A stretch of 64,000 nucleotides of DNA from an uncultured Candidatus Saccharibacteria bacterium (lineage in GTDB: Bacteria; Patescibacteriota; Minisyncoccia; Phycocordibacterales; UBA918): the NCBI GenBank assembly GCA_964552045.1, contig CAZKFF010000002.1:3855-67854 (forward strand), given 5' to 3'. Made by a program: the position numbers and the translations under genes. Positions 1-64,000 of the stretch are shown piece by piece. The number at the start of each line of letters is the position of its first letter. Position 1 is the stretch's first letter. The notes under the pieces were generated by a model. The model was not told the origin of the DNA. It searched no databases and worked only from the letters and a program-made list of their open reading frames with translations.

Positions 1-689
1 TCATCTTTCTGCTTGTGCCGGCCATTCTCGCGGGATATGACCCGGCTGTGATAAGCATTGCGATCGCAGGAGGCATATTGGCGCTGGTGCTGTTCCTCAC
101 TCACGGCATCAATGCGCGTTCGACCATTGCTTTCGGAGGGACATTCGCGGCGGTGATCGTTACCTGCCTGATCGCGTGGTTTTTCGTGGACATCATGAAG
201 CTTACCGGTTTCGGTTCAGACGCGTCGGTCTATCTCAATTTCTCGACCAATGGCGCGCTTGATTTCGCAGGCTTGCTATTGGCGAGCATCATCATCGGTA
301 TCTTGGGCGTGCTTGATGACGTGTCCATCACACAGGCATCGGTCGTGCAGGAGCTTAGGCACGCAAACCCTGCGCTTACGGCTCCCCAGCTGTATGCCCG
401 GGCGATCAAAGTGGGGAAGGATCACATCGGCTCACTGGTAAACACGCTTGCGCTCGCATACATCGGCGTGTCGTTGCCGCTCGTACTCTTATATGCAACG
501 GCCGATGCTTCGGTTGCGCTTACGCTCAATCAGGAAGTGGTCGCCGCAGAACTGGTGCGCATCATTGTCGGCAGTATCGGTCTCGTGCTTGCCATACCGA
601 TTACCACGATCATCGCCGCATGGTGGTTTTCGGAACATACGGTTGACGAAAATGACATTGCGCCCCATGATCATGGTCATGTGCATTGA
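1..689 (+). CDS. YibE/F-family integral membrane protein (5' end truncated by window edge)
   Basis: Long multi-TM ORF running in from the window start, with a His-rich C-terminus; resemblance to YibE/F membrane proteins is from memory. Confidence 0.55.
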   Translation, partial: IFLLVPAILAGYDPAVISIAIAGGILALVLFLTHGINARSTIAFGGTFAAVIVTCLIAWFFVDIMKLTGFGSDASVYLNFSTNGALDFAGLLLASIIIGILGVLDDVSITQASVVQELRHANPALTAPQLYARAIKVGKDHIGSLVNTLALAYIGVSLPLVLLYATADASVALTLNQEVVAAELVRIIVGSIGLVLAIPITTIIAAWWFSEHTVDENDIAPHDHGHVH

Positions 690-720
690 AGCAGTGTTTA
701 CTCACGAATAACAAAAATCT

Positions 721-1125
721 ATGCATCCCGTACACAACTTCATTGAGGAATTCAAAAAGTTCGCCATGCGCGGCAATGTCGTCGATCTTGCCGTGGGTAT
801 CGTCATCGGCGCGGCGTTCCAGAAGATCGTCACGTCGCTCGTTAACAACATCATTACGCCGCTCATCGGCTCGCTCATGGGGGGAGTGGATTTTACCGGC
901 TATGCGATCACCATCCGGGAGTCCGAGATCACGTATGGCGTCTTCATACAGTCGATCATAGATTTCATCATCGTTGCGCTTGCCATTTTTATTGCGATCA
1001 AGGTGATGAACGAGCTGCAGAAAAAGGAGAACGCCAAACCCGAGGAGAAAAAAGTAGTCGAACCAAGTGAAGAGGTAAAACTTTTGCGCGAGATACGCGA
1101 CGCGCTGCAAAAAAAGCAGCAATAG
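721..1125 (+). CDS. mscL: Large-conductance mechanosensitive channel
   Basis: 134 aa; N-terminal [18 protein letters not shown] motif, two TM segments and a charged C-terminal helix typical of MscL. Confidence 0.85.
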
Positions 1126-1129
1126 AAGA

Positions 1130-1160
1130 AAAAGCCACGCAAAATGCGCGGCTTTTTCTT
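1130..1160 (+). terminator. Probable intrinsic terminator after mscL
   Basis: GC hairpin gccacgc/gcgcggc followed by a T-run. Confidence 0.45.
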
Positions 1161-1629
1161 CTATCCGCATCACAACACATGCATGCGCTCTTGCGCAAGC
1201 GGCTGTTACGTTGCTATCCACAGCTTTGTGTGCGGAGCATGCAAAATGCTCAGAAAAAAGAAGCTTATTTTCCAACGCATTCACATTGCGTCTGCCGGAA
1301 GATGTACACAAAAAGCATGTGTGGAGCGTTATTTTGTGATTCCGTTTGGGTGTCTTACTATCTAGTTATCACTCGATGACTCCAAACCGAGTGTGTGTGG
1401 AGGACAGACACGCACGCAGGCTTCTGAAGCCTCATGCGCCATGTATGAAGAGCATGGCAGTGTCTTCGACTCTCTTTTTCAGGGCAGATCTTTCTTAAAA
1501 ATGATTGTGCCTTCGCTTATATACACGCGAAGGAATACATACACACCACCGATTATTTTTGTGAGAGATCTCCCGCCATTGCCTTTCTGATGCAGATCAG
1601 AGGGTGTTTACTAGCCCTAGAAAAGTATC

Positions 1630-4503
1630 ATGTTTACCGAGGTTACAAAGCGAAACGGCACTAAAGTGCCGTTCAATCCCGAGAAGATCATTAGTGCGAT
1701 GCGTAAGGCATTCGTTGCAGAGAACACGCCGGTTGACGACACAGTGCTCCGCCAGATGACCGACCGTGTCGTAGCGAAGCTGCAACTCCTCTTCGAAGGA
1801 AAGACGGAATGTCCGACCGTTGAGATGGTCCAGGATTTCGTGGAAGAGACGCTCATGGAGCGCGGCTATTTCACTGTCGCAAAAGCATACATCCTGTACC
1901 GCTTCAAGCAGACAGAGGTCCGCAAAGACGAGGTCGTGACGCAGATCGAGGAGAATCGGCTCATGATCAAGACAGCACGGGGAGAAGAGCAGTTCTCACG
2001 AGAGGAAATGCGCACGTACATTGAGCAGTTCATCGATGGTGTTGAGAAAGACATCGATGTCGATGGTGTGCTCAACCAGCTTGAACGCGAGGTGTACGAC
2101 GGCATTTCCACAAAAGAGCTTTCAAAGCTCGTCACGCTGGTGCTGCGCGCGAAGATCGAGCTCGATCCAGCGTACTCGCAGGTGGCTGCCCGGCAGCTTT
2201 CAGCGCGCCTCTATGAGGAAGCGATCGCTCCTGATGTGAGGCCCGGCGATGCGGATTTCATACAGAAGTACCGCGATGCATACGCCAAGAACATCACGCT
2301 TGCCGTTGCCGAGAAGAAACTTGCTCCGGGTATGCTCGACTTTGATCTCGCAAAGATCGCTGCAGCTATAGAGCCATCACGCGATGACCTGTTCCGATAC
2401 CTCGGCGTGGAGACGCTCCATGACCGCTATTTCATCCGTGCGGAAGACGGGCGGGTGCTCGAGACGCCGCAGTTCATGTGGATGCGTGTGGCGATGGGCC
2501 TCGCGCTCGAAGAAAAAGAGAAGGAGGCCCGAGCCATCGAGTTTTATGAGGTGATGTCAACGTTACGCTTTGTGCCGTCTACCCCTACACTGTTCCATGC
2601 GGGTACGCCGCATCCGCAGCTTTCGTCGTGTTACCTCAACGTTGTTGAGGACGATCTCAACCATATCTTCAAGGTGTTTGGAGACAACGCGCAGCTTTCG
2701 AAGTGGGCAGGAGGGATCGGTACCGCGTGGAGCAAGCTCCGCGCAACCGGTGCACTGATCAAGACCGCCGGCATCACCTCGCAGGGAACCATTCCGTTTC
2801 TGAAGATCGCAAACGATGTCACGGTCGCCATCAACCGTTCAGGCCGCCGCCGCGGTGCGACCTGTGTGTACATGGAGAATTGGCACTACGATTTTCCGGA
2901 CTTTTTGGAACTCAAAAAGAACACGGGAGATGAACGCCGCCGTGCGCACGATATGAACACCGCTTCCTGGGTCTCTGACCTCTTCATGAAGCGGGTCAAG
3001 GAGGATGGCGACTGGACCTTGTTCTCGCCGGATGAAGCGGTTGACCTTACCGAGACATACGGCAGGGAGTTTGAAGAACTCTACACTAAGTATGAAGCTA
3101 TGGCGGAGCGCGGCGAGATACACCTCTTCAAGAAGATGAAGGCGCGCGAGCTCTGGAAGAAGCACATCAGCATGCTCTTTGAGACAGGCCATCCGTGGAT
3201 CACCTTCAAGGACCCGAGCAACATTCGTTCGCCGCAGGACCATGCGGGCGTGGTGCACAACTCGAACCTCTGCACGGAGATCACGCTCAACACGTCTGCA
3301 ACAGAAACAGCGGTGTGCAACCTCGGTTCGGTGAACTTTGCTGAACACATCACCAACGGTCAGTTTGATACGGAGAAGGTGAAGGCAACCGTAGCGATCG
3401 CTATGCGCATGCTCGACAATGTCATTGATCTCAACTTCTATCCGACCAAGGAAGCGCAGTATTCGAACATGAAGCACCGCCCGGTCGGGCTCGGCGTTAT
3501 GGGATTCCACGATGCGCTCTACGCGCTTGATATCAACTTCGCCTCAGAGGAGTGTGTGACATTCGCCGATACGTCTATGGAAGTGGTGTCATACGCGGCG
3601 ATCCTCTCTTCAACCGAACTCGCACGCGAACGCGGAAGCTATGAGAGCTTCCCGGGAAGCAAGTGGGACCGCGGACTGCTTCCGGTTGACACCATTAAGC
3701 TCCTTGAAGAGAACAGAGGGCTGTCAACCACCATCGACAATACCGAACGGCTCGACTGGGCGCCGGTGCGCGAAGCGATCAAGAAGTACGGCATGCGCAA
3801 CAGCAACTGCATGGCGATCGCTCCAACAGCGACCATCTCGAACATTGCGGGATCAGTGCCGGGCATAGAACCGATCTACAAGAACATCTATGTGAAGTCG
3901 AATATATCCGGAGACTTTATCGTGGTCAATGAGGCCTTGGTGAATGATCTCAAGAAGCGGGGAATGTGGAGCAAGGAGATGCTCGACACCTTGAAGTTCA
4001 ATGACGGGTCCATCCGTCACATTCCGGGCATTCCACAGGAACTTAAGGAGAAGTACCGCGAGACCTTCGAGATCGACATGAAATGGCTTATGAAGGCTTC
4101 GGCGAGCCGCGGCAAGTGGATCGACCAGTCACAATCCGTGAATATCTTCTATGCAGGAACCTCAGGCAAGGAGATCAGCGACCTCTACCTGTACGCATGG
4201 GAACTCGGCGTGAAGACCACCTACTATCTGCGTAGCTTAGGCGCATCGCAGGTGGAGAAGTCCACGATCAACGCCGCAGGTACGCAGCTGCGGAAGAAGC
4301 ATGACGAGGAGGGAACAGGCGAAGCTTCTGAAGCGGCAGCAGGCGCAGAAGCGCCGATCGTCTCGCCGCTTGCGACCCCTTCGCCTATCCAGAAAGAGCA
4401 GATAGATGCAGCGAAGGTTGCGCACGCTGCGCCTACTCCTGCTCAGATGGCGCAGATCAGGCTGCATGTGGCGGAGGACGCGGTGTGCGAGTCCTGCCAG
4501 TAA
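1630..4503 (+). CDS. nrdA: Ribonucleoside-diphosphate reductase alpha subunit (class I) with N-terminal ATP cone
   Basis: 957 aa; ATP-cone N-terminus (VTKRNGTKVPFNPEKI), conserved RNR catalytic core, C-terminal Cys pair (CESCQ). Confidence 0.95.
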   Translation: MFTEVTKRNGTKVPFNPEKIISAMRKAFVAENTPVDDTVLRQMTDRVVAKLQLLFEGKTECPTVEMVQDFVEETLMERGYFTVAKAYILYRFKQTEVRKDEVVTQIEENRLMIKTARGEEQFSREEMRTYIEQFIDGVEKDIDVDGVLNQLEREVYDGISTKELSKLVTLVLRAKIELDPAYSQVAARQLSARLYEEAIAPDVRPGDADFIQKYRDAYAKNITLAVAEKKLAPGMLDFDLAKIAAAIEPSRDDLFRYLGVETLHDRYFIRAEDGRVLETPQFMWMRVAMGLALEEKEKEARAIEFYEVMSTLRFVPSTPTLFHAGTPHPQLSSCYLNVVEDDLNHIFKVFGDNAQLSKWAGGIGTAWSKLRATGALIKTAGITSQGTIPFLKIANDVTVAINRSGRRRGATCVYMENWHYDFPDFLELKKNTGDERRRAHDMNTASWVSDLFMKRVKEDGDWTLFSPDEAVDLTETYGREFEELYTKYEAMAERGEIHLFKKMKARELWKKHISMLFETGHPWITFKDPSNIRSPQDHAGVVHNSNLCTEITLNTSATETAVCNLGSVNFAEHITNGQFDTEKVKATVAIAMRMLDNVIDLNFYPTKEAQYSNMKHRPVGLGVMGFHDALYALDINFASEECVTFADTSMEVVSYAAILSSTELARERGSYESFPGSKWDRGLLPVDTIKLLEENRGLSTTIDNTERLDWAPVREAIKKYGMRNSNCMAIAPTATISNIAGSVPGIEPIYKNIYVKSNISGDFIVVNEALVNDLKKRGMWSKEMLDTLKFNDGSIRHIPGIPQELKEKYRETFEIDMKWLMKASASRGKWIDQSQSVNIFYAGTSGKEISDLYLYAWELGVKTTYYLRSLGASQVEKSTINAAGTQLRKKHDEEGTGEASEAAAGAEAPIVSPLATPSPIQKEQIDAAKVAHAAPTPAQMAQIRLHVAEDAVCESCQ

Positions 4504-4574
4504 AGAGCAGCGCAGTGGTGTGTATTGCTTGGCAAGCGAAGACGGGCGGTAGGGTATACTGATGAGCATAGAAG

Positions 4575-4626
4575 AGGCGCCTGGCAGGGATTGTGTAACG
4601 CGATACGCAGTCCCCGCCAGGCGCCT
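4575..4626 (+). promoter_or_regulatory. Near-perfect 16-bp stem-loop in the nrdA-nrdB intergenic region
   Basis: aggcgcctggcaggga ... tccccgccaggcgcct inverted repeat with one mismatch and no T-run; possible processing or stability element. Confidence 0.4.
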
Positions 4627-4726
4627 CTTACCCCCTCTGATGCATTGAAATGCATTGTCTTGCACGGGTTGTGCAATCCCTTTACAATACCCGCACACGA
4701 GAGCTTATTAACGCTAATTCATTACT

Positions 4727-5728
4727 ATGGAAAAGAAAGGAATCATCAACAACTCATCAACGGACCCCAACAAGATCCTTCCGATGAAATATAAATGGGC
4801 GCGCGAGCACTACAAGGCCGGAGTCGCAAACAACTGGACGCCGGAGGAGATCTCCATGCAGCTCGACATTGAGCTCTGGAAGAAAGAAGGCGGCCTCACC
4901 GAAGATGAGCGACGCATGATCTTGTGGAACCTCGGTTTCTTTTCGACCGCTGAGTCACTGACCGCCAACAACCTCGTGCTTGCGGTATACAACCATGTGA
5001 CCAACCCTGAGTCGCGCCAGTATCTTCTGCGCCAGGCGTACGAGGAAGCAGTCCATACCGACACGTTCATCTACTGCTGCGATTCTTTGGGTCTCGATCC
5101 CGATGAGATCTACAACATGTACGAGACCATTCCGTCGATCAAAGCGAAGGATGAGTTCGTGGTCAACTTCACCAAGTCGGTGTTTGATCCGAATTTCAAG
5201 ACCGACAGTCTTGAGAACATCCAGCGGTTCGTTCACGACCTCATCGGTTTCTACGTCATCATGGAAGGCATTTTCTTTTATGCAGGATTCGCAATGATGC
5301 TCTCACTCAAGCGCCAGAACAAGATGCCGGGGACTTCGGACCAGTTCCAGTACATTCTCCGCGACGAGTCCATTCACCTCGCATTCGGTATCGACCTCAT
5401 CAACACCATCAAGGCTGAGAATCCGGAGGTCTGGACCGAGCCGTTCATTGCTGATATCACTGCGAAGATCAAGCAGGCGGTTGAGCTTGAAAAAGGGTAT
5501 GTTGATGACGCGATGCCGAAAGGCATCCTGGGTCTCAATCCGACAAGCGTGAAAGAGTATGTAGAGTATATTGCGGACCGCCGCTTCGAACGTCTGGGAC
5601 TGCCGGTGCAGTACAACACGCAGACGCCGTTCCCGTGGATGAGCGAAGTGATCGACATGCCGAAGGAGAAGAACTTCTTCGAGACGAAAGTGACCGAATA
5701 CAAAACCGGCGGAAGCCTGGAGTGGTAA
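4727..5728 (+). CDS. nrdB: Ribonucleoside-diphosphate reductase beta subunit
   Basis: 333 aa; ferritin-like di-iron and tyrosyl-radical family features, immediately downstream of nrdA. Confidence 0.95.
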   Translation: MEKKGIINNSSTDPNKILPMKYKWAREHYKAGVANNWTPEEISMQLDIELWKKEGGLTEDERRMILWNLGFFSTAESLTANNLVLAVYNHVTNPESRQYLLRQAYEEAVHTDTFIYCCDSLGLDPDEIYNMYETIPSIKAKDEFVVNFTKSVFDPNFKTDSLENIQRFVHDLIGFYVIMEGIFFYAGFAMMLSLKRQNKMPGTSDQFQYILRDESIHLAFGIDLINTIKAENPEVWTEPFIADITAKIKQAVELEKGYVDDAMPKGILGLNPTSVKEYVEYIADRRFERLGLPVQYNTQTPFPWMSEVIDMPKEKNFFETKVTEYKTGGSLEW

Positions 5729-5768
5729 AACGCCCTGCTCTTCGAAGTCTTACAAATAAAAAGAAAAC

Positions 5769-5812
5769 GGCCTGCTCAAGAAACGGTAGGTCGTTTTCTT
5801 GTGCAGGCCTTT
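5769..5812. terminator. Convergent (bidirectional) terminator hairpin between nrdB and the minus-strand gene
   Basis: Long imperfect hairpin ggcctgc...gcaggcc flanked by A/T runs on both sides. Confidence 0.5.
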
Positions 5813-5820
5813 GGTGTTCC

Positions 5821-6339
5821 TCAGAGCATGAGGCCGCCGTGATAGCGATGCCATCCGGAATTTTTGTCATCAAGCGCTCCGAGCGCCGGTCCGAGGGTCT
5901 CCAGGCCGCAGAAATAGTCGAAACGGGAAGCCTCAGGCTGGTTTCTGTAGATGAGCCCTTCGTTCTTGAAGATGACCTGTCGCGGCCCTCGACCGGCGTT
6001 GAACGTCCGCTTCCGGTACTCTTCGGCAAGCGCACGCTTCAAAAAGGGGATGAGGCAATCAGGGTACTGCCCGAAGTAATGCATCATCCAGACGAGCGTG
6101 CCATCGAAATAGATATGCGTCGCTCCTCCGGAAAAGGTGCTCACTGGCGTTATGTGCCATGTGTCGGACAGCAGCCACGCGTCACGTTCGAAGACGTTCT
6201 GCTTTGAGCCCGGCTGATTCGGCACTGCTTTCGGTTTTGATCTTTCCGAAGCGTACCCGGCGGTCATGGCGCTAAAGTAGAAGTCCTGGATGATCGACGG
6301 GTCATCACGAAGCGCTGTGAGGCTTACTTTTTCAGTCAT
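5821..6339 (-). CDS. Hypothetical protein
   Basis: 172-aa ORF with start chosen at the internal Met (MTEKVSL); no confident family assignment. Confidence 0.45.
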   Translation of the reverse strand: MTEKVSLTALRDDPSIIQDFYFSAMTAGYASERSKPKAVPNQPGSKQNVFERDAWLLSDTWHITPVSTFSGGATHIYFDGTLVWMMHYFGQYPDCLIPFLKRALAEEYRKRTFNAGRGPRQVIFKNEGLIYRNQPEASRFDYFCGLETLGPALGALDDKNSGWHRYHGGLML

Positions 6340-6559
6340 GGATTCCTCCAAAAGGTACAAAGGTCCAATGTCACTATAGGTGGAATCCCGGGAAAAGCAA
6401 CTATACGCTGAGTCTGTACTGGAAAGATAGTACCGGTCACCTGCATGCATGCGCACACATTTTCTTTACATATGATGATTCTGTCCTATAACGCTCATGC
6501 GTCATAAATACGTGGTACAACAGTACTGAGCACTGGTGCTCAACCTCAAGGAGGAGTAC

Positions 6560-6919
6560 ATGAACGAGACGATCAAGAGGTGGCTCAGCCCACAGTCGAT
6601 GATCTCCGGAGCAGTCATCATCTGCGGACTCGGGTTCGGGTTCAATGTCGTGACCTTCACGAGCTCAGCCAAGAGCGCCGCCGATGTGCAGACGCGCACA
6701 GCGGTGGTCGCTGCGCTTACGCCGATCTGCGTGGCGGCCGCGAATGCCGATCCGCTGCGTGACCAGCGTCTGGCCGAGCTGCAGGAAGCCTCGTCGTACC
6801 AACGGACGACCATCGTCACCGACTTCGGATGGGCGACGTTCCCGGGAACCGACAAGGCCAACAGCACCGTGGCCAAGGCGTGCGTCACCGAAGCACTCAA
6901 GCTCCAGACGGACGCCTAG
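6560..6919 (+). CDS. Small membrane-anchored or secreted hypothetical protein
   Basis: GGAGG Shine-Dalgarno (SD) 8 nt upstream of ATG 6560; N-terminal TM/signal segment. Confidence 0.5.
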   Translation: MNETIKRWLSPQSMISGAVIICGLGFGFNVVTFTSSAKSAADVQTRTAVVAALTPICVAAANADPLRDQRLAELQEASSYQRTTIVTDFGWATFPGTDKANSTVAKACVTEALKLQTDA

Positions 6920-6933
6920 ACGCCGTTTCCCTA

Positions 6934-6963
6934 ATCGCCCGGTTCACCCCGGGCGATTTTTTG
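6934..6963 (+). terminator. Intrinsic terminator
   Basis: atcgcccgg/ccgggcgat hairpin followed by TTTTTT. Confidence 0.7.
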
Positions 6964-6989
6964 ACCACCGCATCCGCAAAAAGCAAACG

Positions 6990-7271
6990 GATGATGCTGG
7001 ACGTGATACGAAAAGACGGGGATTGATTAATGTGTACGCGTGTGCTTTTCTAAGAACAGAAGAGCGTGTCCGCGGTGATCGGGTGGAAGAAGGTAGAGAA
7101 GAATCCGATAAACCTCCGATAGTAACCAAGAATAAAAGGAGGACAATACTAGCCCGACACGGGCACATGACCTGTTGTAGTGGGCGGCCCGGTGGGATAG
7201 ACCTCCGCTCTTCGCTCCATAGAAAGGAGGTGAACATTTCAAGGCCGGCGCAGAGCGCCCGGCCTTTTTAT
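6990..7271 (+). ncRNA. Candidate orphan structured RNA ending in a strong intrinsic terminator
   Basis: ~280 nt with no credible ORF, two AAAGGAGG tracts lacking nearby start codons, GC hairpin ggccggcg/cgcccggcc plus T-run at 7243-7271; no plus-strand gene follows. Confidence 0.3.
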
Positions 7272-7345
7272 ATGAAAAGACGACTCAGGGTATGAGTCGT
7301 ACATTTTGCCTGCCGCAAAGTATTTGCGGCAGGCATGGGTAAGGT

Positions 7346-7747
7346 TCAGAAGGACGGAGCCTTGGTGAGGTTGAGCACGCGCTGTGCGGCGATCGCAGGG
7401 CTGATGAATGCCCCGTGGCATCCGCACCCGATCTCGTGCGCATAGTGGTGCGCCGATTGCGACATACGCGGGAACCCGAGGGCGTCCATGACCCCGCCGA
7501 CGGTCTGGTCGGTTGCGATGCCGACGTCCTTCAGGCTGTTTGCGATGGTCTCGAAGACCGTCCCCGCAACCGGAAGATGGTCCACCTCTTCCTGAGGCCG
7601 GTGCTCAATGCGGTCGATACCGCCGAGATTGTTCATCGGCAGCGCTGCGATATCCGACGCGATGAGCTTCAAGAGCTCATCGCGGGGAAGCTCATTCGCC
7701 GGCTTGTTGTCAGCCGCTTTCAGCTCATCACCGGCAATTGTGTCCAT
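7346..7747 (-). CDS. Hypothetical protein with C-terminal HEIGCGCHG motif
   Basis: 133 aa, GGAGGA SD before ATG; Cys/His motif suggests a metal- or redox-associated small domain. Confidence 0.5.
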   Translation of the reverse strand: MDTIAGDELKAADNKPANELPRDELLKLIASDIAALPMNNLGGIDRIEHRPQEEVDHLPVAGTVFETIANSLKDVGIATDQTVGGVMDALGFPRMSQSAHHYAHEIGCGCHGAFISPAIAAQRVLNLTKAPSF

Positions 7748-7968
7748 TGCATTCCTCCGTGTCTAGGATCTCTGGCCTCTGCACCGCAGTTCCAGACGAA
7801 TGATAGTAGTGAAAGTACGGCTGAGTGTCAATGGTATCTGCCAGCCCGTCTTCATGTGAACTTCATATGCGTTTGGGATACTCAGCAGTATACTTGTATG
7901 CATAGCATAGGTTTTATTGCATTGCGCAGGCAACCGGGCAGTCATTAATCACATAACAAGCACATTTT

Positions 7969-8583
7969 ATGAACAAGTCAGCAGCAGCGGTGGTCATCAT
8001 CGGAGTTGTCCTGGCGCTTCTGGCGCTTGTGGTATTTCTCTTCTCACGGGGCAATATAGAGCTTCTGACGCCGGTGTTCCTCAACGTCACACAGCAGCAG
8101 GAAGAAGCCGATGACTTGCAAACGCCGACTTCCACCGCTCCTGAAGTAACGGAAACTCCTGCAGCAAGCGGGGGTAGTACCGCGTCTCCATCAGCTGCTC
8201 TCAACGCGGTCTATCTCGGTGAAGTGGAGTCGGGGAATGCAGTTAGCGTAGCGTCTGCGACGCTCAACCGTCCGGGTTATATCGTTCTGTACAGGATCAA
8301 CAGCCAGGGCGACAGCCGGATGCTGGGGCATTCCGATCTGCTGTCCGGAACGGTCTTCAATACGAAAGTGCGGCTTGACCAGCTTATCGTAGATGATCAG
8401 GCTCTGGTTGCGGTCTTGCACGAAGATGATGGCGACGGCAGCTTCGACAATCCAGGCGACGGCTACCTCACCAATGACGGTCAATTAGTGAGTGACATTG
8501 ATGTCGTCGGCACTCAGCGGAATTATCGGGAAAGCACGACTCTTGAGCGGCAAGTGCAGATGTATCTGGAAAATAATTTCTAG
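7969..8583 (+). CDS. Membrane-anchored extracytoplasmic hypothetical protein
   Basis: N-terminal TM helix, Thr/Pro/Ala-rich linker, then a C-terminal globular region. Confidence 0.55.
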   Translation: MNKSAAAVVIIGVVLALLALVVFLFSRGNIELLTPVFLNVTQQQEEADDLQTPTSTAPEVTETPAASGGSTASPSAALNAVYLGEVESGNAVSVASATLNRPGYIVLYRINSQGDSRMLGHSDLLSGTVFNTKVRLDQLIVDDQALVAVLHEDDGDGSFDNPGDGYLTNDGQLVSDIDVVGTQRNYRESTTLERQVQMYLENNF

Positions 8584-8593
8584 TGCTTTATGA

Positions 8594-8631
8594 AAAAGGG
8601 CCGGAAGCGAAACTTCCGGCCCTTGTGTGTT
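8594..8631. terminator. Bidirectional intrinsic terminator
   Basis: gggccggaag/cttccggccc hairpin with an A-run upstream and T-run downstream, between convergent genes. Confidence 0.7.
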
Positions 8632-8647
8632 GCCGCGGCAATGACGC

Positions 8648-9334
8648 TCAGGCGTTGTCGAAGTGAGGGTTCCCCGTATCCCAGGCTGCGATGTACCGTG
8701 TGCGAGTGACGACGCCATCGGTGAGCGTGAGGACCAAAAACGGGTCGAGGCCGAATGACTCGACATAGACACGCGCCCCGGACAGGGAGGACGCCGCACG
8801 TGCACGCGCGTGCAGGTGTGCCGGTATGCGGTATCGCGTGAGCGAATCCGCGTCGAAGGCCATGACCTGCATGCGCATCCAGACGCTCGCCGCCTTCATG
8901 AAGGGGGTGTCAGAGGGCAGGAACAGAGGATGCCTGGCCTCGACGATCGCGAAAAGGACGATGTAGGACACTAGCAGGATCACTGCTCCGGCGATACTCC
9001 CTGCTGCTGCAACAAACGGCAGCGCCGGCAGTCCGAAGACTGGAGCGACGAACGCCATGATGACGCAGGCGACGAACGTCGACGCGCCTGCGGCAGCATA
9101 CCGCTTCAGCCACTCGTTGTTCAGCATCAAGGAGGGCAGGAAGATGCTTGAGAGCAGGTACATGAGCGGTCCGACGAGCTTATACAGCCCGATCCGGCTT
9201 TCTTGCACCATCGTGCGCTTGTGGGCGCCGACCTCGGCACGTGGAAGCACGGGGATCCCGAGCGCCTCCAGTTGCGCATCAAGCGGAAGCGGTCGTGCTT
9301 CCGTAATGGCTGTGGCAGTCATTGCCATATTCAT
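8648..9334 (-). CDS. Membrane protein, possibly bacterial PH-domain (YdbS/YdbT-like)
   Basis: Start set at the internal MNMAMT preceded by GGAGAG; two TM helices followed by a soluble domain. Confidence 0.45.
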   Translation of the reverse strand: MNMAMTATAITEARPLPLDAQLEALGIPVLPRAEVGAHKRTMVQESRIGLYKLVGPLMYLLSSIFLPSLMLNNEWLKRYAAAGASTFVACVIMAFVAPVFGLPALPFVAAAGSIAGAVILLVSYIVLFAIVEARHPLFLPSDTPFMKAASVWMRMQVMAFDADSLTRYRIPAHLHARARAASSLSGARVYVESFGLDPFLVLTLTDGVVTRTRYIAAWDTGNPHFDNA

Positions 9335-9491
9335 TGGACTCTCCCTAGAACGTGCGACGGACCATCCGCCGCTTCCGCAGATGAGTATGCCACCGCGCCT
9401 CGCTTTTAGCAATTGTACGGAAAAACTATACAAGTGACGGATCAGATTGCATGAAAAAAGAGACCAGTATTTTTTGGTATACTGGGGTCAT

Positions 9492-10427
9492 ATGCTTTTG
9501 AGAAAAGGATTCGCATTGGCACTTCTGATAGTAGCTCTCTTCGGGGGCGGTTATTTCTATTACATCGCCCAGGCAGTGTGTCCGATCCCGCGTTCATATT
9601 CTATCGGAGAGCTTGATGACCGTTTTGATATTTCTCAAGAGGAGGCGCGCTTAGCGGTTGCCGAAGCAGAATCAGTCTGGGAAGATGCTACCGGCAGGAA
9701 CCTCTTTACATATGAGGAGCGCAATGGCGACCTCACTATCAATTTCAAGTTCGACCAACGGCAGGAGTTCGTCAATGCTGAAGGCGAGCTCAAGGAGAAG
9801 CTTGATGCAACGGAGAATATCAGCGATGCGATAGGGGAGACCTATGCGGCGCTTGTTGAGAAGTATAATGATCTCCGCATGACCTATGCGACACGCGTTG
9901 CAGAATATGAACAGCGGCTCAACCGGTACAATGCGGAGGTCGAGGACTACAATGACAAGGGCGGAGCGCCAGCTGATGTCTATGAAGCGCTTGAGCAGGA
10001 GAAGCGTCTGCTCAACCGCGAACAGTCCGACCTCAACGCTATGGCAGGCGACCTCAATGGGCTGGTATCTGAGATAAATGAGATCGGCGAAAAGGGAAAT
10101 AAGATCATCACGACATATAACACCGGCGTGAATGTCTACAACGAAACGTTCGGCGAAGCGCATGAGTTCACGCAGGGCGATTATGCGGATAATGTCATAA
10201 CCATCTATACATTCGAAGACACGGAAGAGCTGGAGCTCGTGCTTGCCCATGAGCTCGGGCATGCGCTTTCGCTCGATCACGTGGACGGAGAGCGCTCTGT
10301 CATGCACTATCTCATCGGAGAACAGCATGCGGCGCTCTCCGATGAGGACCTCGCTGAGTTCAACCGCGTATGCGGAAATCGCAGCTTGTGGGAGAGGCTG
10401 AAGTTAACATTAGCAATAAATACATAA
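9492..10427 (+). CDS. Membrane-anchored zinc metalloprotease (metzincin/matrixin-like)
   Basis: HELGHALSLDH (HExxHxxxxxH) zinc-binding motif; N-terminal TM helix and coiled-coil region; start at internal Met 9492 (9447 also possible). Confidence 0.7.
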   Translation: MLLRKGFALALLIVALFGGGYFYYIAQAVCPIPRSYSIGELDDRFDISQEEARLAVAEAESVWEDATGRNLFTYEERNGDLTINFKFDQRQEFVNAEGELKEKLDATENISDAIGETYAALVEKYNDLRMTYATRVAEYEQRLNRYNAEVEDYNDKGGAPADVYEALEQEKRLLNREQSDLNAMAGDLNGLVSEINEIGEKGNKIITTYNTGVNVYNETFGEAHEFTQGDYADNVITIYTFEDTEELELVLAHELGHALSLDHVDGERSVMHYLIGEQHAALSDEDLAEFNRVCGNRSLWERLKLTLAINT

Positions 10428-10430
10428 ACC

Positions 10431-11174
10431 ATGGCCATTACGATGTATGAAGGAAGCGCCTACGCGCTGCCGGTTCCGGATAAATCTGTTGATCTCATTG
10501 TCACTGACCCGCCGTTCTGGGGCGCAGATGGCAATTATTATGGCGGAGATCAGGCGCAGCAGCTTTCTTCAGGCAGGAATACAAGCAGGGAGGAATACTG
10601 GAAGAATCTGACAAAGGCCACCGTTGAGATGAACCGCGTCTTGAAAGACAACGGAAGCCTCATCATCCATATCGGACAGGGTGAGTATCCGCGGCTCAAT
10701 ACGCTTGAGTATGAACACATATTGTTCTGCACCAAAGAACTTGGCTTGTCGCTCACTTCAGAGATCTATTGGGATATCAGCCAGAACATGTACTCGTTTG
10801 AGCATCTGCATGGCGAGTACCAGGTATTTCGGCACTACACCAAAAATAAGGACTATATCCGCAATCAGTTTGAAATAACCAACCTCAATCCCGCAACGTG
10901 GAGGATTCCGTACCTTGAACGCGATCCGCGCCTGCTCAAGATCGGGGCGCTCGGGCACGGGTTCCCAATAGAGCTCGCCTCGCGCATGATCCGCTGCTTC
11001 ACCAAACAAGACAGCGTAATCCTCGATCCGTTTGCCGGGACCGGCACGGTCAATGTCGCTGCAAGCCTGCACGGCCGTGATTCGATCTATCTCGACTATT
11101 CATCGGTCCAGTACGCGCTTGCAAAAGAACGCTTCGGCCACTTCAAATGCGAGGTCACGGAGGGTAAAAAATAG
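10431..11174 (+). CDS. Beta-class (circularly permuted) DNA N4-C/N6-A methyltransferase, apparently an orphan
   Basis: Motif IV DPPF near the N-terminus and motif I FAGTGT near the C-terminus; 3-bp gap after the protease gene; no restriction endonuclease nearby. Confidence 0.75.
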   Translation: MAITMYEGSAYALPVPDKSVDLIVTDPPFWGADGNYYGGDQAQQLSSGRNTSREEYWKNLTKATVEMNRVLKDNGSLIIHIGQGEYPRLNTLEYEHILFCTKELGLSLTSEIYWDISQNMYSFEHLHGEYQVFRHYTKNKDYIRNQFEITNLNPATWRIPYLERDPRLLKIGALGHGFPIELASRMIRCFTKQDSVILDPFAGTGTVNVAASLHGRDSIYLDYSSVQYALAKERFGHFKCEVTEGKK

Positions 11175-11294
11175 CCGAGCTGTAAGAAACACGACCGTTA
11201 AACGTCTAGACAGAAGCAACTATTTATTTGCTTGGAGCGGAGCAGAGGCGGTAAAATATAACAGAGTCATTATTACCATTTAGTGAAACATTAC

Positions 11295-12086
11295 ATGGAA
11301 GGAAAATCATTTTGGGGGAAGGAATACGTACAGGTGCTCATGACCGTTGCGCTTGTTGGCGTCATTGTCGCGCTTGCAGCCTATGCGTACTACACGCTCA
11401 AACAGAGCGAAGGCGTCTACACCGGAGCTGCAGTGATCACCGTGCAGGGTGAAGGTGAGGTCAATGCACGGCCGGACATCGGAGAATTCTCATTCTCGGT
11501 CCTTGCTGAAGGGGCAACAGCAGCAGAGGCTCAGGAGAAATCCGCAACAGCATTGAATGCGGCGCTTGATTTCCTTAAGGAGTCAGGCGTGGAAGAGAAG
11601 GATTACAAGACTGCAAATTATTACCTCAATCCGAAATACCGGTATGAACCGACTGTCTGTACGGCAATGTACTGTCCTCCAAGCAATCCGGTTATCGACG
11701 GCTATGAGGTGAGCCAGACCGTGACCGTGAAAGTGCGCGATCTCGCCAAATCAGGCGACCTCATTTCAGGAGTGGGAGATACAGGCGCAACCAACATCAG
11801 CGGATTGTCATTCACCATTGATGACGAGAGCAGCCTCAAAGCGGAGGCGCGCGAGAAGGCTATCGCCGATGCAAAGGCAAAGGCAGACAAGCTTACCAAT
11901 GATCTCGGCGTCCGTATTGTCCGCATGACCGGATTCTGGGAGGATCAGGGCGGTTACTACCCGATGTATGACCGCGCATATGGAGGAGCTGATATGGCAA
12001 TGGAGAGTTCAGCGATGTCTCCAGAGATGCCTGTGGGCGAAAACACCATCCGCAGCACAGTGAGCATCACCTACGAGGTTAAATAA
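11295..12086 (+). CDS. SIMPL-domain (DUF541) periplasmic or membrane-anchored protein
   Basis: N-terminal TM helix plus SIMPL-like repeat core; start uncertain (GTG 11283, ATG 11295 or ATG 11340). Confidence 0.65.
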   Translation: MEGKSFWGKEYVQVLMTVALVGVIVALAAYAYYTLKQSEGVYTGAAVITVQGEGEVNARPDIGEFSFSVLAEGATAAEAQEKSATALNAALDFLKESGVEEKDYKTANYYLNPKYRYEPTVCTAMYCPPSNPVIDGYEVSQTVTVKVRDLAKSGDLISGVGDTGATNISGLSFTIDDESSLKAEAREKAIADAKAKADKLTNDLGVRIVRMTGFWEDQGGYYPMYDRAYGGADMAMESSAMSPEMPVGENTIRSTVSITYEVK

Positions 12087-12115
12087 GTCCGGGGGACTTA
12101 TTTAAAACCTTGACT

Positions 12116-12148
12116 GATATCTTTTGAGGCTCTGCCTCAAAAGATATC
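12116..12148. repeat. Perfect 15-bp inverted repeat (gatatcttttgaggc / gcctcaaaagatatc)
   Basis: Seen directly; no T-run, so it may be a protein-binding palindrome or RNA hairpin. Confidence 0.6.
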
Positions 12149-12203
12149 GACAAGGTGAACCACTCCTGTAAGGAGAAATAAGAAATAGGGCAGAAAATCA
12201 AGT

Positions 12204-12240
12204 AAAGCCCGGCGCTATAGCGCCGGGCTTTACTTTTTCC
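12204..12240 (+). terminator. Intrinsic terminator of the GCCCGGCGC-family palindrome
   Basis: aaagcccggcgc tata gcgccgggcttt followed by a T-run. Confidence 0.7.
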
Positions 12241-12311
12241 AGTGCGGTGGTATCCTGTATGAAATCGCCCGCAGAGGCGTTTTTATTTTGCACAATTAAC
12301 CATCGATCAGT

Positions 12312-12494
12312 ATGAGCAAACTCGGCAATTATCTCCGTGATACTGCAGCAGAAATGAAGCATGTGTCATGGCCAACCCAGATGCAAACCCTCACCTATAC
12401 GGCGCTCGTAATCGGCGTATCGGCGTTGGTCGCGCTGTTTTTGGGAGCGTTCGACTACCTGTTCACACAGGCGCTCGATCTTATTATCAGTTAA
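12312..12494 (+). CDS. secE: Preprotein translocase subunit SecE
   Basis: 60 aa, single C-terminal TM helix, immediately upstream of nusG (conserved secE-nusG-rplK order). Confidence 0.8.
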   Translation: MSKLGNYLRDTAAEMKHVSWPTQMQTLTYTALVIGVSALVALFLGAFDYLFTQALDLIIS

Positions 12495-12506
12495 TACAAC
12501 CATACT

Positions 12507-13052
12507 ATGGCAAAACAACAGACAGACGGCGAACGGCACTGGTACGCGATCCACACCTACTCCGGATACGAGAATGCAGTTGCACGAAACCTCAAGCAGC
12601 GTATTGAATCGCTCGGTATGGAGACGCAGATATTCGATGTCGTCGTCCCGACCGAAAAGAAGATCCGTGTGAAGGGAGGAAAGCGCATCACTGAAGAAGA
12701 GCGTATCTATCCGGGTTATGTTCTGGTTGACATGATCGTCAATGATGAATCCTGGTACATTGTGCGCAATACTCCTCGGGTGACCGGTTTTGTCGGAAGC
12801 GGTACCCAGCCGGTTCCGCTCTCTGAGGCGGAATATCAGGCGCTCATGAGCCGCATGAGCGACGGCAGCGTCAAGCATAAAGTTGACCTCGTTCCCGATG
12901 ATATGGTCATCATCACTGACGGCCCGTTCAAAGAACTCGAGGGCAAAGTAGGCGAAGTGGATGAGCACAGCGGACGAGTGAAGGTGCTTGTGTCCATGTT
13001 CGGACGCGAGACCCCGGTTGAACTCGATTTCTTGCAGGTGAAGAAGATATAA
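12507..13052 (+). CDS. nusG: Transcription termination/antitermination factor NusG
   Basis: NGN domain (WYAIHTYSGYE) and C-terminal KOW motif. Confidence 0.95.
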   Translation: MAKQQTDGERHWYAIHTYSGYENAVARNLKQRIESLGMETQIFDVVVPTEKKIRVKGGKRITEEERIYPGYVLVDMIVNDESWYIVRNTPRVTGFVGSGTQPVPLSEAEYQALMSRMSDGSVKHKVDLVPDDMVIITDGPFKELEGKVGEVDEHSGRVKVLVSMFGRETPVELDFLQVKKI

Positions 13053-13150
13053 GTTGCAAAGTAGAGCGTAATTCTGTACGATAGCTCCGCTTCTAAGGCA
13101 CACAAAAACCGGCTATGGAACGGTACGTGCCGAACACATAACATACAAAT

Positions 13151-13576
13151 ATGGCAAAAAAAGTATTAAAGAAGATCAAAGTGCAGGCTGTTGGAGGCCG
13201 CGCAACACCAGCTCCCCCTTTGGGCCCGGTCTTGGGACAGGCTGGGATCAACATTGGTGAGTTCGTGAATCAGTTCAACGAACAGACCCGCGAGACCCGC
13301 ATGGGTGAAGTGGTGCCGGTTGAGCTCACAGTCTATGATGACCGAACGTTCACATTCGTGCTCAAAACCTCGCCGGCGTCCCGACTCATCCTTAAGGCGA
13401 TCGGCAAGGAGAAGGGTTCAGGGAAGAACCTTGTATCAAAAGCGGGTGAAATTACACAAGCTCAGATCAAGGAGATCGCCGAGATCAAAATGGCCGACCT
13501 CAATGCAGCTTCTCTTGAAGCAGCAATGCGTATCATTGAAGGCACATGCCGGAGCATGGGCGTTACAGTGAAATAA
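13151..13576 (+). CDS. rplK: 50S ribosomal protein L11
   Basis: 141 aa; conserved [14 protein letters not shown] motif. Confidence 0.95.
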
Positions 13577-13721
13577 ATTCTCCAAAAGGTATACAGTTCC
13601 TGTAAGGATAACTGTGAAAAAATAAACTGTCACGAACCTTGCTTGGTATTTTCTGGCAACGAAAATATCGAGGTGTACTGAAACGGTAAATGTTTACGGT
13701 TGAAAGATGATCAGTGCATAC

Positions 13722-13756
13722 AAAAAGCCCGGCGCCTTTGGCGCCGGGCTTTTTGT
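13722..13756 (+). terminator. Intrinsic terminator (aaaaagcccggcgcc tttg gcgccgggcttttt)
   Basis: Perfect 13-bp stem followed by a T-run; an inverse copy occurs at 39178. Confidence 0.8.
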
Positions 13757-13776
13757 ATGCTACGCTTTCTCTCGCT

Positions 13777-14487
13777 ATGGAACTCATTCCCGTTAAAACA
13801 CGAGTGCTTGTGCCGCCGCAGGACGACCTTTTTGCTGTTTTGGACGAATCACTCCCGTCTATACTCGAGGGTGACATTATCTGTATCAGTTCAAAGGTAG
13901 TTGCAATCCATCAGGGACGATGCGTGAGCATGGAAGGCGTCGATAAATTTGAGCTTATGCGGAAAGAGGCGGAGCTTGTGATTGAGCGTGACTACCAGAA
14001 AACGCCGCTTATCGTAAAACAGGCGACGTTCATCGGTTCGGCAGGCATTGATGAAAGCAATGCCAATGGATACTACATTCTCATGCCGGGAGACATGTTC
14101 GCTTTTGCAAAGGAAGTCCGCGAGTATCTACGCAAAAAATATAGGATCAAAAATATCGGCGTTGTCATCACTGACAGCCGATCGCTTCCCATGCGGTATG
14201 GTGCGACAGGAGTTGCCCTTGCATTCTGGGGTTTTAAACCGCTCATTGATCATCGCGGAGAAAAAGATCTGTTTGGAAGAGAAATCCAACTTGAACGCTC
14301 GAATCTTGTTGACGGAATTGCTGCGGGAGCAAATGTGGTTATGGGAGAAGTTGCAGAAGGAACACCTATAGTTATCGCACGTAGCGTACCAGAGGTTACT
14401 TTTACCGAAGCAAGTTCGAAAGAAGAACTATTCACTGGTTTTGAGCACGATATTTTCCGCGTGCTCTATGAACGCTTCCTCATATAA
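13777..14487 (+). CDS. F420-0:gamma-glutamyl ligase (CofE)-like family protein
   Basis: Start at internal ATG 13777 (upstream codons overlap the terminator); CofE-like core features; occupies the position where rplA would normally follow rplK. Confidence 0.6.
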   Translation: MELIPVKTRVLVPPQDDLFAVLDESLPSILEGDIICISSKVVAIHQGRCVSMEGVDKFELMRKEAELVIERDYQKTPLIVKQATFIGSAGIDESNANGYYILMPGDMFAFAKEVREYLRKKYRIKNIGVVITDSRSLPMRYGATGVALAFWGFKPLIDHRGEKDLFGREIQLERSNLVDGIAAGANVVMGEVAEGTPIVIARSVPEVTFTEASSKEELFTGFEHDIFRVLYERFLI

Positions 14488-14981
14488 TCAACCCACTGAT
14501 AGGAGAGACCGTTGTGGTCTCTTTTTTCGTGTTCAGCTGTTGGTGCAAAGTCATCCTCAAAATCAGGGAAGAATGTATCGGCATCTGGCTCGTCGTCGAC
14601 GAGCGTGAGATAGAGTCTGTCAACAAGCGGAAGCGCCTGTTTGTATATTTCATAGCCGCCGCCGATATGTATCTCCTCCTGATCAAGTTCCTGTGCTTTT
14701 TGGAGACCTTCTTCAAGTGAGGAAACCACGACCACACCGTCGTACGTGTACACAGGATTGCGGGTTATGACGATATTCGGCCGTCCCGGCAGTGGCGTAC
14801 CCAGGATCGCCACGATCGACTCAAAGGTCTTGCGCCCCATGACCACCGGGTGGTGGGCGGTGAGTTCCTTGAAACGGCGCATATCGTCAGGAATATGCCA
14901 CAAGAGACCGTTTTCACGGCCAATGGCATGTCTTTTTCTGCTGAGTGCAGCGACGATAACGATGCGGGCTTTGTCTGCCAT
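14466..14981 (-). CDS. folA: Dihydrofolate reductase
   Basis: IVAALSRKRHAIGRENGLLWHIPDDMRRFKELT and VVMGRKTFESI motifs; start at MADKARIVIV. Confidence 0.85.
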   Translation of the reverse strand: MADKARIVIVAALSRKRHAIGRENGLLWHIPDDMRRFKELTAHHPVVMGRKTFESIVAILGTPLPGRPNIVITRNPVYTYDGVVVVSSLEEGLQKAQELDQEEIHIGGGYEIYKQALPLVDRLYLTLVDDEPDADTFFPDFEDDFAPTAEHEKRDHNGLSYQWVDYMRKRS

Positions 14982-15007
14982 ACTGCATTGCAGTATACTA
15001 TATTCCA

Positions 15008-15580
15008 ATGAATCCTGACCTCCTTTCAGACGATCGCTACTTTGAGGATTTCGCTGCGCTTCAGGGGCATCTCTCGCGGCTGAAAGAAGCAGGTAAGAAA
15101 GTCGTGCTCACCCAGGGGGTGTATGACATGCTCCATATCGGTCATGCGCAGTATCTGCAAAAAGCGAAAGCGTTCGGCGATGTGCTGGTGGTCGGCGTTG
15201 ACTCTGACGCGCTCACGCGCAAACGCAAAGGCGAGGGGCGGCCTGTAGTCCCGCAGGAAGAACGCATCAAGATGCTCCTTCATCTGCGCCATGTGGATGT
15301 TGTGGTGCTCCGCGATGTCGATAAGGAACTTGAGGCGCTCATTATGACCATAAAGCCCGATGTCTATATCGCATCTGAATCAACCAAGGACTTCACCGTT
15401 GATGACGCGCTTGCATCGCACTGCGGGGAAGTACACGTGCTGCCACCCCAGGCGACCACCTCGACAACTGCGCGGGTGCGACAGGTAAGCATGCTCGGCG
15501 CAGACCAGCTTGCGCAGGAGCTTGCGCAGCAGATACCGGAGATAGTGCGTACGGCGCTTAACAAGATCAAGTCGAGTTAG
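15008..15580 (+). CDS. Cytidylyl/adenylyltransferase-like nucleotidyltransferase (HxGH family)
   Basis: GVYDMLHIGHAQYL HxGH motif of the Rossmann-like nucleotidyltransferase superfamily (RfaE domain II / TagD-like). Confidence 0.65.
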   Translation: MNPDLLSDDRYFEDFAALQGHLSRLKEAGKKVVLTQGVYDMLHIGHAQYLQKAKAFGDVLVVGVDSDALTRKRKGEGRPVVPQEERIKMLLHLRHVDVVVLRDVDKELEALIMTIKPDVYIASESTKDFTVDDALASHCGEVHVLPPQATTSTTARVRQVSMLGADQLAQELAQQIPEIVRTALNKIKSS

Positions 15581-15582
15581 CT

Positions 15583-16413
15583 ATGCAGGCTATTTTTGCA
15601 TACATTCCCGTGGTACATACAGGCACGCTTTCCTTTTTGCATGCGTATGAGAGGCTGCCACTTGTTCTATTAGACAACGAGGAAGGGAAAAAAGAGAACC
15701 CGTACCTTGAGCGGGATGTCCGTGCGCTTGCTGCAAGCGACATACAGAAAGAGCTGCTCGCCCATGGCTTTGCGGAGGTGACCGTGGCCGCGCCGCGGGA
15801 GCTTCCAGAGAAGCTCGGCGCCTATGATTCCCTTATCGTGCCCTACGATGAGATCGTGGATTTTTTCCTTGAAAAGTATGTGCCGCATATACCTGTACAG
15901 AAGGTCAACTTTTTTTTGCGCTGGACCAAGCAGATATCGGCAACCGAACAGATCATACCGGAAGACCGCGTCATGACGCAGGGCGCATTCGAGAATGACG
16001 TCCTTGCGCGCCTTGAGGAGATAGCAGAACGCAGCCCTGACTGGTGGCGGCAGATCGCCGCGGCCATAGTCAAAGACAACAAGATCGTAGCAACTGCGTA
16101 CAATGCGCACTATCCTTCACCGCACGCTCTTACCATCAACGGCGATCCGCGGTCAAACTTTGACGCAGGGCAGGGAGCGGGCATCTACACATCCATCCAT
16201 GCGGAGGCTTCTGCGCTCGCGCAGGCGGCACGGAAGGGAATTGCTGTTGACGGTGCTGATGTCTACGTGACGACGTTCCCGTGTCCGACCTGCGCGCGAT
16301 CGCTCGTTGAGGCGGGGGTCAAACGCGTCTTCTACAAAAAAGGATATTCGCTTCTGGACGCTGAGGAGATTCTCAAAGGATCTGGTATTGAAATTATTCT
16401 GGTGAAAGATTAG
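15583..16413 (+). CDS. dCMP/cytidine deaminase-family protein with ~130-aa N-terminal extension
   Basis: C-terminal HAEASA ... PCPTCA zinc-binding deaminase motifs; N-terminal region has no recognisable family. Confidence 0.7.
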   Translation: MQAIFAYIPVVHTGTLSFLHAYERLPLVLLDNEEGKKENPYLERDVRALAASDIQKELLAHGFAEVTVAAPRELPEKLGAYDSLIVPYDEIVDFFLEKYVPHIPVQKVNFFLRWTKQISATEQIIPEDRVMTQGAFENDVLARLEEIAERSPDWWRQIAAAIVKDNKIVATAYNAHYPSPHALTINGDPRSNFDAGQGAGIYTSIHAEASALAQAARKGIAVDGADVYVTTFPCPTCARSLVEAGVKRVFYKKGYSLLDAEEILKGSGIEIILVKD

Positions 16414-16826
16414 CCCACGCGGACGATAACCGGCTTGTCTTTCACATTCCCCACAATAAACTGGGCATGGAGGTGTAACACGGTACCTCCTGTTTTTTCC
16501 ATATCGCCTGAGCGCATCAGAAAGGTGCCACTTTCAATCGCATACTCTTTGGTAATCCACGCAATGTGCTCTTGCAGTTCCGCCCACGACTCCGGAGCAA
16601 TGTCTTTGGTGTTTGTGATGTGTTTATTTGTCACGAAGAGAAAATGATGCGTCGTGTTGTCATATGGATACATATTTGGCGTAACGTACCAGTGTTCGCC
16701 GGTTTTTAAAATAGGAGGGGTATGATACTTCTTCATGTGCTCGGGGCAGAACGGACAGAAGCCTTCAGCCTCGATCTTTTTCATATTTTCGATCTGAAGT
16801 GCAGTCCGTGCATTGTCTATATTCAT
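16410..16826 (-). CDS. HIT-superfamily protein, GalT branch (HxHxQ), with CxxC zinc motif
   Basis: VLHLHAQFIV histidine-triad variant and CPFCPEH; start at MNIDNAR after an AGGAA SD (16844 or 16895 also possible). Confidence 0.65.
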   Translation of the reverse strand: MNIDNARTALQIENMKKIEAEGFCPFCPEHMKKYHTPPILKTGEHWYVTPNMYPYDNTTHHFLFVTNKHITNTKDIAPESWAELQEHIAWITKEYAIESGTFLMRSGDMEKTGGTVLHLHAQFIVGNVKDKPVIVRVG

Positions 16827-16854
16827 CAAAGGTTCCTGTGACATATGTAAAAGA

Positions 16855-17754
16855 TTAGACGGGTGTTGGAATAAGCATTTTCGGATGCGGTTCATAATCG
16901 TCGCCGAGTATGAAGTGCTCAGGGCGGAAGTCAGTTATATTCTCTATTGCGTCAGCCTCCGGTGAGAGCATCATGGTAGGGAAACGTCGCGGCTCGCGTT
17001 CCAAGAGTTCGCGCACTTTATCGAACTGACTTTCGTAGATATGGGTGTCCGATGTGGTGTGCACGTATTCGACCATCTCGTAGCCGATGAGTTTGCCGAC
17101 CATCATGCCAAATGCGGCATACTGCACCATATTGAATGCGAGTCCGACCGGAGCGTCCGCGCTCCGCTGGAAGTGATGGATGGCGAGCTCCTTCGTTTCG
17201 GGGTAGCACAGCACGTGTATCCAACCGTGGCAGGGAGCGACGACCACTTTCCGTGTACGTCCTTCGTACTGCACCACGTACTGCGGAATCCACGGCGTAA
17301 TAAGATGTGTGCGCAGGTACGGGCGCTCTTTGATCTGCTTCATGAAATGCTCGATCTGGTTGAAGTCACCCTCATCCTTGGTCGGGAAGTGCGTCCATGC
17401 TGCGCCGTAGGAACCGTCGCCTAAGTCGCCTTCAGGGAGATTGAAGATCGCCGTACGTTCTTTACTGACCCAGCGGTCCCAGAACTTGCAGCCGAACGCT
17501 TCGAGCTGTTCCTGGGTGCGCGCACCGTTGAGAAAGGCAATGTGTTCGCCCAATGCTGCGCGCAGGAATGGTCCTGACATATCGCGCTCAGTGATAAGCG
17601 GAAATCCGTTGCGCATATCAAACCGCATCTGGTGCCCAAGGACCATGCGTGTTGTCTCTCCCTGGATGGGATGTACGTCCCGTCCGGTCTCAAGGATGCG
17701 CCGCAAAAGGTCGCGGTACTGGGTGTCTGGCGTGCGTTCTGTGTATGGCTTCAT
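16855..17754 (-). CDS. thyA: Thymidylate synthase (folate-dependent)
   Basis: Catalytic APCH Cys, QRSAD dUMP-binding motif, Asn specificity residue (GLAFNMVQY), DTHIY. Confidence 0.95.
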   Translation of the reverse strand: MKPYTERTPDTQYRDLLRRILETGRDVHPIQGETTRMVLGHQMRFDMRNGFPLITERDMSGPFLRAALGEHIAFLNGARTQEQLEAFGCKFWDRWVSKERTAIFNLPEGDLGDGSYGAAWTHFPTKDEGDFNQIEHFMKQIKERPYLRTHLITPWIPQYVVQYEGRTRKVVVAPCHGWIHVLCYPETKELAIHHFQRSADAPVGLAFNMVQYAAFGMMVGKLIGYEMVEYVHTTSDTHIYESQFDKVRELLEREPRRFPTMMLSPEADAIENITDFRPEHFILGDDYEPHPKMLIPTPV

Positions 17755-17828
17755 AGGATGCGCTTAGACAAATAATACCTATGATATCGCAGCTTGTTTT
17801 GGTCTCCTAGGCTCTGGGATATTAGACA

Positions 17829-17858
17829 ACAAAAACGGGCGGACCGTAGGTCCGCCCC
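17829..17858 (-). terminator. Intrinsic terminator for the minus-strand HIT gene
   Basis: gggcggacc gtag gtccgccc hairpin with the T-run on the minus strand. Confidence 0.7.
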
Positions 17859-17862
17859 GTGC

Positions 17863-18381
17863 TTATGCCCGTTCTCCTGCATTGTAACGCGCCTCGAATT
17901 CCAAAGCGCGTGCCACGTCCTTTTCACGCTCCTCCTTGCTCTTGAAGACGGGGATGGACAGCGGCCCTGTGCCGCTCGGTACCCAGAGGTTCCAGTGAAG
18001 GTGCAGCATCGTACCGGCATTCAGGCGCATGTCGCCGAACCGGGCGAAGAGCATGCCTCCCGGCAGGTTGAAATGCGCTTCTGCGTACGCGATCATCTCA
18101 GCGAAGGAGGCCCAGGCTTGCGGCGTGACGTCGCTCAGCTTCCGCCAATGCTTTCTCGAGATGATGACAAGCATCACCTCGCACGGACGGGTGTTCTTAA
18201 AGGCGTTCTCGAACATGATCCAGTCCGCGTTCTCGTGGAGGACTGTGTTGATGCTGTGGTCCAAGCCACAGAAGCCGCAGTAGCCATCCTCGAATGTCTT
18301 GCGCAGTTGGCAATAGTACGCGAAGTCGTACGGCAGAGTGGTACAGAACCGCTCTTCCTCGGTCAGCACTTTTTGCGGCAT
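17863..18381 (-). CDS. Second HIT-like protein (HxHxN variant) with CGFCGLDH zinc motif
   Basis: TMLHLHWNLWV triad variant; paralogue of the 16410-16826 protein, on the other side of thyA. Confidence 0.6.
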   Translation of the reverse strand: MPQKVLTEEERFCTTLPYDFAYYCQLRKTFEDGYCGFCGLDHSINTVLHENADWIMFENAFKNTRPCEVMLVIISRKHWRKLSDVTPQAWASFAEMIAYAEAHFNLPGGMLFARFGDMRLNAGTMLHLHWNLWVPSGTGPLSIPVFKSKEEREKDVARALEFEARYNAGERA

Positions 18382-18486
18382 GTTCGTCTCCCGGTATCCG
18401 CTGAATTTCCAGGCGCTACTACACCATATTTACAGAGATATTTCAAGCATTTGCCGGACTGCCCTTGGTGCTACACTGAAAAGGTT

Positions 18487-18909
18487 ATGGAACTTCCCGT
18501 GCAAAAACTCCATCCGGACGCGAAATTGCCTACATTTGCACACAACACTGATGCAGGTATGGACCTGTATTGCATTGAGGAGATCACGCTTTTGCCCGGA
18601 GAACGCGGTCAGGTGAAGACCGGTATTGCCATCAGCGTGCCCGAGGGCTATGTGGGACTGATCTGGGACAAGAGCGGTATTTCGCATGTGCGGGGACTGA
18701 AGACGCTCGGCGGGGTCATTGACCACGGCTACACGGGAGAAGTGTTTGTCGGGATATACAATACAGGAAATGCTCTGCAGACATTTGGGGTCGGCGACAA
18801 GGTCGCTCAGATACTCATTCAGAAATATGAGCATCCAGCGATAGTGGAAGTATCGTCGCTTACCGCCTCAGAGCGCGGAGCGAAGGGTATTGGAAGCACA
18901 GGAAAATAA
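18487..18909 (+). CDS. dut: dUTP diphosphatase
   Basis: 140 aa with conserved dUTPase motifs (AGMDL, GLIWDKSG, IDHGYTGE); upstream part of the long ORF is not coding. Confidence 0.9.
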   Translation: MELPVQKLHPDAKLPTFAHNTDAGMDLYCIEEITLLPGERGQVKTGIAISVPEGYVGLIWDKSGISHVRGLKTLGGVIDHGYTGEVFVGIYNTGNALQTFGVGDKVAQILIQKYEHPAIVEVSSLTASERGAKGIGSTGK

Positions 18910-18910
18910 T

Positions 18911-19585
18911 ATGTCACGGGCAACATTCATCGTATTGGACGGGAAAGACGGTGCAGGGAAGGCGACCCAGACGGCTTTGCTTGTTGCGCGATTGCGCAGT
19001 GAGGGAAGACAGATAGGGACGCTCGACTTTCCGCAGTACACGGTCAATACCTATGGCAAACTCATAAAGGAATGTCTGCAGGGGGAACACGGCGACTTTT
19101 TGGCTGTCGATCCAAGGGTAGCTTCGACTCTCTATGCGGTTGACCGTTTCGAATCCAAAGGACTCTTGCTTGAACTGCTCGCACAGAATGATGTGGTTAT
19201 ACTCGACCGGTATGTGAGCGCGAATATGCTGCATCAAGGTGCCCAGATCGCTGATATGCAGGAACGCCAGGATTTCCTTTTGTGGCTCGAGCATGTCGAG
19301 TACGGTATTTTCGGCATGCCCAAGCCCGACCGCACTATCTCGCTTTCCGTCTCTCCTGAGGACAGCGATGCGATCCTTTTGCGGATGATTGAAGAAGGAA
19401 AAAAGGCAGCGGATGTCGCAGAGTCTGACCGGGAACACCAGAGGCGTGTTGCAGAGTGCCTCCAGTGGCTTGCATCTGTCAAGGAGGATTGGAGTACGGT
19501 ACACTGTAGCAGCGGAATAGACGGGCTCCGGTCGCGTGAAGACATCCATGAAGAGATCTACGGGCTCGTCCAGGAATTACTATAG
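18911..19585 (+). CDS. tmk: Thymidylate kinase
   Basis: P-loop FIVLDGKDGAGKATQ and DRY motif. Confidence 0.9.
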   Translation: MSRATFIVLDGKDGAGKATQTALLVARLRSEGRQIGTLDFPQYTVNTYGKLIKECLQGEHGDFLAVDPRVASTLYAVDRFESKGLLLELLAQNDVVILDRYVSANMLHQGAQIADMQERQDFLLWLEHVEYGIFGMPKPDRTISLSVSPEDSDAILLRMIEEGKKAADVAESDREHQRRVAECLQWLASVKEDWSTVHCSSGIDGLRSREDIHEEIYGLVQELL

Positions 19586-19641
19586 GCTTATGTTGTAATG
19601 CGCTTTACAAAACAGACGTTACTTACTAATGGTTTTTACCC

Positions 19642-20910
19642 ATGAATGAATATCACTACATCAAAGCGCAGGACGAGGAGATCTACACCGCGATAACGGG
19701 GGAGGAACAGCGGGAAATACGCGGACTCGAACTCATCCCGAGCGAGAACTATGTCTCCAAAGCCGTCCGTGAAGCGAACGGCTCGGTCTTGACCAATAAA
19801 TACTCCGAAGGTTACCCGGGCAAGCGCTATTACGGAGGCCAGACTTATACCGACATCGTTGAGACCATTGCCATGGAACGGGCGAAGCAGTTGTTCAACT
19901 GTGAGTATGCGAATGTGCAGCCGTTGTCGGGTGCACCGGCAAACGTCGCGATGTACTTCGCGCTTATGGAACCAGGAGACACGGTTTTGGGGATGGACCT
20001 TTCGCACGGCGGACATCTCACGCACGGACATCCGACCACCGCGATCAATAAGGTATTCAACTTCGTCCGCTACAAGATGAAGAACGTGGATACCGGCGAG
20101 ATCGATTACGATGAGCTTCGGGCAGTGGCGCTTGAACACAAGCCGAAGATCATTCTTGCTGGATTCTCCGCCTACTCACGCGAGCTCGATTATAAGAAGT
20201 TTGTAGCCATCGCCCGGGAAGTGGGCGCGTATGCGGTGGCTGATATGGCGCACATTGCGGGCCTCATCGCAGGCGGAGTTGCACGCAATCCGTTTGATGA
20301 CGGATTCGATGTCATCACCACGACCACGCATAAGACGCTGCGCGGACCTCGAGGCGGCATGATCCTCGTACGTGAAAGCGAGGAGATCGCAAAAAAGATC
20401 AACAAGGCCGTATTCCCGGGGCTGCAGGGAGGGCCGCATATGAATGTGATCGCGGCGAAAGCGGTTGCGTTCGGTGAGGCGCTTGCTCCTGCGTTCAAGG
20501 AATATGCACAGCAAATACTGAAGAATGCGAAAGCAATGGAAGCGGTGTTCAAAATGGAGGGCATTCGCATGCTCGGAGGGGGTACCGACAACCACCTCAT
20601 TCTTGCCGATGTGTACGGCAGCCTGGGCGTCACCGGGCAGGAGGCGGAGACAGTGCTCGACGAGGTGGGCATCACGCTCAATAAGAATATGATCGCGGAC
20701 GAAACACGCAGCGCGCTTGATCCCTCGGGCATCCGCTTCGGTACGCCGGCGATGACCACGCGCGGGATGCATGAAAAAGAGGCGACACTTGTTGCCACAC
20801 TCATGATCGATACGCTCCGCAACAGGGGTGATGTGCAGAAGAAAAATAAGAACAAGGGAGCGGTAGAAGAGCTGTGCAGAGCCTTCCCGGTGCCTGAATC
20901 GTTCATATAG
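19642..20910 (+). CDS. glyA: Serine hydroxymethyltransferase
   Basis: 422 aa; PLP-lysine region TTTTHKTLRGPRGG and SENYVS motif. Confidence 0.95.
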   Translation: MNEYHYIKAQDEEIYTAITGEEQREIRGLELIPSENYVSKAVREANGSVLTNKYSEGYPGKRYYGGQTYTDIVETIAMERAKQLFNCEYANVQPLSGAPANVAMYFALMEPGDTVLGMDLSHGGHLTHGHPTTAINKVFNFVRYKMKNVDTGEIDYDELRAVALEHKPKIILAGFSAYSRELDYKKFVAIAREVGAYAVADMAHIAGLIAGGVARNPFDDGFDVITTTTHKTLRGPRGGMILVRESEEIAKKINKAVFPGLQGGPHMNVIAAKAVAFGEALAPAFKEYAQQILKNAKAMEAVFKMEGIRMLGGGTDNHLILADVYGSLGVTGQEAETVLDEVGITLNKNMIADETRSALDPSGIRFGTPAMTTRGMHEKEATLVATLMIDTLRNRGDVQKKNKNKGAVEELCRAFPVPESFI

Positions 20911-20921
20911 AAGTCAGATAC

Positions 20922-20952
20922 AAAAACCACCGTCCCACCAGCGGTGTTTTTG
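20922..20952 (+). terminator. Probable intrinsic terminator after glyA
   Basis: caccg/cggtg hairpin followed by TTTTT. Confidence 0.5.
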
Positions 20953-20989
20953 CTGTGCTTGCTTTTATTCACATATAGTGTAGTATCTT

Positions 20990-21166
20990 CACTCCTGGTG
21001 GTTTCTCCGGACCTGCACCCCGCCCCCTTAGGTCTGTTGCAGAGATCATTAGCCCCCGAGACGGCCGCACCTGTGTGGCGCTCTGGGAGGAGGTGTCACA
21101 AAACATAGGGCGGCCGTCTCGGACTCACAACCGGGACGTTTTTTATTTTCTCTCACCTCGGGTATA
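20990..21166 (+). promoter_or_regulatory. Candidate riboswitch- or attenuator-type leader with mutually exclusive antiterminator and terminator helices
   Basis: Putative promoter (TTGCTT-16-TAGTAT) at ~20959-20987; 11-bp helix 21058-21068/21110-21120 overlaps the 5' arm of terminator hairpin 21116-21137 plus T-run; terminator ends 11 nt before ATG 21177. Confidence 0.35.
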
Positions 21167-21176
21167 CAATGAACCA

Positions 21177-22262
21177 ATGGTACGAAGACTCAAGGAACTG
21201 TTTGAAAAGCACCGGCATCATTTTTTGACCGTCGCCTTCGTCTTTGGGTTCATTGTCGATAATCTCACGCTCACGCGCGTTGACCAGCTGTTTGATAACG
21301 CCATCCTGCTTACATATATAGTGCTCGCAATGGGGAGCTTCCTTATGCTGTATGCGGGCAGCGCCGGGAAGTTTCCCGAAAAGATGAATCATGCAGTCCG
21401 GCGATATGCGCCGCTTTTCACGCAGTACGCGTTCGGCGGACTCTTCTCCGGCATGCTTATATTCTACGGCCGGAGCGGTTCCTGGATGGTAAGCTGGCCG
21501 TTTTTGCTCATCATTCTTGGCGTCATTTGGGGCAATGAGACGATCAAAGACCGGGTACAGCGGCTCTTGTTTAATATCGCCATGCTCTTCGTGGGACTCT
21601 TTTCATATGTGGTTCTGATCGTGCCGGTTGTTGTGGGGGCAATGGGGGCGCTGGTGTTTGTTGGCAGCGGCATCTTGGCATTGTGCATCATGCTGCTGTT
21701 CATCCGCGTGCTTGCGCTTATTGTGCCGAGGTTCATCGCGCTCCATCAGCGCGCGCTTATCTTTATGATCGGCCTCATTTTTGCGCTGTTCAATTTCTTA
21801 TATTTCGCCAATATCATCCCGCCCATCCCGCTGTCGCTGAAGCAGGTGGGCGTCTACCACAGCGTGGTGCGCTTTGAGGACGGTTCATACCAGCTGAAGT
21901 ACGAGGAGGGCGACTGGTGGCAGTTCTACAAAGCATCAGACGACATCTTCCATCCGGTAGCGGGCGGCAATGTATTCTGCTTCGCGAAAGTGTTCGCCCC
22001 AACGACCATCCAGACCGATATCTATCACACGTGGGAATATTATTCAGAGGACGAGGGGAAGTGGATCGAGCATGCGCGGCTCTCGTATCCGATCGTCGGC
22101 GGCGGCGCTGAGGGCTACCGCGGGTATACGCTTATAGAGAATTACCGCGACGGCACTTGGCGGTGTACTGTGGAGACTGCCCGTGGACAGGTGCTCGGAC
22201 GGGAGGTGTTCAAGGTGGATACGCAGCATCCAGTGCGGGAATTCCAGACGCGCCGCGAATAG
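21177..22262 (+). CDS. Polytopic membrane protein with C-terminal soluble domain (possibly DUF2914-like)
   Basis: Start at the internal MVRRLKELF; multiple TM helices followed by a ~130-aa globular C-terminus. Confidence 0.55.
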   Translation: MVRRLKELFEKHRHHFLTVAFVFGFIVDNLTLTRVDQLFDNAILLTYIVLAMGSFLMLYAGSAGKFPEKMNHAVRRYAPLFTQYAFGGLFSGMLIFYGRSGSWMVSWPFLLIILGVIWGNETIKDRVQRLLFNIAMLFVGLFSYVVLIVPVVVGAMGALVFVGSGILALCIMLLFIRVLALIVPRFIALHQRALIFMIGLIFALFNFLYFANIIPPIPLSLKQVGVYHSVVRFEDGSYQLKYEEGDWWQFYKASDDIFHPVAGGNVFCFAKVFAPTTIQTDIYHTWEYYSEDEGKWIEHARLSYPIVGGGAEGYRGYTLIENYRDGTWRCTVETARGQVLGREVFKVDTQHPVREFQTRRE

Positions 22263-22304
22263 TGATGGATAAATATCCGGTTTTGATATAGTGTAGCTAC
22301 CAAT

Positions 22305-23984
22305 ATGGAAGATGTCATCAGAACGGCAGTGGCGGACGCACTTGTGAAGCTCGGATTCACGGGGAAGGATTTCGTGATCGAGCATCCGGAAAATCTCGCG
22401 TTCGGCGACTACGCGTGCAACGCGGCGATGGTTTGTGCCAAACAGGCGGGGAAGAATCCGCGAGCGCTTGCAGAGGAGATCAGAGACGCACTTGCTGGGC
22501 AGATCGAATACGTGGAGCGCATCGAGGTTGCCGGAGCGGGCTTTTTGAATTTTTACCTCGCGCGCGAATTTTTCGCTGAAGAGATCGCCCGGATCGCAGC
22601 ACTCAAAGAGAACTGGGGAAGAAACGCACTCTGCGAAGACACAATGGTGCTTCTTGAATACACGAGCCCGAACCTGTTCAAGCCGTTGCATGTTGGCAAC
22701 CTGGTCGGCAACATCGTGGGCGAGGCTATAAGCAGGCTGTTCGCTTTCTGCGGTGCGGAGGTCAAGCGCATCAACTACCCGTCGGATATCGGTCTTACGG
22801 TAGCAAAGGGTGTCTGGGGTCTGCAGCAGACTGGCGGCGATCCCGAAGACATCCTTGCGCTCGGAGAAGCATATCGCGTCGGCAATGATGCCTACGAGCA
22901 CAATGCGGATGCGAAGCTGCAGATCGAGTCGGTGAACCGCTCTCTGTATGCGGGTGATGATGCGGCGCTCAATGAGCTCCGTGCAAAAGGATTGCGCACT
23001 TCAAAAGCGAAGCTCGATGCGCTGTGCGCGCTGCTCGGCACCTCATTCGATGCGGTCATCTACGAAAGTGAAGCTGGCCCGCAGGGGACACAGATCGTAA
23101 AAGCGCACACCGGAACGGTGTTTGAAGAAAGCGAGGGTGCAATTGTCTATAAGGGAGAAAAAGCAGGACTGCACACTCGCGTGTTCCTCAATTCGCAGGG
23201 CCTGCCGACATATGAAGCGAAGGATTTGGGCAATTTTGCGATCAAGCAGGAGCGGTACCCACAGTGGGATGTTTCCATTATCGTTACCGGCAATGAGCAG
23301 AGTGAGTACTTCAAGGTCGAGTACGCGGCCATCCGGGATGTGTTCGGCGTGCCTGAGCACAAAAAGCTCGTGCATATTCCGACAGGTTTCCTCACGCTCA
23401 CAACCGGCAAGATGTCCTCGCGCAAAGGAAACGTGCTCACGGGCGAATCGCTCCTGGAAGCACTGCAGGAAGAATCGAAGAAACGCGCCGAAGAGAGCCG
23501 TGCAGAAGATGTCCGTGCGCTTGCAGAGATGGTCGCGGTTGCCGCTCTGAAGTATCAGATCCTCAAACACGGTATCGGTTCGAACATTGTCTTCGACAAA
23601 GAGAAAGCACTTTCATTCGAGGGCGATTCCGGTCCGTATCTGCAGTACACGTATGCCCGCATCGGTTCAGTAATCGAAAAGGCGCAGGCGGTTGGCATCG
23701 CGCCATCTGTTGCCGTACCACCGGCAATCGTATACGACATTGAGAAGGTGCTGTACCGTTTTGAAGAAGTGGTGCGCGATGCGATCGAAGCGTATGAACC
23801 GCAGGGCATCATCACGTATCTGACGCAGCTGTGCGGCATGTTCAATTCATTTTATGCTCATGAGAAGATCGCTGATGCAGATGATGTGTATGCGCCGTAT
23901 AAATTGGCCCTGGCACAGAGCGTCCGCTTGACGCTCCACAACGGCCTGTCTGTCCTCGGCATGCAGGCTCCCGAACGTATGTAG
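22305..23984 (+). CDS. argS: Arginine--tRNA ligase
   Basis: 559 aa; class I HIGH-like SPNLFKPLHVGN, Arg-tRNA synthetase N-terminal domain, and C-terminal anticodon-binding domain ending ...RM. Confidence 0.95.
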   Translation: MEDVIRTAVADALVKLGFTGKDFVIEHPENLAFGDYACNAAMVCAKQAGKNPRALAEEIRDALAGQIEYVERIEVAGAGFLNFYLAREFFAEEIARIAALKENWGRNALCEDTMVLLEYTSPNLFKPLHVGNLVGNIVGEAISRLFAFCGAEVKRINYPSDIGLTVAKGVWGLQQTGGDPEDILALGEAYRVGNDAYEHNADAKLQIESVNRSLYAGDDAALNELRAKGLRTSKAKLDALCALLGTSFDAVIYESEAGPQGTQIVKAHTGTVFEESEGAIVYKGEKAGLHTRVFLNSQGLPTYEAKDLGNFAIKQERYPQWDVSIIVTGNEQSEYFKVEYAAIRDVFGVPEHKKLVHIPTGFLTLTTGKMSSRKGNVLTGESLLEALQEESKKRAEESRAEDVRALAEMVAVAALKYQILKHGIGSNIVFDKEKALSFEGDSGPYLQYTYARIGSVIEKAQAVGIAPSVAVPPAIVYDIEKVLYRFEEVVRDAIEAYEPQGIITYLTQLCGMFNSFYAHEKIADADDVYAPYKLALAQSVRLTLHNGLSVLGMQAPERM

Positions 23985-24055
23985 TATTCTTTTCGCTTGC
24001 GTTTGCGGCAGTTTTTGCTTTACTAAGAAGTGCCCAGACAGGAAAGGAATCAACG

Positions 24056-24310
24056 ATGATTGCTGGACAATCCTTTAACCTGCTGGAGGCAATCTATCTG
24101 GTAGTCTGGATCGCTGTTCTCTACCTCGTTTGTATGACGGTGCTGCTCAATATCCGCAGCATTGCACGGGCAGCGTGGCGGTTGCTTTCGTCACTGCTGC
24201 AGCCTGCGCTCGCAGTTTTTGCCGAGGGATCGCGCTTCCGTGCGCGTATCCTTCGGCATGAACGCCGCGTGCAGCGTCACCAGGCGTGGATGAAGACGCT
24301 TCCACACTAA
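24056..24310 (+). CDS. Small arginine-rich membrane protein (hypothetical)
   Basis: AGGAAAGGAA SD 7 nt upstream; one or two TM helices. Confidence 0.4.
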   Translation: MIAGQSFNLLEAIYLVVWIAVLYLVCMTVLLNIRSIARAAWRLLSSLLQPALAVFAEGSRFRARILRHERRVQRHQAWMKTLPH

Positions 24311-24390
24311 AGGGGTCAAACAGGGGGTCGCGGCAACGCGCTGCGCCCCCCATCTTTCCAAGGCGATAAAAGATGCTAGGATACAAAGGC

Positions 24391-24430
24391 ATGTCTGATA
24401 CACATGCTTTTATTATGTCTGATATACATA
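24391..24430 (+). promoter_or_regulatory. Tandem 16-bp direct repeats (atgtctgataYacatR) upstream of ileS
   Basis: Two copies 24 bp apart, 14/16 identical, each with ATGT...ACAT terminal symmetry; 11 bp before the ileS ATG. Confidence 0.3.
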
Positions 24431-24440
24431 ACCATCTCAT

Positions 24441-27400
24441 ATGCAAACTCCAAAGAATACCGGCATTGGTGCTGAAAAAAGCGAAGTAGCGCTCCGCGAA
24501 GAGGAGGTGCTTGCGTTCTGGCGCGAGCACGATATTTTTCATAAAAGTCTCACCAAGGAAGCGCCCAAGGGCGATTTTATATTTTATGACGGGCCGCCGT
24601 TTGCAACGGGGCTTCCGCACTACGGCCACATCCTCGCCGGCACGATCAAAGACGCGATCCCGCGCTTCTGGACGATGAACGGCTATCGTGTGCCGCGCAA
24701 GTGGGGATGGGACTGCCATGGGCTTCCGCTTGAGAACCTCATCGAGAAGAAGCTCGGATTGGCGACCAAGCGCGACATAGAAGAGTACGGCGTGCAGAAT
24801 TTCAATGAAGCTGCGCGCGGTGCGGTTTTGGAGTACGCCGATGACTGGCGGCAGATTATTCCCCGCATGGGTCGATGGGTGGATATGGAGGATGACTACA
24901 AGACCATGGACTCGGCCTACACCGAAAGCGTATGGTGGGTATTCTCAGAGCTCCACAAAAAAGGACTGGTATATGAAGGATTCAAAAGCATGCATCTGTG
25001 TCCTCGCTGCGGCACCACGCTCTCAAACTTCGAGGTCAACCAGGGATACAAAGATATCAAGGATATTGCGGTGACGGTAAAGCTGCCGCTCTCTGACGAG
25101 CCCAATACGTCGCTTCTGGTGTGGACTACAACCCCATGGACACTGCCGGGGAACATGGCCGCGGCGGTACATAAAGATGGATTATATGTAAGTGCGACTG
25201 TTGAAAAAGTGGAGGGCCAATTACAGGGATTAGGACTTGCGAAGGGTGAGACATACATCTATGCGCAAGATTGTGAAGCCAATGTCTTTGGAGGAGACTC
25301 GGGAGTTTTAGAAGGGGCAGAGTTCGGCAAACGTGTTATCAACCTGAAAGGAGCAAATATTTATCTAGAGAACTACAAAGAATTTAAGGGATCGGCGCTT
25401 GTCGGGAAAAGGTATGTCCCGCCGTTTGACTATTTCCGCGAGCGTGACTTCGCGGGAAAAGAGAACGCATGGAAGATCTACCATGCGGATTACGTCGAGC
25501 TCGGTGAAGAGGGAACCGGCGCAGTGCATCTCGCTCCCGCATACGGAGAGGACGACATGAACCTCGCAAAGGAGCACAATATCCCGATTGTGCACCATGT
25601 GGACACTGAAGGACACTTCATGGATTTCGTCACTGATTTCGCGGGGCAGCTGGTAAAGCCGAAGGACGACGACGATGCACGCATCACGCACCTTGATGCG
25701 GACATTGAGGTGCTGAAGAAGCTCCAGGAGGAACGGGATGAGTACGGAAGCCGGCTCTTTCGCAAGGAGAACATCACCCACAGTTATCCGCACTGCTGGC
25801 GGTGCGACACGCCGCTTCTGAACTATGCGACCACGTCTTGGTTCGTTGAGGTCACCAAGATCAGGGATCAGCTGGTGGCAGAGAACAGCACGGTGCAGTG
25901 GGTACCTGAGCACGTGGGAACCAGCCGCTTCGGCAAATGGCTGGAGAACGCCCGCGACTGGGCGATCAGCCGGCAGCGCTACTGGGGCGCGCCGCTGCCC
26001 ATCTGGAGGAATCCGAAGACCAAAGAATATAAAGTGTTCGGGTCGCTGCATGACCTGCAGCAGCATGTACGCAAAAGCGGCAATACGTACCTGATCATGC
26101 GCCACGCAGAAGCGCAGAGCAACATAACGGGGCTCATCGATTCCATTCCTGACGAGAACAATCCGCTGACTGAAAAAGGGATAGAGCAGTGCGCAGCGGC
26201 TGCCGCACAGCTGAAGGATAAAAAGGTCGATCTCATTTTCCATTCGGGCATGCAGCGCACGCGAGACACAGCGCTGCGCGTGGCGCAGGCACTCGGACTT
26301 CCCCAGGAGAGTGTCATCGAAGACCGAAGGCTCCAGGAGCTGCAGACCGGCGTGGGTCTTGAAGGGAAAACCTGGGACGATTATGAGGCGCATTTTGAAA
26401 CTCCCGAGGAAAAGTTCACGAAGGTCATTCCGGGGGTTGAGAACCGCACCGATGTGCTCAAGCGCACCGGTGAGTTCCTCTATGAGGTAGACGGGAAGTA
26501 TAGCGGGAACACGATCCTCATCATCGGACATGCGAGCTCGACGTTCTCGCTGCGGAGCGTCGCTGAAGGGGCGGACATCTCCCGCAGTCTGGAAATTCGT
26601 GCGGAGGGGTATATGGAGAACGCGCAGATACTGGAATTGCCGTTCACGCCGATGCCGCACAACGACAGCTACACCCTCGATTATCACCGCCCGTACATTG
26701 ATGCTATACAGCTGTTCGAGAAGGACGGCACGCCGCTTGTGCGCGTGCCTGATGTCTTCGACTGCTGGTTCGAATCGGGATCAATGCCGTATGCGCAGAA
26801 TCATTATCCATTCGAGAACCTTGATGTGTTCAATGCGGCGAACGGAAAGGGATTTCCTGCGCAGTTCATCTCAGAGAGCATCGACCAGACGCGCGGCTGG
26901 TTCTATTCGATGATGGTGCTCGGCGTCGCGCTCTTCGGCAGATCACCGTATGAGCATGTGGTCACCAACGGCCTCGTGCTTGCCGAAGACGGAAAGAAGA
27001 TGTCGAAAAAGCTGCAGAACTATCCGGATCCGGTTGAGCTCGCGAACCGCGTCGGAGCGGACGCCATACGGTTCTATATGCTCTCCTCTTCCATCATTCG
27101 GGGAGAAGATCTCAACTTTTCTGAAAAAGGGGTACTGGAGCTGCAGCGGAAGAACATCGGACGCCTGCACAATGTACTCGCGATGTATGAGATGTTTGCC
27201 GACGCCACGCAGGCGCGCGCTTCTTCAGAACACGTGCTTGACCGCTGGATCGTGTCGCGCCTCCATGAGCTCGTCGCGGAATCGACCCAGGGCTTCAAAA
27301 ACTACGAGCTCGACAAGGCGACCCGTCCGGTGACGGACTTCATCGACGACGTATCCGTATGGTATCTGCGCCGCTCGCGCGACCGGTTCAAGTCAGACGA

Positions 27401-28067
27401 CGAGGCAGACCGCCAGTGCGCACTTTCGACCCTGCGGTATGTGCTTCAGACGCTTGCGCTTGTTCTGGCGCCGTCCATGCCGTTCTACGCCGAGTATCTG
27501 TGGGGAAGGGTGAGGGAGGATGACGCGCCAGAAAGCGTGCATCTTGCTTCCTGGCCGCAGGGAGGAGCGATCGACGCCGATCTTCAGAACGCGATGAAGG
27601 AAGTACGCGATATCGTTTCCCTTGCCCTTGAGGAGCGCACCAGATCGGGTATCAAAGTGCGCCAGCCGCTTTCGATGTTGTTCCTCCGCGAAGACAGCAT
27701 CGTGCGGCACGAACCGTACCGCAGCCTTGTGCTCGATGAAGTGAATGTCAAAGAGATCGATCATAAGCCGCATATTGAGAACAGAGTGGCACTCGATACG
27801 CAGATCACCCCTGAGCTTCGGGCAGAAGGGGACGTCCGTGAATTTGTCCGTCAGGTGCAGGACATGCGCAAACAGGCAGGATTGCAGCCGAGGGACCGCA
27901 TCGTGCTGTGCATCCAGACCTCGAAGGAAGGAGAAATGATGATAGACCTGTACCGTCGGGAGATAGAGAAGATCGTGGGTGCCGAACTGATCGCATTCAG
28001 CGAGAACAATGGGCAGGAGCTGCGCGCCGGCGAGCATTCGTTCACCGTCACGCTCGAGAAGCGATAG
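24441..28067 (+). CDS. ileS: Isoleucine--tRNA ligase carrying an inserted histidine-phosphatase (PGAM-like) domain
   Basis: 1208 aa; HIGH (PHYGH), CP1 editing motifs (TTPWTLP, GTGAVHLAPAYGEDD), WAISRQRYWG, KMSKK; ~200 extra aa (about aa 546-745, nt ~26076-26675) with LIMRHAEAQ and IIGHASS histidine-phosphatase signatures. Confidence 0.9.
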   Translation: MQTPKNTGIGAEKSEVALREEEVLAFWREHDIFHKSLTKEAPKGDFIFYDGPPFATGLPHYGHILAGTIKDAIPRFWTMNGYRVPRKWGWDCHGLPLENLIEKKLGLATKRDIEEYGVQNFNEAARGAVLEYADDWRQIIPRMGRWVDMEDDYKTMDSAYTESVWWVFSELHKKGLVYEGFKSMHLCPRCGTTLSNFEVNQGYKDIKDIAVTVKLPLSDEPNTSLLVWTTTPWTLPGNMAAAVHKDGLYVSATVEKVEGQLQGLGLAKGETYIYAQDCEANVFGGDSGVLEGAEFGKRVINLKGANIYLENYKEFKGSALVGKRYVPPFDYFRERDFAGKENAWKIYHADYVELGEEGTGAVHLAPAYGEDDMNLAKEHNIPIVHHVDTEGHFMDFVTDFAGQLVKPKDDDDARITHLDADIEVLKKLQEERDEYGSRLFRKENITHSYPHCWRCDTPLLNYATTSWFVEVTKIRDQLVAENSTVQWVPEHVGTSRFGKWLENARDWAISRQRYWGAPLPIWRNPKTKEYKVFGSLHDLQQHVRKSGNTYLIMRHAEAQSNITGLIDSIPDENNPLTEKGIEQCAAAAAQLKDKKVDLIFHSGMQRTRDTALRVAQALGLPQESVIEDRRLQELQTGVGLEGKTWDDYEAHFETPEEKFTKVIPGVENRTDVLKRTGEFLYEVDGKYSGNTILIIGHASSTFSLRSVAEGADISRSLEIRAEGYMENAQILELPFTPMPHNDSYTLDYHRPYIDAIQLFEKDGTPLVRVPDVFDCWFESGSMPYAQNHYPFENLDVFNAANGKGFPAQFISESIDQTRGWFYSMMVLGVALFGRSPYEHVVTNGLVLAEDGKKMSKKLQNYPDPVELANRVGADAIRFYMLSSSIIRGEDLNFSEKGVLELQRKNIGRLHNVLAMYEMFADATQARASSEHVLDRWIVSRLHELVAESTQGFKNYELDKATRPVTDFIDDVSVWYLRRSRDRFKSDDEADRQCALSTLRYVLQTLALVLAPSMPFYAEYLWGRVREDDAPESVHLASWPQGGAIDADLQNAMKEVRDIVSLALEERTRSGIKVRQPLSMLFLREDSIVRHEPYRSLVLDEVNVKEIDHKPHIENRVALDTQITPELRAEGDVREFVRQVQDMRKQAGLQPRDRIVLCIQTSKEGEMMIDLYRREIEKIVGAELIAFSENNGQELRAGEHSFTVTLEKR

Positions 28068-28071
28068 GCAG

Positions 28072-28653
28072 ATGTCATACAAAACATACACAACAGAGGC
28101 TATCGTGTGCGGCAGCACGCACCACAACACCTCGGATAAGCATTATCTGCTGTTCTGTAGGGACGCCGGGATGGTATACGCAAGTGCGCGAAGCGTGCGG
28201 GAAGAACGGTCTAAACAGCGATACGCACTTCAGGATTTTTCACATGTTCGTATCTCACTGCTGAAAGGGAAGAACGGATGGCGCGTGGGGAGCGTCGAAT
28301 CCTTCGGCAATGCGTTTCTGCGCGCGGAGAACCGGGCGCAGCGGGGACACATCAATTTCCTCTTCAACCAGCTGCGCCGCTACGTGCATGGTGAAGTGCC
28401 CGTCCCCCGCGCATATGCGGACATGGAATGGATATTCGCACACCAGGGTGCACTGCAGCAGGAGGGTGTGCTCATACAGCAGCTGTTTGTGCTGCGGCTT
28501 CTTGCCGAACTCGGCTATATCGCATCCGAGGAAAGCTGGAAAAGCCTACTGACTGCACCGACAATACAGGAAGCCTGTTCAGCGTATGTACCGGCTATGG
28601 AGGGAGCCATTGCGCGTGTCATCAGATCCGCAGCGGAGGCAAGTCACTTATAA
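28072..28653 (+). CDS. recO: DNA repair protein RecO (short form)
   Basis: Start at MSYKTYTTEAIV five nt after the ileS stop; OB-fold N-terminus typical of RecO; the upstream ORF extension overlaps ileS. Confidence 0.6.
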   Translation: MSYKTYTTEAIVCGSTHHNTSDKHYLLFCRDAGMVYASARSVREERSKQRYALQDFSHVRISLLKGKNGWRVGSVESFGNAFLRAENRAQRGHINFLFNQLRRYVHGEVPVPRAYADMEWIFAHQGALQQEGVLIQQLFVLRLLAELGYIASEESWKSLLTAPTIQEACSAYVPAMEGAIARVIRSAAEASHL

Positions 28654-28673
28654 GTGCTATACTTAGAAGACGT

Positions 28674-30617
28674 ATGAGTGGGATCAAAGATCAGGAAAGA
28701 CTTGATGAGTTGCGACGACGCCTCTATGAGCGGGGCAATCCGAGTATCACCCGCAGTGAGCATCATCTGAGCGATGCGCAGGAGGATGCGCCGAAGTCAT
28801 GGGAACAGCCTCCGCAGCCGATGCACCACGCAGAGCCGGTTACACAGGAGCCGCACGCGAACACCATACCGCAAGAAGCTATGTCACCCCGAACACCAAA
28901 ACGCAGCTACCGCCTCAAGATCCTTTTCGCAGGCTTCGCTTTTTTCGTGCTTGCCATGGGTATATCGAGCATGTTCCTCGCGTTCGGCCGCAACAGCATT
29001 TCCGGTGAGAACATCACGATCTCAGCTTCCGGGCCGTTCACCATCGGCGGCGGAGAGGAGCTGCAGATGCAGGTCGGAATAACCAACGGCAACACGGTGC
29101 CTATCGAATCGGCAACGCTCATTGTCGAGTATCCGAACGGCACGCAGTCTGCAACCGAAGAGGGGAAGGAACTGTTTACTGAACGCCTGTCGCTCGACAC
29201 TATCAACCAGGGCGAGACGGTCAACATACCGCTGCGGGCGCGCGTCTTCGGAGAGGAGAATCAGGAAAAGATCGTCCGTGTATCGGTTGAATACCGCGTG
29301 CAGGGCTCGAACGCGACCTTCTTCAAGGAGGCCGATCCGCTCCGCTTCAAGATCAGCTCATCGCCAGTTATCGTACGTGCTGATACGCTCAAGAAGATTT
29401 CGTCCGGGCAGGATACCGATGTGGAGCTTACGATCCTCTCAAATTCGCCGAGCCCGCTCTCGCAGGTGCTCGTCAAAGCAGAGTACCCGACAGGATTTGA
29501 TTTCACCAAGGCTGACCCTGCTCCGACGTACGGGCAGAACATGTGGCTCATTGAAGATCTGGAGCCCGAAGGCGAAAAGACCATAACCGTGACCGGTATT
29601 GTCGTCGGCAAGGAGACCGATGAGTATGCGATCAACTTCACGGTCGGCGTTCCCAATGAGCGCGACGAGCAGACGCTCGCCTCCATTTTTGCAACAGCGC
29701 AGACCCAGTTCGAGATAGAGCAGCCGTTTTTGGATATCGACATGTCCATTGAAGGGTCAACCGATGAGGAGTTCGCTGCGCAGCCGGGCACCCGGTCAAA
29801 TGTGCTTGTTGAATTCACCAACACGCTCGAGGATCCGCTCTACGACGTTGAGATCGAGGTGCAGTTAAGCGGCAACGCATTCTCTATCCGCGACGTCGGT
29901 CCGTCATCGGGTTATTTTGACCCGTCGAAGAATACTATCGTGTGGGATGTCTCCAACACCCCGGAACTGCGTGAAGTGAATCCCGGCCAGACAAAGAGTC
30001 TTTCGTTCAGCGTCGATCCGTCTTCGAACGTTAGCCGGACGCCGCAGATAAATATTGATGTGAACGCTGAAGCCCGGCGCGTGTCTGAAAGCCAGGTCGC
30101 GGAACACCTGGTTGGCACCGCGTCGCGCGTGATAAAGATCGTCACTGCACCGTCGCTTGACGCTGAGATAACCCACGGCAATGGCGTATTTGTCGACAGC
30201 GGTCCAATACCGCCTGTGGTGGATACAGAGACCAGCTACACGGTCACACTCATCGTGGAAAATGGCTCCAATGAAATAACCGATGCGATCGTGACCACGA
30301 GCCTGCCACAGTATGTCAGCTGGCTTGATGAGACGGCGGGAACCGGCGAGATAAGCTACAATCCCACCACGCGCGCTGTTGAATGGGCCGCAGGGGATGT
30401 CGACGCAAACGGCGAGGCCGTTGCTTCGTTTCAGGTGTCATTTTTGCCCCGTGCATTGCAGGTGGGGACAACGCCGATACTTATAAGCGAACAGCGTGTT
30501 CGGGCGCTTGACCGGTTTACTGATAGTGTCGTCCGGGCAAGCAATGTGCCGCTTACAGCCACGCTTGAGGACGAAGAGGAGGGCTCCGGAGAGGTACGTG
30601 CAGAACTGGGGGATTAG
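28674..30617 (+). CDS. Large membrane-anchored surface protein with repeated beta-sandwich-like domains
   Basis: Start at MSGIKDQ (in frame, after the recO stop); cytoplasmic N-terminus, one TM helix, ~520-aa Thr/Ser/Glu-rich extracellular region. Confidence 0.65.
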   Translation: MSGIKDQERLDELRRRLYERGNPSITRSEHHLSDAQEDAPKSWEQPPQPMHHAEPVTQEPHANTIPQEAMSPRTPKRSYRLKILFAGFAFFVLAMGISSMFLAFGRNSISGENITISASGPFTIGGGEELQMQVGITNGNTVPIESATLIVEYPNGTQSATEEGKELFTERLSLDTINQGETVNIPLRARVFGEENQEKIVRVSVEYRVQGSNATFFKEADPLRFKISSSPVIVRADTLKKISSGQDTDVELTILSNSPSPLSQVLVKAEYPTGFDFTKADPAPTYGQNMWLIEDLEPEGEKTITVTGIVVGKETDEYAINFTVGVPNERDEQTLASIFATAQTQFEIEQPFLDIDMSIEGSTDEEFAAQPGTRSNVLVEFTNTLEDPLYDVEIEVQLSGNAFSIRDVGPSSGYFDPSKNTIVWDVSNTPELREVNPGQTKSLSFSVDPSSNVSRTPQINIDVNAEARRVSESQVAEHLVGTASRVIKIVTAPSLDAEITHGNGVFVDSGPIPPVVDTETSYTVTLIVENGSNEITDAIVTTSLPQYVSWLDETAGTGEISYNPTTRAVEWAAGDVDANGEAVASFQVSFLPRALQVGTTPILISEQRVRALDRFTDSVVRASNVPLTATLEDEEEGSGEVRAELGD

Positions 30618-30635
30618 TGATACTGTACAGCTACT

Positions 30636-32006
30636 ATGGCTGAAACGGACAACACAATGGAGAAGGTTGTGGCCTTGTGCAAGCGCCGCGGCTTCGTCTA
30701 TCAGGGCTCGGAGATCTACGGCGGCCTCGCCGGAACCTGGGATTACGGGCCGTTGGGAGTGGCTTTGAACAACAATATCAAGCGGGAGTGGTGGAAGATG
30801 TTCGTTGAGGACCGCGAAGACATGTACGGTCTCGACGCTGCCATCATCATGAATGCCAGGGTGTGGCAGGCATCGGGACACACAGGTGCCGGATTTGCCG
30901 ATCCCTTGGTTGAAGACCTGGAGACCAAAGAGCGCTACCGCGCCGACCATTTGTTGAAGGACAACGGTATTGATGCAGACGGACTTTCGCTTGAAGAGAT
31001 CACTGCGCTCATCAAAGAAAAGGGGATCACAAGCCCCAAGGGCAACGCACTCTCCGAAGCGCGCCAGTTCAACCTGATGTTCACCACGCAGATAGGCGCA
31101 ACCTCCGGAGAAGAGGGGAAGGTCTATCTTCGCCCGGAGACTGCCCAGGGTATTTTTGCGAACTTCAAGAACGTGCTCGATTCGATGCACCCGAAGATGC
31201 CGTTCGGCATTGCCCAGATCGGCAAGGCGTTCCGCAATGAGATAGCCCCGCGTGAATTCCTCTTCCGTGTCCGCGAGTTCGAGCAGATGGAGATCGAATA
31301 TTTCATCAGGCAGGAAGAATGGGAATCATTGTTTGAAGTATGGAGAGAGAACATCTGGAAGTGGTTCGACCACCTTGGGCTCTCCCGCAGCAATGTGCAG
31401 GAGTACGAGGTGCCGAAGAACGATCTGGCGCACTACTCGAAGCGCACCATTGATTTTGAATATAATTTCCCTGGCAAGGGTTTCGATGAGCTCGCCGGTT
31501 TTGCCTACCGGACCGATCATGATCTGCGCAGTCACATGGAGGCAAGCGGCATTGATCTGCGCTATACAGAGGCCGATGGACAGAAGTTCATCCCGCACGT
31601 GCTTGAGCCATCATTCGGCGTCGGCAGGGCGATCACTGCGGTTTTGTGCGAAGCGTATACTGAAGATGAGATGGGTGGAGAAGTGCGCAGCTACCTCCGC
31701 CTTCCGAAATATCTCGCCCCGTACCGGGTGATGGTGTCGCCGCTTCTGAAGAACAAACCCGAACTGGTGGAGAAAGCACGGGAAGTGTTCAGACTGTTGA
31801 AGCAAAGCATTCCGAATGTCGCGTGGGATGATAACGGCAACGTCGGCAAGCGCTACCGCCGTCAGGACGAGATCGGCACGCCGCACTGCGTCACTATAGA
31901 CTTTGAAACACTTGAGGGAGACACTACCGATACGGTGACGGTGCGCAACCGCGATACCGGGGAACAGACGCGCGTTGCCATCGCCCAGTTGACCAACGTG
32001 TTGTGA
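30636..32006 (+). CDS. glyQS: Glycine--tRNA ligase (homodimeric alpha2 type)
   Basis: 456 aa; class II motifs and N-terminus MAETDNTMEKVVALCKRRGFVYQGSEIYGG. Confidence 0.95.
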   Translation: MAETDNTMEKVVALCKRRGFVYQGSEIYGGLAGTWDYGPLGVALNNNIKREWWKMFVEDREDMYGLDAAIIMNARVWQASGHTGAGFADPLVEDLETKERYRADHLLKDNGIDADGLSLEEITALIKEKGITSPKGNALSEARQFNLMFTTQIGATSGEEGKVYLRPETAQGIFANFKNVLDSMHPKMPFGIAQIGKAFRNEIAPREFLFRVREFEQMEIEYFIRQEEWESLFEVWRENIWKWFDHLGLSRSNVQEYEVPKNDLAHYSKRTIDFEYNFPGKGFDELAGFAYRTDHDLRSHMEASGIDLRYTEADGQKFIPHVLEPSFGVGRAITAVLCEAYTEDEMGGEVRSYLRLPKYLAPYRVMVSPLLKNKPELVEKAREVFRLLKQSIPNVAWDDNGNVGKRYRRQDEIGTPHCVTIDFETLEGDTTDTVTVRNRDTGEQTRVAIAQLTNVL

Positions 32007-32051
32007 TCTGGCACGCTTCTTGCGGACTGCACGATACATGAGGAGGTGAGT

Positions 32052-32360
32052 ATGGCAGAGCTAGCAGACCGGCGATATTATTTCGCCAATACGGTGGCTG
32101 CCGTTATCCTGCAGCTTGGCGTTCCGGAGAGGGTCAGACCCAGACGGAAAGAATATTTCGCTGATCCGGAACATATCGCCTGGATGGCGATAAAGGTCGC
32201 ACGCATGGATGTCCATACACGGCAGGAATCCGTGGAAGCGTCCGCCTGGGTCCGCAGGATCAGGCAGGCGATGGAACATGCAGGATACTGGAGCGTACAG
32301 CGCAGTGCGATGCTGTATGAGCTCGACAGAGCGCAGCACTTCCACCTTCCGGTGGCGTGA
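32052..32360 (+). CDS. Hypothetical small protein
   Basis: GGAGG SD before ATG 32052; no family assignment. Confidence 0.45.
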   Translation: MAELADRRYYFANTVAAVILQLGVPERVRPRRKEYFADPEHIAWMAIKVARMDVHTRQESVEASAWVRRIRQAMEHAGYWSVQRSAMLYELDRAQHFHLPVA

Positions 32361-32370
32361 CTGCTCAACA

Positions 32371-32397
32371 GGGGCGCGCTTATGCGCCCCTTTTTGT
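32371..32397 (+). terminator. Intrinsic terminator
   Basis: ggggcgcgc ttat gcgcccc followed by TTTTT. Confidence 0.75.
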
Positions 32398-32460
32398 TGA
32401 CAAAGCAGAGCTACAGGCACATCCTTAAAGATAAGGGACCACACACGAGAGGAGGCTCTC

Positions 32461-32889
32461 ATGACGTACACGAAAATAGTGCCCTTGCGGCAGACGCACT
32501 CGCTCAATGCTCTGGTGCTCTATACGCCGCTCGATCGTCTCGCTCCGCTGCTTGATCCGGAGGACATACCGGAAGTGCGGCAGGACATCGAAGAACGGAA
32601 GTGCCGCCCCACTTTCGCCGATCCCCGTCTGACAGTATTGCCGCTGTCGGAGATCTACGAACTGGGCACGCTCCGCAACATGGTGAATGCGCACGTGTTC
32701 GCGCTGCAATCCGGCCTTCTGGACCAGGTATGGTTCTACGGCGGAGGGGTGAGCGAATACATGAAGCTTATCGCCAATAACGCCCTGCATCGGTCAACCA
32801 TCGTCTGCTTCGCTCCGAGGGAGTCCCCGCAGAAGAAGCTGCTCTACGAAATGACATCAACAGGCACGTTAGCAACGGTGCGGGGGTAA
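32461..32889 (+). CDS. Hypothetical protein
   Basis: GAGGAGG SD before ATG; 142 aa; no family assignment. Confidence 0.45.
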   Translation: MTYTKIVPLRQTHSLNALVLYTPLDRLAPLLDPEDIPEVRQDIEERKCRPTFADPRLTVLPLSEIYELGTLRNMVNAHVFALQSGLLDQVWFYGGGVSEYMKLIANNALHRSTIVCFAPRESPQKKLLYEMTSTGTLATVRG

Positions 32890-32912
32890 GCGTCACCCCC
32901 CGCTTTTTTTTA
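32880..32912 (+). terminator. Intrinsic terminator (stop codon lies in the hairpin loop)
   Basis: gcggggg taagcgtcac cccccgc followed by T8. Confidence 0.75.
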
Positions 32913-32940
32913 TGCAAAAAAATGCTACTGTAGGCTCTAT

Positions 32941-34380
32941 ATGCAGAAAAACGAAGGAAATGGGCGCTATATAACCACGACCTTGCCGTATGTGAACGCA
33001 GACCCGCACATCGGTTTCGCCGCTGAGATCCTCGCTGCGGACGCGCTTGCCCGGCACTGGCGCCTGTTTGGTCATGAGGTTTTTTTCAATACGGGGACGG
33101 ACGAACACGGACAGAAGATCGCAGGCAAAGCTGATGAGAAAGGCCAAAGCAGGCAGGAATATGTGGATTATTACGCAGGAGAATTCGCCAAGCTCAAGGA
33201 CGTGCTCGGGTTGTCATACGACAACTTCATTCGCACGACCAATGAGGATCACAAAAAAGCTGCGCAGGAACTGTGGCGACGCTGTGCAGAGCGGGGCGAT
33301 ATATACAAGAAGAAGTACAAAGGCCTCTACTGCGTCGGCGACGAGATGTTCATGAAGGAATCAGAGCTGGTGAATGGCCGCTGTCCCAATCACCCGAATC
33401 TCGAATTACAGGAGATCGAGGAGGAGAACTATTTCTTCAGACTTTCGAACTATCAGGAGTATCTTGAAGCATATCTGTCGCGCGAAGGGGTCATTGTGCC
33501 GGAGTGGCGCAGGCAGGAAGCACTCAACTTCGTGAAAGCGGGCTTGGAGGATTTCAGCATTTCCCGGGAGAAGTCGCGCCTCAATTGGGGGGTTGCGGTC
33601 CCGAATGATGAGAATCAGGTAATGTACGTGTGGTTCGATGCGCTCACCAACTACATCTCTACGCTCGGCTGGCCGGAAGACAGCAGCGGCACGTTCAAGA
33701 AATTCTGGGAGGACGGGAAGACGCTCCAGCTTGCCGGCAAGGATCAGGTACGCTTCCAGTCGATCATGTGGCAGGCGATGCTTAAGTCTGCAGGCGTGCC
33801 GGCAACCGACACGGTCATGTACCACGGCTTTATTACCGTCGGCGGACAGAAGATGAGCAAGTCGCTCGGCAATGTGCTCAATCCGCACGATCTGGTGGCA
33901 AAATACGGCACCGAGGCGACCCGATACCTGCTGCTGCGGCATATCCATCCGTTCGATGATTCCGATGTCACCTGGGAGAAGCTCGATGAGTGGTACACTG
34001 CCAATCTGGTCAATGGGCTCGGCAACCTTGTCGCCCGGGTGATGAAGATGGCAGAAACGCACCTGCCTGCACCAGTTACCTTTGATACACTGAGCTTTGA
34101 TGAGGAGACTGTCGGCGAAATATTCAATATCCATACCCGCATGGAATATATCTGGACACAGATCAGCGTGCTCGATGAGTGGATCACAACCGATGAGCCG
34201 TTCAGACTGGTGAAGACAAACCCGCAAAAGGCGCGTCGCATCATTGAGGGGATGGTGAAAAAACTTGCGGTGGTCGGTCAGCTGCTTGAACCGTTCATGC
34301 CGGAGACCTCTGCGGCGATGTATGCCGCAGTCACGCAGAACAAAAAACCCGAAAACCTCTTTAATCGCCTTGAAAACTGA
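32941..34380 (+). CDS. metG: Methionine--tRNA ligase (short form without C-terminal tRNA-binding domain)
   Basis: 479 aa; HIGH-region PYVNADPHIGFA, KMSKS (KMSKSLGN), anticodon-binding helical domain. Confidence 0.95.
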   Translation: MQKNEGNGRYITTTLPYVNADPHIGFAAEILAADALARHWRLFGHEVFFNTGTDEHGQKIAGKADEKGQSRQEYVDYYAGEFAKLKDVLGLSYDNFIRTTNEDHKKAAQELWRRCAERGDIYKKKYKGLYCVGDEMFMKESELVNGRCPNHPNLELQEIEEENYFFRLSNYQEYLEAYLSREGVIVPEWRRQEALNFVKAGLEDFSISREKSRLNWGVAVPNDENQVMYVWFDALTNYISTLGWPEDSSGTFKKFWEDGKTLQLAGKDQVRFQSIMWQAMLKSAGVPATDTVMYHGFITVGGQKMSKSLGNVLNPHDLVAKYGTEATRYLLLRHIHPFDDSDVTWEKLDEWYTANLVNGLGNLVARVMKMAETHLPAPVTFDTLSFDEETVGEIFNIHTRMEYIWTQISVLDEWITTDEPFRLVKTNPQKARRIIEGMVKKLAVVGQLLEPFMPETSAAMYAAVTQNKKPENLFNRLEN

Positions 34381-34381
34381 T

Positions 34382-34633
34382 ATGCAAAATATTGAAGACA
34401 TCCTCAAGCGAAACGCGCGCGTTGAAGCCGATAAAGCCTGGGAAACAAGCTATACACGCCGGGCGATCATCGCGTGCATCACCTACCTTACGGCAGTTAC
34501 CTTTCTGAAGATTATCGGTAATGATGCCCCGCTCATCAATGCGTTTGTGCCGGTCGGAGGTTACCTGCTCTCCACGCTTTCGCTGCCGTTTGTAAAGAAG
34601 ATCTGGATACAGCGCCGCACGTCAGATGAATAG
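34382..34633 (+). CDS. Small 2-TM membrane protein (hypothetical)
   Basis: 84 aa starting 2 nt after the metG stop; overlaps the tatD start by 8 nt. Confidence 0.45.
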   Translation: MQNIEDILKRNARVEADKAWETSYTRRAIIACITYLTAVTFLKIIGNDAPLINAFVPVGGYLLSTLSLPFVKKIWIQRRTSDE

Positions 34634-35486
34634 CATTACACACATTGACATTCATGCACACCTCAATCTCTCCGCGTTCAATGATGATCGGGAAGAGGTG
34701 TTGACGCGTACGCGCGAAGCGGGCGTTGCGCACATCAACATCGGTACCAAGGAATCCACGAGCAAAAAAGCGGTTGAGATCGCAGACGCGCACGAGGATG
34801 TGTACGCGATCGTCGGACTGCATCCCATCCAGACAACGCCGCAGGAACACGATGAGGAAGAGATAGGCGAGGGGGGCACGGCATTCGCATCGAAGGGCGA
34901 GATTTTCAATGCAGACTTCTACCGCGAACTGTGCACAAGCCCGAAGGTGGTCGGCATCGGCGAATGCGGACTCGATTATTACCGCAACGATCCCGCAACG
35001 CGGGAGGTGCAGGAGGCACAGTTTATTGCGCAGATCGAGTTTGCCAATGAACTCGCATTGCCGCTTATGATCCATACGCGCGATGCGAAAGGGAATCAGG
35101 CGAGCGCAGCTTCAGCAACGAATGTCTACGACGACACCTACGCGTTGCTGAAGCAGTATGCGAAAGTGCCGGGCAATATCCATTTTTACGCAGGTACGTA
35201 CGAGCAGGCGAAGCGATTTTTCGATATTGGCTTCACGATTTCGTTCACGGGGGTCATCACATTTGCAACAGATTACGAGGAGGTGGTGCGCAATGCACCC
35301 TTGGACCTGATCCATGCAGAAACCGACTGCCCGTACGTTGCGCCGGTGCCGCATCGCGGCACGCGCAATGAACCGGCGCATGTGCGGGAGGTATACCAGA
35401 AGATCGCAGCGATCAAAGGAGAGGATGAGGAGAAAGTCCGTTTACAACTGCTCGAGAATGCGCAAAACTTATTTAAAGTTTTTTGA
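34626..35486 (+). CDS. tatD: TatD-family metal-dependent hydrolase/DNase
   Basis: DIHAHLN N-terminal motif and TIM-barrel His/Asp/Glu pattern (IHTRDA, ETDCPY). Confidence 0.9.
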   Translation: MNSITHIDIHAHLNLSAFNDDREEVLTRTREAGVAHINIGTKESTSKKAVEIADAHEDVYAIVGLHPIQTTPQEHDEEEIGEGGTAFASKGEIFNADFYRELCTSPKVVGIGECGLDYYRNDPATREVQEAQFIAQIEFANELALPLMIHTRDAKGNQASAASATNVYDDTYALLKQYAKVPGNIHFYAGTYEQAKRFFDIGFTISFTGVITFATDYEEVVRNAPLDLIHAETDCPYVAPVPHRGTRNEPAHVREVYQKIAAIKGEDEEKVRLQLLENAQNLFKVF

Positions 35487-36538
35487 ACATGAGAAAGCAG
35501 CGCCCCATCGTCATTCTGTGCCTGTGTGCCATTCTGCTTCTGACACTTTCCATCGCGGTGCAGCTATCCTTCATCATCGGCACTCAGGCAGACGCAATGG
35601 CAGTATCCCCGCCCGATATGTCGGGTCCGGAACAGATACAAAGGGAAGTGGAATACGCGCAGACGCTCGGAGTTCCCGAACTCGTTGCCTATTTCAAGCA
35701 TATAAGCGCTGCGCGCGGTGCTGTGTATGCCTATGAGATATTGCGACAGATACCGCCTTCGGACTTGGATCCATATAAACATCTCTTCGGGCACGTTATC
35801 GGAGATGAGCTGTTCAATGAGCAGAACATCCAGGGATTGGAGGTCTGTACATCTGAGTTTTCATTCGCGTGTTATCACAGCCTGATATCACGGGCAATCT
35901 TTGAACAGGGATTGGAAAACATAGCTGAGATAAATAAGCGGTGCCTGCAGCTCGAAGATTCCGGCGGATGCCGACATGGTATTGGCCACGGCATTATGGC
36001 GGCTCTGGGGTACGAAGACCCGGTAGCGGCAGTTGCTGTCTGTGCGACGCTCGCAAAATACGGGACTACGCGCGCCTGCGTCGAGGGGGTCATTATGGAA
36101 TTTAATTTCCATCAGCTCGAGGAAATGGCGCCGTCGTCGTTCCGTCAGGTGGATGAACGGGGCTATTACTACCCCTGTACTGAAATATCCGAAAAATATA
36201 AAAACGAGTGTTTTTTCGAGCAGACACTCTGGTGGCGTGAAGTATTGGGAAAGACCAGTTATCCTGCGATCGGAGCATTGTGCGATGCAATCAAAAACGA
36301 TGAGCATAAGGTGTGGTGTTACCGGGGGATCGGACGTCTCATACCTGAGTTTTCGAGCGATCCCATCGAGACCATGGCAGCACAATGTATCGGGTCGACG
36401 TCTGCTGTAGACGGTCAGGCGTTATGCATGCAGGCATTGCGGGACAGGACTAAAAATGACGGCTCGATATGCAGTCTGTTGCCACGCGGATACCAGAGCA
36501 CCTGCAGTTCGCCGATACCGCTCCTTGTCATCGAATAG
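35483..36538 (+). CDS. Secreted or membrane-anchored cysteine-rich hypothetical protein
   Basis: N-terminal TM/signal segment; ~18 Cys residues; no family assignment. Confidence 0.55.
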   Translation: MNMRKQRPIVILCLCAILLLTLSIAVQLSFIIGTQADAMAVSPPDMSGPEQIQREVEYAQTLGVPELVAYFKHISAARGAVYAYEILRQIPPSDLDPYKHLFGHVIGDELFNEQNIQGLEVCTSEFSFACYHSLISRAIFEQGLENIAEINKRCLQLEDSGGCRHGIGHGIMAALGYEDPVAAVAVCATLAKYGTTRACVEGVIMEFNFHQLEEMAPSSFRQVDERGYYYPCTEISEKYKNECFFEQTLWWREVLGKTSYPAIGALCDAIKNDEHKVWCYRGIGRLIPEFSSDPIETMAAQCIGSTSAVDGQALCMQALRDRTKNDGSICSLLPRGYQSTCSSPIPLLVIE

Positions 36539-36618
36539 CGGGCCGCACAGTGCTTCAGTGCATAACTGCGCCGGTGTCCGCTGCCAAACGGGGTATCCTA
36601 AAGGAAGAGGAGGAAAAG

Positions 36619-36846
36619 ATGAATGCACGAGTACAGCTCCATGATGGAGTGGAAGTGTGCGGACTCTTCGGTTCAGAGCACATCTGTGTCCGTCCGCCCA
36701 ATCACTGGGGTCCGCATGTGATCAGACTCCCGGATGGGAGCTTCCAACTGCACCAGACCGTCTGTTCGCCCATTTCGTTCGAGATCGCTCAAAAAGTCGC
36801 TGAGCATGCGATGAACGATCCCGATTGGACGTGGGGTGCGGATTAA
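36619..36846 (+). CDS. Hypothetical small protein (75 aa)
   Basis: Strong AGGAGGAAAAG SD before ATG 36619. Confidence 0.5.
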   Translation: MNARVQLHDGVEVCGLFGSEHICVRPPNHWGPHVIRLPDGSFQLHQTVCSPISFEIAQKVAEHAMNDPDWTWGAD

Positions 36847-36849
36847 GAC

Positions 36850-36880
36850 AAACCCGCGGCGGATCGCCGCGGGTTTCTTG
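36850..36880. terminator. Bidirectional terminator hairpin between convergent genes
   Basis: aaacccgcggcg gat cgccgcgggttt. Confidence 0.7.
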
Positions 36881-37837
36881 TCAGTCAAATATCTTGATGA
36901 GGTAGGTGTCGATCTTCCGCTGGTCCCAGTCGTAGAAATACGCGCCGTCCTCATGCAGGTCCTCGGCGAGATCCTCACCCACGAACCGCCAGTGCCATGG
37001 CTCATATACGTAATACGCGTTCTCCTTTGGGTAAGAGAGCGTAAAGCCGTACTTGTATGCGTGATCCCGCAGCCACGCGAAGGCGGGGGTATCTTCAAAG
37101 GCGGTGACGAGACCGCCACCAATGCCTTCAGTGGTGAAGTCGAGTGTGGTGCCGAGCTGGTGTTCTGAATATCCCTGGTCTGCGGAGAATGCATTCGCAC
37201 CCGAACCATAGCTCACCGTGTAGCTGCCCTTGAGATACGCCTGTTCATAGAACGAGCGATATGAGGAGACCACCCAGATCTTCACCCCGTCTTCAAGCGC
37301 ATCCTCGAGCATATCGTTCAGATACGGTTCGACTTTTGCGTGCACCGATTTTGAAGCATTTTCATTGTAGAGGTATTTTTTCTCAATATCGGCGAGCTTC
37401 TCAGGAACATAGTGCTCATTGAGGAAATACACCTTCGAATACTTTTGGAGCAGTTCCTCGTCGGTTTTTGAGAGCTTGTCGAGATCGCTCACCGTCCCCG
37501 CTATGTCCTCGATCTGGTCTTCGAACTCCTCATTGCGGTTCTTTTCGCGGCGGTAATCGTCTTCGAGCTCATCAAGCTCCTCAGAGGTCAGTGAAAGCTG
37601 CTCTGCGAGCGCAGCTATGGTCGAACTTGCAATGGAGAGTTCCTGCGTGGTTGAGGCGTGCTGTACCAAGAGGGCATTCTTTTCCTCCGTGAGCGCGGCA
37701 ATGGTCCTCTGATGCTCCGCTATCTGCATGCCCATGGCTGCGGTCTTGAAAGCCAGGAAGCCTCCGCCGAGAAGCGAAAGCGCGAGAGCAGAGAACACCG
37801 TGTATTTGATGATGCGGGAACGAGAAGAAACTGCCAT
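36881..37837 (-). CDS. Membrane-anchored D-alanyl-D-alanine carboxypeptidase (M15B/VanY-like)
   Basis: SYRSFYEQ, SEHQLGTTLD and EPWHWRFVG zinc-peptidase motifs; N-terminal TM helix and coiled coil. Confidence 0.8.
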   Translation of the reverse strand: MAVSSRSRIIKYTVFSALALSLLGGGFLAFKTAAMGMQIAEHQRTIAALTEEKNALLVQHASTTQELSIASSTIAALAEQLSLTSEELDELEDDYRREKNRNEEFEDQIEDIAGTVSDLDKLSKTDEELLQKYSKVYFLNEHYVPEKLADIEKKYLYNENASKSVHAKVEPYLNDMLEDALEDGVKIWVVSSYRSFYEQAYLKGSYTVSYGSGANAFSADQGYSEHQLGTTLDFTTEGIGGGLVTAFEDTPAFAWLRDHAYKYGFTLSYPKENAYYVYEPWHWRFVGEDLAEDLHEDGAYFYDWDQRKIDTYLIKIFD

Positions 37838-37939
37838 GTCCGGGCCATTGTACCATTATTTGCGGAGTCTGCATTTCTATTGTAAGAAGCGGGTTTCTGT
37901 GGTAGTTTAGCGGGGTTATCAGGTTAAAGACACATAGAC

Positions 37940-38479
37940 ATGTCCGAGACACACATGCCGGCAGCCGAAGCAAGCGAAGCGTTGCTCGAGATAGAAAAAC
38001 AGAGCTACGAACTTGCTTTCCACATACTTCCAACGGTTGCTGAAGGGGAAGTGCAGGGTGTATTTGAGGCGATCAAATCACTCATTACTAAAGAGGGCGG
38101 AGACATCACAGACGAGGAAAAGCCGCAGCGGTTCGAACTCGCGTACGAGATCGTCAAGCACCTTGAGGGCAAGAACCGGAAGTTCGCAAGCGCGTACTTC
38201 GGCTGGGTACGCTTCAAGATGCCGTCAACGGCAGTGGTCACGCTGCTTGAAGAGGTTGATGCCCGCCCTGACGTTCTTCGTCATCTGCTCATCAAGCTCA
38301 CGAAGGTTGAGGAGGAGAATCCGTTCCGATTCCACGATGCGCTTGAGAGCTTCAAGATGGTGACCACCATCGACGAGGCGGACCTTGCGCAGGACGCAGC
38401 TGCTCCAACTGAAGGAGAGGCGGCACAGGAGCCTGCCGAAGAAGCTGAAGCAGACAAAGCAGAAAAAAGCGATATCTAA
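37940..38479 (+). CDS. rpsF: 30S ribosomal protein S6 with acidic C-terminal extension
   Basis: S6 core (YELAFHILP...) in the rpsF-ssb-rpsR arrangement; N-terminal start uncertain by ~15 codons. Confidence 0.75.
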   Translation: MSETHMPAAEASEALLEIEKQSYELAFHILPTVAEGEVQGVFEAIKSLITKEGGDITDEEKPQRFELAYEIVKHLEGKNRKFASAYFGWVRFKMPSTAVVTLLEEVDARPDVLRHLLIKLTKVEEENPFRFHDALESFKMVTTIDEADLAQDAAAPTEGEAAQEPAEEAEADKAEKSDI

Positions 38480-38496
38480 TAACTTAAGAAAATCGT

Positions 38497-38934
38497 ATGT
38501 ACCTTAACAAAGCAATGATCTACGGGAATCTCACACGAGACCCGGAAATGAAGTCGCTCCCAAGCGGAATGCAGGTAACGTCATTCTCTATAGCAACCAA
38601 CCGTGTCTATAATGACCGGGACGGGAAGCGTCAGGAGCAGGTTGAATACCACAATATCGTCGTCTTTGGCCGACAGGCAGAGACGAGCGCACAGTACCTC
38701 AAAAAGGGTAGCGCTGCGTACGTTGAAGGACGACTGCAGACGCGGAGCTGGGATAAGGATGGAGTGAAGCAGTACCGGACCGAGATCGTTGCTGACCGGG
38801 TACAATTTGGACCGCGGAACGAGGGAGGAGGAAACTATCAGGCCGCAAACAGCGCTCCTGCACAGCAGGATAACGCTCCGGTAATGCCTGATTATCCAAA
38901 TGAGGAGATCAATCCCGAGGACATACCTTTCTAA
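38497..38934 (+). CDS. ssb: Single-stranded DNA-binding protein
   Basis: OB-fold core, Gly/Gln-rich tail and acidic C-terminus ending DIPF. Confidence 0.9.
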   Translation: MYLNKAMIYGNLTRDPEMKSLPSGMQVTSFSIATNRVYNDRDGKRQEQVEYHNIVVFGRQAETSAQYLKKGSAAYVEGRLQTRSWDKDGVKQYRTEIVADRVQFGPRNEGGGNYQAANSAPAQQDNAPVMPDYPNEEINPEDIPF

Positions 38935-38953
38935 CTAATTTGCTTAAAAGAAT

Positions 38954-39151
38954 ATGGACGAGAAAAACACAAAGATCGAGTCAATGCACATTGACTACAA
39001 GGACATCACCCGCCTGAAGGCGCAGGTGAATCCGCATGCGCGCATGCACAGCCGCCGCCGAACCGGCTTCACGGCAAAAGGCCAGCGCGATTTTGCGCGG
39101 GCGACCAAGCGGGCGCGATTCATGGCGCTTATGCCGTTTGTTTCCCACTAG
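38954..39151 (+). CDS. rpsR: 30S ribosomal protein S18
   Basis: 65 aa; DYKDITRLKAQVNPHARMHSRRRTG motif. Confidence 0.9.
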   Translation: MDEKNTKIESMHIDYKDITRLKAQVNPHARMHSRRRTGFTAKGQRDFARATKRARFMALMPFVSH

Positions 39152-39175
39152 GAAGATAACGAGCTGCAGCAACAT

Positions 39176-39214
39176 ACAAAAAAGCCCGGCGCCAAAGGCG
39201 CCGGGCTTTTTTGT
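39176..39214. terminator. Bidirectional terminator (inverse copy of the 13722 element)
   Basis: aaaaagcccggcgcc aaag gcgccgggctttttt between convergent rpsR and efp. Confidence 0.8.
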
Positions 39215-39222
39215 AAAATATC

Positions 39223-39798
39223 TTATGCCTTTTCGATACGTTCCGTATACAACCTGCTCTCAGTATTGATGCTCACGATGTCTCCCTCGTTGATGAACAT
39301 CGGCACCTGCACAGTCGCTCCCGTTTCGAGCACCACCTCTTTTGTTGCGCCTGAAGAGGTATTGCCCTTTACCGCAGGGGCAGCTTCCTTCACTTTGAGC
39401 TCAACTTTCACCGGTACGGAGATGCTCATGATGGCGTCGTCGAAGACAAGCGCCTCGACAACAGAGTTTTCCTTCATGAACTCAGCGCCGTCCCCGACAA
39501 TGTCCTGCGGGAAGCTGAAGCGTTCGCGCGGGTTATCCGGCGGGCAGAAGAAATATTCTCCGCGGTTCTCATAGAGGAACTTCACATCGCGCTTCTCGAT
39601 GGTCGCTTCCTCGAGCACGTCCGCCTGGTGGAAGGTGCGGTCAACCACGCCGCCGGTGCGCAAATTCTTCATTTTGACGTTGTTGCTGGCCTTCTGGCGG
39701 TCCTTTTTTGCTATGTACGACGACAATACAAGGTACGGGTCGTCATCCATGATCACAGTCCTTTTCGGTAAGATTTCGTTGTATTGCAGTTTTGCCAT
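39223..39798 (-). CDS. efp: Elongation factor P
   Basis: 191 aa; three-domain EF-P with GDxxGxG KOW-like N-terminus; loop tip reads KKDRQ instead of KPGKG. Confidence 0.9.
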   Translation of the reverse strand: MAKLQYNEILPKRTVIMDDDPYLVLSSYIAKKDRQKASNNVKMKNLRTGGVVDRTFHQADVLEEATIEKRDVKFLYENRGEYFFCPPDNPRERFSFPQDIVGDGAEFMKENSVVEALVFDDAIMSISVPVKVELKVKEAAPAVKGNTSSGATKEVVLETGATVQVPMFINEGDIVSINTESRLYTERIEKA

Positions 39799-39852
39799 AA
39801 CTTTTATAGGTTGTTTTTGGTGTTATTATAAAGCACAAGGATACTACCATAT

Positions 39853-40446
39853 ATGCTTGGACTCTCAAGTACTGACAACGCAGGAGAGCTTTCCGATGAG
39901 GAAGTGTTAGAACGGTCCCAAAAAGAGCCGTGGCTGTTTGCGGCGCTCCTTGATCGGTACCAGGATGCATTCATGCGCAAAGCGCGCTCCATCGTCCGAA
40001 ACGAGCAGGATGCCGAAGAGGTGGTGCAGGATGCGTTCACCAAAATATACGTGCATGCGGGAAGGTTCGAGGTACGTGAGGGCGCGAAGTTCAGTTCGTG
40101 GGCGTACCGCATTCTCATGAATACCGCGTTCACCCGGTATCAGAAACGGGTCAAAGAAGGACAGCGGTTCGTCAGCATCGACCCTGAATTCGAGCAGTTC
40201 ATCGGAGAAAAGGCGGCGCACACTGGTTTTGAGGAAAGACGCGACGCTATCGAGCGCATCCTTGCAAAATTGCCCGGCCACTTCGTCTATGTGCTCCGTC
40301 TTCACTATCTTGAGCACTGGTCGCATGCGGATATTGCGGGGGAGACAGGAGAGAGCGTCGGCACTATAAAAGCGCGGATCCACCGTGCAAAGGCAGCCTT
40401 CCGCAAGGAAAGCGAAGGCGAGGTGGAGATCCTGCTCCAGGATTAA
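39853..40446 (+). CDS. ECF-type RNA polymerase sigma factor (sigma-70 family)
   Basis: Region 2 (EEVVQDAFTKIY, SWAYRILMN) and region 4 HTH (HADIAGETGESVGTIKARIHRA). Confidence 0.85.
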   Translation: MLGLSSTDNAGELSDEEVLERSQKEPWLFAALLDRYQDAFMRKARSIVRNEQDAEEVVQDAFTKIYVHAGRFEVREGAKFSSWAYRILMNTAFTRYQKRVKEGQRFVSIDPEFEQFIGEKAAHTGFEERRDAIERILAKLPGHFVYVLRLHYLEHWSHADIAGETGESVGTIKARIHRAKAAFRKESEGEVEILLQD

Positions 40447-40501
40447 GGATGCGATGTAGCGCAACTTTTTGCGCACGGGTGCAGTTACCAAGGATGAATC
40501 T

Positions 40502-40828
40502 ATGACACAACATATATCATCATTACAAAAGAAGATCATGCGCCGGGTGTATTACGCGTTCGCGCTGCGCATCGCATCGCATCCGGTTGTCGTGCACGGA
40601 ACACTGCTGTGTGCGAGCGTTTTTGTGCTCTCGCGGCTGGTCAATGTGGCAAGTATCCTCAACAATATCAGCAATCTGCGGGTAGGGGACCTCGACAATT
40701 ATCTGTTCAACACATTCATGCACACCGAATTCTGGACGCTCGCAACCTTCGGTCTCATCCTGTTCTCGCTCCTCTCATTGCCGCTCAGTCTCAAAGCGCC
40801 GAACGTGCATAAGGTGCAGACAGCATAA
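40502..40828 (+). CDS. Putative anti-sigma factor or small membrane protein cognate to the ECF sigma
   Basis: Inferred from position and topology (cytoplasmic N-terminus, two TM helices); start at ATG 40502. Confidence 0.35.
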   Translation: MTQHISSLQKKIMRRVYYAFALRIASHPVVVHGTLLCASVFVLSRLVNVASILNNISNLRVGDLDNYLFNTFMHTEFWTLATFGLILFSLLSLPLSLKAPNVHKVQTA

Positions 40829-40840
40829 AAAGAGATACAC

Positions 40841-40869
40841 AAAAAGCGGGGCAGCCCCCCGCTTTTTTG
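40841..40869. terminator. Bidirectional intrinsic terminator
   Basis: aaaaagcgggg cagc cccccgctttttt. Confidence 0.8.
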
Positions 40870-40870
40870 A

Positions 40871-41941
40871 TCACCCTTTCGCTTCTTCTTTCATTGCCGC
40901 GCGTATGTGCTTGAGTATTTCATTGAGCAGCTTCTTGTCTTCCTTCAGCGTTGTCCGTGCAGCGTCATAGCCGCGTCCGAGCTTCACGGTTGCAGACTCG
41001 TCCGCTCCCGGGGGAGTGTAGCTGTATGCACTTCCTGATTTCGCAATGAGCTTGTATTTCTCTCCGAGCGCGAGTATCTCTCCTTCAACCGAGATGCCTT
41101 CACCATAGATAAGGTCGAATTCCGTGGTGCGGAACGGTGCAGCCACCTTGTTCTTCACGACTTTGACCCGGTGCCGTCCCCCGACGACCTCGTCTCCTTT
41201 CTTTATCTGGGCGATACGGCGGATATCGAGCCGGACCGATGTGTAGAATTTGAGCGCCTTTCCGCCGGGAGTGGTCTCCGGATTGCCGAACATGACGCCG
41301 ATCTGCATGCGGATCTGATTGATGAAAATGACGATCGTGTGCGACTTGGCGACAATGGCGGTGAGCTTGCGGAGCGCCTGGCTCATGAGTCTGGCCTGCT
41401 TGCCCACATGATGGGCGCCCATTTCGCCCTCTATCTCGTCTTTTGGCGTGAGCGCCGCCACAGAGTCGATAACGACGACGCTGATCTTTCCAGAACGGAC
41501 GAGTGACTCAACGATCTCAAGCGCCTGCTCGCCATTATCCGGCTGGGAGATCAGAAGCTCATCGAGCTTCACGCCGATATTCTTCGCATACTCAGGATCA
41601 AGCGCATGTTCCGCGTCGATAAACGCGCAGATACCGCCTTTCTTCTGTGCTTCGGCGATCACATGAAGCGAGAGAGTGGTCTTGCCTGAGGATTCAGGGC
41701 CGTATATCTCAATAATGCGTCCCTGCGGCATGCCGCCGACGCCTAATGCGTCATCAAGGCCGAGCGATCCGGTTGAGATGGAATCGACATTGACCTTCGT
41801 CGTCTCATCAAGCGTCATGATCGCCTCGTCGCCGAACTTGGTCTTGAGGCTTCGCAGTGTCTCGGCGAGGTCTGACGCTCCCGAATCCTGTTCCTCAGAT
41901 TTCGGCGCTGCTGTCTTCTGTGCGGTTTTTTTCGTTGCCAT
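40871..41941 (-). CDS. recA: Recombinase RecA
   Basis: Walker [11 protein letters not shown]1/L2 loop motifs; 356 aa. Confidence 0.97.
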
Positions 41942-41947
41942 ATCTTG

Positions 41948-42349
41948 CTATTGGTTAATTACTACATTATCGCTCTGTTGATCCTCCGAAAGAACGTATG
42001 TCTGCGTATGGTTGCTCACGCGGCCATAGCGGTCCTCAGCCCGCAGGGTAGCTACAGTATACCCGTTCTCCAGCACCAGCGCTTCCTTGAAATTGCCGTG
42101 CTTGTCTGTGAAGATCGGCCGGCCATTGAGTGTTATGCGAACTATGTTCTTTGCTTGACCCTCCAGCGTCACCAGACGCTCCGAGGAGATGCTTTGCGTC
42201 TGCGTCACGAATATCTGCGGTCCGGCCAGCAGGAACCGTGCCTGAAAGAGCACATACACCAGAAATACAAGCGCACAGACGCACACAGCGCTATAGATAA
42301 GTACTGTCCTAAACGTAAGCGGTGAATAAGTGATGGGGGACATGATCAA
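41948..42349 (-). CDS. Membrane-anchored hypothetical protein
   Basis: N-terminal TM helix; 4-bp overlap with the ftsK stop. Confidence 0.5.
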   Translation of the reverse strand: MIMSPITYSPLTFRTVLIYSAVCVCALVFLVYVLFQARFLLAGPQIFVTQTQSISSERLVTLEGQAKNIVRITLNGRPIFTDKHGNFKEALVLENGYTVATLRAEDRYGRVSNHTQTYVLSEDQQSDNVVINQ

Positions 42350-44517
42350 AATTCTTTAGTGTCTTCGCCGTAGCCGTCATCCTTGCCGATGAGTATCTCG
42401 CGCGGCTTGGAACCTTCTCCCGCGCCGATGACGCCGCGCTCCTCGAGGATGTCGATCAGACGCGCTGCCCGCGAATATCCAACGCGCAGCTTGCGCTGCA
42501 GATAGGATGTGGAGGCTTTATTCGCTTCAATGACGGCCTGTTTCGCTTCTTCATAGAGATCATCCTCCTCGTCATCATCCACCATCGATCCGAAGAACGC
42601 GTCAGCATTGCCGTCCTTAGGATCACCGTCGAGGTTGATGGAATCAAGCTCTTGTGCGCTCGACTGTTGCTTGAGGTAGGTGACCACATTCTTGAGCTCA
42701 TCCTCGGAGATAAACGCGCTCTGCAGACGTATCGGTTTAGAAAGCTCACCCGAGAGGAAGAGCATGTCTCCCTGGCCGAGGAGCTTCTCGGCCCCCACCT
42801 GGTCGAGAATGGTGCGTGAATCGATCTGCGAGGCCACCTGCAGGGCGATTCGGCTCGGCACGTTCGCCTTGATAAGACCGGTGATGACGTTCACGCTTGG
42901 CCTCTGTGTGGCGATGATGAGGTGGATGCCGACCGCACGGCTCATCTGGGCCAGACGGACAATGCATGCCTCAAGCTCCCGCGGGTATGCCTGCATGAGG
43001 TCGGAGAGCTCATCCATGACAATGACGATGTACGGCATTGGTTCCGGCAGGCCGTCCTTCTCTTCCTCAGGCGAACCCTTCCTCAGGAAGGATTCCTTCG
43101 CCGGCTTGTAGACATTGTCGTGGTACGAGCCGATATCGCGCACTTTTTCGGACTGGAGGATATCATACCGCCGTTCCATCTCCTTGATGGCCCATTTCAG
43201 CGACAGGATTGCCTTCTTCGCGTCGGTGATAACTGGCGTCAAGAGATGAGGAATGTCGTTGTACAGGGTAAGCTCCACGCGCTTCGGGTCCACCATGATG
43301 AACCGCAGCTGTTCAGGGGAATTGCGGAAGAGAAGCGAGGTGACGATCGCGTGGATCGTGACGGACTTACCCGAGCCGGTGGTACCGGCAATCAGTCCGT
43401 GCGGCATCTTTGCGACGTTTGCAAACTGCACCCTGCCGGTGATATCGCGTCCGAGTGCGACCAGAAGCGGCTTCGGCGAGTCGGTGTATTCCGGCGAGGT
43501 AAGCAAGGACGCAAGTCCGACCATCGCTTTCTGCTGGTTCGGCACTTCAATACCGACGAGTGACTTGCCCGGGATCGGCGCCTCGATACGGATAGGGGAG
43601 GCAGCGAGAGCGAGCTCAAGGTTGTTCTGGAGGCCGACGATCTTCGAGATGCGTACGCCCTCGGCAGGCTTCAGCGCGTAGCGCGTGACCGACGGCCCGA
43701 TAGAGACCTCATCCATCTCCACATCAATGCCGAAGTTCTTCAGAGTACGCTTGATGATGTTTGCATTTGCTTTGATGTCGCCTACCTTCGCCTTGCCTTT
43801 ATCCTTCTGCAGCAGTGACAGCGGCGGAGGAGCGTAGGTGCCGACGAAGTTCGACACGGCGAAGTCGCCTTCTTTGGAGCGGCCGAGCTTTCCGATGATC
43901 TTCGGACGCTTCTGTTTCGTCTCTTCCTCCGGCTCATCTTCTTCATCTTCTTCTGCTCCTTCATTGGGTTCTGCTAACAGCTCCTGCGGCATTTCAATGT
44001 TTCTGATGTCTTCGTCGTCCTCCTGAGGTTTTTCCTTACGCCGTACGAACAGCAAACCGGTGTTGAATGTGAGGAAGAGTCCTATAAGAAGCAGTGCTCC
44101 AATAATGAAGCCTGCCGCGAGCGAACCGGCAAGGTAGGTAAGCGGCACCTGGAGCGCTGCGCCGGTGATACCCCCGTAGCCCTTTTCGTAGAGCGAGAGG
44201 AATGCAAGCGAAGAGAGGAACAGAAAAGCGATCCCGATGATCTTGGACGTACTCACGTGCTCATTCTCCTTGGGGTTGAGCATGGCATATACGTAGAATG
44301 CGCAGACAAACGGCGAGAGATAGGCTCCGGTTCCGAAGAGGAATGCAAGCGCCGTATTGGTCCATTGCCCGACCATGCCTGCATAGTTGAACAATGAAAG
44401 GGCAAGGAAAATGCCCAGTACGACAAAGCCGACTGCGCCTATTGCCTGTTTGGTCTGGGGTGAAAGATCGTCAAAAAAACTGTGCTTGGGTTTCTGTTTG
44501 CTCGCGCGTTTAGGCAT
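42346..44517 (-). CDS. ftsK: DNA translocase FtsK/SpoIIIE
   Basis: N-terminal TM helices, acidic linker, motor domain with Walker A GTTGSGKS, and C-terminal gamma winged-helix domain. Confidence 0.95.
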   Translation of the reverse strand: MPKRASKQKPKHSFFDDLSPQTKQAIGAVGFVVLGIFLALSLFNYAGMVGQWTNTALAFLFGTGAYLSPFVCAFYVYAMLNPKENEHVSTSKIIGIAFLFLSSLAFLSLYEKGYGGITGAALQVPLTYLAGSLAAGFIIGALLLIGLFLTFNTGLLFVRRKEKPQEDDEDIRNIEMPQELLAEPNEGAEEDEEDEPEEETKQKRPKIIGKLGRSKEGDFAVSNFVGTYAPPPLSLLQKDKGKAKVGDIKANANIIKRTLKNFGIDVEMDEVSIGPSVTRYALKPAEGVRISKIVGLQNNLELALAASPIRIEAPIPGKSLVGIEVPNQQKAMVGLASLLTSPEYTDSPKPLLVALGRDITGRVQFANVAKMPHGLIAGTTGSGKSVTIHAIVTSLLFRNSPEQLRFIMVDPKRVELTLYNDIPHLLTPVITDAKKAILSLKWAIKEMERRYDILQSEKVRDIGSYHDNVYKPAKESFLRKGSPEEEKDGLPEPMPYIVIVMDELSDLMQAYPRELEACIVRLAQMSRAVGIHLIIATQRPSVNVITGLIKANVPSRIALQVASQIDSRTILDQVGAEKLLGQGDMLFLSGELSKPIRLQSAFISEDELKNVVTYLKQQSSAQELDSINLDGDPKDGNADAFFGSMVDDDEEDDLYEEAKQAVIEANKASTSYLQRKLRVGYSRAARLIDILEERGVIGAGEGSKPREILIGKDDGYGEDTKEF

Positions 44518-44684
44518 ATGAATACGTTAAATACTCCAACATCATACCATGCTCCATTTCTGCAAATTACGGCCCAAAATAAAGACACATCCGTTCCTAA
44601 AGGACTTGCGCGCTGCCGCAAAAAGTATATAGTACATATCAGACTGTCCTAGAAAAATATTTATATGGTGTTAAGGACATACTA

Positions 44685-45407
44685 ATGAACAACAAAGACA
44701 ACTCAATAAACGACAGTAATTTCTCAAAGCTGCTCAATAATGACAATTACTACAGGCATATTTTTAAAAAGACAGAAAAAATAGTATCTGTTGTCTTTTA
44801 CATACTCAACAATACCGACATTGAGAAAAAGTCAGAGACACTTATCAGCAATGTTGCAAGCAAGGCGCACTTCGCCCATGAGAACGCATTGCGTACGTTA
44901 GAGGTGAAACTCGTGTCTTCGAAAGAGGTGCTTGAGCAGTTTGCGCAGTCGCTCGTGGGCCTCGACAGCGCGTTGCGTGTTGCCGCCTCAGGCAATGCCA
45001 TCCCGCAGGAAGTGCTGCCGGTTGTGGTCAACGAGATCGACACCGTGCTCCGTGGTCTGCGAACCTACCTCCAGCAGAGTCCGAGAACGGACGATCTTTT
45101 CCTCAATCAGGGATACCCGAGCGCATTCAGTACTGAGTTTGTCCCGGCTGCGCCGAAGAAGGAGCGCACGCGCACAGCGCCACAGCAGACTCCTGCAGCG
45201 AACACAGGTGTATCCACAGCAAGCGACCGACGCGAGCGGATCAAGACGATCCTCGAAGCGAAGGGTGAGGCAACCATAAAAGACATTTCGGAAATAATCA
45301 CGGACTGTAGTGAAAAGACAATACAGCGTGAACTCAACGCCATGATCGATGAAAATCTTGTTAAAAGACAAGGCGAGCGACGATGGTCCAAATACTCAGT
45401 ATTTTAA
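44685..45407 (+). CDS. Hypothetical protein with C-terminal winged-helix/HTH DNA-binding domain
   Basis: C-terminal ATIKDISEIITDCSEKTIQRELNAMIDENLVKRQG; AT-rich codon usage that differs from neighbouring genes. Confidence 0.5.
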   Translation: MNNKDNSINDSNFSKLLNNDNYYRHIFKKTEKIVSVVFYILNNTDIEKKSETLISNVASKAHFAHENALRTLEVKLVSSKEVLEQFAQSLVGLDSALRVAASGNAIPQEVLPVVVNEIDTVLRGLRTYLQQSPRTDDLFLNQGYPSAFSTEFVPAAPKKERTRTAPQQTPAANTGVSTASDRRERIKTILEAKGEATIKDISEIITDCSEKTIQRELNAMIDENLVKRQGERRWSKYSVF

Positions 45408-46116
45408 ATAACTATATTGCAACTCCATCCACGTGCAGTTTGATTCAGACATATGTCTGTGAGAATGTGTCCTTTGTAATCTTTAGAGACGTACCTTCTA
45501 TAAGGGACATACTGGCATACTGTATCAGACAATGACATGGCTTGCCGCGTATTTGCAGCATCGGCATTTTTATTGTCTGGTGTTCTGCTGAGTAAGAAAT
45601 ATGGTGGCCTGTCGTCATAGATACCAGTAAGAGGGAGACGAATAGCATTGACTATTGTCGAGCTAGACCGTATGCTCCTTCGTTATAACGCGGTATATTT
45701 CCGTGCTTGAGCTATCCACAAAGATGTGCGCTCATGCACAACAAAGGACGGTATACTGTTGTTGTGTCACTCTCGGCACGCTTTTTTTTAAGCGAATGCT
45801 TGGGGTGGGATTGTTCATTGAAAATTGAATACGTACAAATTTCTACGACGCACATCGTTTCGATGGTGTGTGCTCATTGTGATGAATTAAATTTTCTGAA
45901 ACGCTTTATTCCTCTATGGTTGCAATACGAAAGACATGCAGACCGGATCCACAGCTAACCTTCATATATATGATGTTAAAGATCATGTGTATGGAGTTAG
46001 TGATATTGCGTACCCCCGGTTCTCGGGCGGTACGAAATATGAATTAATTCATATTATTAGATTAGAAGGTCCCGCTAAGGGGACAAAGAAGTAATTCTTT
46101 ATAAAGAAATTTATTT

Positions 46117-48081
46117 ATGACTATTGCAAATACATTTGCAGCAAAGGCATCAGTTGCTTTCGTTGCAGTGGCAATGGCTCTCATGATGGTTGCTCCTGCA
46201 CAGGCGCAAACAGCTGAAGAGCTTCAGGCACAAATAGATACGCTTATGGCGACTATCGCTTCACTCCAGGCTCAGGCAGGGGGTACAGCAACAGTTTCAG
46301 CTGATGCGTATGTATTTACACGATCACTTACGATCGGCTCACAGGGAGCTGACGTAACTGCTCTGCAGAACTACCTTATCGGCGCAGGCTTCTCTATCCC
46401 AGCTGGAGCAACTGGATACTTCGGTGCTCAGACTCAGGCTGCGGTAGCAGCATGGCAGACAGCTAACGGCGTTATGCCAGCAGCTGGATACTTCGGTCCT
46501 ATTTCACAGGCTAAGTACAATGCTCTCATGGCTGCAATGCCAGACACTGATGATGGTGATGCAGACTCAGATGAGGATGACTCAGACTCAGATGCAGATG
46601 TTGAGCTCTCAGGTGAGGCTTCACTCGACACTGTCGAGATCGACGAAGGTGATGACGATGAGATCGAAGAGGGTCAGGAGGCAGCTCCAGTTGCTGATAT
46701 CACTCTCGAGTTCTCAGATGGAGATGCAGAGGTTTCTCGAATCGACATCGCTCTCGAAAGTAAGGCTGGAAACGATGGAGACAATGATCCATGGGACGTA
46801 TTCGAAGAGGTTTCTCTTTGGGTAGACGGCGATGAGATCGCTTCAATCGAAGCTGATGACGAGGATAATTACCTCGACGAAGATAACGGTTCACTTCGAT
46901 TCTCAGATCTTGACTTCGTAGCTATGGAAGATGAGGAAGTTGTTGTCACTGTTGCGGTAACCCCACAGGGTTCAGTTGATGGTGCTGACGACGGAGAGAC
47001 ATGGCAGGTTGCTGTTGGTTCTATCCGATTTGTTGACGCAGATGATGTGACAACAACAGAGGACAACACAGGTGACCAGGCAGAACTCGATGGCGACTTG
47101 ACTGGTGAGACAGTTGCTGAGTTCGAAGTTGAGGAGGCTGGTGCTGGTGATGATCTTGATCTCAAGTCTTCATCAAATAACCCAGATGCAGACACTCTTC
47201 CTCTTGATGAGGACGACACTACTGAACACGAGGTATTTGCTTTCGAGCTTGATGCTGACGATTCAGACGGTGATGTAAGTCTTGAGGGTCTCACTATCGA
47301 TCTTGCACTCTCTTCAACTTCTCGTGCTCTTAACGAGGTAGTGAAGGATGTACGTGTCGAGATCGACGGTACTTCATTCAGTGCAGATGACTTCGATGGC
47401 GATGATGATACTGAAGCTGTCAACTTCGATATTGACGGTGATGCTGTCATCGCAGCTGGAGAAACTGCTGAAGTCGTGGTAGTTGTAGAGTTCGAAGACA
47501 TGGATGGCGATTCAGACCTCCAGGGCGTAACTCTTACAGCTTCTGTTGACACAGCAGATGTTGACGCTGAAGGTGAAGAATCTGGCGAAGGCGTAACCAT
47601 CGGTGGTTCTGACCAGGATGGTGATGCTCAGACACTTCGATCTGAAGGTCTCGTACTTGAGATCTCTGATGAGCCCGAAGCAACAGAGAAGTCTAAGACT
47701 GTCAGCGACACAAGCCTTGACTACGGTCAATACGTATTCGAGTTTGACGTCACTGCCTTTGGTGAGGACTTCTATGTGGATGAAGCCGCAACGACTATAG
47801 ACTTTGATCTTCTCGTTGATGGTGCAGCATCTACAACTGGTTACACAGCAAATCTCGATATCGCTGATGCTGATGATGCAGGTACTTCAGACTTCGTGAT
47901 CGAAGAGGGTACAACTGCAACATTCACGCTCACAATTGAGACAAACACAGGTCACTCTGGTTCAGCAGAAGTAATCGTCAACTCTCTTGCATACTCTGCA
48001 GCAGACGACGGTACTGAGGAACTTACAGTGGCTGCAACTCCAGATGATGACTGGACTTCAGACGCTCTCATCCTTAACTAA
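46117..48081 (+). CDS. Secreted highly acidic protein with N-terminal peptidoglycan-binding domain
   Basis: Signal peptide; PG_binding_1-like segment (GADVTALQNYLIGAGF...AQTQAAVAAWQ); ~500 aa of Asp/Glu-rich low-complexity repeats; A/T-biased third codon positions. Confidence 0.7.
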   Translation: MTIANTFAAKASVAFVAVAMALMMVAPAQAQTAEELQAQIDTLMATIASLQAQAGGTATVSADAYVFTRSLTIGSQGADVTALQNYLIGAGFSIPAGATGYFGAQTQAAVAAWQTANGVMPAAGYFGPISQAKYNALMAAMPDTDDGDADSDEDDSDSDADVELSGEASLDTVEIDEGDDDEIEEGQEAAPVADITLEFSDGDAEVSRIDIALESKAGNDGDNDPWDVFEEVSLWVDGDEIASIEADDEDNYLDEDNGSLRFSDLDFVAMEDEEVVVTVAVTPQGSVDGADDGETWQVAVGSIRFVDADDVTTTEDNTGDQAELDGDLTGETVAEFEVEEAGAGDDLDLKSSSNNPDADTLPLDEDDTTEHEVFAFELDADDSDGDVSLEGLTIDLALSSTSRALNEVVKDVRVEIDGTSFSADDFDGDDDTEAVNFDIDGDAVIAAGETAEVVVVVEFEDMDGDSDLQGVTLTASVDTADVDAEGEESGEGVTIGGSDQDGDAQTLRSEGLVLEISDEPEATEKSKTVSDTSLDYGQYVFEFDVTAFGEDFYVDEAATTIDFDLLVDGAASTTGYTANLDIADADDAGTSDFVIEEGTTATFTLTIETNTGHSGSAEVIVNSLAYSAADDGTEELTVAATPDDDWTSDALILN

Positions 48082-48130
48082 TCTTAGTTAGAGTGAGTAG
48101 ACTGGATCTAGCCTAAAACTGGATACAACA

Positions 48131-48158
48131 AAAAATCCCCTCACGGGGATTTTTTGTT
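48131..48158 (+). terminator. Intrinsic terminator
   Basis: aaaaatcccc tcac ggggatttttt. Confidence 0.75.
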
Positions 48159-48196
48159 GTACGGGTGTAGGGTACGTATTATCGTTCAACAAACAC

Positions 48197-48232
48197 AAAA
48201 AGCCCGACGGCGTAGCCGTCGGGCTTTGTGTG
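48197..48232 (+). terminator. Second intrinsic terminator
   Basis: aaaaagcccgacggc gtag ccgtcgggcttt followed by a T-rich run. Confidence 0.7.
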
Positions 48233-48415
48233 TTTGTGCCACGTTGTTCAGTACTTTTTCATGTGCAGACGGCGTCATCTGCTATACTGGACGCATACGG
48301 TTATGAAACTGTTCAATAAGAATTTTTATAAGTTTCTTTTCAGTTTTGTTGCGGTCATCGCAACAACGCTCGTGCTTGTTCTTCTGGTGGGCATTAGCAC
48401 GCACTAGTCTCGTCT

Positions 48416-48898
48416 ATGATACGTGTCACCGACCAGTATTTCTGGAACATTGTTTTCCTCCTTTTCTATATCGGCCTGCTTGTCATGGCGGTTATCATTC
48501 TCGATACGGAGGCGCGCATGGGGTACCCCGACCTGACGCTCCTGGATTTGTCGCTTATCACGCTGGCGTCCTTTCGCGTGACGCGCATGTTCGTCTACGA
48601 CAGCATGACCAAGTTCCTGCGCGAGCAGTTCTACGATGTGAAGATGGTCCGCAACAAAGTAATGCTCGTGAAGCCGACTGTGGGCCCGCGCCGCACGCTT
48701 GCCGACCTCATCGGCTGCCCGTGGTGCTTCGGCGTGTGGGCAACCACGTGCGTCGCGTTCTTCTACATGCTCACGCCGTACGCATATTTCCCTATACTCA
48801 TCCTTGCGCTCGCTGGTGTGGCGACATTTATACAATTGTTCGCCAACATGATCGGATGGAAGGCGGAGCAGCTCAAACGCGAAACAGAAGGCGAATAG
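48416..48898 (+). CDS. DUF1360-family membrane protein
   Basis: CPWCFGVW motif and four TM helices typical of DUF1360; its last ~130 nt (48739-48864) are duplicated at 52121-52246. Confidence 0.65.
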   Translation: MIRVTDQYFWNIVFLLFYIGLLVMAVIILDTEARMGYPDLTLLDLSLITLASFRVTRMFVYDSMTKFLREQFYDVKMVRNKVMLVKPTVGPRRTLADLIGCPWCFGVWATTCVAFFYMLTPYAYFPILILALAGVATFIQLFANMIGWKAEQLKRETEGE

Positions 48899-48909
48899 TT
48901 TTTTTACCT

Positions 48910-50349
48910 ATGAATCTTTCTAAACTCTCCGTGGCGCTCGTCATTGCGTTCATCGTGTGTTCTATTGCCGCAGTTGCGCTGATCCTCCTCCTCGGTGGGA
49001 CAGAATTGCTGTGGTTTCTGCGGGTGAACCTGATCCAGGCATTCGGGCTTGGAATTGCCGTCACAGCGTCACTCTTCTTCTTCCTTCGTCTGGTGTGGCG
49101 GCTCCACGCGCTCCCCATGGAGATCTCGATGGTATTTTTCGTTATCGGTGTTGCGATGTTTGTCTCAGTGTCCTTTGGCAGTCTCTACGCATTTCAGTAC
49201 CCCGTGTTTGTGAATTCGTTCGGACCGGGTATGGGACCGGGACTGCCGCTCTCTAATGTCATCACATTCTTCCGTCACGTTCATTCATTTGAACGTGTCG
49301 AGAATATTGCCCGCAATCCCAACGACGTCCCGCCGCCGATCACCCTTCAAAAGGAAGCAGCGGATCCGATCGCTCTTGTAGCCACAAGTTCTGTTGCCAC
49401 AAGTTCTGCAACAACTACGGGTCTCCAGAACGGAACATCCACTCCGTTGACGGAAGCCGCTGTAACAGAGCGCGGGAATGAGGTCGTGAAGGTATACCTT
49501 GAGACCAAAGAGGTCTTAAGTGAGATCGGTCCCGATATTGTTTTCAATTACTGGACGTTCAACGGCACGGTTCCCGGACCGTTCGTGCGCGTGCGCGAAG
49601 GCGACACTGTGGAGGTCACCATTCACAACGATGAGACGAGCCTCCACAGCCACAATATCGACTTCCATGCAGCAACCGGTCCGGGAGGCGGCGGAGCAGT
49701 ATCGGTGGTTGCTCCCGGAGAAACCAAGACGTTCAGTTTCAAAGCGATGGACCCCGGACTCTTTGTGTACCACTGTGCGGTGCCGAATATGGCAGTCCAT
49801 ATGACCCACGGCATGTACGGCCTTATCTTGGTGGAACCCGAAGAAGGTTTAACGCCGGTTGATAAGGAGTTCTACATAATGCAGGGCGAGCTCTATACCA
49901 CAGGGAAGCTTGGTCGCTCAGGACTGCAGGTCTTTGACGCGCAGAAAATGCTCGACGGCAAGCCGGAGTATGTTGTGTTCAATGGCAAAACCGGAGGATT
50001 GGGTGCTGAGATGCAGGCGAAGGTTGGAGATAAGATCCGCATATATGTCGGCAACGGCGGGGTGACTTCCGTATCTTCATTCCATGTGGTCGGCGAGGTG
50101 TTTGATACCGTCTATCCCGAAGCATCGCTTGGAGGCGCAGTATTTAAGGATATCCAAACAACCGTCATCCCTGCAGGTGGCGCGACAATCGTCGAGTTTA
50201 CTGTTGACTATCCGGGCAAGTACACGCTTGTTGATCACGCGCTCATGCGTACTGACAAAGGTGCATGGGGAACGCTCACCGTAAAAGGCGAGGCAGACCC
50301 GTCGATCTTCAATGGTGATTTCAGCACAAGCGGAACCGCAGGTCACTAA
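48910..50349 (+). CDS. nirK: Copper-containing nitrite reductase (NirK-like) with N-terminal polytopic membrane extension
   Basis: Type-2 Cu HNIDFHAATG and type-1 Cu CAVPNMAVHMTHGM motifs, two cupredoxin domains; start at ATG 48910 (upstream Arg-rich ORF extension rejected); ~170-aa 4-TM N-terminus plus Ser/Thr linker. Confidence 0.8.
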   Translation: MNLSKLSVALVIAFIVCSIAAVALILLLGGTELLWFLRVNLIQAFGLGIAVTASLFFFLRLVWRLHALPMEISMVFFVIGVAMFVSVSFGSLYAFQYPVFVNSFGPGMGPGLPLSNVITFFRHVHSFERVENIARNPNDVPPPITLQKEAADPIALVATSSVATSSATTTGLQNGTSTPLTEAAVTERGNEVVKVYLETKEVLSEIGPDIVFNYWTFNGTVPGPFVRVREGDTVEVTIHNDETSLHSHNIDFHAATGPGGGGAVSVVAPGETKTFSFKAMDPGLFVYHCAVPNMAVHMTHGMYGLILVEPEEGLTPVDKEFYIMQGELYTTGKLGRSGLQVFDAQKMLDGKPEYVVFNGKTGGLGAEMQAKVGDKIRIYVGNGGVTSVSSFHVVGEVFDTVYPEASLGGAVFKDIQTTVIPAGGATIVEFTVDYPGKYTLVDHALMRTDKGAWGTLTVKGEADPSIFNGDFSTSGTAGH

Positions 50350-50391
50350 GCACTCTCTTACGCTTCGGACGAATATGCTGTGTGATAGCAT

Positions 50392-52047
50392 ATGCATAGT
50401 ATGAAGCTTGCCGAGGAACTCAAGCAACGGATCACGGGAGAAGTCACTGACGACCCTTCTACACTCGAGAAGTACAGCGAAGACACGAGCATTTTCCATA
50501 TCAAGCCCGCGTGCGTTGTGGTACCAAAAAACAGTGATGATCTTCGTGCGCTTATACAGTTCGCCGGAGAAAATCCGGGCGTATCACTCACTGCACGTAG
50601 TGCCGGAACCGATATGTCGGGCGGTCCGTTAAACGATTCGGTCATCGTCTGTATGACCGAACATTTCAACCGCATCATTGAAGTGGGGGAGGATTATGCA
50701 ATTGCGCAGCCGGGAGTTTTCTACCGCGATTTTGAAAAAGCAACGCTCCAAAAAGGATTGTTGCTGCCGTGCTACACCGCCTCACGTGAACTCAATACCG
50801 TCGGTGGCATGGTCGCCAATAATTCCGCAGGAGAGAAGTCGCTTACGTACGGTAAAACAGACAAGTATGTGCGCGAACTTAAGGTCATGTTGCGCGATGG
50901 CAACGAGTATGTGTTCCGTAAGCTCAACCGCCAGGAGCTCGAGGAAAAGAAAAGTCTCCAGACATTCGAGGGGCAGATCTACCGCGATGTTGATTGGCTC
51001 ATTCATGAGCGCATCGATACCATCCGCGCGGGCAAACCGATCGTCTCAAAGAATTCCGCAGGGTACGCGATCTGGAATGTCTGGAACGAAGCAGAGGATA
51101 CGTTTGATCTCACCCAGCTTTTTGTTGGTTCGCAGGGGACACTCGGGCTGATCACCGAGATCACCTTCAAACTGGTGAAACCAAAAACCCATTCCCGTAT
51201 GCTCATACTGTTTTTGCGACCGCATCACATGAGCATTCTGGGGGAGCTTGTGAATACGGTCCTGCGAGAGAAACCTGAAAGTTTTGAATCGTATGATGAC
51301 AAGACCTTTGGCGTGATGCTCCGTGTATTACCGCAGCTTATGAAGCGTCTGGGAGGTAATGTTTTCACGTTGCCGTTTTCATTTTTGCCTGAAGCGCGGA
51401 TGTTCCTCACCGGCGGTATACCAAAGCTGGTTCTTATGGCTGAGTTTACCGGAGATTCTGAAGCTGAGGTCATCGCAGCAGCAGAACGTGCACAAGATGA
51501 CGTACGGGCACGCTTTACGGTTGCGAGTCACGTCACGCGTTCGCAAAAAGAGGGTGACAAATACTGGATCATACGTCGGGAAAGTTTCAATCTGCTTCGC
51601 AACAATGTGCACGAGAAACATACAGCACCGTTTATCGACGACATTTCCGTACGACCGGAGTATTTGCCGGAATTCCTCCCGAAGCTGTATGCCATCATGG
51701 CGCAGTACAAGATCATCTTCACGATCGCCGGACACATCGGTGACGGAAATTTCCATATCATTCCGCTCATGGATTTCTCCCGTCCCGATTTTGTGACCAT
51801 CATCCGTGAACTTTCCAACAGGGTGTATGCACTCGTGGGGGAATACCACGGTTCGATCACGGGGGAGCACAACGACGGGCTTATCCGTACACCGTTTCTT
51901 GATCGGATGTTCTCTCCGCAGATGCTTAGCCTTTTTGCAGATCTGAAGAAGGTCTTTGATCCGCAGGGCATTTTCAATCCACACAAAAAGGTCGATGGTG
52001 ACATGGACCTTCTCTTCCGTTCGATCAAGCACGAGGTGAGGGATTAG
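50392..52047 (+). CDS. FAD-linked oxidase (PCMH-type FAD-binding domain; GlcD/D-lactate dehydrogenase family)
   Basis: FAD_binding_4-like N-terminal domain (ARSAGTDMSGGPLN) plus C-terminal substrate domain. Confidence 0.85.
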   Translation: MHSMKLAEELKQRITGEVTDDPSTLEKYSEDTSIFHIKPACVVVPKNSDDLRALIQFAGENPGVSLTARSAGTDMSGGPLNDSVIVCMTEHFNRIIEVGEDYAIAQPGVFYRDFEKATLQKGLLLPCYTASRELNTVGGMVANNSAGEKSLTYGKTDKYVRELKVMLRDGNEYVFRKLNRQELEEKKSLQTFEGQIYRDVDWLIHERIDTIRAGKPIVSKNSAGYAIWNVWNEAEDTFDLTQLFVGSQGTLGLITEITFKLVKPKTHSRMLILFLRPHHMSILGELVNTVLREKPESFESYDDKTFGVMLRVLPQLMKRLGGNVFTLPFSFLPEARMFLTGGIPKLVLMAEFTGDSEAEVIAAAERAQDDVRARFTVASHVTRSQKEGDKYWIIRRESFNLLRNNVHEKHTAPFIDDISVRPEYLPEFLPKLYAIMAQYKIIFTIAGHIGDGNFHIIPLMDFSRPDFVTIIRELSNRVYALVGEYHGSITGEHNDGLIRTPFLDRMFSPQMLSLFADLKKVFDPQGIFNPHKKVDGDMDLLFRSIKHEVRD

Positions 52048-52116
52048 GTTTGGAATCTCCGTATACGTGACGTATACCTTCCGTCACGTACGTTCATCGT
52101 TTATCGGGGCATCGCA

Positions 52117-52275
52117 TAATGGCAACCACGTGCGTCGCGTTCTTCTACATGCTCACGCCGTACGCATATTTCCCGATACTCATCCTTGCGCTCGCTGGTG
52201 TGGCGACATTTATACAATTGTTCGCCAACATGATCGGATGGAAGGCTGAACAGCTAAAACAGGATGTGGAAGGGT
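52117..52275 (+). pseudogene. Orphaned 3' fragment of the DUF1360 gene (copy of 48739-48898)
   Basis: 126 nt identical to the 3' end of the intact gene at 48416-48898 except for one mismatch, then a diverged tail; only the C-terminal ~50 codons are present. Confidence 0.7.
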
Positions 52276-52345
52276 AGAGGAGTTTGACATTCGCATCAAA
52301 AGGAGCACTATAGTGCCCGGCATAGTCAAGAAAGGGGTAGAGATA

Positions 52346-52519
52346 ATGCGGTCAAACACTCGGGTGACGCTTGCAGTCGCTGCGGCCATTCTCTTGGCGG
52401 GGGGAATTTTTCATTTGGTCGAGAAATTTCCTCCTCCGAGCGATACGCGGTGTTTCGCTCCGGGCGGATCCTTCTACGTAAAGCTGAATGAGGATGGCAC
52501 CTTCGCGAAGATCGAGTAA
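52346..52519 (+). CDS. Small secreted or membrane protein (57 aa, hypothetical)
   Basis: GGGGTAGAG SD-like sequence before ATG 52346; N-terminal hydrophobic segment. Confidence 0.35.
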   Translation: MRSNTRVTLAVAAAILLAGGIFHLVEKFPPPSDTRCFAPGGSFYVKLNEDGTFAKIE

Positions 52520-52526
52520 GACAAAC

Positions 52527-52552
52527 AGGCCGGCGCACGTCGGCCTTTTTCG
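52527..52552 (+). terminator. Intrinsic terminator
   Basis: aggccggcgcacgtcggcct followed by TTTTT. Confidence 0.65.
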
Positions 52553-52570
52553 TGCCTGTATGCTTATGTG

Positions 52571-52591
52571 GTCGGGATGACGGGAATCGAA
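52571..52591 (-). repeat. tRNA 3'-end-like repeat, copy 1 (T-loop, acceptor 3' strand and CCA) without a tRNA body
   Basis: Minus-strand reading TTCGATTCCCGTCATCCCGACCA; upstream sequence forms no D, anticodon or T-stem pairing. Confidence 0.5.
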
Positions 52592-52683
52592 GCTTACAGC
52601 TTCAGTACAGGTTGTCGGTGTTTCTTATCGCAAGCTCCAGAAATACCGACAACCTCTTCGATCGCTCCGAGCGATAGAAACAC

Positions 52684-52717
52684 AAAAGCTCAGTGCAAGG
52701 CTGAGCTTTTGTGTTTT
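52684..52717. terminator. Bidirectional terminator hairpin
   Basis: aaaagctcag tgcaagg ctgagctttt with T/A runs on both sides. Confidence 0.65.
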
Positions 52718-52738
52718 GTCGGGATGCCGGGAATCGAA
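52718..52738 (-). repeat. tRNA 3'-end-like repeat, copy 2
   Basis: gtcgggatgCcgggaatcgaa, 20/21 identical to copy 1; no complementary 5' acceptor strand within 90 nt. Confidence 0.5.
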
Positions 52739-52796
52739 CCTGGGCCACACGTCCTCTGGGCGCAGATGCCCACCGGACATCTGGTGAAAAACTGAG

Positions 52797-52867
52797 TCGG
52801 GGTAACCGGAATCGAACCGATGTCTTACCCACCCCATGGGTATATACTGCCCCTATACTATACCCCG
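52797..52867 (-). tRNA. tRNA-Pro (anticodon GGG)
   Basis: Manual fold: acceptor CGGGGTA/TACCCCG, anticodon stem TACCC/GGGTA with loop AUGGGGU, T-arm ATCGG-TTCGATT-CCGGT; D-stem needs G-U pairs. Confidence 0.7.
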
Positions 52868-53003
52868 AATCAATTTTTCACCCCCATGCGTGCGCACTGT
52901 CACTATGCTACACCCCGATTGACGCACCAGTATAGCCGATGCTGCGCTTGATTGACAACAAATGGTACATTGTGTCTAATGGTCGCAGGTAAAGGAGGAT
53001 CTC

Positions 53004-53405
53004 ATGCTACTTACTCACCGGTCTGTTGTGACCTTTCTGTTCGTGTTCTTCTCTGCGGGGCTTCTGTTCTACGTACTCGGCGTTGCCGAGAACGGATCTG
53101 ATCTGATGCTCTCCATTGCTGGCAGAGCACCGATCCCGTTCTGGCTGCTGTGCTTCGCTTCCGCATTCATCGGGACGCTCTCGGGCTTCGCATTTGGGGA
53201 GCAGACCAGGCTCTCGGGAGTACTCTATCTCTTTGGGGCGCCGCTGTTCTTCGTCCTCGGGTTCGGAGAGGTACGGCCGTTGTTGCTTGTCCTCTCAGTC
53301 TATGCTTTCCACGCCTTCATGTTTCTCCTCGTCCTCCTCTCTGTGGGACTGATGCAGAAGCGCGAGTATGAAGCTGAGCAGCATGACACTATATCGGGGA
53401 TCTGA
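53004..53405 (+). CDS. Small 4-TM membrane protein (hypothetical)
   Basis: 133-aa hydrophobic ORF; GGAGGA SD before the ATG. Confidence 0.55.
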   Translation: MLLTHRSVVTFLFVFFSAGLLFYVLGVAENGSDLMLSIAGRAPIPFWLLCFASAFIGTLSGFAFGEQTRLSGVLYLFGAPLFFVLGFGEVRPLLLVLSVYAFHAFMFLLVLLSVGLMQKREYEAEQHDTISGI

Positions 53406-53407
53406 CC

Positions 53408-53455
53408 GGAGGGCCGCAACGCTTGCGTTGCGGCCCTTGTTTGTTTGCACAGTTG
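53408..53455 (+). terminator. Intrinsic terminator
   Basis: gggccgcaacgc ttgc gttgcggccc followed by a T-rich run. Confidence 0.75.
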
Positions 53456-53469
53456 TGGTATTGTGTCGT

Positions 53470-53627
53470 GCAACAGGCTCAAGACAGTTGGTCTCTTTCC
53501 GTAAAGGGAAAGAGGTAATGAACCGCTTGGTTCGCCAGCCGAGGTCCACTATTTTTTAGATGGAGGTCGAAGCCTAATGGAACCTACGTTCCACTGGGCC
53601 TGTTTTTATCCAATGATTTCTTAAATC
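53470..53627 (+). promoter_or_regulatory. Possible ribosomal protein L10 leader (autoregulatory structure) upstream of rplJ
   Basis: ~160-nt structured untranslated region with hairpins (ctctttcc/ggaaagag; tggaacc/ggttcca); assignment by position and analogy only. Confidence 0.25.
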
Positions 53628-54119
53628 ATGGCAATTACAAAAGCAAAGAAGGAAGAGATCCTTGCAAAACTCGAAGGCATCAAGAATGAAGCCGACTCCA
53701 TCGTGTTCGTCCATTTCAACGGCTTGCCGGTTAAGGACAGTACCGATATGCGCGCTAAACTGCGCGAAGAGGGAGTTGGATTCCTCGTTGCCAAGAAGAC
53801 GCTGATGGAGCGGGCATTTAATGGTGCATTCGAAGGTGAGATGCCTATGCTTGACGGCGAGATTGCCGTTGCGTATTCAGAAGACGCAATCGCTCCAGCG
53901 CAGAACATCAAAGAGTTCGCAGGGAAATACAAGGACAATCTTGCGATCGTTGGCGGAGTGTTCCAGGGCGTATACAAGAGCAAGGAAGAGATGACAGAGA
54001 TAGCATCTATACCGTCACTTCAGGTGCTGCGCGGTATGTTCGTCAACATCATCAATTCTCCGATCCAGGGACTGGTTATTGGTCTCGATGCAATCGCTCA
54101 GAAAAAGGAAGCAGCATAA
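53628..54119 (+). CDS. rplJ: 50S ribosomal protein L10
   Basis: 163 aa; conserved L10 N-terminus. Confidence 0.95.
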   Translation: MAITKAKKEEILAKLEGIKNEADSIVFVHFNGLPVKDSTDMRAKLREEGVGFLVAKKTLMERAFNGAFEGEMPMLDGEIAVAYSEDAIAPAQNIKEFAGKYKDNLAIVGGVFQGVYKSKEEMTEIASIPSLQVLRGMFVNIINSPIQGLVIGLDAIAQKKEAA

Positions 54120-54140
54120 TTTATTGTTAATACAAATATC

Positions 54141-54569
54141 ATGGCAGAAGAAACAACAGAGGTAGTTGCAGAAACTACAGAAGAAACAATCGAGGTGCCT
54201 GCGAAATTCAAGGCGCTTGTTGATCAGGTAGAAGAGATGTCAGTGCTTGAGCTTCATGAGCTCGTGAAGGTACTCGAAAAGAAATTCGGCGTTTCAGCAC
54301 AGGCAGTTGCTGTCGCAGGTCCGGCAGCAGGCAATGGCGCTGATGCGGGCGAGGAGCAGTCAGAGTTCACTGTTGAACTTACTGACGGCGGCGCTCAGAA
54401 GATCGCGGTCATCAAGGTAGTGAAGGAGGCGCTTGGTCTCGGACTCAAGGAAGCGAAGGATATGGTAGACGCAGCTCCTTCAGTCGTGAAGGAGGGTATG
54501 AAGAAGGAGGATGCGGAAGCCCTTAAAGCAAAGCTTGAGGAAGCTGGTGCTAAAGTGACATTGAAATAA
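54141..54569 (+). CDS. rplL: 50S ribosomal protein L7/L12
   Basis: 142 aa; Ala/Gly hinge and C-terminal domain. Confidence 0.95.
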
Positions 54570-54585
54570 GTTTCCTAATCCAAAA

Positions 54586-54613
54586 CAAAAACGCCCATAT
54601 GGGCGTTTTTTTT
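54586..54613 (+). terminator. Intrinsic terminator after rplL
   Basis: aaaaacgccc atat gggcgttttttttt. Confidence 0.85.
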
Positions 54614-54619
54614 GGCAAG

Positions 54620-54819
54620 AAATTTTCAAAGTTACTTTAGAGGCGCAGCGATACGAAGCGCTCCTCCCTAGAGCGCTGAGGCAGCGAGCCGGCGGCCGAG
54701 AGTTCTTATTATCTTTCAGAGCGTAGCGAATGAAAGTAGTTAGAAACTCGTGGCAAAGTTACACTAAAATAAGTTTTTCAGAGAAAATAAAAGCGAAGGA
54801 CAATCTTCGCTTTTATTTG
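54620..54819 (+). promoter_or_regulatory. Structured leader with intrinsic terminator upstream of the MATE exporter gene (candidate riboswitch or attenuator)
   Basis: GC-rich hairpins (agcgctc.../gagcgct; gcgcagcg-atacgaa-gcgc) followed by terminator aaaagcgaag gacaat cttcgctttt + T-run at 54788-54819, 45 nt before ATG 54864. Confidence 0.25.
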
Positions 54820-54863
54820 CTCAGATCATGTGACAAATTGAAGCGTGTGCGCTAGTCTTTGGT

Positions 54864-56294
54864 ATGCCAGAAAAAACCCGAACCCTTTTAGAAGGACCGA
54901 TCATCACCTCGCTTGTTACGCTGGCGCTTCCGATCGTATGTGCCAATCTCCTGCAATCAGCGTACCAGCTCACTGACGCTTTTTGGGTAGGCCGACTTGG
55001 CGGAACGGCTGTTGCTGCCGTATCGGTAAGTTTTCCGGTTATTTTTCTGCAGATCGCGCTTGGTGCAGGCTTGGCGGTTGCGGGGTCAACGCTCATCGCC
55101 CAGTACTTCGGTGCCCGTAATGAAGCAATGGTCAACCGGGTCGCTGCACAGACGCTGTTAATGGTTGCGTGCGTGTCGCTTCTCCTTGGAACGCTCGGTT
55201 TTTTTCTTGCTCCGCACATACTTACGCTCATGGGAGTATCATCTGAAGTCCATGATGCAGCGCTCGGATTCATGCGCGTATCATTTGCCGGATTGATCTT
55301 TACCTTTGGATTCGCTATGTTCCAGTCGATCATGCGCGGCATCGGACAGGTGACGCTTCCTTTATATATTGTGGGCAGTACCGTATTACTCAATGCCCTG
55401 CTCGATCCGTTCTTCATCTTCGGTTTTGGACCGTTTGCGGGACATGGAGTAATGGGTGCTGCAGTAGCTACTCTGTGCACGCAGGGTATTGCCGCGCTCT
55501 GCGGCCTTCTGGTCCTGTTTTGGGGTAAGTACGGTATTCATTTGCATCTGCACGATTTCGCACCGGATCTTTCATTCATGAAGCGTGCGTTTCTCCTCGG
55601 GTTTCCCGCTTCCGTTGAGCAGTCCGCTCGGGCGCTTGGTCTCACGATCATGACCTTTCTCATCGCAAGCTTCGGCACGCTTGCGGTCGCATCATATGGT
55701 GTCGGGTCGAATATCCTGCAGTTTATTGTCATTATCGCGCTCGGATTTTCTATGGCGGTATCGACGCTCGTCGGGCAGAACATCGGTGCCGGACAAATAG
55801 AGCGCGCGTCTGCCATTGCCCGCTTGGGAGCGGTTCTTTCGTTCAGTATCTTCTCCGTTCTGGGCGTATTTGCGTTCCTGTTCGCACCGCATCTCATAGC
55901 ATTCTTTGTGCCGAATGATCCTGAAGTGATCAAAGCGGGAGCGACTTTTGTGCGCACTGTTTCCCTCACGTATGGATTTATCGGTCTGCAGATGTCCTTG
56001 AACGGCGTTTTCCGCGCATCAGGCAACATGCTGGCGACTATGATCCTCGCGCTCGTTTCCCAATGGGTGCTGCAGTTTCCGATCGCATATCTGCTCTCAA
56101 AGCACACCTCGCTCGGAATCGGAGGGTTGTGGTGGGCGTTCCCGGTCACCAACATTCTTATGGCGGGCATCACATTCGCGTGGTATCTGAAAGGGGACTG
56201 GAAAAAGAAGCGTCTCACGCAGGAAGAGCAGTTCGCCGAGCAGGTCACCGAGGAAATCATCATTGAAGAAGGAGGACACAGGAGAGCCTCCTAG
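54864..56294 (+). CDS. MATE-family multidrug/oligosaccharide efflux transporter
   Basis: 476 aa; 12 TM helices with the duplicated MatE-domain pattern. Confidence 0.85.
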   Translation: MPEKTRTLLEGPIITSLVTLALPIVCANLLQSAYQLTDAFWVGRLGGTAVAAVSVSFPVIFLQIALGAGLAVAGSTLIAQYFGARNEAMVNRVAAQTLLMVACVSLLLGTLGFFLAPHILTLMGVSSEVHDAALGFMRVSFAGLIFTFGFAMFQSIMRGIGQVTLPLYIVGSTVLLNALLDPFFIFGFGPFAGHGVMGAAVATLCTQGIAALCGLLVLFWGKYGIHLHLHDFAPDLSFMKRAFLLGFPASVEQSARALGLTIMTFLIASFGTLAVASYGVGSNILQFIVIIALGFSMAVSTLVGQNIGAGQIERASAIARLGAVLSFSIFSVLGVFAFLFAPHLIAFFVPNDPEVIKAGATFVRTVSLTYGFIGLQMSLNGVFRASGNMLATMILALVSQWVLQFPIAYLLSKHTSLGIGGLWWAFPVTNILMAGITFAWYLKGDWKKKRLTQEEQFAEQVTEEIIIEEGGHRRAS

Positions 56295-56370
56295 GATTGG
56301 GACACCAACCCCCAAAACTGTAAAGACTGTGGATAGTCTACCCGATGCTATAATCGCATCACAATCCGAT

Positions 56371-56994
56371 ATGACCGATCCGCTCACCATTCTGTTTGGA
56401 AGCCAGGCGCGAGTGAAACTCCTCCGCTTCTTCCTTTTCAACCCTTCTAAAGAGTTCACATTCGATGAGATCAGCCGCAGGGCGCGGCTCGTGCGGCGCA
56501 CGGCGCGTACGGAAATGAATGCGCTTGAGCGTGCAGAGGTCATCAAGAAAAAGCAGTTCTATCTGCAGGCAGAAGGAAGCACGGTCAAAAAACGAGTGCA
56601 GGGATATGCGCTCAATAAGGAGTTCCCAAATCTGCAGTCGCTGCAGACCTTCCTCTTCGAGACCGCGCCGATAAACGGCAAGACCGTGCTGAAGCATCTG
56701 CGCAAGGCCGGCACGCTCGACTTTGTGTGCATCGCAGGCATCTTTGTGCGCGATTTCGATCAGCGCATTGACGTGCTTCTGGCAATGAAGAAGTATTCTC
56801 CTGCAAAAGTAGAGACTGCCATCCGCTCGCTTGAAGCAGAGCTTGGAGTGGAGATACGCTTTGCCGCCTTCGAATCGACCGATCTCCTGTATCGTGTTGG
56901 GATGTATGACAAGCTCACCCGTGATGTCTTCGACTACCCGCACCAGATAATCATTGACCGGATAGGCGTTAAGGACGAACTGCCGCGGCGATAG
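56371..56994 (+). CDS. Hypothetical protein with N-terminal winged-helix-like segment
   Basis: Start at MTDPLTILFG with a TATAAT box ~20 nt upstream; the 56263 start would overlap the MATE gene. Confidence 0.45.
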   Translation: MTDPLTILFGSQARVKLLRFFLFNPSKEFTFDEISRRARLVRRTARTEMNALERAEVIKKKQFYLQAEGSTVKKRVQGYALNKEFPNLQSLQTFLFETAPINGKTVLKHLRKAGTLDFVCIAGIFVRDFDQRIDVLLAMKKYSPAKVETAIRSLEAELGVEIRFAAFESTDLLYRVGMYDKLTRDVFDYPHQIIIDRIGVKDELPRR

Positions 56995-57083
56995 AGGCAA
57001 AAAGCAGGGAAATATCGGGGAAAGCGGAGCTTTCCCGGATATTTCCTGTGCACAAACCTGTGCACAATGGGAGGTATAAAACT

Positions 57084-57136
57084 CTTGATAAGTATCAAGA
57101 GAAAAGGCTTGACTTTGTTTTCGATTCATATAGAAT
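57084..57136 (+). promoter_or_regulatory. rRNA promoter: TTGACT-16-TAGAAT with upstream perfect palindrome CTTGATAAGTATCAAG
   Basis: Near-consensus sigma-70 -35/-10 elements ~740 nt upstream of 23S; palindrome at 57084-57099. Confidence 0.55.
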
Positions 57137-57142
57137 AGCGAG

Positions 57143-57875
57143 CACATTGTTATGAAATTTGAGTTAAGAAAACTGTAGCGGGACACGAGTTCTTAAAGGA
57201 TTCTTGTGCCGCGAAAAGCGGTTTTTTTAAAAACAAAGTTCAAGGTACGATGCGATTTTTGAAAATTGCATATTCTACTCGGATCGGGTGTAGGATACCC
57301 GGTCCGGTATAAGTCCTGTGTGCTCGACACACACAGGCATGTTCGCGTTCTCGTCGTTACTACGTCACAGCGAGGACAAGAGCAAGCTTGCTTGTTTTTA
57401 GTCCGAGCGAAGACGAAGTAAACACCGCAAGGTGTTTGCTGTTTCGAGAACGCGAACAAAGGTAGTGCGCAGAGTTAAGATTATGTACAAACGGTACAGG
57501 GTCTTTTCGTCCTCTGCGCACATCAAAACACATCGAGTCTTCAAGAGTCGTATTTTCTCTTGAAGACACAACACACTCAAAAAAATTGTACAGCGGTGTG
57601 AGAAAGTCCGGTGGACTTTCGCAAGAGGTTGCCTGTCTGCTGTCACAGCAGCGACAACCTGAACAGCTCCTGTAAGGAGCAGCATTCCTTGCGAATTTCT
57701 CAGAGTCGACTTTCTTAATATCGTTGTGCATGAAAAATTGTACAGCGGTGTACAGCATTCCTTACTGCGGAGTGAGCGAGTGTCGCGCAAAAGTTTACTT
57801 TTGCATGACCGAGCGAACGAACGCAGAAAGGTAACGAGTACGAAATATCGCAATGCGATGTCCAGTATTCCTTAC
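57143..57875 (+). other. Long structured 23S rRNA leader with internal ~150-bp imperfect tandem duplication and 5' arm of the processing stem
   Basis: Nested long-range helices (gttcgcgttctcg/cgagaacgcgaac; 11-bp gtcttcaagag hairpin); direct repeat aaaaattgtacagcggtgt at 57581 and 57733; agtattccttacagg pairs with cctgtaaggaatact at 60865-60879. Confidence 0.5.
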
Positions 57876-60885
<3,010 letters not shown>

Positions 60886-60986
60886 TCGATACAATTTTTC
60901 TTTGCAGTGTGGTGTAGCGATGTGTTTTGATCAAAAGTAGAATATGCACGTTTGGATATTTTGAAGTGGTAGAAGTATTACTTCGT

Positions 60987-61181
60987 CGGAGTATAGCGCA
61001 GCCTGGTAGCGCATCTGTTATGAGTGAAGTCCTCGTTACTCGTCGCCTTCTCCTCTCCGGAGGAAGGAACGAAAATCGAACTCTGATTCGCAGCGATGCC
61101 GCAGGGAGTCTGCACAACAGCTCCTAGGCTTCGGACTTCTGGAGCAGGGGGTCGAAGGTTCAAATCCTTCTACTCCGACCA
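60987..61181 (+). tRNA. tRNA-like gene with encoded CCA interrupted by a ~118-nt intervening sequence (tentatively tRNA-Gln CUG)
   Basis: Perfect 7-bp acceptor CGGAGTA/TACTCCG, canonical D-arm GCGC-AGCCTGGTA-GCGC, T-arm GAAGG-TTCAAAT-CCTTC, CCA; anticodon stem TCTGT(61014-18)/GCAGG(61144-48) forms only if 61019/20-61136/37 is removed, leaving loop UUCUGGA. Confidence 0.45.
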
Positions 61182-61310
61182 CTTCAATAGCTCGTCGTCT
61201 GAGAGAATGCGACGGGCTCGGCATCCCTCTTTTGAACCGCATTGAGAGAGGGATGCCACTACTTCAGAATATCCAAACACGTCGCACACGCATGCGTATT
61301 GAAGGTTTAA

Positions 61311-61420
61311 AGTTGGTGCTTTGGCCAAGAGGGTACACCTGTTCTCATTCCGAACACAGAAGTTAAGCTCTTCCGCACCGATGGTACTCCGCAAGGGGGA
61401 GAGTAGGTTGGCGCCAACTT
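61311..61420 (+). rRNA. rrf: 5S ribosomal RNA
   Basis: CCGAACACAGAAGTTAAGC and GGTACTCCGCAAGGGGGAGAGTAGG conserved blocks; terminal helix gttggtgc/gcgccaac. Confidence 0.85.
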
Positions 61421-61432
61421 TAAGCTTTCAAA

Positions 61433-61463
61433 AGAAAAAGACCGAGGTTAACCTCGGTCTTTT
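61433..61463 (+). terminator. Intrinsic terminator of the rRNA transcription unit
   Basis: aaaaagaccgagg ttaa cctcggtctttttc. Confidence 0.85.
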
Positions 61464-61511
61464 TCTTTTGATGCCAACGAAATTTGCAGCTTAAAGGTGG
61501 CGCCCGTCCAG

Positions 61512-61538
61512 CGATTTGTCCTAGGAAGGGACAAATCG
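61512..61538. promoter_or_regulatory. Perfect 10-bp inverted repeat (cgatttgtcc taggaa gggacaaatcg) upstream of the aminotransferase gene
   Basis: Seen directly; operator-like palindrome ~115 nt before ATG 61654. Confidence 0.4.
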
Positions 61539-61653
61539 GGACATAAGTTCGCGATAGTTGCTGCGCTCGTTTGCCCACTTAACTTTAAGTCTGAGAGATT
61601 GCTTATGGGCGCTGTTACGTTCTTTGTACATCCTTTGTTATACTGCGTAATAC

Positions 61654-62967
61654 ATGAGAAATACCATTACCCATCCAGGCGCATCCAGCCTGGTCTATGA
61701 AATACGCGAGATCGTCGAGGTAGCAAAGAAGCTCGAGGCGCTTGGGCTTCCCATCATTTGGGAGAACATCGGCGACCCTGTAGCCAAAGGCGAGGGTGTT
61801 GCGCCGTGGATAAAGGAATACGCTTCACAGGCACTCCTTTTGGATATGACCTATGCGTATTCACCGACAAAAGGATTGCTGCAGACACGTGAGTACATTG
61901 CCACGGAACGCAACCTTGAGGGGGGGATACAGATCACCGCCGATGACATTCTCTTCTTCAATGGCCTCGGAGACGCAATATCGAAACTGTACAAATGTCT
62001 GCACCCGAATGTCCGCGTGATCGGTCCAAACCCTGCCTACCCGACGCATTCCTCTGCCGAGGCCGCTCATGCCGACCGACCACATATCACGTACTCGCTT
62101 GATCCGCACAACGGATGGGCGCCTGATCTCGAAGAAATGGAGCGGAAGATCCACGACCATCCAGAGATCGGCGGCATTCTTATCGTCAATCCGGACAATC
62201 CAACGGGGTATGTGTATCAGGAAGGGACATTGCGGAAGATTGTCGATATCGCCCGGAGGCATGATCTGTTCATCATTACCGACGAGATATATTCAAACCT
62301 TTCCTACGGCGTGCCGTACAAGAAGCTCGCTGCGGTCATCGGCGACGTCCCTGCGATCGCCATGCGGGGCATTTCCAAGGAGTTCCCCTGGCCGGGCGGG
62401 CGCTGCGGATGGATAGAGTTCTACAACCGCGACAAGGATGAGGATTTCAATATCTATGCAAAATCGCTTATCGATATGAAGATGCTTGAAGTCTGCTCGA
62501 CGACGCTGCCGCAGCTTGTGCTGCCGCAGGTAATGAGCGATGAGCGGTACTATCCGATGCTTCAGAAGCGGAGCGAGACCTATCAGGCCCGCGCGCAGCA
62601 TGCATATGATGAGCTCTCAGCCATACCGGGAGTGATCCTCCATAAGCCCAATGGCGCGTTCTACATGACACTCGTCTTCGAGGAGGGCGTGCTCACTGTG
62701 ACACAGTCGCTTCCGTTTGCCAGCACCGCGGTCGGGGAGGTTATGACTCCGCTCATTACCGATGACACCACGCTTGATAAACGGTTCGTGTATTATCTCC
62801 TCGCGGCAAAGGGCGTGTGCGTGGTGCCGCTTACCTCCGGTTTCAATTCAACGTATAACGGGTTCCGTTTCACCGTTCTCGAAGAGGATGAGAATGTATT
62901 CAAACAGACGATTGCGACGATCAAAGAAGCGATCACTGCATATACTGCCTCAGGGTCAAAGACCTGA
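61654..62967 (+). CDS. PLP-dependent aminotransferase, class I/II (aspartate/alanine aminotransferase-like)
   Basis: 437 aa; fold-type I aminotransferase pattern (IVNPDNPTG; SKEF PLP-lysine region). Confidence 0.85.
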   Translation: MRNTITHPGASSLVYEIREIVEVAKKLEALGLPIIWENIGDPVAKGEGVAPWIKEYASQALLLDMTYAYSPTKGLLQTREYIATERNLEGGIQITADDILFFNGLGDAISKLYKCLHPNVRVIGPNPAYPTHSSAEAAHADRPHITYSLDPHNGWAPDLEEMERKIHDHPEIGGILIVNPDNPTGYVYQEGTLRKIVDIARRHDLFIITDEIYSNLSYGVPYKKLAAVIGDVPAIAMRGISKEFPWPGGRCGWIEFYNRDKDEDFNIYAKSLIDMKMLEVCSTTLPQLVLPQVMSDERYYPMLQKRSETYQARAQHAYDELSAIPGVILHKPNGAFYMTLVFEEGVLTVTQSLPFASTAVGEVMTPLITDDTTLDKRFVYYLLAAKGVCVVPLTSGFNSTYNGFRFTVLEEDENVFKQTIATIKEAITAYTASGSKT

Positions 62968-62982
62968 ATGCTACAATAAACC

Positions 62983-64000
62983 CATGTTTCGAAAGTGGGC
63001 ATTCTGGCGCCAGGTACAGTATGGAACGGGTTTTCTTTTTTTCTGCCTCTGTGTGGGTACCGTACTGTACATGCATTTCTTCTATCAGGCACCAAGCTGT
63101 CTTGACGGATTCCAGAACGGTGAGGAGAAGGGAATAGACTGCGGCGGAGCCTGTACGCGGATCTGTGCATTTGAAGCCCTTGTTCCCGAGGCGAAATGGG
63201 CCCGCAGTTTCAGAGTGACAAACGGGCAATACAATGCAGTTGCATACATTGAGAACAAGAACCGTATTGCAGCTTCGCCTGAGGTTACCTATACATTTGC
63301 CCTCTATGACGAACAAGGGCTCATCACAGAACGGAAAGGTACGACCATATTGCCACCCGACAGCGTGTATCCGGTCTTTGAGGCGCGGATCGACACGAAC
63401 GGGCGGACTCCGACCCAGACGTTCATCACCATTGACCCGGTCGAGCTGTGGCTTCCGGCCCAGATCGGACGCGATCAGTTCACCATCACCGACCGCAGGC
63501 TCTCCGGAGCCGACGATACACCGAAGCTCGAGGCGAAGATCCGCAATAATGCGCTCACGGGAGCGGACGAGGTCGAGGTGGTCGCGACTATCTTCGACGC
63601 AAGCGGCAATGCACTCACGTCTTCTCGAACCTTTATTGATGATTTTGCTCCCCGCAGCGAAGTGACAGCCGTCTTTACCTGGCCTGAACCGATAGCGAAG
63701 ACCGTTCGCAGCTGCGAAGTGCCGACAGACGTCATCCTTGCCATCGATCTCTCCGGAAGTATGAACAATGACCAGGGCAATCCGCCAGAGCCGATCACGT
63801 CGGTACTTACAGCGGCAGAGGCTTTCGTGCACCGGCTGAAATCGGCGGATCAGGCAGGCTTGGTCACGTTCGCCACAAACGCGGTACTACAGAAGCGGCT
63901 TACGTCCGATGTTGCTATAATCGCGCAGACTATCGCAGACCTTGCCATTGATCCGGAAGAAGAGGTCGGAAGCACCAACCAGGGAGAAGCGTTCCGCAGG
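62983..64000 (+). CDS. Membrane-anchored von Willebrand factor A (vWA) domain protein (3' end beyond the window)
   Basis: Manual translation shows an open frame from ATG 62983 to the window end; N-terminal TM helix; MIDAS motif DLSGSM; the listed minus-strand ORF 62933-63832 is judged antisense noise. Confidence 0.6.

Follow-up and report, generated by a model that had tools for sequence, protein, structure and literature searches.

In CPR bacteria the ribosomes are small, the rRNA genes are unlinked, rRNA insertions are numerous and factors for ribosome biogenesis are few, and to our knowledge the contents of the rRNA spacers of these organisms have hardly been looked at. In CPR genomes, tRNAs have been reported between the 23S and 5S rRNA genes (Lui et al. 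2021, PMC8172020), and tRNA-like structures that serve 5S maturation have a precedent in Haloferax volcanii, in which, as summarized in a later paper, such a structure upstream of the 5S is cut by tRNase Z (Hoelzle et al. 2008, cited in PMC3296008). The locus described here lies in that same interval, within the window, i.e., the whole 64-kb stretch of DNA that was analysed. An earlier note on this DNA had singled out a tRNA-like sequence between the 23S and the 5S and called the gene order unusual, a description that needs softening, since the order recurs in this lineage in addition to the CPR reports just mentioned. The transcription unit and its spacer are made up of the following parts:

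57872..60874, plus strand: 23S rRNA, which lies upstream in the transcription unit (full-length match to Rfam LSU_rRNA_bacteria, 2470 bits)
60951..60969, plus strand: 5' arm (GTTTGGATATTTTGAAGTGG) of a long spacer stem, with 61261-61280 as its partner (pairing by eye and RNAfold)
60972..60984, plus strand: small hairpin GAAGT-ATT-ACTTC, immediately 5' of the tRNA-like element (by eye and RNAfold)
60987..61181, plus strand: the whole tRNA-like element, 195 nt (ARAGORN intron mode; covariance model R1, 211 bits)
~61190-61219 and 61220-61257, plus strand: two hairpins 3' of the element, within the stem apex (RNAfold)
61261..61280, plus strand: 3' arm (CTACTTCAGAATATCCAAAC) of the long spacer stem (by eye and RNAfold)
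61312..61419, plus strand: 5S rRNA (Rfam 5S, 74.8 bits)

The element has the same orientation as the 23S and 5S genes. The best promoter-like site of the region in a consensus scan (57109-57136) is upstream of the 23S, and the terminator, a hairpin and T-run at 61440-61469 that was recognized by eye and is absent from the consensus-scan list, comes after the 5S; the element would be transcribed, as a first step, within the 23S-5S precursor. The closing spacer stem, predicted with z = -8.1 (RNAfold, 60940-61290), encloses the entire variable apex, would carry the element at that apex, and is also present, with compensatory differences, in relatives L048, L052, L056, L058, L063 and L064. The hairpin at 60972-60984 sits where three relatives (L058, L066 and L067) have a second, tRNA-Asn-like module, and the hairpin at 61220-61257 is found in L048 as well.

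The element is of a kind that is easily passed over. ARAGORN with default settings reported nothing at 60987-61181 and a single tRNA-Pro in the whole window, and the Rfam tRNA model RF00005 recognized only the T arm (14.5 bits vs a gathering score of 29). In intron mode, the check that the earlier note had proposed, ARAGORN at -ps95 called a tRNA-Gln(ctg), its coordinates being exactly 60987-61181 and its intron, at position 33, 118 nt long; another intron-mode call, in a different register, gave a tRNA-Arg(tct) at identical coordinates. Covariance model R1, built from four homologs, matched the window copy over model positions 1-193; the exact sequence pattern for the element is TCCTCTCCGGAN{2,8}GAACGAAAWTCGAAC, and its G-U pairs are specific to the plus strand. 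The perfect 7-bp acceptor stem, the canonical D and T arms and the encoded CCA of the earlier description were all confirmed, and the anticodon stem, TCTGT (61014-61018) with GCAGG (61144-61148), is interrupted by an insert as that description had it:

60987..60993, plus strand: 5' strand of the acceptor stem, CGGAGTA (7/7 pairs with 61171-61177)
60996..61012, plus strand: D arm, GCGC-AGCCTGGTA-GCGC (G18 and G19 kept)
61014..61019, plus strand: 5' strand of the anticodon stem, TCTGT(T) (partner 61143-61148)
61019..61136, plus strand: intervening sequence, 118 nt (limits set by ARAGORN and the earlier note)
61143..61148, plus strand: 3' strand of the anticodon stem, (A)GCAGG (consensus structure)
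61149-61153, plus strand: variable loop GGGTC, directly after the anticodon-stem 3' strand
61154..61170, plus strand: T arm, GAAGG-TTCAAAT-CCTTC (3/5 stem pairs compensatory, loop invariant)
61171-61181, plus strand: 3' strand of the acceptor stem, TACTCCG (61171-61177, paired with 60987-60993), discriminator A73 (61178) and encoded CCA (61179-61181)

The ~118-nt insert, of which the 64-kb window has a single copy, is placed between position 31 of the anticodon stem and the loop, and its predicted fold is that of a conserved branched domain. The anticodon stem would lead through a small internal loop (1-8 nt on the 5' side, 2-4 nt on the 3' side) into helix P-a, and from there into a three-way junction with two further branches:

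61026..61032, plus strand: 5' strand of helix P-a, GAAGTCC (pairs with GGACTTC, 61133-61139)
61033..61096, plus strand: branch 1, in which P-b (61033-61039 / 61090-96) encloses the P-c/P-d and P-e hairpins
61040-61072, plus strand: hairpin P-c/P-d, with the invariant apical sequence UCCUCUCCGGA
61078-61089, plus strand: hairpin P-e, inside P-b
61098..61129, plus strand: branch 2, consisting of P-f (GCC/GGC) and the P-g hairpin (GGGAGTCTG / CAGCTCCT) (consensus fold)

All seven pairs of P-a are 100% paired among the homologs, three of them with compensatory changes, and the "loop" nucleotides ACTTC belong to its 3' strand, which takes in the three bases with which an anticodon loop would begin. 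The molecule would have the acceptor stem, the D/T elbow and the CCA end of a tRNA, yet no anticodon loop, because its anticodon stem runs on into P-a. There are two compensatory pairs in P-b and two in P-d, and support for P-f/P-g is weaker, since the changes there are one-sided only. Of the two insert hairpins proposed earlier, the one formed by CCTTC and GGAGGAAGG is P-d and has covariation behind it, and the other (GAGTG/TACTC) falls outside the consensus fold. Half of the unpaired positions of the insert are invariant, and the invariant loop and junction sequences include, besides the P-c/P-d apex, GAACGAAA.UCGAAC and UGAUUCGCA. Three other candidate features were set aside: a second possible pairing for the 5' strand of the anticodon stem, with an internal ACAG (CTGTT/AACAG in the window, CTGTAGC/GCTACAG in L058), is missing in L067, a hammerhead-like CUGAUGA occurs in L066 only and is not conserved, and the complementarity of the invariant loop CUCUCC to GGAGAG of the 5S, at 6 nt, is too short to count.

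Three related contigs from metagenomes (L058, L066 and L067) have a homolog of the element at the identical place between 23S and 5S, and this comparison of orthologous loci, also proposed in the earlier note, gave the cloverleaf its covariation support. Identity across the four copies is 82% for the element, 85% for the 5S rRNA and 48% for the flanking spacer, and within the element it is 87% for the tRNA part and 78% for the insert. Compensatory changes were found in 13 of the 62 base pairs vs 0-3 in slid-partner controls, statistics that rest on few independent events because the homologs number only four and all belong to one narrow clade; the cloverleaf and insert helices are 96.7% paired in the four sequences. 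The acceptor stem accounts for one compensatory pair and one G-U change, the D arm is unchanged apart from one loop position, and the anticodon stem has four invariant pairs, with pairs 31-39 and 32-38 changing with compensation. The D loop, T loop, discriminator and CCA are invariant, and CCGACCA is unchanged in all four homologs and in the variant module of L056. Judged by these comparisons, the cloverleaf parts and the insert are both under selection, and the element is a real, evolutionarily conserved RNA, shaped like a tRNA-Pro, with a branched domain in the place of the anticodon loop. That it might instead be a neutral, decaying tRNA pseudogene, a functionless remnant in a spacer, is suggested by an anticodon that has mutated differently in each lineage and by the degenerate tRNA remnants that exist in the spacer of relatives (a T-arm relic in L052, a module in L048), but it is hard to reconcile with the contrast in identity between element and flanks, with the compensatory pairs and high degree of pairing, and with the invariant CCA, D loop and T loop, and we regard it as very improbable. 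Of the earlier suggestion of a decayed tRNA, what stands is the decay of the anticodon (G35U relative to Pro); the element is not a neutral remnant, because body and insert are conserved about as well as the 5S rRNA.

Descent from a tRNA-Pro is clear from sequence likeness. When the insert was removed in silico, the 77-nt product was 82-87% identical to tRNA-Pro(CGG/UGG) of unrelated bacteria from other phyla, and BLAST matches to tRNA-Pro(CGG) extended from the anticodon loop to the CCA. The loop of the window copy, TTCTGGA, differs from the Pro loop TTCGGGA by the one substitution G35U, and the body has C1-G72, A73 and G37, which tRNA identity rules assign to Pro. The NGG anticodon of Pro isoacceptors (G35, G36) is absent, U35 being found in the window and deletions or substitutions in the other copies. 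Reading the loop in a +1 register gives Pro anticodons in three of the four copies; this would need a 4-bp stem without position 26 and fails in L066, and it is retained as evidence of Pro ancestry and rejected as a mature structure.

The main idea of the earlier note, one of several that it offered, was a tRNA-Gln(CUG) with an intron to be spliced, and there is something to be said for a functional decoding tRNA with a new kind of short intron: ARAGORN in intron mode folds 77 nt into a cloverleaf whose loop, UUCUGGA, has 7 nt, and the anticodon stem is kept in four of the four copies. Pairing between insert and loop has a parallel in the introns of eukaryotic and archaeal pre-tRNAs. In addition, group I introns in CPR tRNAs are mentioned in the literature (PMC8172020). 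Against this, when the three orthologs are cut in the same way, with ARAGORN in intron mode, they come out as Arg(UCG), Gln(UUG) and Arg(UCG), so that no anticodon is conserved; in three copies the loop has 6 nt rather than 7 if it takes no base from the insert; P-a engages loop bases in its own pairs; and the body features are those of Pro, not Gln or Arg. A 7-nt anticodon loop with U33 and an anticodon shared among orthologs was thus not found. The suspicion that the insert is no typical group I intron was borne out, as Intron_gpI had no match at E<=10 in the window, L066 or L067, and Rfam searches in E-value mode of three copies returned no intron (group I or group II), ribozyme, SRP, 5S or tmRNA match inside the insert. 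At 118 nt the insert is also well under the smallest known group I introns (~200 nt), and it has no bulge-helix-bulge geometry, the sides of its internal loop being opposed rather than forming 3-nt bulges 4 bp apart. A decoding tRNA-Gln is on these grounds improbable. As a rarer alternative, the insert could belong to a new class of intervening sequences in bacterial tRNAs that is distinct from group I introns and is removed by another mechanism, and no evidence was found for a permuted or split tRNA, which had also been proposed.

At this one position of the spacer, the tRNA-derived modules vary from relative to relative. Here, at the apex of the stem, L048 and L049 have a different insert of ~95 nt and L063 has a bare 16-nt loop, with the tRNA-like element absent from all three, and L056 has a different tRNA-like module with a ~45-nt D-loop insert and an Rfam tRNA score of 31 bits. 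The tRNA-Asn-like modules of relatives have A33 and a pyrimidine at position 37. An ORF for a LAGLIDADG homing endonuclease lies within the same spacer in L053 and L054.

Such patchy presence and absence among close relatives at a single hot spot could mean that the whole unit, or the insert alone, is a mobile or horizontally spreading element, its patchiness and similarity reflecting recent transfer and not function. The homing-endonuclease ORF fits this, as does the resemblance of the element to a typical bacterial tRNA-Pro (87%) rather than to the genome's own tRNA-Pro(GGG) (55%), which in the window has no encoded CCA. However, the copies have diverged to a degree comparable with the neighbouring 5S, as expected of vertical descent, the compensatory nature of many changes indicates selection on structure, and the insert, single in 64 kb, has no terminal repeats or target duplications. 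A blastn search of the insert against phage and plasmid collections gave no match, and a scan of viral contigs with a pattern that fits all four homologs gave 0 matches. We consider mobility highly unlikely. A scan of GTDB genomes for a D arm, a 101-161-nt gap and a T arm returned 45 loci, none of them the element (they were tandem tRNA-Pro genes, a tRNA-Pro followed by another tRNA, or partial duplications), a null result that says little more than that this genome is absent from the species representatives, as the pattern is too specific and misses homologs L058, L066 and L067 as well. In metagenomes, the insert pattern had zero matches and a 5S-leader pattern had 5 loci, 0 with the element, two of which are informative as empty or alternative sites. 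Exact-protein matches to the neighbouring gene of the window retrieved only contigs that end just after the 5S, and two further exact-protein matches were to contigs without the spacer.

We favor, with moderate confidence, the reading of the element as a non-decoding, tRNA-scaffolded structured RNA that arose from a gene of the tRNA-Pro(CGG) type and is co-transcribed with the 23S and 5S, rather than an intron-bearing tRNA gene, because a conserved branched domain replaces the anticodon loop. The top half of the precursor's tRNA-like part would be recognized by tRNA-processing enzymes, with RNase P cutting at 60986/60987 and 3' trimming proceeding back to the encoded CCA, and these cuts would separate the 23S from the 5S and release an RNA of ~195 nt. 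The 3' end of the element is ~130 nt before the 5S, so the element cannot itself make the mature 5' end of the 5S. Close relatives, moreover, do without the element at this locus, so that it is dispensable there, and this speaks against its being essential for the processing of rRNA. In the released RNA, the tRNA body may act as a scaffold for processing and stability, and the conserved branched domain is presumably the part with a postulated sequence-specific partner. More tentatively, the element could represent an undescribed family of natural tRNA-scaffolded ncRNAs in CPR-type bacteria, with the ~118-nt three-way-junction domain working in trans once freed from the pre-rRNA; one example would be a role in the biogenesis or quality control of ribosomes, in organisms whose biogenesis factors are few.

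It is also possible, though rather doubtful, that only the acceptor/T-arm top half matters, as a signal for RNase P and tRNA 3' processing that separates the 23S from the 5S, and that the insert is functionless, possibly an IVS-like expansion of a stem apex that is cut out by RNase III without religation. The other modules of relatives (L056 and the tRNA-Asn-like ones) speak for such punctuation in that they keep acceptor stem, T arm and CCA and differ elsewhere, as do the uncharacterised insertions of <200 bp that stem apices of CPR rRNA often carry, for which RNase III-cut IVSs have been suggested (PMC11270868), and the tRNA-like structure of Haloferax as outlined in the citing paper. Yet the insert is conserved nearly like the tRNA part and far better than the spacer, invariance at half of its unpaired positions would be needless in a mere expansion, and the bare stem of L063 indicates that processing is possible without any module.

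Should the element prove to be a stable RNA, the engineered tRNA scaffold would have a counterpart in nature, and tRNA mimics would gain a new family; if it is a processing signal only, it would show that spacer tRNAs are recycled into punctuation marks. In either case, tRNA finders that tolerate introns will mis-annotate such elements as intron-containing tRNA-Gln or tRNA-Arg, and the tRNA inventories of CPR bacteria will therefore be distorted.

Among known systems, the tRNA genes of rRNA spacers share with the element their co-orientation with the rRNA, a position inside the rRNA transcription unit, a cloverleaf of acceptor, D and T parts, and release by tRNA-processing enzymes, presumed in the case of the element, which differs in having no anticodon loop or conserved anticodon, in its 118-nt branched domain and in being missed by default finders. 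The structure of Haloferax, as far as the citing paper describes it, is likewise tRNA-shaped, non-decoding and situated in the 23S-5S interval; recruitment of a tRNA-processing enzyme is reported for Haloferax, and the element has the structural prerequisites, namely an acceptor/T-arm stack, an elbow and a position inside the operon. It differs in that the Haloferax structure is archaeal and, by the same account, abuts the 5' end of the 5S, whereas the element lies at a distance from the 5S and has a large extra domain and an encoded CCA, an anti-determinant of RNase Z. Bacterial tRNAs with group I introns, as outlined in a preprint (Williams 2020, bioRxiv 10.1101/2020.01.27.920355), share an insert in the anticodon arm and invisibility to default finders. 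The insert of the element, in contrast, has no group I match, is about half the minimal size, lies before loop position 32, and its excision restores no consistent tRNA.

The tmRNA, with its G3-U70 pair, tag reading frame, series of pseudoknots and length of ~360 nt, likewise joins a large structured domain, placed where an anticodon arm would be, to an acceptor stem, a T arm and a CCA end. The element differs in its fully canonical D arm, a G-C pair at 3-70 in 4/4 copies, the absence of a pseudoknot series and its length of 195 nt, and a conserved reading frame is excluded because of indels of 1, 2 and 5 nt among homologs; ARAGORN, which searches for tmRNA too, listed only the one tRNA-Pro in the window. 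YrlA and the bacterial Y RNA-like RNAs (RF02553) are ncRNAs that contain a tRNA mimic, and matches to this model in three copies (14.6, 16.2 and 27.9 bits, gathering score 69) were put down to generic tRNA likeness because they run from the T arm of a module into the D arm of its neighbour; the topology is inverted as well, the ends of YrlA being at a Ro-binding stem and those of the element at its acceptor stem. The IVSs of 23S rRNA and the short insertions of CPR rRNA (PMC11270868) share a size of ~100-200 nt, a nature that is neither group I nor group II, a place at the top of a stem in a stable RNA, and occurrence in organisms of a similar kind. The host of the element's insert, however, is tRNA-like and not rRNA, and in place of the simple extended hairpin of an IVS the insert has a branched fold and a conserved sequence. 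Lastly, RNAs are known to be housed in tRNA bodies: the intron of archaeal tRNA-Trp encodes a box C/D RNA, and engineered tRNA scaffolds carry a cargo RNA in the anticodon arm. The element has no C/D boxes and no BHB motif, and its host is bacterial, but it shares with them, at the level of architecture only, a structured RNA of ~100 nt in the anticodon arm and, if our reading holds, a tRNA body that confers processing and stability.

Rfam searches of the 64-kb window identified 23S and 5S rRNA genes and no 16S rRNA, and the 437-nt spacer between 23S and 5S holds a 195-nt tRNA-like element at the apex of a long stem (RNAfold over 60940-61290, z = -8.1), a stem that every relative examined shares, with compensatory differences.

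Features of the window that bear on the element
52796-52867, tRNA-Pro(GGG), without encoded CCA
57109-57136, best promoter-like site, upstream of 23S
57872-60874 (+), full-length bacterial 23S rRNA (Rfam)
60951-60969 paired with 61261-61280, long spacer stem
60987-61181 (+), the element: perfect 7-bp acceptor stem CGGAGTA/TACTCCG; D arm GCGC-AGCCTGGTA-GCGC; anticodon-stem strands TCTGT and GCAGG, about 118 nt (the insert) between them; T arm GAAGG-TTCAAAT-CCTTC; A73 and CCA at the 3' end
61312-61419 (+), 5S rRNA (Rfam)
61440-61469, hairpin then T-run, downstream of 5S
61654-62967, aminotransferase gene downstream of 5S, with many homologs

Promoter-like sites in the region are as many as expected by chance; with the best of them upstream of 23S, and a hairpin and T-run beyond 5S, it is natural to infer that the element is co-transcribed with both rRNAs. 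The 23S leader is long, about 750 nt counted from the site at 57109, and contains a direct repeat, AAAAATTGTACAGCGGTGT (57582-57600 and 57735-57753); TGTACA-containing motifs lie beside the 23S processing stem (57866-57880/60862-60890) and in the spacers of relatives.

Neither default ARAGORN nor the Rfam tRNA model called the element, and ARAGORN's intron mode recovered it at exactly 60987-61181, in a register that depended on the setting: tRNA-Gln(ctg) interrupted at position 33 by a 118-nt intron in one, tRNA-Arg(tct) in a shifted register in the other. The arms, discriminator, CCA and interruption that an earlier note had read from the sequence were thereby recovered. Orthologous loci, obtained by way of the aminotransferase homologs (the few with a source name are labelled Nomurabacteria, Pacebacteria or Candidatus Paceibacterota, the last a synonym of the phylum Minisyncoccota, and by these labels the source is taken to be of CPR/Patescibacteria type), largely keep the order 23S, 5S, aminotransferase, VWA gene, FtsW gene, some with additional genes between 5S and aminotransferase. 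Three carry the element in the 23S-5S interval: L058 (4862-5052), L066 (6671-6857) and L067 (2287-2481), whose aminotransferases are 82%, 81% and 79% identical to that of the window. A covariance model (CM R1) derived from all four scored them at 205-215 bits and found nothing comparable in 14 other sources searched; metagenome scans found no further copies, and the pattern used for the GTDB scan proved too narrow.

Mean identity among the four loci is 82% for the element (tRNA part 87%, insert 78%), 85% for 5S, 92% for the last 200 nt of 23S and 48% for the spacer flanking the element on both sides, a contrast with the flanks that is large in these alignments. When the 62 pairs of a canonical cloverleaf extended by seven helices of the insert were counted, standard pairs filled 96.7% of cells, and compensatory changes occurred in 13 pairs, against 0-3 with the 3' partners slid by 1-3 columns: three of five in the T stem, two of six in the anticodon stem, one of seven in the acceptor stem, and in insert helices P-a, P-b and P-d three of seven, two of seven and two of eight. 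None of 500 shuffles matched the observed cells paired, compensatory pairs or covariation score; with only four sequences from one clade, these figures show that the data are consistent, and do not amount to a formal test of significance. Half of the insert's unpaired positions are invariant, among them UCCUCUCCGGA at the P-d apex and GAACGAAA.UCGAAC. Because several of its pairs are G-U, the fold is specific to the + strand. A coding role is ruled out by indels of 1, 2 and 5 nt. The element is thus a real, conserved, unannotated structured RNA of a poorly known lineage, represented by four copies only.

The earlier note had also proposed a tRNA-Gln(CUG) restored by removal of an intron, and here the comparison went against it. 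The same excision in the four copies yields nominal anticodons CUG, UCG, UUG and UCG, and the 5' bases of the supposed loop (in the window, ACTTC) make up the 3' strand of P-a, GAAGTCC/GGACTTC, a covarying helix paired in all four (AAAGCTT/GAGCTTT in L066, for example); in three of them only six bases lie between P-a and the 3' strand of the stem. The anticodon stem of each copy runs through a small variable internal loop into P-a, which opens to a three-way junction with two branches, one formed by P-b enclosing the P-c/P-d hairpin and the P-e hairpin, the other by the P-f/P-g hairpin. The junction geometry is not bulge-helix-bulge (BHB). The note had called the insert too short for a typical group I intron, and the smallest known ones are about twice 118 nt. 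At E<=10 the inserts of three copies had no match among Rfam families, whether group I, group II, hammerhead, twister or any other. Judged by sequence, then, the element is most likely an interrupted tRNA-like shape and not a tRNA with an intron, and a spliced, decoding tRNA is very improbable.

Removal of the 118 nt in silico leaves 77 nt that share 82-87% identity with a chance sample of bona fide tRNA-Pro(CGG/UGG) genes from unrelated bacteria, and only 55% with the tRNA-Pro(GGG) of the window itself. The loop, TTCTGGA against TTCGGGA, differs by a single G35-to-U change, and BLAST matches to tRNA-Pro(CGG) genes span the anticodon loop to the CCA. The body is therefore a tRNA-Pro(CGG)-type gene, into which a foreign segment is set after position 31 of the stem and before position 32 of the loop. 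Of the decayed tRNA that the note had also entertained, the anticodon fits, having decayed differently in each lineage, but all else is kept, as would be expected if decoding were lost and the shape and insert were used. A degenerate remnant conflicts with the conservation seen in the three relatives, and a neutral one is highly improbable.

Related structures were encountered elsewhere. Just downstream of the window's tRNA-Pro(GGG), at 52716-52775 (-), is a tRNA-like fragment (T arm GGTTCGATTCC, ...CCCGA end) that lacks a full cloverleaf and is followed by a terminator hairpin; CM R1 matches weakly there and at the equivalent place in L054 (479-536). In a Thermodesulfovibrionales MAG (JASEEX010000014.1; L031, 4925-5113, +), an outer gene resembling tRNA-Pro (acceptor stem, D arm, TTCGG ... 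T arm, acceptor stem; anticodon stem unpaired; CM R1 58.7 bits) has an insert of about 112 nt holding a complete tRNA-Pro(CGG) between perfect 13-bp inverted repeats, CCCCGCACCAAAC/GTTTGGTGCGGGG, and is thus a tRNA nested in a tRNA-like gene. Among the GTDB-scan pattern matches, five Desulfobacterales-type MAGs (L006, L013, L018, L019, L041) have a conserved partial 5' copy (acceptor 5' strand, D arm and GC hairpin TCCCGC...GCGGGA) about 100 nt upstream of tRNA-Pro(UGG); three others (L004, L010, L036) have a complete tRNA-Pro followed 60-90 nt later by a duplicated T arm, acceptor 3' strand and CCA, the trace that integration of an element into a tRNA gene usually leaves.

Among the relatives the apex of the spacer stem is a hot spot of changing content.

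Content of the stem apex or spacer in relatives
L063, 16-nt loop only
L064, unrelated 115-nt insert
L048/L049 (86% relatives), degenerate module of about 95 nt keeping an Asn-like anticodon arm, CGG-CAGTTTA-CCG
L052, T-arm relic
L056, different Pro-like module with D-loop insert of about 45 nt (Rfam tRNA, 31 bits)
L058/L066/L067, tRNA-Asn(GUU)-like module (degenerate in L066), then the element
L053/L054, 7222-7662, LAGLIDADG_1 homing-endonuclease ORF in a 1.26-kb 23S-5S spacer, past the Rfam-called 23S 3' end

The element is thus dispensable at this locus in some relatives; that it is itself mobile is very improbable. The LAGLIDADG_1 ORF lies outside 23S, not within it. The Asn-like modules (L058 4772-4847, L067 2197-2273, L066 ~6551-6655, L048 ~395-470) may also be tRNA-like and non-decoding: position 33 is A in L058 and L067, position 37 is a pyrimidine, the L058 D loop lacks GG, that of L066 has an insert of about 30 nt, and in L048 the anticodon arm (CAGTTTA) is the sole survivor. 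L056 (~750-795 and 935-1050) carries, some 190 nt upstream of the real 5S gene, a duplicate of that gene's initial ~35 nt (TTAAAGTTGGTGCTTTGACCAAGAGGGT) that runs into unrelated sequence, a truncated pseudo-5S within the spacer. In L052 (~590-890) the 23S gene is interrupted in the domain V region, between ...GGGTTTAGACCGT and GCGTGAGACAGGTTGG, by about 300 nt that contain no ORF and resemble the insertion sequences of CPR rRNA genes.

Directly supported, then, are the tRNA-shaped top half, the conserved CCA, the conserved branched anticodon-arm domain and the position within the rRNA operon. RNase P would cut at 60986/60987 and the 3' side would be trimmed to the encoded CCA, parting the precursor into its 23S and 5S halves and freeing an RNA of about 195 nt, in which the tRNA body would serve as a scaffold for processing and stability and the branched domain would have a specific partner; to this reading as a whole we give about even credence. 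Its main rival, which we think unlikely, holds that the top half alone matters, serving as punctuation, with the insert an expansion of IVS type that RNase III may cut out. CPR rRNA genes do commonly have short unclassified insertions at the apices of stems (PMC11270868), but this insert is conserved at the sequence level, and the bare stem of L063 speaks against any essential processing role.

In circularised CPR genomes, both tRNAs and homing-endonuclease genes have been noted in the 23S-5S interval, as have tRNAs that contain group I introns (PMC8172020), and tRNase Z cleaves a tRNA-like structure that lies 5' of the Haloferax 5S rRNA (Hoelzle et al. 2008, as cited in PMC3296008); neither the placement nor the idea of a tRNA-like processing signal is therefore new. 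No description of a tRNA body with a conserved three-way-junction domain of about 118 nt replacing its anticodon loop was found in Rfam 15 or the full-text literature searched. In architecture the element is reminiscent of tmRNA, of engineered tRNA scaffolds and of the C/D RNA-encoding intron of archaeal tRNA-Trp; tested against the criteria for tmRNA, YrlA, group I introns and BHB introns, it qualifies as none of them.
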